Shown one piece after another: positions 1 through 26,212 of a stretch of 26,212 nucleotides of DNA. This DNA comes from Candidatus Woesearchaeota archaeon (GTDB taxonomy: Archaea > Nanobdellota > Nanobdellia > Woesearchaeales > GW2011-AR4). Position numbers and translations under genes: made by a program. Every line of letters starts with the position of its first letter. Position 1 is the first letter of the stretch. The DNA lies in the NCBI GenBank assembly GCA_016181305.1, contig JACOZN010000003.1, positions 1 to 26,212 of the forward strand, in the 5' to 3' direction. The notes beneath the pieces were generated by a model. The model worked only from the letters and a program-made list of their open reading frames with translations. It was not told the DNA's origin and searched no databases.

Positions 1-1
1 T

Positions 2-694
2 GCTGACAATACAGTAACAGGAGGGGATATCCTGGATGGCACCATCTTAACTGGAGATATTGGCACAGACACTATTTTAGCTGGGAATATAGCAGCAGGT
101 GCAGTCTCGGATTCTGAAGTCAGCTCGCTGTCATGGTCAGAGCTGGCAAACTACCCTTCTGCATGCACTTCCTCGCAAACCATTACTGCGCTTGAAGACA
201 CAATCACGTGCACTGCCATCGGCAATGCGGCAACATCAACTGCCTTGGCTGCAAATGGAGGAAACTGCGCAGCAGGGAGTTATCCATTAGGGATAGACGC
301 AAGCGGAGCATCAGAAAGCTGCACAACTGCCGCCGCCCACAGTTTATGTACAGGTAGCAATGCAGGGACCGGTCTGTCTATGACCGCCACTTATTATATT
401 GGTGGCTGCGCTGATGGTGCAAGCAATACAGAGTCTTTCGTTCGTGGGCCTGTTCCAGCAAGGACTTTTAAAAACCTCCGCGTTTATGGTAGCAGTGATG
501 ACGGCGGTTTAGGACCAACTGTTACAGTATTAAAAAACGGGGTTGCCACCGCGCTTACTTGTATAGTTCCAACAGGCGGCGGTGTTTGCAGTGATACTAC
601 TAATTCATTCACAACGTCTGCCGGCGATACGATTAGTCTTAGTGCCACCAGATTAAGCACTTGGGTAGCTTATTCGATAGAAATGCAACCATAA
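2..694 (+). CDS. 5'-truncated C-terminus of a Gly/Thr/Ala/Cys-rich surface or fibre-like protein
   Basis: The frame of ORF 245..694 is open from position 2 with no stop (ADNTVTGGDILDGTILTGDIGTDTILAGNIAAGAVSDSEV...). The TTG at 245 is internal. It has short I-x-x-G-x-I repeats followed by a Cys-containing beta-rich C-terminal domain. Confidence 0.7.
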   Translation, partial: ADNTVTGGDILDGTILTGDIGTDTILAGNIAAGAVSDSEVSSLSWSELANYPSACTSSQTITALEDTITCTAIGNAATSTALAANGGNCAAGSYPLGIDASGASESCTTAAAHSLCTGSNAGTGLSMTATYYIGGCADGASNTESFVRGPVPARTFKNLRVYGSSDDGGLGPTVTVLKNGVATALTCIVPTGGGVCSDTTNSFTTSAGDTISLSATRLSTWVAYSIEMQP

Positions 695-774
695 ATCTGG
701 GTTAAGAACTCTGTGCTGGAAAAACCCGCTTAAACTAGGATAATAAAAAGTGAAAGAATCTTGATGATGATAAG

Positions 775-1368
775 ATGAAAAACAACATTGACAGTTACTC
801 GTCAAACCCAAAAGGGCTTGAGGAGGAAATGGACATGTATTCCATAAAGGAAGTGCTCTCCGGCTTAAACAATTCCAGCCATATTTTCGACAATTTTGAA
901 AAAGAGTCAATGATTGTTGAAAAAGACGCATTGGAGCAGATAGAGGACTTCAATTTGCTGCTGAAAATAAGAAAATTATCGTCAGAAATAAAAGGCAAAA
1001 AAGCCATAAACGAAAAGCTCAGTACGCTTCATTTCCATCTCAATCTCCTGAAAAATGCCGATATTAAGGGCGCAAAGCAGATAAGGAACGCCATGAACTT
1101 GTTTTTCTACAACAATGATACAAAAATTGACAGCATAATAAGCGAGCTTAATGACTTCAAGCACAAAATCAATGAAGTCAAAAAACACCACGAAAACCTG
1201 CTCCCGAAAAGCCTTGACAACAAGCTGAAAATTGAGGGCAAATACGGCAAGCACATTGAAAATCTCCACTCAATGCACAAAAGGCAGAAAACAGCCTTGG
1301 TGTCTTTAGTAAGGTTGTTTTTAAAGCAGGCTAAACAGCACATAAAAAGCCTGAAAAGGTTTAAATAA
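775..1368 (+). CDS. hypothetical protein, charged and probably helical/coiled-coil (197 aa)
   Basis: ATG start, fills the gap between neighbours, K/E/L-rich; no recognisable motif. Confidence 0.65.
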   Translation: MKNNIDSYSSNPKGLEEEMDMYSIKEVLSGLNNSSHIFDNFEKESMIVEKDALEQIEDFNLLLKIRKLSSEIKGKKAINEKLSTLHFHLNLLKNADIKGAKQIRNAMNLFFYNNDTKIDSIISELNDFKHKINEVKKHHENLLPKSLDNKLKIEGKYGKHIENLHSMHKRQKTALVSLVRLFLKQAKQHIKSLKRFK

Positions 1369-1392
1369 ATAATCAAAAATCTTTAAAATAAA

Positions 1393-4300
1393 ATGTTCAA
1401 AAACTACGATGCCGTGAACCAGGAGCCTGAAATGCTGAAGTTCTGGAAAGAGCATAAAATCTATGAAAAGGCTAAGGAAAAAAATAAAGGCAAAGAGAAG
1501 TTCTACTTCTTGGACGGCCCGCCGTACACCTCGGGAAAAGTGCACCTTGGGACAGCATGGAATAAGTCACTGAAGGACTGCTTTTTGCGCTACAAGAGAA
1601 TGAACGGCTTTGATGTCTGGGACAGGGCAGGATATGACATGCACGGGCTTCCCATAGAGCACCAGGTAATCAAAAAATTCAATCTTGAGACAAAAAAAGA
1701 CATCGAGAAATTCGGCGTTGCAAGGTTCATAAACGAATGCATGGAATTTGCAATAGAGTCCATGCAGTCCATGAACAGGGATTTCCTGAGATTGGGGGCA
1801 TGGATGGACTTTGAGAATGCCTACATGCCAATAGTGCCTGAAAGCATAGAATCAATATGGTGGCTCATCAAAAAAGTCCACGGGCAGAAAAGGCTTTATG
1901 AAGGCTTCAGGACAATGACTTGGTGCGCAAGCTGCGAAACTGCACTGGCAAAGCACGAATTAAATTACAGGGAAGTAAAAGACCATTCAATCTTTCTCAA
2001 ATTCAAAATCAAGGATAAAGCCAATGAGTTTTTGATAGTATGGACTACAACTCCATGGACCATCCCTTTCAATCTTGGCGTTATGGCAAACCCGGATGTT
2101 GCTTACATAAAAGCAAAAGTTGGCAATGAGCATTGGATAATTGCAAAGGACCTGTCTTATGCATTAATTTCCGATATGCTCGGCAAAAAAGTTGAAATTG
2201 TTGAGGAGTTCAATGGAAAAAGCCTTGAAGGCATTGAGTATGTTCCGGCGCTCTATAGTGAGCTGCGCCAGATATATGATGATATAAAGAGCAAATCCCG
2301 GAAAACCCACACTATTGTTCTGTCATCGGAGTACGTTGACACTTCAACAGGTACCGGGTTGGTGCACATGGCTCCCGGCTGCGGGCCTGAGGATTATGAA
2401 GTCGGGCACCGCAATAATATACCGCCTTTCAACAACCTCGACGAGAGGGGGATTTTCCCGGATGAAATGGGAGCTTTTGCAGGATTCACAGCCAAAAAAG
2501 ACGACTCAAGATTCGTGGAGCATTTCAGGAAAAACGGCTCGCTGGTTGCAGAGTCAAAGCTGGAGCACGACTATGCCCACTGCTGGCGGTGCAACAGCCC
2601 AATAATATACCGGGCAACAAAGCAGTGGTTCTTCAGGGTTGAGGATTTGAAAAGCAATATGCTTGATGAGAACAAAAAAATAAAATGGATTCCGAAGGCA
2701 AGCTTTAACGCCTTTGAGTCATGGCTCGGCAATCTCCGCGACAACTCCATAACAAAGCAGCGCTTCTGGGGCACTCCGCTGCCTGTCTGGCGATGCAGCA
2801 AATGCATGGAATTTGATGTTTTGTCGTCAAGGGACGAAATAAGAAAAGCTGCAGGAAAAGTTCCCGAGAAGCTCCACAAGCCGTGGATAGACGAAATAAA
2901 ATACGCATGCAAATGCGGCGGCACAAAAGAAAGAATCCCTGACATTATGGACGTGTGGATTGACCCGGGATGCGCTTCATGGATTTGCCTTAACTACCCC
3001 CAGCAGACAAAGCTGTTTGATGGGATGTTCCCGGCTGACTTCATCTTGGAAGGAATAGACCAGTACAGGGGCTGGTTTAATGTCCTGATGGTTTGCTCCA
3101 TGCTTGCATTCAGGAAGACATCATTCAAATCATGCTATGTCCACGGCTTCATAAACGACGCGCAGGGCAGGAAGATGAGCAAAAGCCTCGGAAACTACAT
3201 CCTGCCGCAGGAAGTCATAATGGAATACGGCGCAGACACTTTGAGGCACTACATGATAGGCGGCGCTTCCCCGGGAGTTGATATCAACTACAACTTTGAT
3301 GACATGAAAGTCAAGCACAAGAACTTGACTGTTCTCTGGAATCTCCATAAATTTGTGATGGACATGGCTAAGAACCTCAAAATAAACCCGGGCAGTTTAA
3401 AGGGGCATAATTTTGACGTTGAGGAGAGGTATATATTCTCCAAATTGAATTCAACAATAAAAAAAGTCAGCGAATTGCTTGAAGAGTGCAGGCTCAATGA
3501 AGTGCCGTGGAAAGTCGAGGAGCTGTTTTTGGAATTAAGCAGGGCTTACATACAGCTTACAAGGGACAAGGCGTCAATGGGCAGCGACGAGGAGAAAAAA
3601 GCCGTGCTTTACGCAGTGTTTAATGTCTTACTGGAAACCATGAAGTTATTTGCCCCGGTTGCGCCTTTCATAACAGAAATTATGTACCAGAACCTGAGGC
3701 AGGAATTCAGGCTCAAGGAGGAAAGCATCCACCTGTTTGGGTGGCCAAAGCACAGCGAAGAGCTTATTGACGCAAATCTTGAGGAGTCAATGCAGTTTGC
3801 CTCTGAAATCGTGCAGGGCGCGCTTGCTGTGAGGGAAAAAATCCAGCTTGGAGTGAGGTGGCCTGTAAAGGAGATTGTGATAGCCTCAAAAGATGAAAAA
3901 GCTGCTGATGCAGTAAAAATGCTCAGGGACGTGATAAAAAAGCAGGTAAACGCCAAAGAAATAAGGGTAGTGGAGTCAATGCCGAATTTGAAGGTAAAGG
4001 TGAAAGCCGACTACTCGAAGCTCGGGCCTGAATTCGGGGACAAGTCGCCGAAGATAATCGCGCAGCTCACAATTGACAGCCCGGAAACAGTGCTGAGGCA
4101 GATACAGGAAAAGGGAAAGTACTCTGCCAATATAGACGGGGAAGATTTGGAGATAAAAAAAGAGCACCTGATTGTGGAAAGGGAAGCCCCATTGCCTTAT
4201 GAAGAGGGTGTTTTCAAGAACGGCTTTATTTACCTTAACAGGGAAATGAGTGATGAGCTCGAAGCCGAGGGCTTTGCGCGGGAAGTCATGAGACGGGTGC

Positions 4301-4530
4301 AGGCTTTGAGGAAGAAAGCGGGCCTGCAGAAGTCAGACAGCATTTCATTGTTTATTAAAACAGACGATGAATTAAAAGAGATGCTCAAGGAATGGAATTT
4401 GATGATAAAGGAGAAAGTCGGCGCTTCGCAATTCAGGATTTCAGAGCTTGAGCCGAGCAAGAAGCACGCCTTTACGAGCAGGGAAAAAGTCAAGGGAAAG
4501 GAGTTTGAGATAGGGTTTGACAGGGTTTAG
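1393..4530 (+). CDS. ileS: isoleucyl-tRNA synthetase (archaeal/eukaryal type)
   Basis: DGPPYTSGKVHLGT (HIGH-like), WTTTPWT editing motif, GTGLVHMAPGCGPED, EGIDQYRGWF, RKMSKSLGN; 1045 aa with a long C-terminal extension. Confidence 0.97.
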   Translation: MFKNYDAVNQEPEMLKFWKEHKIYEKAKEKNKGKEKFYFLDGPPYTSGKVHLGTAWNKSLKDCFLRYKRMNGFDVWDRAGYDMHGLPIEHQVIKKFNLETKKDIEKFGVARFINECMEFAIESMQSMNRDFLRLGAWMDFENAYMPIVPESIESIWWLIKKVHGQKRLYEGFRTMTWCASCETALAKHELNYREVKDHSIFLKFKIKDKANEFLIVWTTTPWTIPFNLGVMANPDVAYIKAKVGNEHWIIAKDLSYALISDMLGKKVEIVEEFNGKSLEGIEYVPALYSELRQIYDDIKSKSRKTHTIVLSSEYVDTSTGTGLVHMAPGCGPEDYEVGHRNNIPPFNNLDERGIFPDEMGAFAGFTAKKDDSRFVEHFRKNGSLVAESKLEHDYAHCWRCNSPIIYRATKQWFFRVEDLKSNMLDENKKIKWIPKASFNAFESWLGNLRDNSITKQRFWGTPLPVWRCSKCMEFDVLSSRDEIRKAAGKVPEKLHKPWIDEIKYACKCGGTKERIPDIMDVWIDPGCASWICLNYPQQTKLFDGMFPADFILEGIDQYRGWFNVLMVCSMLAFRKTSFKSCYVHGFINDAQGRKMSKSLGNYILPQEVIMEYGADTLRHYMIGGASPGVDINYNFDDMKVKHKNLTVLWNLHKFVMDMAKNLKINPGSLKGHNFDVEERYIFSKLNSTIKKVSELLEECRLNEVPWKVEELFLELSRAYIQLTRDKASMGSDEEKKAVLYAVFNVLLETMKLFAPVAPFITEIMYQNLRQEFRLKEESIHLFGWPKHSEELIDANLEESMQFASEIVQGALAVREKIQLGVRWPVKEIVIASKDEKAADAVKMLRDVIKKQVNAKEIRVVESMPNLKVKVKADYSKLGPEFGDKSPKIIAQLTIDSPETVLRQIQEKGKYSANIDGEDLEIKKEHLIVEREAPLPYEEGVFKNGFIYLNREMSDELEAEGFAREVMRRVQALRKKAGLQKSDSISLFIKTDDELKEMLKEWNLMIKEKVGASQFRISELEPSKKHAFTSREKVKGKEFEIGFDRV

Positions 4531-4577
4531 AAAAGTTTTTATACATCCATGTTATAATTCTTTTAAGGGTGATTTTA

Positions 4578-5072
4578 ATGGATGCAAATCTTCTTGTAAC
4601 GCATGACGCAAGCCATGCAGGCAGCGCAAAAGACGAAGTTGAAAAAGCCTTGAAAGCTGTAAAGCAGAAAGCAAAATTTCTAAAATCAGATACTGAAGGG
4701 GTTTTCAAGCTTAGAGCTGCAAATGCGAGGAAAATAGTCAAAAGTTTGAGCAAATTAAAAAGCAAAAAGGGCATGTTTGAGCATACTGCATACTGGGTTC
4801 CCATAGACAAATGGGTTGCGGCAAATGTAAAGTCAATGCAAAAGGAAATCAAAAAATTGCAGAAAGGCATTAAAAAGACAGAAAAATGGAAGATGGACCT
4901 GCACAAGAGGCACTTTGACATGGGCTCGACTGAGATTATAATGAAGCTCACAGAAGTTGTTGACAAGCCAAAAGTTGACCTGAACAGCCCCCAGAAAATA
5001 CTGGAAGTGCAGATTATGGGCAAGAAGGCAGGATTGGCATTGCTGGGCAAGGACGATATTCTCAAGCTATAA
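4578..5072 (+). CDS. stand-alone THUMP-domain RNA-binding protein
   Basis: The C-terminal KVDLNSPQKILEVQIMGKKAGLALL matches the THUMP signature. ATG 4578 follows the SD-like AGGGTGA, in which the ORF-track GTG at 4569 lies. Confidence 0.7.
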   Translation: MDANLLVTHDASHAGSAKDEVEKALKAVKQKAKFLKSDTEGVFKLRAANARKIVKSLSKLKSKKGMFEHTAYWVPIDKWVAANVKSMQKEIKKLQKGIKKTEKWKMDLHKRHFDMGSTEIIMKLTEVVDKPKVDLNSPQKILEVQIMGKKAGLALLGKDDILKL

Positions 5073-5157
5073 GACGAAAAGCGGATGTACAAAAGAAATG
5101 TTTTTATATAAGCTGGAAAAGCATCAAAAATGTTAAAAAAATATGGAGGCTGAAATA

Positions 5158-6168
5158 ATGAAAAAATCTTTGATTGTTATTTTAATGGTGGTGTTGTCTT
5201 TTGTGGCTGTTAGTTCTGCGTTGGCGGCAACATCCTGCACTTTTACAGCACTTGGCACGACTATGACGCTTGATGGGGACTGCACAACTGACGCAACAAT
5301 TCTTGTTCCTGACGGGTTTACGCTTGACGGCGCAGGGCACACGATTACTGCTGTAGATCCTGCGGGCGGGCATTTTACAGGCGCAGTCATTAAAAATGGT
5401 GGAGCTGTAGCTCATGTCAGAAATTTAGAAGTTGCTGCAAGCGGGCTTGCAAATGTATGCGACGCAGGCGACAACAGGCTCAGGGGAATTATGCTTGAGG
5501 GCGCATCCGGCTCGATAACGCATAACAAGATTATGAATATAAACCAGGGGCCAAGCGGATGCCAGGAAGGCAATGCAATTGAGGTTAGAAATGCGCCTTT
5601 TGACGGCACGCATCCAAGCACAAAATCAGTTGAGGTTGCAAATAATAAAATCACCAACTACCAAAAGACAGGCATTGTGGCAAATGGCGATGTTTTTGTC
5701 AATATCCACAACAACCAGATTGGCGCATCGGCGACACAGGCTAATTTAGCTGCAAACTCTGTCCAGTTCGGATTTGGAGGGGGTGGCAGTCTAAACCACA
5801 ACAACATCGATGGAAACCAATGGTGCGGCCCTTCTGACTTCGCTGCTACGGCAGTTTTGCTTTTCCTAGCAAATGATGGCGCTGAAGTAAGCCAAAATAA
5901 CATCAGGGGAAATGCAGACGTTGGCATTTATGGCTTAACCAACAACGCTGTGATAAACAACAATAAAGTGTTTGACGAAGGCAGTGACTGCAATGCTTTC
6001 GGCTATGACGTAGGGATTGGGGATTACTCTGCGTTTACAGGCGGAAGCGGCAGCAACAGCGTAACTAACAATAAAGTTAGGGATTATGGCACGCCTTATG
6101 AAGAAGTCAATGGGGGCAAAAACAAAGTTATTCCAGGGCCCCAGGATAAGGATGCTGCATTTAATTAG
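5158..6168 (+). CDS. secreted right-handed parallel beta-helix (pectin-lyase-like fold) protein
   Basis: Signal peptide MKKSLIVILMVVLSFVAVSSALA after GGAGG (5145-5149); repeated I-x-x-N-x-I rungs (ITHNKI, VANNKI, IHNNQI, LNHNNI, VSQNNI, INNNKV, VTNNKV). Confidence 0.8.
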   Translation: MKKSLIVILMVVLSFVAVSSALAATSCTFTALGTTMTLDGDCTTDATILVPDGFTLDGAGHTITAVDPAGGHFTGAVIKNGGAVAHVRNLEVAASGLANVCDAGDNRLRGIMLEGASGSITHNKIMNINQGPSGCQEGNAIEVRNAPFDGTHPSTKSVEVANNKITNYQKTGIVANGDVFVNIHNNQIGASATQANLAANSVQFGFGGGGSLNHNNIDGNQWCGPSDFAATAVLLFLANDGAEVSQNNIRGNADVGIYGLTNNAVINNNKVFDEGSDCNAFGYDVGIGDYSAFTGGSGSNSVTNNKVRDYGTPYEEVNGGKNKVIPGPQDKDAAFN

Positions 6169-6176
6169 CTAAAATC

Positions 6177-6198
6177 TTTTTCTTTATTTTTTTATTTT
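6177..6198 (+). terminator. oligo-T tract, probable archaeal-type terminator
   Basis: TTTTTCTTTATTTTTTTATTTT directly after the stop at 6168. Confidence 0.45.
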
Positions 6199-6242
6199 AA
6201 TCAAAACCTATATATACTCCTTAATTCTTAAATATTTTCAGC

Positions 6243-6710
6243 GTGGCAAAGCAGAAAACCATATCCAAAGACATTCCTTTGGCAGAAATTACCTTAAGAA
6301 GATACGAAAAGCCGGCAAACTTGAGCGAGAGGGAGCTTGTGAGAAAGGTTTGCCTCTCAATCGGGCTGCTGCAGCCGGGCGACTCAAGGGACGTTGTTGT
6401 TGATGTCCTGAATGTTTTAATAAAGGCAAAAAAGGAGCAAAGGCAGCTGACAAGCGATGAAGTCTGCAGCCTTGTTATCGAGGAAAGGAAAAGCCTAAGG
6501 CTGCCGATGCTTGGCATAGCATCCTCCAACATAAGAAGGCAGCTCAAAAGGTTAAAGGACATTCTGCTGGTTGAAAAAAGGCTTAACGCCTACAGGATAA
6601 GCGAGTTCAGCAATTTGAATGAAATCTTTGAGGAAAAGATTGAGAAAATATTATTGCCGAGCATAAGCTCAAGAATCAAGGAATACCTGAAAAGGATAGA
6701 GGAGTTGTAA
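6243..6710 (+). CDS. probable winged helix-turn-helix protein
   Basis: GTG start; IASSNIRRQLKRLKDILLVEKRLNAYRI resembles a recognition helix plus wing; TATA-like CTATATATA about 25 nt upstream. Confidence 0.6.
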   Translation: MAKQKTISKDIPLAEITLRRYEKPANLSERELVRKVCLSIGLLQPGDSRDVVVDVLNVLIKAKKEQRQLTSDEVCSLVIEERKSLRLPMLGIASSNIRRQLKRLKDILLVEKRLNAYRISEFSNLNEIFEEKIEKILLPSISSRIKEYLKRIEEL

Positions 6711-6750
6711 AATTTTAAACTTTAATTTTATTTTCATGTCGTCATAAAAA

Positions 6751-6765
6751 CGAAATATTTAAATA
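6751..6765 (+). promoter_or_regulatory. BRE-TATA promoter of the CC1-like gene
   Basis: CGAAA-TA-TTTAAATA. The leader then carries a hairpin (6790-6813) and SD GAGGAGGT (6827-6834). Confidence 0.6.
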
Positions 6766-6842
6766 TATCCTAGGTTTTGTATTCGACGCTAAGACGTGGG
6801 GTGTATCGTCTTAAAAAAAGAAATAAGAGGAGGTTATCGAAA

Positions 6843-7091
6843 ATGGCAGAAAAAGTGGCAAAAGTCGGAGTGAGAAAACAGGCAGGCTACCTATATTTTG
6901 TGGACAAGAGGGGAAACGTAGCCAGGGCAAAGATGTCAAGGGGCGGAAGAAAGAAAGGCAAAGCCAAGGTTGAGGTTGTGGCTAAAGCCGGCGTCAAGAA
7001 AAAATCAGGCTACCTGTACTTTATCGACAAGTCTGGGGACATATCATGCGCCAAGATGTCCAGGGGCGGAAGAAGGAGGAAAAGAAGGTAA
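6843..7091 (+). CDS. small basic protein made of two tandem repeats, CC1-like chromatin/nucleic-acid-binding protein (82 aa)
   Basis: ATG 6843 follows a strong SD. Repeats: KVGVRKQAGYLYFVDKRGNVARAKMSRGGRK and KAGVKKKSGYLYFIDKSGDISCAKMSRGGRR. GYLYFxDKxG resembles crenarchaeal CC1 as I recall it. Confidence 0.65.
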   Translation: MAEKVAKVGVRKQAGYLYFVDKRGNVARAKMSRGGRKKGKAKVEVVAKAGVKKKSGYLYFIDKSGDISCAKMSRGGRRRKRR

Positions 7092-7098
7092 TACTTCT

Positions 7099-8016
7099 TT
7101 ATTTTTTATTTTTCTCTATTTCCAACAATTTCTTTAGGGAGTAAATTGCAACCTCAATCTGCTTTTTGCTCGGCTCTTTTGTCGTGATTTTCTGCAGCCA
7201 TAACCCCGGCAGTGAAATTAATTTAAACAGAAGGTTATTTTGCTTTTTGTCGCTGATTTTTAGGATTTCATAAGAGATGCCTGCAATTACCGGGATAAGG
7301 ATGATTCTTACCGGAAACAGGATTCCTTTCCTCAACCAATGGCTTAGCTGCATGAAATCCGGATAATAAGTCATCATTACCGACGGCAGCAATGAGAATA
7401 CAAAGATGCTTACTATAAACACTACCAATAAAAACGAAGTGCCGCATCTTGGGTGCAAAGTTGTGAATTTTTTTACATTGTTTACAGTTAATTTTTTTTC
7501 TTTTTCATAGCAGTGTATTGCCTTGTGCTCGGCGCCGTGGTACTGGAACAGTATTTTTACGTCTTTCATCAGTGAAATCGCGAAAATATAGGTTAAAAAA
7601 ATCAAAATTCTTATCATGCCGTCTATAAGGTTGAACAATACCGGCTTTTTTTCCTCATAGAATCCCAAGAGATTTGTAAGAAAGTAGGGCAATGCTATAA
7701 AAAACAAAATAACAACAGCTATAGAAAAAAATATTGTGAAAGCAAGCTCGTTTTTGCTTATCTTTTCCTTGTCATCGCCTGCTTGCTCTGCGCTCCACAT
7801 CAGGGCTTTTATTCCTATAACAAGCATGTCGGCAAGATTGACAAAGCCCCTTACGAAAGGCATTTTGAGAAACTTGTATTTCTTTTTTGGAATTTTGCCT
7901 TTCCTTGCTATTATCTTTTTGCCACTTCTTACTGCAACAGCATATTTGTTTGGACCCCTTATTAAAACGCCTTCTATAACAGCCTGGCCGCCGATGCTTA
8001 TCTTTTTAGATGGCAT
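7099..8016 (-). CDS. DUF1385 (YqhQ-like) membrane protein, putative metal-dependent enzyme
   Basis: IGGQAVIEGV N-terminus, FQYHGAEHK, HPRCGTSF, LQKITTKEP; several TM segments. Confidence 0.88.
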   Translation of the reverse strand: MPSKKISIGGQAVIEGVLIRGPNKYAVAVRSGKKIIARKGKIPKKKYKFLKMPFVRGFVNLADMLVIGIKALMWSAEQAGDDKEKISKNELAFTIFFSIAVVILFFIALPYFLTNLLGFYEEKKPVLFNLIDGMIRILIFLTYIFAISLMKDVKILFQYHGAEHKAIHCYEKEKKLTVNNVKKFTTLHPRCGTSFLLVVFIVSIFVFSLLPSVMMTYYPDFMQLSHWLRKGILFPVRIILIPVIAGISYEILKISDKKQNNLLFKLISLPGLWLQKITTKEPSKKQIEVAIYSLKKLLEIEKNKK

Positions 8017-8038
8017 TTCTGTTTGCGATTATAGAATA

Positions 8039-8048
8039 ATTTATAAAT
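8039..8048. promoter_or_regulatory. palindromic TATA box (ATTTATAAAT) centred between divergent DUF1385 and nrdR
   Basis: 22 nt from the minus-strand ATG (8016) and 21 nt from the plus-strand ATG (8070). Confidence 0.55.
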
Positions 8049-8069
8049 CTTTATCTATTCAGCCCGATT

Positions 8070-8522
8070 ATGAAATGCCCCTACTGCAACTATGAGGAAA
8101 CACAGGTTATTGATACTAGAGAGACTGAAAATCTCGAAGCGACAAGGAGAAGGAGGGAATGCCTAAAATGCAACAAGAGATTCACTACATACGAAAGGGT
8201 TGAGGAAGCCGATATTATCGTCGTGAAGAAAGACGGCAAAAGGGAGAGGTTTGAAAGGAAAAAGCTGATGAATGGTATTTTGAAGGCGTGCGAGAAAAGG
8301 AACATACCGCTTGAAAAAATAGAGAAGCTTGTAGATGATGTCGAGTCTGACTTGAGGAAGAGGGACTCTGTCGAGGTTGAAAGCAAGGTAATAGGCGAAA
8401 TAGCAATGAAAAAGCTGAAAACCCTTGACAAAGTCGCTTACATAAGGTTTGCCTCTGTCTACAGGGAATTCGAGGACATTGACAGGTTTGAAGAGGAGCT
8501 TGAGAAGCTGCAGAAAAAATGA
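8070..8522 (+). CDS. nrdR: transcriptional repressor NrdR (Zn ribbon + ATP cone)
   Basis: MKCPYC, RRRRECLKCNKRFTTYER, VVKKDGKRERF, LDKVAYIRFASVYREF. Confidence 0.96.
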   Translation: MKCPYCNYEETQVIDTRETENLEATRRRRECLKCNKRFTTYERVEEADIIVVKKDGKRERFERKKLMNGILKACEKRNIPLEKIEKLVDDVESDLRKRDSVEVESKVIGEIAMKKLKTLDKVAYIRFASVYREFEDIDRFEEELEKLQKK

Positions 8523-9076
8523 TGATTGGATTGACAGGCAGAAACGCTTCCGGCAAGGGCGAGGCTGCAAATTATCTAAAAGAAAAAGGCTTTATTTACT
8601 ATTCCCTTTCCGATGTAATAAGGGAAGAGGCAACCAAAAGCGGCCTGAAGCATTCGAGGGATAATTTAATTAAATTAGGCAACGATTTAAGGGCAAAATT
8701 CGGAGCAGGTTATTTGGCGCAGCAAATCAATAAAAAAATAAAGCAGCAGCTAAAGAATAACAAAAGCCAAAACTTCGTCATTGACAGCATAAGAAGCCCT
8801 TTTGAGGCTAAGGAACTGATGAAAAACAATGGCTTTGTGCTTGTCGGCATTGACGCTCCAATTGAACTGAGATTCAAGAGGTTGCTTGAAAGAAACAGGC
8901 TTGGGGATGCAAAGGCTTTGGAAGATTTCAAAAGGCAGGAGCAAAGGGAAAATTTAAAAAGCGACACCAATCAGCAGCTTGATGCAACGTTTGGGATTGC
9001 AAATAAAATTATTATCAATAATGGTTCATTGGAGGAATTGCATAAAAAGATTGATGGTTTGTTGAGGGTGCTATAA
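8519..9076 (+). CDS. P-loop nucleoside/nucleotide-monophosphate-kinase-fold protein (UPF0200 / archaeal COG0237-like)
   Basis: IGLTGRNASGKG Walker A, SLSDVIREE, VIDSIRSPFE, IDAPIELRFKR, IINNGSLEEL; ATGA overlap with the nrdR stop. Confidence 0.8.
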   Translation: MMIGLTGRNASGKGEAANYLKEKGFIYYSLSDVIREEATKSGLKHSRDNLIKLGNDLRAKFGAGYLAQQINKKIKQQLKNNKSQNFVIDSIRSPFEAKELMKNNGFVLVGIDAPIELRFKRLLERNRLGDAKALEDFKRQEQRENLKSDTNQQLDATFGIANKIIINNGSLEELHKKIDGLLRVL

Positions 9077-9513
9077 TGACAAGAGCAAGCTGGGAGCAGT
9101 ACTTCATGAACATTGCAAAGGAAGTTGCGACAAGAAGCACCTGCGACAGGAAGCATGTGGGAGCTGTGATTGCGAGAGACAAGACAATACTTTCAACAGG
9201 ATACAACGGCAGCATAAGGGGAATGCCGCACTGCGATGAAGTAGGTCATCTGATGGAGAACGGGCACTGCGTTGCAACAATCCATGCAGAGGCAAATGCA
9301 GTCCTGCAGGCAGCGAAAAACGGCGTAAGAATTGAGGGAGGCGAAGTTTACATAACGGCAAGCCCCTGCTGGAGCTGCTTCAAGATGCTTGCAAACACAG
9401 GCATCAAAAAGATTTATTATGGGGAATTCTACAGGGACGAGAGGATTTTTGACGTCGCAAAAAGGCTTGGAATAGAGCTCATGCACATACCGGTTAAGCA
9501 GGAAGAGCTTTAA
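9076..9513 (+). CDS. dCMP deaminase (ComEB-like, Zn-dependent)
   Basis: RSTCDRKHVGAVI, TGYNG, HAEANA, SPCWSC; TAATG overlap with the kinase stop. Confidence 0.9.
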   Translation: MTRASWEQYFMNIAKEVATRSTCDRKHVGAVIARDKTILSTGYNGSIRGMPHCDEVGHLMENGHCVATIHAEANAVLQAAKNGVRIEGGEVYITASPCWSCFKMLANTGIKKIYYGEFYRDERIFDVAKRLGIELMHIPVKQEEL

Positions 9514-10541
9514 TTTCCGACGAATTTTGAGTAGATTGATCTGGCTTCTTTCTCATTCTTTGCCTTGATTAAAGCCCTGCCATTGCCAAAAATGGTTATT
9601 TTGCCGCTAAAATTTATGCAACAGCCGAAATCAGCTAATTTTCCTATTTTTTTTAATTTATTTTTTAATTCCAAGAAATTTTTAGAATTTCTGGGCACAG
9701 AAAATCTTTGATTTTCTCGCGCATTGAATTGCCTTTTATCCATGCTTTTTGCCTTTATCTGGTAAACACCGTCTCCGCATAACTTCATTATTTTTGATGA
9801 TTTTTCCCCCGACAAATATTCAAAATTTCTTTTTGCGCAGCAGATGCAGTTTTTATTTTTGTTTATTTTTATTTTCAGCAATTCATTTTTCCAGACATCA
9901 AAAAACAGCAAATCTTTTTCATAATCCTTGTTCAATAATATTTTAATTGCTTCATTTGCCTGGATTGATGAAATCAAATTAGTTATCGTGTTCAAAACTC
10001 CTGCAGTCTCGCAGGTGTCAAGATTGGCTGCTTCCTTCAGAAAGCATCTCAGGCAGGCAGTTTTTTTCGGGATTACGTTAAAAACGTAGCCTTTGCTCCC
10101 GACTGCCGAGGAATATATGAATGGGATTCTGCTCTTGATGCAGAAATCATTGATTAAAAACCTTGTTTCAAGGTTGTCAGTGCAGTCAAGGACTATATTG
10201 GTTTTATTCTCTAATATTTTTCCAATATTCTCATAATTTAGGTCGTCAATAAAAAAATCCATTTTAACATCTGAATTAATTTTGCTTAAATGCTCTTTTG
10301 CCGCCAAAGCCTTCGGCTTGCCAATATCTGCCTCATCAAACAATGACTGCCTCTGCAGATTGGATAATTCAGCAACATCCCTGTCAACCAGAATCAGCTT
10401 TCCAATGCCTGCCCTTGCCAGCAATTGCGCGGAAACAGAGCCTAGAGCCCCCAACCCAGCTATTGCAGCAGAGCTTTTTCCAAGGGTTTCCTGCCCTTTT
10501 TTTCCTATTTTCCTGAATATTTCCTGGCGAATGTAGCGCAT
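9510..10541 (-). CDS. ThiF/MoeB/HesA-family E1-like adenylyltransferase (probable activator of the ubiquitin-like carrier)
   Basis: GLGALGS, DRDVAELSNLQRQ, DCTDNLETR, CLRC, TCETAGVL, CICC, and a C-terminal LCG...GRALI domain. Confidence 0.92.
   Translation of the reverse strand: MRYIRQEIFRKIGKKGQETLGKSSAAIAGLGALGSVSAQLLARAGIGKLILVDRDVAELSNLQRQSLFDEADIGKPKALAAKEHLSKINSDVKMDFFIDDLNYENIGKILENKTNIVLDCTDNLETRFLINDFCIKSRIPFIYSSAVGSKGYVFNVIPKKTACLRCFLKEAANLDTCETAGVLNTITNLISSIQANEAIKILLNKDYEKDLLFFDVWKNELLKIKINKNKNCICCAKRNFEYLSGEKSSKIMKLCGDGVYQIKAKSMDKRQFNARENQRFSVPRNSKNFLELKNKLKKIGKLADFGCCINFSGKITIFGNGRALIKAKNEKEARSIYSKFVGN
9675..9725 (-). repeat. 51-nt double-hairpin palindromic element inserted in frame in the E1 gene
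   Basis: AGAAAATC-ttt-GATTTTCT (9699-9717) and AGAAATT-tttag-AATTTCT (9674-9692); encodes NARENQRFSVPRNSKNF. Confidence 0.6.
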
Positions 10542-10616
10542 AAAGGCAGTGAAACAAAAGATATTTTAAATGTTTAGTAAAAACCTTTAAATACCGCTCA
10601 AATAAGTTTTGATTTT

Positions 10617-11078
10617 ATGCCGTCAGAACTCATCAAAAGGCAGAAAGGCGATTTCTTTCGCGACTTCAGCGCATTGGGAAGCCTATGGATTTATGCAGCT
10701 GCAGCTTTATTTTTGCTTGCCTTTAAGAATTATGAATTGCTCAAGAAGCTTGCAGCCGGCTTGGTTTTGATTTATGCGATAGTTATAGCCGTAAGAACAT
10801 TTTACTTTAAGGAAAGGCCGCATAAATACCCCCATAACTCCTACATTGAAAAGCTTGACGCATCGTCCTTTCCAAGCCTTCATTCGGCAAGGACTGCCTT
10901 TTTAGCTGCTGTTTTTGTTGGCTATTTTAATAATGCCATGTCATCCATCTTGCTCATTTTGATGGCCCTGATTATATTGTATTCAAGGATTTACCTTAAA
11001 AAGCATGATTACAGGGACATATTGGCTGGAGTTATTGTCGGGATTATTGTTTATTTTACCATAAACTTTATATATTAG
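10617..11078 (+). CDS. PAP2-superfamily membrane phosphatase
   Basis: KERP, SFPSLHS, SRIYLKKHDYRDILAG; several TM segments; TATA TTTAAATA at 10586-10593. Confidence 0.88.
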   Translation: MPSELIKRQKGDFFRDFSALGSLWIYAAAALFLLAFKNYELLKKLAAGLVLIYAIVIAVRTFYFKERPHKYPHNSYIEKLDASSFPSLHSARTAFLAAVFVGYFNNAMSSILLILMALIILYSRIYLKKHDYRDILAGVIVGIIVYFTINFIY

Positions 11079-11092
11079 TTAACAATTGTTAA
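11067..11092 (+). promoter_or_regulatory. TATA box plus perfect 14-bp palindrome (candidate operator) of the HTH-suf operon
   Basis: TTTATATA at 11067-11074; TTAACAATTGTTAA at 11079-11092; ATG at 11098. Confidence 0.6.
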
Positions 11093-11097
11093 GTGCC

Positions 11098-11496
11098 ATG
11101 CAAGAAACAATGCCGCAGGAAGTTGAAGTCAGGTATATTCTGCCAGCCATACGGAGAGAGCTTGCAAGAATCTTCATTGAAGAGTATAATCTCAGCCAGA
11201 AAGAGGCTGCAAAAATCCTTGGCTTGACAGAGGCTGCAATTTCCCAGTACCGGCACTCGAAAAGGGCAAAGGAAGTCGTGTTTAGCGACAAGGCAATTAT
11301 GGAGATAAAAGTGTCTGCAGCCAAAATTCTCGCAGAAAAGAGCAACAGGCAGAGGGTTATAGCAGAGATGTACAGGATAAGCAACCTCACAACAGTGAAG
11401 CAGATATTATGCGACATACACAGGCAGCAATCCAAGGAATTGGGAAATTGCAATGTCTGCTTTGATGAGGGATTGATAGCAATAAAGACAGATTAA
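11098..11496 (+). CDS. archaeal XRE-like HTH regulator (COG2522-like) with C-terminal C-x2-H-x9-C-x2-C motif
   Basis: PQEVEVRYILPAIRRELA, LSQKEAAKILGLTEAAISQY, LCDIHRQQSKELGNCNVCF; first ATG 11098. Confidence 0.82.
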   Translation: MQETMPQEVEVRYILPAIRRELARIFIEEYNLSQKEAAKILGLTEAAISQYRHSKRAKEVVFSDKAIMEIKVSAAKILAEKSNRQRVIAEMYRISNLTTVKQILCDIHRQQSKELGNCNVCFDEGLIAIKTD

Positions 11497-11508
11497 ATTT
11501 TCAATAAA

Positions 11509-12918
11509 ATGCCGCCAGCAGCCACAGAGCAGGTTTTTGACAAGGACTATAGCAGGTATGGATTTCACGATAAGGAAGAGTATGTCTTCAAGTCGCAGAA
11601 AGGGCTGTCAAGGGAAATAGTCGAGCAAATATCCAAGATAAAAAAAGAGCCTGAATGGATGTTGAAATTAAGATTAAAGGCTCTGGAAGAGTTCTGGAAA
11701 AGGCCAATGCCGCAGTGGGGCGCTAACCTTAACATTATAGACTTCAATGACATTTATTATTATCTGAAACCAACTGACAGGCAGGGTGACACCTGGGATG
11801 ATGTGCCTGAATACATAAAAAACACCTTCACAAAGCTTGGAATTCCTGAAGCAGAGCAGAAATTTCTTGGAGGCGTGGGCGCCCAGTACGAAAGTGAAGT
11901 GGTTTACCACAAGATAAGGGAGGACCTGGAAAAGAAAGGCGTTGTTTTCCTTGACATGGACGGCGGCTTAAGGGAGTATCCTGAAATTGTAAAAAAATAT
12001 TTTTGCTCAGTCATACCTTACAATGACAACAAGTTTGCTGCATTGAACACAGCAGTCTGGAGCGGCGGCTCGTTTGTTTACGTTCCAGCAGGAGTCAAAG
12101 TTGACTTGCCTTTGCAGGCTTACTTCAGGATAAACGCAAGGAACATGGGGCAGTTTGAAAGAACGCTGATAATAGCGGAGCCGGGCTCGAGTGTGCATTA
12201 CATAGAGGGTTGCACAGCCCCAACATATTCTTCAGATTCGCTGCACAGCGCTGTAGTCGAACTGATAGCTATGGAAGGCTCAAGAATCCAGTACACCACA
12301 ATCCAAAACTGGAGCAGCAATGTCTATAATCTTGTCACAAAAAGGGCTTTTGCACATAAGGATGCAACTGTCTTCTGGGTTGACGGCAACCTAGGAAGTA
12401 AAATCACAATGAAATACCCAAGCGTTTATTTGCTTGGAGAAAGGGCAAAAGCCGAGATTTTGAGCGTGGCTTTTGCAGGCAAAGGGCAGCACCAGGATGC
12501 AGGCGGAAAGATTTTGCACCTTGCTCCCAACACAACATCAAGGATTACATCAAAATCAGTCAGCAAGGACGGCGGAAGGACAACATACAGGGGCTTGATT
12601 CATGTTGCAGAAGGCTGCAAAAATGTCAAGAGCCATGTCACTTGCGATGCGTTGATTTTGGACGAGCAGTCCGCTTCCGACACAGTCCCTTACATGGAAA
12701 TAAACGAAAAGGATGTTACAATAGAGCACGAGGCAACTGTAGGCAAGATTGGGGAAGAGCAGCTTTTTTACCTCATGAGCAGGGGCCTGAGCGACGATCA
12801 GGCAAAGACAATGATTGTCTCAGGGTTTATGGAGCCTTTCACAAAAGAATTGCCTCTTGAATACGCAATTGAGCTCAACAGGCTGATTGCGCTGAGCATG
12901 GAAGGTTCTGTAGGTTAA
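11509..12918 (+). CDS. sufB: Fe-S cluster assembly scaffold SufB
   Basis: [55 protein letters not shown]. Confidence 0.97.
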
Positions 12919-12930
12919 TTTGGGGGTTTT

Positions 12931-14124
12931 ATGCCAGATCAAAATCTTGTTACGAAAAAATCTATGGAATTGAAGCAATTTCAAAGCAGCTTTGCGGAAG
13001 AAAGGAAAAAAGAAGCCCTGGCTGTGTTCAAGTCAATCCCGATGCCGAAGGAAAAGGACGAGGATTGGAGGTATACCGATATCGGAAAATTAAGGCTTGA
13101 AAGCTTTGAGCCGTTTGAATCAGAAGGCAAAATAAGTGTTTCCGGGTTTTCAGAGTATTTGGCTGAAAAAGGGGTGATTTTGACTGACATAAATACAGCG
13201 CTTCAAAAATATCCAGTGGCGCAGCAGTATTTCCTTAAATCAATGAAAATTGGCGGCGACAAGTTCGCAGCATTAAATGCAGCTTATTTTGGAAATGGGT
13301 TTTTTTTGCATGTGCCAAAAAATATTGAGATAGATGAGCCGATAAAGCTTAATTTTGAGGTTAGCGGAAAAAGCAGCATATTGCACAATATGATTATTGC
13401 TGAATCAAACAGCAAAGTGAATTTTATTGAAGAGTACACAGGCAAGGAAAATGCCAATGGGCAGCTGAACTCCAGCGTTACAGAAGTGTTTGCCAATGCG
13501 GATTCTAAAATAAACTTTTACCACATAAACAACTGGGCGAAAAATGCCTACAGCTTTGCAAATATTGTCGGCAATCTGGACAGAAACTCAAATGTAAACT
13601 GGATTTCTGGTTGCTTTGGGGGCAGATTAAATAGGCTGAAGATTGACACGATTTTCAGCGGCAATGGCGCTTCATGCAGCAACCTCGGCATTTTCATGGG
13701 CAAAGAGAAAGAGCACGTTGACTTTGCAACCAACATGTTCCATAATGCTGAAAACACGACAAATGACGTGCTTGTTGACGGGATTTTAAAGGATGAATCA
13801 TCGTCTGTTTACAGGGGCTTGATTAAGATAGAAAAGCAGGCGCAGAAAACAAACTCCTACCTTGCAAACCACATCCTGAAATTAGGAGACAAAACCTTGG
13901 CAAACAGCATTCCGAGCCTGAAGATTGACGCCAATGATGTAAAAGCCTCCCATGGCGCAACTGTTGGACAGATTAATGAAGAACATCTGTTTTATCTGAT
14001 GGCTCGCGGCTTGTCAAGAGCAGAAGCTGAAAAGCTGATTGTGGAAGGGTTTTTCGAGCCGATAATACAAAAGATTCCTCTTGAAGAATTAAGGGAGAAG
14101 ATAAGGGGGATGGTGGGGGGATAG
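12931..14124 (+). CDS. sufD: Fe-S cluster assembly protein SufD
   Basis: EDWRYTDI, VYRGLIKI, NSIPSLKIDANDVKASHGATVGQI, FYLMARGL; paralogue of SufB. Confidence 0.93.
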   Translation: MPDQNLVTKKSMELKQFQSSFAEERKKEALAVFKSIPMPKEKDEDWRYTDIGKLRLESFEPFESEGKISVSGFSEYLAEKGVILTDINTALQKYPVAQQYFLKSMKIGGDKFAALNAAYFGNGFFLHVPKNIEIDEPIKLNFEVSGKSSILHNMIIAESNSKVNFIEEYTGKENANGQLNSSVTEVFANADSKINFYHINNWAKNAYSFANIVGNLDRNSNVNWISGCFGGRLNRLKIDTIFSGNGASCSNLGIFMGKEKEHVDFATNMFHNAENTTNDVLVDGILKDESSSVYRGLIKIEKQAQKTNSYLANHILKLGDKTLANSIPSLKIDANDVKASHGATVGQINEEHLFYLMARGLSRAEAEKLIVEGFFEPIIQKIPLEELREKIRGMVGG

Positions 14125-14125
14125 A

Positions 14126-14647
14126 ATGAAACCTTTAGAACAAAAAATGGGTGATCCCGTTGCAAGCGCAACAAATCCTCAGTTAGCAGAGCGCCAAAGA
14201 AGGGCCATAGAATTGGCTAGATACGCCCATAACCCGATTTTTAATCCCCTTGAAACAATCCTAAGCAATGCCGAATTATACTTACAAGGCCCGGACAGAA
14301 ATGACTTGATGGAAAGTTCTTATAACCTGCTCAAAAAATTTGAATACTTTTACTCTGAAGATAATATACCTTACAGAACTATGCATAGAAAAGAAGAATT
14401 TTATCACTTGTTTACTGTAAGAGATTTGCTGTTTGAATTAAGAGAGACTATGGACAAAGTATTTGGAGAAAAAAGCGCTAACAGTTTAAAGGAATTGAAT
14501 GTGTATGTGAATTCAATAATCTTGATTGAACGGTTATATTTTAGAAGTTTAATGAAATTGCTGGGGCAAATAAGAATTTATCCTGAAGCAGCTGATTTTA
14601 TGGTTACTGTCCGGGACAGAGACAATGGAATTGAATGCCACTTTTAA
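14126..14647 (+). CDS. AT-rich hypothetical protein with faint similarity to a degenerate histidine-kinase core
   Basis: Fills the sufD-sufS gap with 1-nt spacers on both sides; LARYAHNPIFNPLETILSNAELYL (H-box-like) and MVTVRDRDNGI (G1-like). Confidence 0.6.
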   Translation: MKPLEQKMGDPVASATNPQLAERQRRAIELARYAHNPIFNPLETILSNAELYLQGPDRNDLMESSYNLLKKFEYFYSEDNIPYRTMHRKEEFYHLFTVRDLLFELRETMDKVFGEKSANSLKELNVYVNSIILIERLYFRSLMKLLGQIRIYPEAADFMVTVRDRDNGIECHF

Positions 14648-14648
14648 A

Positions 14649-15878
14649 ATGCCCTCCACAAAACCACTCATGGACGTTGAACAGATAAGAAAAAACTTCC
14701 CTATTTTGCAGAGGAAAGTGCACAATAAGCCATTGGTTTATTTTGACAACGCAGCAACATCCCAGAAGCCAAAACAGGTGATTGAGGCTATTGGCTTTTA
14801 CTACAAAAACTACAATGCCAACATACACAGGAGCATTCACGAGCTGGGCGAGGAGGCGACTGAAAAATACGAGGAAGCGCACAAGAAAACTGCTGATTTC
14901 ATAAATGCAGATTCGTACCAAAACATTGTATTTACCAAGAATACGACAGAAAGCCTGAACCTTTTGGCTTATTCGCTGACTGCAAAGCTGAAAAAAAATG
15001 ATGAGATTGTGGTTTCGCAGATGGAGCACCACAGCAACTTCGTGCCATGGCAGCAATTGGCAAAGCAGAGAGGATTGAGATTAAAGTTTATTGAAATTGA
15101 CAAAGACGGCAATCTGGACAAAAACAGCATTAAAAAGAATATAACCAAAAAAACAAAAATTGTTTCATTGACCCATATTTCAAATGTTTTGGGCACGATA
15201 AATCCTGTTGAAAAAATCGCAAAGATTGCGCATGAAAATGGTGCATTGATGGTTGTTGACGGCGCGCAGGCTGCTCCCCATATGCCTGTTGATGTAAAAA
15301 AGCTTGATGCTGATTTTTATGCCTTTTCAGGGCACAAGATGCTTGGACCGACAGGAATCGGGGTTTTGTACGGCAAAAAAGAGCTGCTTGAGGAAATGCA
15401 GCCGTTTCTTTATGGAGGGGAGATGATACGTGAAGTAAGGTTTGACGACACAAAATTCAATGACTTGCCGTGGAAGTTTGAGGCAGGCACAATGAACATT
15501 GCAGAAGCCATCGGGTTAAGTGCTGCAATTGACTACTTGAACAAAATCGGGATGGACAATGTGCAAAAGCACGATAGGGAGCTTGTTGAATACGCTATGG
15601 GGCAATTGAAAGGCATTGACGGAATAAAGATTTACGGCCCGGATGAAAGGGACGCTGTTATATCATTTAATCTCGGCAATATTCATGCCCATGACGTCGC
15701 TCAGGTTTTGGACAGCGAGGGAGTTGCGATTAGGGCAGGGCACCACTGCTGCATGCCTTTAATGAGTGTTTTGGGTGTGGCAGCAACAGCAAGGGCAAGC
15801 TTTTACCTTTACAATACAGAAAAAGAAATTGATGTTTTTGTAAATGCACTTAATAAAGTGAATAGGGTGTTTGCATAA
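14649..15878 (+). CDS. sufS: group II cysteine desulfurase SufS
   Basis: YFDNAATSQKP, SQMEHHSN, FSGHKMLGPTG (PLP Lys), RAGHHC (catalytic Cys). Start is ATG 14649 or 14670; the ORF-track start at 14625 overlaps the upstream gene. Confidence 0.96.
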   Translation: MPSTKPLMDVEQIRKNFPILQRKVHNKPLVYFDNAATSQKPKQVIEAIGFYYKNYNANIHRSIHELGEEATEKYEEAHKKTADFINADSYQNIVFTKNTTESLNLLAYSLTAKLKKNDEIVVSQMEHHSNFVPWQQLAKQRGLRLKFIEIDKDGNLDKNSIKKNITKKTKIVSLTHISNVLGTINPVEKIAKIAHENGALMVVDGAQAAPHMPVDVKKLDADFYAFSGHKMLGPTGIGVLYGKKELLEEMQPFLYGGEMIREVRFDDTKFNDLPWKFEAGTMNIAEAIGLSAAIDYLNKIGMDNVQKHDRELVEYAMGQLKGIDGIKIYGPDERDAVISFNLGNIHAHDVAQVLDSEGVAIRAGHHCCMPLMSVLGVAATARASFYLYNTEKEIDVFVNALNKVNRVFA

Positions 15879-15879
15879 A

Positions 15880-16272
15880 ATGGATTCAATCGAGGCAATG
15901 TACCAGGAAAACATTTTGGACCATTACAAGAATCCAAGGAATGCAGGAAAAATAGACAAGGCATCAGTTCATCATCACGAATATAATCCTTTGTGCGGCG
16001 ACGAGATTGAGATGTTTTTGGTTATCAAGGACAAAAAGGTTGCTGATGTCAAGTTCCATGGCAGGGGCTGCGCAATCTCGCAGGCAAGCGCCTCAATGCT
16101 GACAGAGGAGATAAAAGGCAAGAGCATTGAGGATCTGAAGAAGCTGACAAAAGAAAACATTTTAGAACTGCTGGGAATTTCCCTTAGCCCTGTAAGGCTG
16201 AAATGCGCATTATTGTCTTTAGATACATTAAAAAACAGCATATTGATTTTTGAGAAATATATTAAGAAATAG
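15880..16272 (+). CDS. sufU: SufU-type (IscU/NifU-N family) sulfur acceptor/scaffold
   Basis: MYQENILDHYKNPRN, NPLCGD, GCAISQASAS, RLKCALL; no LPPVK; directly after sufS (TAAAATG). Confidence 0.9.
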   Translation: MDSIEAMYQENILDHYKNPRNAGKIDKASVHHHEYNPLCGDEIEMFLVIKDKKVADVKFHGRGCAISQASASMLTEEIKGKSIEDLKKLTKENILELLGISLSPVRLKCALLSLDTLKNSILIFEKYIKK

Positions 16273-16284
16273 GTGAACACAAAA

Positions 16285-17040
16285 ATGACAGACGAACTAA
16301 TCGTTAAGGACTTGCACGTGAGCATTGAAGGGCAGAGAATATTGAACGGCGTGAATCTGGTAGTCAAAAAAGGCGAAGTCTGCGCATTGATGGGCCCGAA
16401 TGGCTCAGGCAAAAGCACTTTGGCTTACACCCTGATGGGGCATCCGAAGTACACAGTTGACAAGGGCGAGGCATGGTATAAAGGGCAGAATGTTTTGGAA
16501 TTAAAGCCTGATGAAAGGGCAAAGCTTGGCTTGTTTTTGTCGTTCCAGTACCCTCAGGAGATTCCAGGCGTTTCAGTATCAAACTTCCTTAGGACTGCCT
16601 ACAATGCAGTAAAGCAAAAGCAAATTGCTGTCCCTGATTTTGTGAAACTGCTGAAGGAAAAGATGAAGCTTTTGAAGATAGATGACTCTTTCAGCAGAAG
16701 GTACTTGAACGAGGGATTTTCAGGAGGGGAGAAAAAAAGGGCTGAGATACTGCAGTTGGCTGTTCTGCAGCCAGACATGGCTGTGCTTGACGAGACAGAC
16801 TCAGGCTTGGACATTGACTCTTTAAAAGTTGTTGCAGAGGGCGTTAACACGCTTATAGGGCCAAACACAGGAATTTTGATAATCACCCATTACCAGAGGA
16901 TTTTGAACTATATAACTCCCGACAGGGTTCACATAATGGTAAAGGGCAGGATTGTGAAGAGCGGCGGCAAGGAATTGGCGCATGAGCTTGAAGCGAAAGG
17001 ATATGATGAGATAATAAAAGAGGCTGAGCTTAGCGCTTAA
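16285..17040 (+). CDS. sufC: Fe-S assembly ABC ATPase SufC
   Basis: GPNGSGKSTL, FQYPQEIPGVS, NEGFSGGEKKR, LDETDSGLDID, ITHYQR. ATG 16285 follows SD AGGTGA; GTG 16273 is the alternative start. Confidence 0.96.
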   Translation: MTDELIVKDLHVSIEGQRILNGVNLVVKKGEVCALMGPNGSGKSTLAYTLMGHPKYTVDKGEAWYKGQNVLELKPDERAKLGLFLSFQYPQEIPGVSVSNFLRTAYNAVKQKQIAVPDFVKLLKEKMKLLKIDDSFSRRYLNEGFSGGEKKRAEILQLAVLQPDMAVLDETDSGLDIDSLKVVAEGVNTLIGPNTGILIITHYQRILNYITPDRVHIMVKGRIVKSGGKELAHELEAKGYDEIIKEAELSA

Positions 17041-17081
17041 AACAAAAAGATATTTAAATTTGTGATGTTGAATACACGAAA

Positions 17082-17588
17082 ATGGGAGAAAAATTACAAA
17101 ATATTGGAAAATATGTTCAAGAATATAGCCAGTATGCGAGGGATGGTTTAATAGAACTTTTTGAACATCCCGTTAAACATACTTCTAAAGCACTTAAAGA
17201 TTTGGTACAAGATTATTGGGATGCTGGATTGGGGGTATTGACTGGACTTGCATTGACAGACTCAGTTAGAGAGTTGATCGGTGATCAAGCTGTAATTTCG
17301 TTATATATTGGTGGAACTTTAGTGAGTTTAGGTGCTCCACAGCTAATGTTTATGGTCAAGCAGGAAAATGAAGTTACAAGGACAGTTAGGATAGGCAGAA
17401 ATGCTATGCTTGAATTTGATGTTATTTATACCACAAGTCCCTATTCTACTAATCATCCCATGTATGTTGTTTCTTTATTTGCCTTTGCTACTCTTTTTGA
17501 GTACATAAGAAGAGTTGGAAAAACCCCATCTATTAGAGATTCCCCAACTTATGATGCATTAGAAAATAAACTTCAAAAATCAATTTAA
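17082..17588 (+). CDS. AT-rich hypothetical membrane protein
   Basis: About three hydrophobic segments; its own TATA-like TTTAAAT about 25 nt upstream. Confidence 0.6.
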   Translation: MGEKLQNIGKYVQEYSQYARDGLIELFEHPVKHTSKALKDLVQDYWDAGLGVLTGLALTDSVRELIGDQAVISLYIGGTLVSLGAPQLMFMVKQENEVTRTVRIGRNAMLEFDVIYTTSPYSTNHPMYVVSLFAFATLFEYIRRVGKTPSIRDSPTYDALENKLQKSI

Positions 17589-17597
17589 ATTGAAAAA

Positions 17598-17942
17598 ATG
17601 CAGCAAGAAACAAAAGAACTCATCGTAACCTTGACAGAAAAGGCAGCCAATAAAGTGAAGGCTTTGCTTGAAAAGGAAAACAAGCAGGGATACGGCTTGA
17701 GGGTGGGGGTTACCCCAGGCGGCTGCTCAAGCTACATGTATGACATAGGCTTGGAGAAAGAGCCAAAGCAGGATGACACGGTAATAGAGGAAAAAGGCGT
17801 TAAAGTCTTCATCAATCCAATGAGCATTGAATTCATGAAAGGTTCTACAGTGGACTATCTGGATTCCTTAACAAACGCTGGCTTTAAAATCAACAACCCG
17901 AATGTAAAAACAAGCTGCGGATGCGGGCATAGTGTTGGGTAA
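17598..17942 (+). CDS. iscA: A-type Fe-S carrier (IscA/SufA/ErpA, HesB family)
   Basis: LRVGVTPGGCSSY, GSTVDY, NPNVKTSCGCGHS. Confidence 0.93.
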   Translation: MQQETKELIVTLTEKAANKVKALLEKENKQGYGLRVGVTPGGCSSYMYDIGLEKEPKQDDTVIEEKGVKVFINPMSIEFMKGSTVDYLDSLTNAGFKINNPNVKTSCGCGHSVG

Positions 17943-17992
17943 ATTTTAAAATTTTGATAATATTTATTAATACACCATTATTTCTGCAGAAG

Positions 17993-18208
17993 ATGGCTAA
18001 AATCCATGTAAATGCATTTATAGGCAGGGAAAACAAAAATGCAAAATTAAAGCTGGAGAATAATTCACAAGTCATTGACTTATTAAAAAAACTAAAAATA
18101 AACCCAGTCACAGTAATAGTCTCAAGAAACAATGAATTGATTTTGGAAGATGAAAGATTGAAAGACAATGACGAGATTAAGATTTTGAGTGTGATTTCGG
18201 GTGGTTAA
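17993..18208 (+). CDS. ubiquitin-like sulfur carrier (ThiS/MoaD/SAMP/TtuB-type), 71 aa
   Basis: Beta-grasp-like sequence ending LSVISGG-stop; first ATG 17993 lies about 20 nt after the TATA-like TTTATTAATA; stop abuts the ttuA ATG. Confidence 0.88.
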   Translation: MAKIHVNAFIGRENKNAKLKLENNSQVIDLLKKLKINPVTVIVSRNNELILEDERLKDNDEIKILSVISGG

Positions 18209-19129
18209 ATGAACTGCTGCAGCCAAAAGCCAATAATGGAAATGCCTTCAGGAGAAAGGCTGTGCAAAACCCATTTCACGGAATATTTTGAAAGCAAGGT
18301 ATTCAACACTATAAGGAAGTTTGACTTGATTGGCAAGGAAGAAAAGTTAGGCATTGCATTATCTGGCGGCAAGGATTCATTAAGCGTCCTGAATATTCTA
18401 AACAAACTATCAAAGCAAAATCCAAGAATAAAAATAAATGCCATTGCAATTAATGAGGGCATTTCAGGCTACAGGGACAGGACGCTTGAAACTGCAAGGG
18501 ACTTCTGTAGCAAAAACAATGTAAAATTGCATATTTTTTCATACAAGGAAGAATTTGGCTTGAATTTGGATGACATGCTCAAAATCCTGAAAGTAAAGCC
18601 GTGCACTATCTGCGGCATTTTCAGAAGGTATCTGCTAAACAAAAAGTCAAAGGAATTAAAACTGACAAAATTGGCAACCGGACATAATTTAGACGATGAA
18701 TGCCAGTCAATCCTGATGAACCAGATGAGGAATGACATTGCAGCAAGCGCAAGGCTTGGGCCAAGGACGGGCATTACCCAAAATGAAGCTTTGTTTGTGC
18801 CGAGAATAAAGCCTTTGTACCTTTGCACTGAAAAGGAAGTTACAGCTTACGCTTTTATAAATGGATTGCTTGACAGCTTCAATGAATGCCCGAACGCTCC
18901 CCAGGCTTTCAGGGCAAATGTAAGGGACATGCTTAACGAGCTGGAGCAAAAGAATCCCGGAACAAAATATTCTATAGTAAACTCATTTTTGCAGACTTTG
19001 CCTTTTCTGAAGGAAAAATTCAAAGGCGGAATAATAAACATCTGCTCAAGATGCAGCGAGCCTGCATCGAATGGTGTCTGCAATGCATGCGTTTATCTGG
19101 AAAAATTGAAGAGAAAGGTGGAGGCTTAA
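18209..19129 (+). CDS. ttuA: tRNA 2-thiouridine synthase TtuA/Ncs6/Ctu1 family
   Basis: SGGKDS PP-loop, CTIC plus ECP (three Fe-S-ligand Cys), TGHNLDD, RIKPL, C-terminal CSRC...CNAC Zn finger. Confidence 0.92.
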   Translation: MNCCSQKPIMEMPSGERLCKTHFTEYFESKVFNTIRKFDLIGKEEKLGIALSGGKDSLSVLNILNKLSKQNPRIKINAIAINEGISGYRDRTLETARDFCSKNNVKLHIFSYKEEFGLNLDDMLKILKVKPCTICGIFRRYLLNKKSKELKLTKLATGHNLDDECQSILMNQMRNDIAASARLGPRTGITQNEALFVPRIKPLYLCTEKEVTAYAFINGLLDSFNECPNAPQAFRANVRDMLNELEQKNPGTKYSIVNSFLQTLPFLKEKFKGGIINICSRCSEPASNGVCNACVYLEKLKRKVEA

Positions 19130-19130
19130 A

Positions 19131-19658
19131 ATGGATGCCAATACAGCAGCTTATATAAAATTTTTGGAGCCGCAAAAAGCTTTTGAGCAGCAATACAAGC
19201 CCAAGCCCAAAGCATTTGCACAAAGTGCAGCCGGGATAGGGCTTGAAAAAAAGTTTTACCCGGGAATTTTGAAAGATATTGAAAGCAACCTTGAAGGGGC
19301 TTTACTGCTCGACGTGCCGTACGAGGAGTGCAAAATCCAGCATCGCTACAAGCAGGGGGTCAAAAACAACATGCTGGTTGCATTATTTGTTTATGACTCT
19401 GCGCAGAAAATAGACAGGATATTCTTCTGGAGAAGCCCTGATGGCAGGCCTTTGGGCGTTTACTACAAGCCAGACTCAGCCAATTGGAAGGACAGCAATA
19501 ATGTCCTTGTCATGGTTTATGATGTAAATAATCTCTCAAGGCATGACGTGGAGAATACAAAAAAATGTTCGGATTCCCACGAAAAAAGGCAAAAAGAAGA
19601 GAACCTCCGGAAAAAAAGGGAAGAACTTGAAGATATGTTAAGCATAGAAAAGGTGTAG
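19131..19658 (+). CDS. hypothetical protein (175 aa), coupled to ttuA
   Basis: TAAAATG junction; composition like the core genes; no motif recognised. Confidence 0.7.
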   Translation: MDANTAAYIKFLEPQKAFEQQYKPKPKAFAQSAAGIGLEKKFYPGILKDIESNLEGALLLDVPYEECKIQHRYKQGVKNNMLVALFVYDSAQKIDRIFFWRSPDGRPLGVYYKPDSANWKDSNNVLVMVYDVNNLSRHDVENTKKCSDSHEKRQKEENLRKKREELEDMLSIEKV

Positions 19659-19727
19659 GCTCAGGATTATCGCAAATTATTTATACCATCATGACATACC
19701 ATTCACACCATTCAGGAGGTGGTAAAA

Positions 19728-20330
19728 ATGCACACATTGCCGAAATTGACATACGCTTACAACGCTTTGGAGCCGTACATTGACGAGCAGACTATGACTA
19801 TACATCATACAAAGCACCATCAGGCTTATATTGACAAGCTGAACGGCGCAGTGAAAGGCACGAAGTTTGAAACAATGAACGTTGACGATATTCTCAAAAA
19901 AATCAATGACGTGCCTGAAAACATAAGGACTGCTGTAAGAAACCATGGCGGCGGGCACAGCAATCATTCATTCTTCTGGCAGATAATGGCGCCTAATGCA
20001 GGGGGCGAGCCGCATGGAAATGCCGGAGATGCCATCAAGCACACTTTTGGCGGCTTTGACAAGTTCAAGGAAGAGTTTACTAATGCAGGCTTGAACAGGT
20101 TCGGCTCTGGCTGGGCGTGGCTCGTTGTGAATAACGGCAAACTGGAAGTTTACAGCACAGCAAATCAGGATAGCCCTCTGATGGAAAATAAAGTCCCAAT
20201 TTTGGGTGTTGATGTATGGGAGCATGCCTATTATCTAAAATACCAAAACAAAAGAGGAGATTATCTCAATGCATTCTGGAACGTCGTCAACTGGAAAAAA
20301 ATCGAGGAAATGTTTAAGAAGGCTAAATAG
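19728..20330 (+). CDS. sodA: Fe/Mn superoxide dismutase with Mn-type signature
   Basis: [35 protein letters not shown]; ATG 19728 after SD GGAGGT. Confidence 0.93.
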
Positions 20331-20383
20331 TGTCTTTTTATAAAAAAGTTTTTATAGGCTTCTTGGTTTTTTGAATTCTAAAA

Positions 20384-20803
20384 ATGAATGAAGGAAGATT
20401 AGAAAATGAAGTAATTGCACCTTTAAATTTAACTCAAGTGGATGAGTTAGCAAACTTTTCTGTTTACTTGTACTTGGACAGCATAGGTTCTCCAGTAATG
20501 CCTAAGGGAGAACTTAAGTGTATGCGAAGTAGTATTGAGCAACTCACATACTCTCAAAGAAGAGAGGTTAGGAAATATTTATCCGATGAGGGGTGGACAT
20601 ATTTATCACAGCACCTGATGAATAGCGGCTTAATACATATTACTGGCTCCGGTTATAATGATGTATTTTACATAGAGGCTATGCTTTGTCATGCAACAGC
20701 CAGATATTTCTCAAGAGTGTTTCTTGGGTGGGAAGTGCAGAATACTGCACATCCAAACGTAATCCGGCAAGTGGACAGAGAATTGCATCTTGTGCATGGT
20801 TGA
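20384..20803 (+). CDS. AT-rich hypothetical protein (139 aa)
   Basis: ATG start; fills the gap between sod and the convergent gene; no motif recognised. Confidence 0.55.
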   Translation: MNEGRLENEVIAPLNLTQVDELANFSVYLYLDSIGSPVMPKGELKCMRSSIEQLTYSQRREVRKYLSDEGWTYLSQHLMNSGLIHITGSGYNDVFYIEAMLCHATARYFSRVFLGWEVQNTAHPNVIRQVDRELHLVHG

Positions 20804-20854
20804 GATTTATCAAACAAGCCGTCAGAAGAAACAGCATAAGTAAAATTCTTATAA

Positions 20855-21202
20855 TTATTTTGATTTTTTCGCCGGACTTTTCCCGGCAACCTTCACCACA
20901 AAATAATATACAATAGCTCCTAAAAGGTGCAGGAATATCAGCACAAGAATCCAGACTATTTTGTCTGTGTCCCTTTTGAAGTCCCTTTTCAGGCAGTCAA
21001 CAAGCATCCAGAGCCAGAATATGAACAGGAACAGAACAGCAGCAAGCACCACAAGCCCAAATCCCATGAAAAATCCTATGCCAGACATGCCCATAAAATC
21101 AAAAATGTCGTGATCTTTCCTGAAATAGCCAAAGGCATTTGCAATGCCCGACATAAATACTGCTGCAAGAACAAACATGATTATTTTTGAGATTTTGCCC
21201 AT
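20855..21202 (-). CDS. small membrane protein with PLDc_N-like (phospholipase D N-terminal) helical hairpin
   Basis: WLWMLVDCLKRDF...DKIVWILVLIFLHLLGAIVYYF; N-terminal signal-like segment. Confidence 0.78.
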   Translation of the reverse strand: MGKISKIIMFVLAAVFMSGIANAFGYFRKDHDIFDFMGMSGIGFFMGFGLVVLAAVLFLFIFWLWMLVDCLKRDFKRDTDKIVWILVLIFLHLLGAIVYYFVVKVAGKSPAKKSK

Positions 21203-21238
21203 GTTTTGTTTTATTATTATTTAAGTATTTAAAACTTT

Positions 21239-21661
21239 TTATTCCTCACCAGCATTTTCTTTGCCTTTCTTTTTGGATTCCTTCAGCTTCTTCGTCAATC
21301 CTATCTTCTTGCGGCATTTCTGGCACTCAAAGACATAGGAAGGAACGCCTTCAAAGGTTTTTCTCCTGTATTCTGTTGTTGTTTCCCCTTCATTGCCGCA
21401 GTGCGGGCATTTGTATTCAACGTTAATCACAAGTGAGTTTTCAACTTGCTCGTTGCTTTCAGTGTATCCGCATGAATAACAGACATAATGCTCAGCCTTC
21501 TTGTCTACTTTGCCGCCTTTCTTCTGCGGCTTTCCCATAATCCCTTTTTTGCACTTAGGGCACTCTTTCCTGAAAACCCATGCCATAGCCCTGCCGGAAT
21601 CAATTATCCTGTTGGTAAAGTACACGCACTCTTCCACGCTGTCGGGTTTTTTCAGCGCCAT
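21239..21661 (-). CDS. double zinc-ribbon protein (four CxxC)
   Basis: CPKC, CYSC, CPHC, CQKC; basic C-terminal tail. Confidence 0.8.
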   Translation of the reverse strand: MALKKPDSVEECVYFTNRIIDSGRAMAWVFRKECPKCKKGIMGKPQKKGGKVDKKAEHYVCYSCGYTESNEQVENSLVINVEYKCPHCGNEGETTTEYRRKTFEGVPSYVFECQKCRKKIGLTKKLKESKKKGKENAGEE

Positions 21662-21662
21662 T

Positions 21663-22337
21663 TTAGCCTATGCCCCTTATCAGTTTCCATAGATTGACAG
21701 CCTCATCGTAGCTCATCCCCCTTATAATGTCTTCTGTTATGTTTGTTTTTTTCCTTATTTCCTGCTGGTACAATTCCAGTGTAACATTAATAGGGCAGAA
21801 ATGGTTTATTATGCTGCTGTCGCTTCTTGCATCTTTCCATATAGGGTAAAAGGTTGCGTTCAGGAACAATGCATTCTTAGGCGACAAGCCGATTGATTTT
21901 GCCTCTTCAGGATATTTGTCTGCAAACTCGTTCAGCAGGCTCACAGCCTCAAACCCCTTCATAGCCGACATGTTTCTAAAGTTTAAAGATTCTGTTATCA
22001 GGGGCCTTGACTTGCACCCAAACCCGTCTTTTGTCGTGCCTGCGCTTCCGTATTTCTGCCCCTGAATGTAAAGCTTTTCAGCCTCAAGGTTCAAAATCCT
22101 GTAGCTAATGGCATAATTAAACGGCTCCTGCCCGGACTCGAGCTGGACTTGCCTTAATTTTTCATACTCATCAATCATTGAGTCAATCCGGCTTATGCTT
22201 TTCGGGTAAGTCTCAATTGTGGTGTTATACTTTGCATTGAGGCTGCTAATCTGCTTTGCGCCGTAGCTGAAGTTCTTTGCCTGCGCACAGCCGAAAATGA
22301 GCAGCAATCCAATGAGCAATAAAATTTTTTTCAACAT
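21663..22337 (-). CDS. putative lipoprotein
   Basis: MLKKILLLIGLLLIFGC lipobox-like signal from ATG 22337; BRE-TATA-like CCGAAAAGCATAAATA upstream on the minus strand. Confidence 0.72.
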   Translation of the reverse strand: MLKKILLLIGLLLIFGCAQAKNFSYGAKQISSLNAKYNTTIETYPKSISRIDSMIDEYEKLRQVQLESGQEPFNYAISYRILNLEAEKLYIQGQKYGSAGTTKDGFGCKSRPLITESLNFRNMSAMKGFEAVSLLNEFADKYPEEAKSIGLSPKNALFLNATFYPIWKDARSDSSIINHFCPINVTLELYQQEIRKKTNITEDIIRGMSYDEAVNLWKLIRGIG

Positions 22338-22435
22338 CAACACCTTTAAAGAGCATCGGATAATCAATAACTCTTATTTATGCTTTTCGGAAGTTGCAGT
22401 GAAAGGTATTTAAGCATCTAAGCAATACCATTTCC

Positions 22436-22924
22436 ATGGCTTACTACGATGTTATTGCAAAAGGCTACAATGAATTGCACAGGGGGGAACAGCTCAATAA
22501 GCTGTCAATAATAAAAGAAAATATTAAAATAAATAAAAACACCAAAATCCTTGATGTCGGCTGCGGGACAGGAATTTCTTCAGGCTTTGAATGCTTTGTT
22601 GCAGGCATTGACCCGAGCATTGGGCTTTTAAGGCAGAATAAAAACGGCAAAAAAATACTTGGTGCTGCGGAAAGCCTGCCGTTCAAAGCCAATTCATTTG
22701 ACTATGTGATTTCAGTAACCGCAATCCACAGCTTCAAAAACATAAGGAAATCAATGGAAGAGATGAAAAGAGTTGGAAAAGGCAATTTTGTTTTCAGCAT
22801 TTTAAAAAAGTCAGGGAAATTTGGCTACATTAAGAAAATGATTGAGGAAAAATTCAGGATTTGGAAAGCTGTTGAAGAGGGAAAAGATACGATTTTCTTT
22901 TGCAGGGCTAAAAGCCTGGAATAG
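22436..22924 (+). CDS. class I SAM-dependent methyltransferase
   Basis: ILDVGCGTG motif I, AESLPFKANSFDYVISVTAIH. Confidence 0.88.
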   Translation: MAYYDVIAKGYNELHRGEQLNKLSIIKENIKINKNTKILDVGCGTGISSGFECFVAGIDPSIGLLRQNKNGKKILGAAESLPFKANSFDYVISVTAIHSFKNIRKSMEEMKRVGKGNFVFSILKKSGKFGYIKKMIEEKFRIWKAVEEGKDTIFFCRAKSLE

Positions 22925-23050
22925 CGGTATTTTCGTGTTCTGATATATTTTTATATTTTAACTCCTTTTTTACTATGGGACTAATTTGGTTCGCTAACAT
23001 TTTGGTTCTCCGTCTTTTCGGTGTCTTAAACACCAAAGGACACTTTATTC

Positions 23051-23287
23051 TTACATTATATCCTTTTTAAGTTCACCACAATAAATACATCTTTGTATAA
23101 TTTTTATTTTTCCATATTGGGCAGGCACATTTGATTTTTCTACTAAATCAAACTTATGTTTACAATTGCCACTTTTTTTTATCATTTCCTTGACTGCATT
23201 TTCTTTTGTGTCAATCCTGTTTTCAGCTTTAAAAATTTCAACAAGCCTATCTTCGTCGTCTGTTAAATCAATTTGAATCTTAACCGT
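23051..23287 (-). CDS. unannotated 78-aa RHH-like (DUF2683-like) + Zn-ribbon protein starting at ACG; may be a start-codon pseudogene
   Basis: Translated by hand: (M)VKIQIDLTDDEDRLVEIFKAENRIDTKENAVKEMIKKSGNCKHKF...RCIYCGELKKDIM*. Preceded by SD AGGTGA and CGAAACATTTATATA. Confidence 0.62.
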   Translation of the reverse strand, partial: TVKIQIDLTDDEDRLVEIFKAENRIDTKENAVKEMIKKSGNCKHKFDLVEKSNVPAQYGKIKIIQRCIYCGELKKDIM

Positions 23288-23565
23288 TTATATCACCTTG
23301 TATCATAGTATATTAAAGTAGTATATAAATGTTTCGGTTTGTTTGTAAGTGGAATATATAGTTTAGAGAACATTAATACCTAAAATTACCACAAAGTTTA
23401 AATACTGACCTCATAACTTTAAACAATAAGAAGCGGATGTTTGAGAAGGATTATAATCGAAAAAATGAAGACTTATTTTTTAATTTCTTTTATCTGATTT
23501 TCCTATTTTATTATGTTAACAAAAAATTTATATAGAAATTTAAATTAATAAGGGGTGAAACAAAA

Positions 23566-23790
23566 ATGGAAGAAATTAAAAAAATACCAAGAAAGGTTGA
23601 AAGTATCAACATTATAAAAACCTCTAATTTAACACCAGAAGTAAGGAATGAGCATAAATTAAAAGATAATACATTTGTTGAATTAAGAGTTGAAAGAGAT
23701 TCACCTCCAGAAACTAAAATAGTAGAGCTTGATGTAACTCCACTTAAAAGAATGCGTAATGCTTTTAGAGATGAGGGCGTTCTTAATTAG
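23566..23790 (+). CDS. AbrB/MazE-like swapped-hairpin small protein (candidate antitoxin)
   Basis: LTPEVRNEHKLKDNTFVELRVE resembles IPKEIRExLGIKEGDxVExxVE; SD AGGGGTGA; TATA at 23527-23534. Confidence 0.55.
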   Translation: MEEIKKIPRKVESINIIKTSNLTPEVRNEHKLKDNTFVELRVERDSPPETKIVELDVTPLKRMRNAFRDEGVLN

Positions 23791-23804
23791 TTTTGGTGTA
23801 TTTA

Positions 23805-24365
23805 ATGCCCCATAAATTTAAAGTCATTCAAATTGATAATGATTCCTTATTAATTCTTTTAAAAGATAAGCAAGTGATTATTAGTAAAAAAACTGCTTTT
23901 ATTCTCGATAAAACTATTATGAAAATCCTTTTTAAAAAGGATATTTTAGAGGAAAATTTTGAACATTTGGAGATTATTACAAATTTTATGGATTGTAGGG
24001 ATGTAGGTAACGAATATAGGCAATTTATAATATTGTCTGATTTATACGATGAAATCAAAGACAAACTAAAAGACACCAAAGAATCACTGCCATTATTTAG
24101 AGGACATTTTACCTCAGCTAAATATCTTTTAGGGGACGTTGAAAGTAGCGAGGAAGAGGAATTAATTTCATTAGCAAAACATTTAGAGAATATCTGCACA
24201 GGAGTTGTTATAATTAGCGAGTCTTTACCATCAAATGAAGATTTTTGTAGAAAAACTTCAAAAAGAACTTTTGTAACCGATTTAAGCCATATTGCTCCAG
24301 TCCTACGATTAATTCCAAATTTTTATAATTATCTTCATAAAAAATATTTTGATTCAAGTGCTTAA
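23805..24365 (+). CDS. divergent PIN-like protein (candidate VapC-type toxin)
   Basis: FILDKTIM, LSDLYDEI and EEELISLAK...VVIISES follow the PIN motif order; ATG 23805 after GGTG; 14 nt after the AbrB-like stop. Confidence 0.45.
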   Translation: MPHKFKVIQIDNDSLLILLKDKQVIISKKTAFILDKTIMKILFKKDILEENFEHLEIITNFMDCRDVGNEYRQFIILSDLYDEIKDKLKDTKESLPLFRGHFTSAKYLLGDVESSEEEELISLAKHLENICTGVVIISESLPSNEDFCRKTSKRTFVTDLSHIAPVLRLIPNFYNYLHKKYFDSSA

Positions 24366-24549
24366 AAATTTAATCACCCATAATAGACAGCTTATTCTAT
24401 CACTCAAGATTTAGATAGATAGAACTATTCAAAGAGCCTGCCTAAATAACCCTAATCGCAACAATGAAACAAATAACCCGAATATGCAACAGAATCTATT
24501 TTCGATACATTTATATATCTAAAATAACTACTATAGAATAATTACAATA

Positions 24550-24595
24550 TTGAAAATGCTTTGACATTTTCAAGATTTCCAAAATTTTCAATTTT
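24550..24595. repeat. double-hairpin palindrome in the 5' leader of the surface-protein gene
   Basis: TTGAAAATG-ctttga-CATTTTCAA (24550-24573) and AAAATT-ttc-AATTTT (24581-24595). Confidence 0.5.
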
Positions 24596-24603
24596 CGAAA
24601 AAA

Positions 24604-25689
24604 ATGAAACTTATAGCCTTTGCGTTTATATTTGCACTTTTGCTAGCCTCTGCTTCATTAGCCGCAGGGCTTCAGATAACAGAAATAGACGCCAATGTAG
24701 ATTATGACGAAGCGTACACTTACAGGGTTGAGGACAGGGACAGGATTGACTCTGCTTCTGTTCCAGTCGCAAACAATTCAAAAATAGATGTTGATGTGCT
24801 GCCGGGCTCAAATGTCACATTCACCGTAAGGGTTGAAAACACGTTTACAGGCGAAGATCCTGACCTGAGGGGTGTTTTTGTAACCATTACCATAGAGGAG
24901 ATAGACGACGGGGGTGATTTGGATGAGGAAAGCATAGACTTTGACCTGGAGCCGGGAGACGACAACAGGGTTGACGTCAAATTTGCCATACCTCTTGATG
25001 TTGATGCAGGCACCTACAACGTGATTTTGGAAGCAGAAGGCGAAGACAGAAATGAAACATCCTTCAATACAGAACTTAACTTAAAGCTTGAAGTCAAGAA
25101 GCAAAGCCACGACATAAGAATAACAAAAGTGACTCTTGAACCAAGCGTTGTCGAATGCGACAGAAAGGCAAAGCTCACTGCAGAGATCGCCAATGCAGGC
25201 TCAAACCCTGAAAATGAGGTAGCCCTTGAATTCAAAGCCACAAGCCTTGGCATAAACTCCTATGACAAGGACATTTCGCTGCTGTCTTCTGACGAGGCCA
25301 GCGAAGAGGAAAAAACCTACACAAAAACCCTGAACTTCGAAGTGCCGGATTTTTTGAAAGCAGGCAGATTCCCGATTTTAGTTAATCTTTACTGGAAGAA
25401 TTTTATTTTGTTCGACCAGAAGACAATGGATTTTGTCGTGAAAGACTGCGTTTCCGGGGCGGCAAAGGCAGAGCCAAAAACTGAAGAGGGCAAAGAGACT
25501 GTTGAAGTAATCCAGCCTGAGGAAGAGCCAGAAGAGCAAAAAGAAGCACAAGAGCAGGTGACAGCTACAGAGGAAGTATCTGTTTTAAAATCGCCTGCTT
25601 TGCTTGCAATTCTACTAGGCGGATTTGCCGTTATAATTATTCTTGTGCTGGTTGCATTTGGGTACTTAAAAAGGGCAAAGCCACAATAA
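24604..25689 (+). CDS. secreted, C-terminally membrane-anchored acidic Ig-like/CARDB-type surface protein
   Basis: Signal peptide; AGTYNVILEAEG and LTAEIANAGSNPE beta-sandwich patterns; Glu-rich linker; C-terminal TM followed by KRAK. Confidence 0.78.
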   Translation: MKLIAFAFIFALLLASASLAAGLQITEIDANVDYDEAYTYRVEDRDRIDSASVPVANNSKIDVDVLPGSNVTFTVRVENTFTGEDPDLRGVFVTITIEEIDDGGDLDEESIDFDLEPGDDNRVDVKFAIPLDVDAGTYNVILEAEGEDRNETSFNTELNLKLEVKKQSHDIRITKVTLEPSVVECDRKAKLTAEIANAGSNPENEVALEFKATSLGINSYDKDISLLSSDEASEEEKTYTKTLNFEVPDFLKAGRFPILVNLYWKNFILFDQKTMDFVVKDCVSGAAKAEPKTEEGKETVEVIQPEEEPEEQKEAQEQVTATEEVSVLKSPALLAILLGGFAVIIILVLVAFGYLKRAKPQ

Positions 25690-25718
25690 GATTTATATAT
25701 TAATCCCAAAAACAAAAA

Positions 25719-26212
25719 ATGGGGGTTGTTGTTTTGAAGAGACTGTTCATTGTCTGGTTATTGATGGCATTCAGCTTAATTTTGCCATTAAATGCCTATT
25801 CTGCGGTTTTGATTAATGAGATTATGTATAATCCCAGTACTGCTCAAGGTGACGATTCAGATTTAGAATGGATTGAACTTTTCAATAATGGAACTCAAAC
25901 AATAAATATTGAAAATTTTACAATAAATGGAAAGAACTTTGATGATGTAAATATAACTGCCGGTAGTCTTGTTATTGTTGCGAGGGAATTGATAGATGGT
26001 ACGGATAGCGACTTAAATAGTTTTGAAGCATATTATGGAAATAACGATAGCATTTGGAATTCTACAGATGCAGGTTACACAGCTGTAGACGGGGATTTTA
26101 TTTTGGACAATACTGCCCCAGCAGATATTATTAATTTATCAAATGGAACATATACCCAACTTGTAAATTATACACCTTTCTTAAGCCTGGCAAATGGCAA
26201 CGGAAAAACATT
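25719..26212 (+). CDS. 3'-truncated secreted lamin-tail-domain (LTD) protein
   Basis: Absent from the ORF track because it runs off the window. Signal peptide, then VLINEIMYNP...DLEWIELFNNGTQTINIENF. Start is ATG 25719 or TTG 25734. Confidence 0.8.
   Translation, partial: MGVVVLKRLFIVWLLMAFSLILPLNAYSAVLINEIMYNPSTAQGDDSDLEWIELFNNGTQTINIENFTINGKNFDDVNITAGSLVIVARELIDGTDSDLNSFEAYYGNNDSIWNSTDAGYTAVDGDFILDNTAPADIINLSNGTYTQLVNYTPFLSLANGNGKT

Follow-up and report, generated by a model that had tools for sequence, protein, structure and literature searches.

Gene content of the locus

The window, the whole stretch of DNA that was analysed, comprised 26,212 nucleotides, and the locus described here occupies positions 9510–20330 of it (Table 1). 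The host assembly is 1.07 Mb over 22 contigs, 78% complete, with 41% G + C content. The host is an archaeon (TBP was found), and the records of its congeners are titled Candidatus Woesearchaeota. A reduced DPANN archaeon (Woesearchaeota) from groundwater is supported, which bears out the reduced archaeal host proposed in a preliminary description of this DNA. Pfam and NCBIfam profile searches placed every element named there where it had been reported, namely the E1, the HTH protein, the suf genes, the A-type carrier, the GG-ending carrier abutting ttuA, and the SOD. The genes listed as SufBCD are present, but their order is B-D-x-S-U-C. The ORF adjacent to the E1 gene encodes a PAP2 phosphatase, not an HTH protein; this passenger and three fast-evolving orphan ORFs inside the row had been omitted.

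Table 1 Features of the locus, with profile scores and, where given, model cut-offs.
Feature	Position	Strand	Assignment	Evidence
E1	9510–10541	-	ThiF/MoeB-type E1 (TtuC/UbaA analogue), 343 aa	Pfam ThiF 237.8 bits
PAP2	10617–11078	+	PAP2-family phosphatase, membrane protein, passenger	Pfam PAP2 54 bits
TATA box and palindrome	11067–11092		Proposed operator	TATA box TTTATATA (11067–11074), then perfect palindrome TTAACAATTGTTAA (11079–11092)
HTH	11098–11496	+	XRE/lambda-repressor-like HTH protein, 132 aa	Weak HTH_3
SufB	11509–12918	+	SufB, no intein here	TIGR01980 722.5 bits (cut-off 346.4)
SufD	12931–14124	+	SufD	TIGR01981 257.8 bits (cut-off 222)
x173	14126–14647	+	Orphan ORF, fast-evolving, sufD-sufS slot	No Pfam/NCBIfam match
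SufS	14625–15878	+	Class II cysteine desulfurase	TIGR01979 615 bits (cut-off 475)
SufU	15871–16272	+	Zinc-type sulfur acceptor of SufS	TIGR01994 120 bits (cut-off 92.5)
SufC	16273–17040	+	SufC ATPase	TIGR01978 359.6 bits (cut-off 212.8)
x168	17082–17588	+	Orphan ORF, no Cys, hydrophobic stretches	No Pfam/NCBIfam match
A-type carrier	17598–17942	+	Fe-S carrier (SufA/IscA/ErpA family)	TIGR00049 124 bits (cut-off 58.8)
Ubl carrier	17993–18208	+	ThiS/TtuB/SAMP2-like ubiquitin-fold sulfur carrier, 71 aa	Pfam ThiS 37.7, SAMP2 29.3 bits
TtuA	18209–19129	+	TtuA/NcsA-family [4Fe-4S] PP-loop tRNA 2-thiouridine synthetase	Similarity, motifs
x175	19131–19658	+	Orphan ORF, fast-evolving slot-filler	No family match
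SOD	19719–20330	+	Fe/Mn SOD	Sod_Fe_N 108, Sod_Fe_C 144 bits

The SufB-SufD-SufS-SufU-SufC set is of the bacterial type (B. subtilis/Thermus). SufS carries the SGHK and HHC motifs and has B. subtilis SufS as its best solved relative (516 bits), SufU has C42, D44, C67, and C112 with an Arg at −3 of the last Cys, and the A-type carrier has Cys43, Cys107, and Cys109. SufS is the only desulfurase found in the assembly, which yielded neither a paralogue of it nor a second SufB/SufS system.

The E1 protein, encoded by the sole ThiF-domain gene in the assembly, is PRK12475-like over its full length; in an alignment with E. coli ThiF, the counterpart of Cys184 (TCETAGV) and the two CxxC pairs were matched. 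Its predicted model matched MoeB with Z 33 and rmsd 1.8 over residues 1–236; the C-terminal extension of about 100 aa has a fold without assignment (pLDDT 47–75) and an invariant Cys255, and a rhodanese domain is absent. The Ubl carrier starts at ATG 17993, ends in ...ISGG, and is the only ThiS-family match in the genome; the ATG immediately after its TAA opens the TtuA/NcsA-like gene. The product of the latter matched PhTtuA (185 bits), the M. maripaludis U34 thiolase (171 bits), and Thermus TtuA (147 bits), and scored 214 bits with the NcsA model and 199 bits with the Pyrococcus TtuA model, both below cut-offs. It has SGGKDS at residue 52 and a C-terminal CxxC-x8-CxxC, and its C132, C135, and C227 align to cluster cysteines. 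The assembly holds a single E1, a single ThiS-like carrier, a single TtuA-type enzyme, and a single desulfurase, and neither MoaE nor MnmA was found in this 78% complete genome, so that no sulfur source other than SufS is visible. TtuA is the most plausible client of the E1/carrier pair.

Further Fe-S clients in the assembly are Elp3, TYW1, RLI/ABCE1, four B12-radical-SAM proteins, and one SPASM protein, besides an additional short MoaA-like radical-SAM ORF. Since there is no second SufB/SufS system in the assembly, SUF serves all these proteins, and the proposal of one Fe-S client for the locus does not hold.

Candidate regulator and transcription units

An alignment of orthologues of the HTH protein revealed an invariant tail, C105-x2-H108-x9-C118-x2-C121. 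The PDB profile match was confined to the HTH part, and the protein belongs to no Pfam family. Its homologues formed 930 representative clusters at E ≤ 1e-10. The gene was found in 105 of 151 genomes of the phylum, adjoined Fe-S biogenesis genes in 27 of the 30 loci examined across it, and is fused to a desulfurase in one database protein.

The palindrome TTAACAATTGTTAA ends 5 nt upstream of the HTH start codon. Across the genus and the family, and in other families, HTH orthologues are likewise preceded by it, next to a TATA box. Exact sites numbered three in the host genome and 37 in 13 congeners, vs 0 for a reversed control. The palindrome also lies upstream of an FTR1 iron permease, of a carrier + peroxiredoxin + ferritin operon, and of B12-radical-SAM genes, and in relatives upstream of a small ferredoxin. 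Iron uptake, a second carrier, peroxiredoxin, and ferritin are thus encoded elsewhere and share the operator of the HTH gene, which is at odds with a self-contained locus. Judged from sequence, the HTH protein is an undescribed candidate Fe-S- or metal-sensing autoregulated repressor heading the suf operon. Comparative genomics suggests that it would occupy the palindrome that separates the TATA box from the HTH start and repress the operon, its Cys3His tail reporting Fe-S or iron status in a manner that we liken to IscR and SufR.

TATA-like boxes separately precede x168, the Ubl carrier, and the SOD gene, and the operator is absent at all three, so the row probably comprises several transcription units. 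The locus was not found in any RNA run. The box of the SOD gene is at 19677–19686, and its start is GTG 19719 or ATG 19728. No palindrome was found upstream of Ubl-ttuA or SOD, which appear to be driven by their own promoters; co-regulation of these genes with suf is not supported.

Conservation of the array

A synteny survey addressed whether the clustering is unique to this genome, as the preliminary description had allowed. The array is kept in six of eight assessable congeners and in both sister genera sampled (G061, G180), and is thus conserved; TtuA is away from suf in two congeners (L042, L043). Across the order, a desulfurase was located within ~10 kb of TtuA in 14 of 51 genera vs roughly 1 expected, the latter being a rough estimate for 1–2 desulfurase genes in a 1.2 Mb genome and the related genomes being non-independent samples. 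E1 was near TtuA in 8 of 51 genera, and in 25 of 51 a GG-ending ORF (63–79 aa, mostly 64) immediately preceded it. Other families have HTH-MisS-MisU-(ThiI-like)-Ubl-TtuA operons, and their rows also include TudS or PP-loop genes. The desulfurase–TtuA linkage recurs across many families. SufS-type genes were present in 116 and TtuA in 174 of 201 genomes of the order, and most genomes having both do not carry them side by side; six long contigs (G060, G194, G209, G134, G211, G228) place them >60 kb from each other.

The SOD gene follows TtuA in six of eight assessable loci of the genus and in none of 51 loci of other genera. It stands beside HTH/Fe-S genes in 3 of the 30 HTH loci of the phylum (two in another order and one in this order). 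Its membership of the array is accordingly backed by recurrence beside Fe-S genes in another lineage, but only in this genus does it adjoin TtuA, and the gene appears to have its own promoter. The PAP2 gene is present in L041 and L044 and absent from L038, L039, L040, and L045. The ORFs x173 and x175 have 27% and 28% identity to the ORFs in the same slots of L039 and L045, respectively, and x175 is missing in a co-occurring strain, in which a contig joins 19025 to 19711 in two runs. Three additional groundwater runs from the same study yielded contigs that bridge sufC-x168-carrier and ttuA-x175-SOD without mismatches, so the odd slots are not assembly errors.

As had been remarked earlier, the window contains no rhodanese. 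The host assembly has a single rhodanese gene, which encodes tandem domains, lies on a contig of 2 kb, and has no homologue in 36 congeners. Rhodanese domains occur in 33 of 37 genus genomes, and in six congeners (G001, G004, G005, G011, G033, G034) a GlpE-like rhodanese is inside or beside the array, near TtuA. In three of these (G001, G033, G034) it has 120 aa and lies between sufC and the carrier, the slot filled by x168 in the host. Neither the host genome nor three well-assembled congeners (G006, G016, G036) have a rhodanese beside TtuA. The missing gene seems to reflect a peculiarity of this genome or a gap in its assembly rather than the design of the system, and the six congeners speak against the direct charging by SufS/SufU that had been tentatively proposed from the lack of a rhodanese.

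Proposed working and alternative explanations

We consider it probable that the region is a genuine array of co-directional genes that is conserved in the lineage and joins four modules: the only Fe-S assembly machinery of the genome (the SUF set and A-type carrier, headed by the HTH protein); a ubiquitin-like sulfur relay for tRNA 2-thiolation (the GG carrier, the TtuA/NcsA thiolase, and the divergent single E1); the Fe/Mn SOD; and the fast-evolving filler ORFs with the PAP2 passenger. Family assignments and catalytic residues were taken from sequence, and the mechanistic steps were inferred from characterised homologues, with the SufS-SufU mechanism and SufU function as described in PMC13066941 and the TtuA/TtuB/TtuC/TtuD mechanisms as described in PMC6225789. 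SufS would convert cysteine sulfur to a persulfide and pass it to zinc-SufU, from which it would reach SufBC2D for cluster assembly. The A-type carrier would then hand clusters to all cellular Fe-S proteins, including TtuA, Elp3, TYW1, RLI, and the radical-SAM enzymes. In a second branch, persulfide sulfur would be transferred to the E1-adenylated carrier to give carrier-COSH, in the sister species via the array rhodanese and in the host either without an intermediary or through a donor that was not assembled or not recognised. TtuA, with carrier-COSH at its three-Cys cluster, would form s2U, most likely at U34 of Lys/Glu/Gln tRNAs.

The suf operon, Ubl-ttuA, and SOD could instead be independent units that adjoin by chance in a compact genome, their closeness meaning nothing for function or regulation. 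A TATA-like box stands before each unit, with the operator only before the HTH gene, most genomes of the order have SufS-type and TtuA genes on separate contigs or a long way from each other, TtuA is elsewhere in the congeners G021 and G024, and the variable filler ORFs indicate that the row tolerates insertions. We nevertheless regard such a neutral neighbourhood as unlikely: desulfurase and TtuA lie within about 9.5 kb of each other in more genera than the rough expectation, their linkage recurs with another desulfurase type (MisS/MisU), other gene orders, and ThiI-like and TudS genes, and a rhodanese, of use to the relay alone, sits inside the row of sister species. At the other extreme, the row could be a dedicated, self-contained chain for TtuA alone, shielded by SOD and with charging by SufS/SufU by design. 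All parts that TtuA requires do lie within 11 kb, the window is devoid of a rhodanese, and the one in the assembly is without a counterpart among the congeners. The Fe-S client census with one SUF system for all, the rhodanese domains of the genus, and the apparent SOD promoter and genus-restricted TtuA linkage make this highly improbable. Of the preliminary interpretation, clustering and linkage are supported, and one client, self-containment, direct charging, and co-regulation are not.

The TtuA-type enzyme might make s2U/s2T54 in the way of Thermus and Pyrococcus, or the E1/carrier might be mainly a protein modifier through SAMP/TtuB-type conjugation. The best solved match is P. horikoshii TtuA, an s2T54 enzyme (185 bits vs 171 for the U34 thiolase), the NcsA and Pyrococcus TtuA models score nearly alike below their cut-offs, and TtuB and SAMP2 are dual-function proteins. 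We find these options doubtful, because neither MnmA nor a TrmA/RumA-type m5U54 methylase was found in the 78% complete genome, and the groundwater host, at 41% G + C, has no thermophile signature. Elp3, the enzyme for the xm5 part of xm5s2U34, was identified with 617 bits, above cut-off, and the TtuA-like enzyme, by these sequence criteria, probably targets U34.

Gene content of the array and its SUF assembly genes

The array was mapped from an ORF listing together with Pfam and NCBIfam profile searches. All genes that the preliminary description had named between 9510 and 20330 were confirmed by the ORF listing, profile matches, catalytic residues, and bridging contigs, but its map needed correcting in the order of the genes, at PAP2, at three orphan ORFs (x173, x168, and x175), and at the start of the carrier gene. 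Contigs from three further groundwater runs bridged the junctions sufC-x168-carrier and ttuA-x175-SOD without mismatches. The array is real, kept at family level, and functionally coherent, but neither self-contained nor single-purpose. Its parts are of known kinds; new are the order-wide survey, the rhodanese located within the row in sister species, the census of Fe-S clients, and the cross-lineage and genome-wide evidence that the HTH protein has an operator and a regulon.

Features of the array, with TATA-like boxes and operator sites of the same genome (window positions unless a contig, C, is named)
Feature	Position	Strand	Profile match or context
ThiF/MoeB-type E1, 343 aa	9510-10541	-	ThiF 237.8 bits
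PAP2 phosphatase	10617-11078	+	Pfam
TATA box	11067-11074		before HTH
Operator site	11079-11092		before HTH-suf operon
HTH, 132 aa	11098-11496	+	weak HTH_3
SufB	11509-12918	+	TIGR01980 722.5 bits (cut-off 346.4)
SufD	12931-14124	+	TIGR01981 257.8 bits (cut-off 222)
x173	14126-14647	+	without family
SufS	14625-15878	+	TIGR01979 615 bits (cut-off 475)
SufU	15871-16272	+	TIGR01994 120 bits (cut-off 92.5)
SufC	16273-17040	+	TIGR01978 359.6 bits (cut-off 212.8)
TATA-like box	17049-17059		before x168
x168	17082-17588	+	without family
A-type carrier	17598-17942	+	above NCBIfam curated cut-off
TATA-like box	17960-17971		before carrier gene
ThiS/SAMP2-like carrier, GG end	17993-18208	+	ThiS 37.7 bits (cut-off 22.5), SAMP2 29.3 bits (cut-off 27)
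TtuA/NcsA-like thiolase	18209-19129	+	TIGR00269 99 bits (cut-off 63)
x175	19131-19658	+	without family
TATA-like box	19677-19686		before SOD
Fe/Mn SOD	19719-20330	+	Sod_Fe_N 108 bits, Sod_Fe_C 144 bits
Operator site	C1:36790		before short ORF and FTR1 iron permease
Operator site	C20:22173		before HAD-type gene
Operator site, one mismatch	C1:29957		before operon C1:28263-29970 (L122)
Operator site	C15:119292		before B12-radical-SAM gene

At 78% completeness, the host assembly spans 1.07 Mb over 22 contigs. Archaeal SSU rRNA was not found in it; it encodes TBP, which places the host in the archaeal domain. Other genomes of the genus (congeners), deposited as Candidatus Woesearchaeota or Nanoarchaeota, came from groundwater, and together these data agree with the earlier view of the host as a metabolically reduced DPANN archaeon. 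A 1 Mb symbiont-type archaeon of the DPANN thus keeps a complete bacterial-type SUF system, physically wired to tRNA 2-thiolation.

SufB, SufD, SufC, SufS, SufU, and the A-type carrier all exceeded NCBI curated cut-offs (NCBIfam). SufS carries SGHK at 235 and HHC at 373 (PLP lysine and catalytic Cys), SufU has the zinc-site residues C42, D44, C67, and C112 plus R at -3, and three Cys are present in the A-type carrier. These genes form a SUF assembly set for which assembly and transfer activity is predicted. The closest solved relative of SufS was the B. subtilis enzyme (PDB match), and the Gram-positive-type SufSU SUF system was used for comparison (PMC13066941). B. subtilis sufCDSUB shares SufB, SufD, SufC, class II SufS, zinc-type SufU, and the catalytic residues with the window, whereas the window's host is an archaeon, its order is B-D-S-U-C with orphan ORFs between, and its row begins with an unrelated regulator and ends in an A-type carrier and thiolation genes. 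Archaea mostly keep the two-gene SMS and/or MIS systems (PMC12192291). The best PDB matches hint at a possible bacterial origin of the SUF genes; any such transfer would be old, since SufS-type genes occurred in 116 of the 201 genomes of the order. SufB of the genus locus L038 (14309-16858, minus strand) carries an intein, an in-frame insert of ~1.1 kb that contains Hint and LAGLIDADG domains; the intein also occurs in L039, L040, L041, and L079 (sister genus), and the window's SufB is without it.

The preliminary description took the whole supply chain to serve one Fe-S client, which the census of Fe-S proteins contradicted. Eight radical-SAM matches were found in the assembly, comprising Elp3 (617 bits, cut-off 350), TYW1 (401 bits, cut-off 318), four B12-binding proteins, one SPASM protein, and one short MoaA-like ORF, and RLI/ABCE1 was also present (795 bits). 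At least ten clients are counted, TtuA among them. With this many Fe-S proteins and no second SufB, SufS, or MIS pair found in the host assembly, the SUF genes represent its general Fe-S machinery.

Linkage of desulfurase and thiolation genes across the order

Nine TtuA loci of the genus were fetched, one on a contig too short to judge. Six of the nine kept E1 beside the row HTH-SufB-SufD-SufS-SufU-SufC-carrier-Ubl-TtuA (Ubl, the GG-ending carrier), and five of these six ran into SOD; in two (G021 and G024), TtuA lay elsewhere. The suf genes also adjoined TtuA in G061 and G180, which represent two other genera of the same family, so the clustering is not unique to this genome, a possibility that had been left standing earlier.

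TtuA was present in 174 of the 201 genomes of the order; genomes flagged unpublished (G148, G157, G168, and G219) contribute four to this count and one to the SufS count, and all loci described here come from other genomes. About 20 kb around TtuA was surveyed in 51 genomes of different genera, with neighbours scored using the window's proteins. A desulfurase lay near TtuA in 14 of these (four true SUF and about ten IscS/IscU-like, MIS type), HTH in nine, and E1 in eight. By a rough estimate based on 1-2 desulfurases per 1.2 Mb, and with related genomes not being independent, approximately one desulfurase-TtuA neighbourhood would be expected. Directly upstream of TtuA, 25 of the 51 loci had a GG-ending ORF (63-79 aa, mostly 64). 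SUF-TtuA adjacency itself is not the rule: most SufS-type genes were on other contigs, and on six long contigs the SufS-type gene and TtuA were >60 kb apart.

The minimal ISC system of archaea (MIS; MisS/MisU) offers a parallel in arrangement. MisS-MisU operons of other Woesearchaeales families start with this same HTH and run into Ubl-TtuA; tight HTH-MisS-MisU-(ThiI_fer/THUMP protein)-Ubl-TtuA operons were found at L102, L108, L056, L098, and L097. The window's SufS-SufU hold the place equivalent to MisS-MisU, although the window has full SUF and MIS was not found in the assembly. By gene order, the window appears as the SUF-based version of a recurring row of desulfurase, U-type, and tRNA-thiolation genes. 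Such recurrence supports a functional desulfurase-TtuA link and leaves sulfur transfer itself unproved. The wiring argues for cysteine-derived persulfide, not free sulfide, as the sulfur source of tRNA thiolation in these archaea, and the repeated operons assign to MIS, the least studied of the Fe-S systems, a definite role that can be put to the test.

Two MIS-type loci had additional genes. At L082, a TudS-type 2-thiouracil desulfidase (6428-6940; Pfam 2-thiour_desulf, 152 bits) was located between MisS and MisU, ~2.5 kb upstream of TtuA, placing thiolation and de-thiolation enzymes in one neighbourhood. At L048, profile tests identified a PP-loop/NFACT-R protein in the HTH-MisS-MisU row. 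This co-directional row (L048:5727-12903) contains HTH, MisS, MisU, PP-loop/NFACT-R, NrdD (anaerobic ribonucleotide reductase, also profile-tested), and TtuA; a Cys-rich 65-aa ORF, a DUF1858-like and a glutaredoxin-like ORF, a likely activase, and a ferredoxin-like ORF were recognised by eye. It ties in redox and Fe-S-dependent functions beyond tRNA thiolation.

The proposed thiolation relay and its sulfur donor

The components of the relay (E1, carrier, and thiolase) are themselves familiar. The TtuA-like gene encodes an SGGKDS PP-loop at residues 52-57, and its C132 and C135 (PCTICG) and C227 (NECP) align to the cluster cysteines of P. horikoshii TtuA (PCSYCG and EECP). The C-terminal CxxC-x8-CxxC is present (C279, C282, C291, and C294), and the N-terminal finger is degenerate, with CC at 3-4 in place of CxxC, followed by C19-x2-H22. 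Scores were below the equivalog cut-offs of NcsA (NF047749, 214 bits against 500) and the Pyrococcus-type enzyme (NF049949, 199 against 450). Only the family-level model TIGR00269 was passed, and we place the protein in the TtuA/NcsA family, with neither subfamily nor target position fixed by the models. The ttuA ATG directly follows the stop of the carrier gene, whose product ends in ...ISGG; it is assigned as a ubiquitin-fold sulfur carrier adjoining its client gene, and formation of its thiocarboxylate by E1 is predicted.

Alignment to E. coli ThiF showed that E1 has both CxxC pairs and a counterpart of ThiF Cys184; C163, C166, C177, C232, and C235 were invariant. The AlphaFold2 model of E1 matched MoeB in fold with Z 33, and its C-terminal 100 aa had pLDDT values of 47-75. 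This C-terminal part aligned to no listed chain, nearly all VIA-align rows stopping by residue 236-252. A 17-aa in-frame insertion in it, ARENQRFSVPRNSKNFL (9675-9725), was shared only by the window and L038 among aligned genus/order homologues. The trio of nrdR, a UPF0200-type kinase, and dCMP deaminase (8070-9513) adjoins E1 and is conserved in the genus (loci L038, L039, L041, and L045); in other genera, L079 has the kinase and deaminase and L095 all three.

ThiF-domain, ThiS-family, and TtuA-type genes each occur once in the genome, and neither MoaE nor MnmA was found in the assembly (78% complete); TtuA is therefore the most plausible client of the E1/carrier pair. The target position is not settled by the matches, because the best solved match was Pyrococcus TtuA and both the NcsA and TtuA equivalog models were below cut-off. 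Judged by gene content and habitat, U34 is the likelier target than U54: Elp3 is present, no TrmA/RumA-type m5U54 methylase was found in the same 78% complete assembly, and the habitat is mesophilic.

We regard the relay as a variant of two known systems, Thermus TtuABCD and Haloferax UbaA/SAMP2/NcsA. In the s2T54 pathway of Thermus thermophilus, TtuA/TtuB/TtuC/TtuD act with IscS/SufS, and a cysteine desulfurase supplies the sulfur (PMC6225789). Shared roles are the PP-loop [4Fe-4S] thiolase, the adjoining GG ThiS-like carrier, the ThiF-type E1, and a rhodanese-like helper (here in sister species), whereas the window's module is embedded in an archaeal suf row, its E1 has an extra C-terminal domain, the rhodanese of its lineage is single-domain, GlpE-like, and not in this genome, and the target is probably U34 and not U54. 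With the s2U34 systems of Haloferax volcanii (UbaA/SAMP2/NcsA) and eukaryotes (Uba4/Urm1/Ncs6), it shares a U34 thiolation route together with Elp3; the carrier passes the SAMP2 cut-off, and NcsA was the thiolase's best NCBIfam match. The window's proteins, however, score far under the NcsA (214 of 500) and UbaA (165 of 450) equivalog cut-offs, and its E1 is nearer the bacterial ThiF/MoeB PRK12475 type and lacks the fused rhodanese of Uba4 (no Pfam Rhodanese match). In the literature found, no desulfurase/SUF-operon linkage was described for the Haloferax and Uba4 systems, in contrast to the window.

A profile search bore out that the window contains no rhodanese, from which direct charging of the carrier by SufS/SufU had been proposed. 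The family search detected rhodanese domains in 33 of 37 genus genomes, and in six congeners (G001, G004, G005, G011, G033, and G034) a ~120-aa single-domain rhodanese with a GlpE-like CYHVVC loop was located 1.5-4.5 kb from TtuA on the same contig. In G001, G033, and G034 it lies between sufC and the A-type carrier, so that sister species encode all four Ttu-like roles and the desulfurase in one row; the window's equivalent slot is x168, which has no cysteine. The in-row rhodanese is absent from this genome and from three well-assembled congeners. Direct charging may apply here, but the six congeners speak against it as the general design. Two candidates for a donor elsewhere in the assembly were set aside. 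A tandem rhodanese (270 aa, loop CGSVGT) is located on the 2 kb contig C17 and has no homologue in 36 congeners; the contig's G+C equals the genome's, and it may be accessory or the result of misbinning. C17:1-2050 (L001) also holds the 3' part of an ORF that resembles sulfite/nitrite reductase by eye. The other, a weak rhodanese-like match on contig C18, was a 73-aa ORF without the active-site loop.

A candidate regulator, its predicted operator, and the array's probable transcription units

The array piece most worth an experiment is HTH, the first gene of the suf row. Weak HTH_3 matches and a PDB profile match to lambda-repressor-like proteins indicated an XRE/lambda-repressor-like fold. 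In its tail, C105, H108, and C118 were invariant and C121 nearly so in an alignment reaching down to 34% identity; Cys3His is also the ligand set of IscR. The profile search returned 930 representative clusters at E<=1e-10, and in an HTH-conditioned sample of the phylum, 105 of 151 Nanoarchaeota genomes had the gene, almost always in single copy. In 27 of 30 loci its neighbour was MisS, SufB, SufC-SufB, or a U-type gene. One ENA metagenome protein (P0140, 506 aa) carries HTH at residues 9-120 and a class V aminotransferase/desulfurase domain at 130-486; it may be a genuine fusion, or neighbouring HTH and MisS genes were called as one by read-through.

The window promoter reads TTTATATA - 4 nt - TTAACAATTGTTAA - 5 nt - ATG of HTH. 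The palindrome was exact upstream of all six genus HTH orthologues examined, had one change in the sister genus, and was recognisable in other families in the form TTAAC-N4-GTTAA; in other orders, the consensus was exact in 13 of 30 loci and near-consensus in six more. This genome has three exact and three one-mismatch sites, four of which directly follow a TATA box a few nt before a start codon; a fifth has a TATA box and its gene ~170 nt downstream. Exact sites occurred in all 13 congeners searched (1-5 each, 37 in total; reversed control, 0), recurring before FTR1 (five loci), HTH-suf, the B12-radical-SAM gene, and a small single-cluster ferredoxin (four loci), the G008 ferredoxin site being directly downstream of TtuA. 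Behind the C1:29957 site, one operon combines a fusion of DUF1858 with an A-type carrier, a peroxiredoxin of the AhpC/TSA kind, and a ferritin-like protein; here a second Fe-S carrier is linked to iron storage and to defence against peroxide.

A repressor site between the TATA box and the start that blocks polymerase recruitment is the usual archaeal pattern, and from the position of the palindrome HTH would act in this way; both its DNA binding and its cofactor are inferred from sequence. Its Cys3His tail points to a sensor of Fe-S or metal, which would resemble IscR and SufR in role and not in fold. Membership in either family was rejected, the DNA-binding domain being XRE-type and neither ArsR/DeoR (SufR) nor Rrf2 (IscR). 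HTH resembles SufR of cyanobacteria and mycobacteria and IscR in being a small, predicted DNA-binding protein with a putative Cys-rich ligand set, and in its position as first gene of the operon, as for Rv1460/SufR (PMC6034842). Comparison also predicts for HTH, as in those regulators, a palindromic operator at the promoter of its own gene and control over Fe-S and iron genes. HTH differs in its fold, in being covered by no Pfam or NCBIfam family, in its archaeal TATA promoter, and in a cofactor that is putative.

Taking these data jointly, we lean slightly towards an undescribed, phylum-wide archaeal family of Fe-S/iron-sensing repressors with a TTAAC-N4-GTTAA operator and an Fe-S/iron regulon. 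The regulon would include SUF or MIS assembly, FTR1 iron uptake, Fe-S carriers, peroxiredoxin/ferritin, ferredoxin, and radical-SAM genes, and in many lineages the operons may extend from the desulfurase and U-type genes to Ubl-TtuA, ThiI-like, and TudS genes. If this reading is true, it would suggest that in DPANN archaea a main task of the MIS/SufSU pair, which is poorly understood, is to supply tRNA with sulfur. HTH and the palindrome would constitute a defined regulator-operator pair with a predicted regulon, from a phylum without a cultured genetic system, and the pair is testable in vitro with two purified components.

Within the window, gene spacing was tightest within HTH-sufB...sufC and within Ubl-ttuA-x175. 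Taken with the TATA-like boxes, this spacing leads us to expect about four co-directional units. Before Ubl-ttuA, SOD, E1, and x168, similarity to the operator was at chance level only (up to 3 mismatches), and the sequence does not indicate direct control of ttuA by HTH.

The metal of SOD was not assigned, its MnSOD model score (243 bits) being below the equivalog cut-off (363). SOD followed TtuA in six of eight assessable genus loci and was absent from all 51 TtuA loci of other genera. Independently, in another order of the class, SOD, a small ferredoxin, HTH, and MisS formed one co-directional row at L173 and L174 (G274 and G240). SOD also lay beside HTH/SufB at L179, and it is therefore plausible that SOD recurs together with genes of Fe-S biogenesis. 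A shield for TtuA is too specific a reading.

No family match was obtained for x173, x168, or x175 (Pfam, NCBIfam). A reading of x173 as a degenerate histidine kinase had no support at E<=0.01 in either collection, and the ORF behaves like the other fast-evolving ORFs in such slots. Nearly every gap between conserved row genes in the window and L038-L045 holds a 70-235-aa ORF without family match; same-slot ORFs of different species had 25-33% identity, some none detectable, against 70-90% for the flanking genes. They are either small proteins that evolve very fast or open-frame spacers that do not code for protein. In a co-occurring strain without x175, the contig joins 19025 to 19711.

Follow-up and report, generated by a model that had tools for sequence, protein, structure and literature searches.

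The locus analyzed here raises the question of how an archaeon might regulate the genes for its Fe-S cluster assembly machinery. In Candidatus Woesearchaeota archaeon (source genome of 1.07 Mb in 22 contigs, 78% complete), a run of suf genes is led by a small gene encoding a helix-turn-helix (HTH) protein with a Cys/His tail, and a perfect palindrome is located between the TATA box and the start codon of this leading gene. The original prediction, which was made from the sequence alone, interpreted the protein and the palindrome as an autoregulatory repressor sensing Fe-S clusters, or zinc and redox state, and its operator. The observation was confirmed, and computation, as far as it reaches, supports the interpretation. 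It is very likely that the HTH protein and the palindrome constitute a switch for Fe-S assembly, iron uptake, and oxidative-defense genes, although DNA binding is inferred and was not shown.

Layout of the suf locus and its promoter

The following features were identified in the window, which is the whole 26,212-nucleotide stretch of DNA that was analyzed.

11067-11074, + strand: TATA box TTTATATA of the HTH-suf unit, within the 3′ end of the upstream PAP2 gene
11079-11092, no strand assigned: 14-bp palindromic putative operator TTAACAATTGTTAA, with the consensus TTAAC-N-AT-N-GTTAA and the flanks a-V...B-t
11098-11496, + strand: gene of the 132-aa Cys3His-tailed HTH protein P0001, the candidate repressor
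11179-11253, + strand: helix-turn-helix, residues 28-52 of P0001, with the recognition helix TEAAISQY, then K55 and R56
11410-11460, + strand: C105-x2-H108-x9-C118-x2-C121, a candidate metal or cluster site, with conserved ligands
11509-12918, + strand: sufB (TIGR01980, 722 bits)
12931-14124, + strand: sufD (TIGR01981, 258 bits)
14126-14647, + strand: 173-aa ORF inside the suf run, without a Pfam or NCBIfam match
14625-15878, + strand: sufS cysteine desulfurase (TIGR01979, 615 bits)
15871-16272, + strand: sufU (TIGR01994, 120 bits)
16273-17040, + strand: sufC ATPase (TIGR01978, 360 bits)
17598-17942, + strand: A-type Fe-S carrier, Fe-S_biosyn (PF01521, 75.7 bits)

The elements on which the original prediction was built, namely the TATA box at 11067, the palindrome at 11079-11092, the ATG at 11098, the 12 nt to sufB, and the C-x2-H-x9-C-x2-C tail, were all recovered at these positions. 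The stop codon of the HTH gene ends at 11496, and the ATG of sufB follows after the 12-nt gap at 11509. Since the upstream PAP2-family gene ends at 11078, the promoter of the HTH-suf unit is embedded in the 3′ end of that gene. Given a distance of about 27 nt from the center of the TATA box to the ATG, the HTH-suf mRNA is probably leaderless. The genes sufB and sufD, the 173-aa ORF, and sufS, sufU, and sufC are closely spaced and all located on the + strand. The 173-aa ORF between sufD and sufS overlaps sufS by 23 nt. The A-type carrier gene lies farther downstream, is co-directional with the suf genes, and might be part of the same transcription unit.

Perfect 14-bp palindromes are not rare in this window, which contains six of them versus 2.3 expected under a Markov-1 model. 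Therefore, the significance of the putative operator has to come from its conservation and genome-wide distribution, and not from palindromy. The five other perfect palindromes are located at 3276, 8663, 17580, 17941, and 23927, and two of these flank the A-type carrier gene, one just upstream (17580-17593) and one at the gene end (17941-17954). The claim that TTAACAATTGTTAA has no second copy in the window also held, as the next-best matches carry 3 mismatches, which corresponds to the chance level.

The 132-aa HTH protein and its family

P0001 showed similarity to known families only through its HTH. The HTH_3 model (PF01381), whose cut-off is 23 bits, scored 22.3 bits with P0001 and aligned to residues 28-52 alone; the score was 23.4 bits when the neighboring in-frame residues were included. 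For P0001 by itself, the HTH matches in Pfam and NCBIfam were of the XRE, Cro, and sigma-r4 types and remained below threshold, and the Pfam scan revealed no sensor domain besides the Cys3His tail. Two homologues carry the JGI name 'predicted transcriptional regulator'. The label COG2522-like comes from the original prediction, according to which the repressor role would give such proteins a function. A relationship with the MqsA-type Zn + HTH antitoxins (TIGR03830) was considered and rejected at 20.2 bits versus a cut-off of 61.8; the MqsA type has N-terminal CxxCG pairs, whereas the Cys motif of P0001 is C-terminal and of another form.

The AlphaFold2 model of P0001 comprises six helices and is confident (pLDDT 93.6, pTM 0.87), including the Cys3His residues (pLDDT 93-95). 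The predicted architecture consists of a long N-terminal helix, an XRE-like HTH, and a three-helix C-terminal module carrying the Cys3His site. No whole-fold match was found when the PDB was searched with this model, the best Foldseek hit having an E of 0.85. With VIA-align, the best Z of 5.0 was in the noise range, and the HTH part alone aligned. In the single-sequence search of the PDB, no hit reached significance (E 0.41 and 0.73). The best match of the profile search was the lambda-repressor-like protein 28tn (E 1.2e-6), which covered the HTH region only. The fold may be new, but it is itself predicted by a model, and the absence of a whole-fold PDB match is no proof of novelty.

Conservation was assessed in an alignment of 108 diverse representatives with 34-70% identity. 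C105 and C118 were invariant, while H108 and C121 were conserved in at least 90% of the representatives, the His at position 108 being sometimes exchanged for Cys in homologues. The tail motif C..H/C....C..C was present in 115 of the 119 homologues encoded at the collected loci. Ligand conservation, which the original prediction named as a test of its hypothesis, is thus shown by comparison. In the recognition helix and its flanks, Y51 and R56 were invariant and A47, S49, and K55 at least 90% conserved, and the same level of conservation was observed for P6, E8, P16, and R19 of the N-terminal helix.

The word-indexed search returned 474 relatives of P0001 at E ≤ 0.001, and an exhaustive search extended the family to 987 cluster representatives at 50% identity. 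Since Woesearchaeota or Nanoarchaeota is the annotation of the closest homologues, the source organism is a DPANN archaeon. Within its phylum, 265 of 401 sampled genomes contained a homologue. The protein atlas also lists the labels 'Methanobacteriota' and 'Thermoplasmatota' among the relatives. These may stem from mislabelled MAGs, a suspicion based on the many related loci that carry the title 'uncultured Methanosarcinales'. In the phylum of an Aenigmatarchaeota locus, the family profile matched 114 of 121 sampled genomes, and many of these matches belong to a sister subfamily. Its members (Aenigmatarchaeota, L165-L174) have 110-127 aa, a conserved N-terminal Cys ('FCE'), a C-terminal CxxC, and the recognition helix TQPAVSQY, and they carry precomputed PF01381 annotations. 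Two of ten members of the sister subfamily are encoded directly upstream of sufC-sufB-sufD, and one of ten upstream of AhpC.

Gene linkage, the conserved box, and its distribution

The genomic linkage of the HTH gene was examined in 110 loci, of which 30 were the best of the phylum sample and 80 came from species-representative genomes. The locus search started from a 32-sequence subset, and its search pattern favors close relatives. In approximately 94 of these 110 DPANN loci, the HTH gene adjoins sufB, sufC, sufS/iscS-like, sufU/iscU-like, or IscA-like genes, and the association with suf genes that had been named as a further test is thereby shown by comparison, with isc-like linkage included in this count. 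The arrangements vary: in some loci the HTH gene precedes sufB, sufC, iscS, or sufU in the same direction, whereas in others it diverges from sufB or lies at a distance of up to 3 kb. A linkage that survives such rearrangements is a classic sign of functional coupling. Among full-length homologues in Aenigmatarchaeota, Fe-S genes were linked in 11 of 12 loci. A relative from Bathyarchaeia that belongs to the sister subfamily (P0322, 107 aa, L193:4001-4324) is located in an Fe-S-type gene cluster with iscS-like, NifU_N (iscU-like), Fer4/ferredoxin, and Pyr_redox_2 reductase (thioredoxin-reductase-like) genes, a context that hints at a possible Fe-S linkage beyond DPANN.

An unbiased palindrome search in the 120 nt upstream of the homologues recovered TTAAC..GTTAA in most loci. 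The exact sequence TTAAC-N4-GTTAA was found at the relevant promoter in approximately 93 of the 110 loci, downstream of the TATA box and ahead of the start codon with which the suf unit begins. The conservation of the palindrome upstream of homologues, another test that had been proposed, was therefore confirmed, and at the same promoter position. The box precedes whichever gene comes first in the suf unit, be it the HTH gene or sufB, and in most loci it lies on the HTH gene's own promoter. In loci with a divergent or distant HTH gene, the box remains at the sufB promoter in the order TATA, box, approximately 4 nt, and ATG; in the divergent arrangements, it is located upstream of the HTH gene's own TATA box. 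In homologous loci, the distance from the end of a TATA-like heptamer to the box is usually 6-9 nt, and the box itself ends 2-6 nt upstream of the ATG. This conserved spacing implies leaderless transcripts that start at the edge of the box. The profile of the box has the center N-AT-N between the arms and the flanks a-V...B-t. The arms are conserved as sequence, while the center varies and is often not palindromic, which argues for recognition by a protein and not for an RNA hairpin. Both the conservation and the position of the putative operator are thus shown by comparison. They are not universal, since the exact box is retained in only 14 of 25 sequence clusters, and some members have a degenerate box or none.

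A search with the loose pattern TTAACNNNNGTTAA showed no enrichment over the reversed control in ten genomes. Since only sites with a central N-AT-N lay at promoters, the refined box TTAAC-N-AT-N-GTTAA was adopted. The source genome contains four exact copies of the refined box versus 0.03 expected, all of them intergenic and each following a TATA box. One precedes the HTH-suf unit, one a gene for a DUF1858 + Fe-S_biosyn (IscA-like) protein followed by AhpC, and one a 68-aa Gly-rich ORF upstream of the gene for an FTR1-family iron permease. The fourth copy, TTAACAATTGTTAA at G000:C20:22173 (L032:2674-2687), has no evident target. In other genomes, boxes were found before an FTR1 homologue (G005), a [2Fe-2S] ferredoxin-AhpC-SOD operon (G014), and AhpC (G161). 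Fe-S assembly, Fe-S carriers, iron uptake, and oxidant defense thus make up the predicted regulon; its composition is shown by comparison in the sense that the boxes lie ahead of these genes, while control by the box is inferred from their positions.

Several details of these sites deserve mention. The 68-aa Gly-rich ORF before FTR1 (L031:9798-10004; G000:C1:36797-37003) has its own Shine-Dalgarno-like AGGTGG and is likely to encode a membrane-bound protein. The nearest long ORF downstream of the C20:22173 box begins after 167 nt and encodes a 505-aa HAD-like hydrolase whose N-terminal 200 aa belong to no family; a small unannotated gene or RNA might lie between this box and the HAD-like gene. 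Boxes with one mismatch occur only twice in the source genome and carry little statistical weight alone. One of them, TTAACAATTGTGAA (L176:2793-2806; G000:C15:119292), is located between the TATA box and the ATG of a gene for a B12-binding radical SAM protein, which diverges from a second B12-radical SAM gene. In two unrelated genomes, TTAACCATAGTTAA-type boxes precede wHTH+NTP_transf_2 genes (L146:1501-1534 in G024 and L199:1555-1568 in G012); in G024, these boxes are arranged in tandem, and HEPN accompanies the wHTH+NTP_transf_2 gene. They could represent a similar operator of the wHTH-nucleotidyltransferase factor itself, or cross-talk with the Fe-S regulon.

The co-occurrence of protein and box was examined in 20 genomes with the HTH protein and 20 without it, taken in list order and mostly from one order. 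The refined box was present in 15 of the 20 genomes with the protein (20 sites, versus 3 sites for the reversed-pattern control). It was present in 3 of the 20 genomes without the protein (3 sites, control 3), where all sites were inside long ORFs, corresponding to the chance level. Twelve of the 14 sites examined in genomes with the protein were located at HTH/suf promoters, and one more at an iscS-like operon. Conversely, 10 sufB loci from genomes without the protein had no box within 1.5 kb, even with one mismatch allowed. The co-occurrence is shown by comparison; since related genomes are not independent, the counts demonstrate consistency and do not amount to a formal test. The unpublished genomes G360 (among the 20 without the protein) and G333 (among the 265 matches) did not affect the conclusions, which were unchanged when both were left out.

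Other small regulators were observed before sufB in two genomes of the same order as the source genome, G007 and G015, both lacking the Cys3His HTH protein. An ArsR-type 99-aa protein ending in CPVCP (L113:1179-1478) and a 169-aa HTH_11 protein whose C-terminal half is rich in Cys (L118:968-1477) are each encoded directly upstream of sufB, and neither locus has a TTAAC box. These cases appear to reflect a non-orthologous displacement of the suf regulator.

Proposed switch, rival explanations, and relation to known regulators

According to our main reading, to which we assign a probability of about 0.5, P0001 would be a dimeric, autoregulated repressor that senses an Fe-S cluster or iron at its Cys3His site. 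The HTHs of the homodimer would read the half-sites TTAAC and GTTAA, whose centers are 9 bp apart. Bound between the TATA box and the leaderless start, the protein would keep RNA polymerase from being recruited to the HTH-sufBD-x-SUC unit. The operon of the IscA-like carrier and AhpC, as well as the FTR1 permease, would come under the same control via copies of the box, which in relatives also lies ahead of AhpC, SOD, and [2Fe-2S] ferredoxin genes. The signal would be read at the conserved Cys3His site, where a labile Fe-S cluster or iron would license DNA binding. Shortage of iron or Fe-S clusters, or oxidants, would then lead to loss of the cluster and to derepression of suf, the carriers, FTR1, and AhpC/SOD. 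The Cys3His site is inferred to be the sensor because P0001 has no other candidate sensor domain, and an Fe-S or iron cofactor is preferred because the whole regulon then makes sense and because IscR is also Cys3His-ligated. As there are no experimental binding or cofactor data, DNA binding, repression, dimerization, and the identity of the cofactor likewise remain inferences, so that the autoregulatory repressor of the original prediction is supported by comparison only. The main reading is further limited by the incomplete retention of the exact box among sequence clusters, the exact box without a target, and the similar boxes before wHTH-nucleotidyltransferase genes.

The serious rival leaves the repressor-operator pair unchanged and places zinc in the Cys3His site. 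The zinc might serve a thiol redox switch that lets go of both the metal and the DNA upon oxidation, in the manner of RsrA, a ZAS anti-sigma factor whose zinc is bound at a Cys3His site. Alternatively, it might be purely structural, with the signal read elsewhere, e.g., via a partner protein. CxxH/CxxC pairs in which the His is sometimes a Cys have a zinc-knuckle or rubredoxin-like geometry, and such pairs are common at mononuclear zinc sites. At the Cys3His residues, the model is ordered with very high confidence, as is usual for structural zinc sites, although clustering of the ligands in the model was not checked, and the presence of AhpC and SOD among the targets would suit an oxidant sensor. 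On the other hand, control of an iron permease in two families, together with Fe-S carriers, points more readily to the sensing of iron or Fe-S clusters than to that of oxidants alone, and the lack of any further sensor domain in P0001 also counts against zinc. We therefore regard the zinc version as possible. That P0001 binds the box as an activator or dual regulator appears very unlikely. The divergent loci would allow it, since the box upstream of the HTH gene's TATA box occupies a position from which archaeal factors can activate, but at every suf-side promoter the box lies between TATA and start, 2-6 nt from the ATG, which is the position of an archaeal repressor.

Two further rivals deny P0001 its operator. 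The palindrome might be bound by another factor, such as a DtxR-like or Fur-like protein, with the HTH protein serving some other function and merely being carried along in the suf operon. The source genome does encode an Fe_dep_repress-family protein (64.7 bits) and a weak Fur-like match, and control of iron permeases is typical of DtxR and Fur. Against this, the box tracks the presence and absence of the HTH gene and lies at that gene's own promoter in most loci, and a 14-bp dyad fits a small HTH dimer and is unlike the known boxes of DtxR or Fur. Moreover, DtxR exceeded the cut-off in only 4 of the 40 sampled genomes, just 2 of which belong to the 20 with the HTH protein, and 15 of these 20 bear the box; DtxR therefore cannot explain the box, and we consider this rival very improbable. 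The remaining possibility, that the palindrome is a chance feature or forms an RNA hairpin, draws some support from the excess of perfect palindromes in the window. It is all but ruled out by the retention of the arm sequences around a variable, often non-palindromic center, by the location of the box upstream of the inferred transcription start, and by its fourfold occurrence in the source genome at an expectation of 0.03.

Among known systems, the repressor-operator reading is closest in layout to SufR (COG2345), the [4Fe-4S] regulator of cyanobacteria and actinobacteria, which heads the suf operon and represses itself and suf via a promoter palindrome (bioRxiv 10.64898/2025.12.26.696629; PMC6034842). 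The DNA-binding domain of SufR comprises a winged HTH and a central GRP AT-hook; in a separate, C-terminal sensor domain, three widely spaced Cys (C179, C192, and C220 in M. tuberculosis) and a Glu hold the cluster (bioRxiv 10.64898/2025.12.26.696629). P0001 shares the position at the head of the suf operon, the promoter palindrome, and, by inference, sensing through a Cys-ligated cofactor. It differs from SufR in its size of 132 aa, its XRE-like HTH in place of a winged HTH, its CxxH-x9-CxxC tail, and its operator, TTAAC-N4-GTTAA instead of CAAC-N6-GTTG; the GRP motif is absent from its sequence, and no SufR-like match was found in the Pfam, NCBIfam, or PDB profile searches. Putative archaeal SufR homologues (COG2345) upstream of suf operons have been mentioned (bioRxiv 10.64898/2025.12.26.696629), and these belong to a family different from that of P0001.

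IscR, the bacterial [2Fe-2S] regulator of the Rrf2 family, likewise has Cys3His ligands and controls Fe-S operons including its own, with cluster occupancy reporting Fe-S demand, a logic resembling that proposed for P0001. Its Rrf2 winged-helix fold and ligand spacing are unlike those of P0001, which had no Rrf2 (PF02082) match at E ≤ 0.01. No Rrf2 protein exceeded the cut-off anywhere in the source genome, where the two sub-cut-off matches were both located elsewhere. The claim that the protein resembles neither SufR nor IscR/Rrf2 thus held in the Pfam, NCBIfam, and PDB profile searches and in the comparison of features. RirA, a [4Fe-4S] Rrf2 protein of rhizobia, couples Fe-S status to the repression of iron-uptake genes (PMC13066941), a coupling that the FTR1 boxes suggest for P0001 as well, although RirA is bacterial, from an unrelated family, and has another operator. 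Archaeal repressors such as MDR1 and Phr bind between TATA and start and block the recruitment of RNA polymerase; the operator position is the same here, while the protein families and signals differ. Cro/cI-type (HTH_3) repressors act on 14-bp dyads as small HTH dimers with half-sites about one helical turn apart, as proposed for P0001, which has in addition the long N-terminal helix and the three-helix C-terminal Cys3His module. The P0001 system thus appears as a functional counterpart of bacterial SufR and IscR built on an unrelated protein.

No paper describing the P0001 family or the TTAAC-N4-GTTAA box was found in the literature searched. Neither did the searchable papers contain a characterized regulator dedicated to Fe-S biogenesis in Archaea, apart from the putative SufR homologues. 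A bolder reading, for which the evidence at hand does not quite suffice to tip the balance, is that P0001 represents a large undescribed archaeal family in which an XRE-like HTH bears a new cluster-binding module for sensing Fe-S clusters or iron. This family would span the sampled DPANN phyla (Nanoarchaeota and Aenigmatarchaeota), with a relative in Bathyarchaeia, and would provide Archaea with a dedicated regulator of Fe-S homeostasis, convergent with IscR, SufR, and RirA.

The finding supplies a concrete protein, a defined 14-bp putative operator, and a small predicted regulon of suf or isc-like genes, an A-type carrier, FTR1 iron uptake, AhpC, SOD, and ferredoxin. Consequently, the way in which archaea match Fe-S supply to demand becomes directly testable. 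If the proposal is true, a new fold would join the few known metal- or cluster-sensing transcription factors, and automated regulon annotation would become feasible in hundreds of uncultured DPANN genomes.
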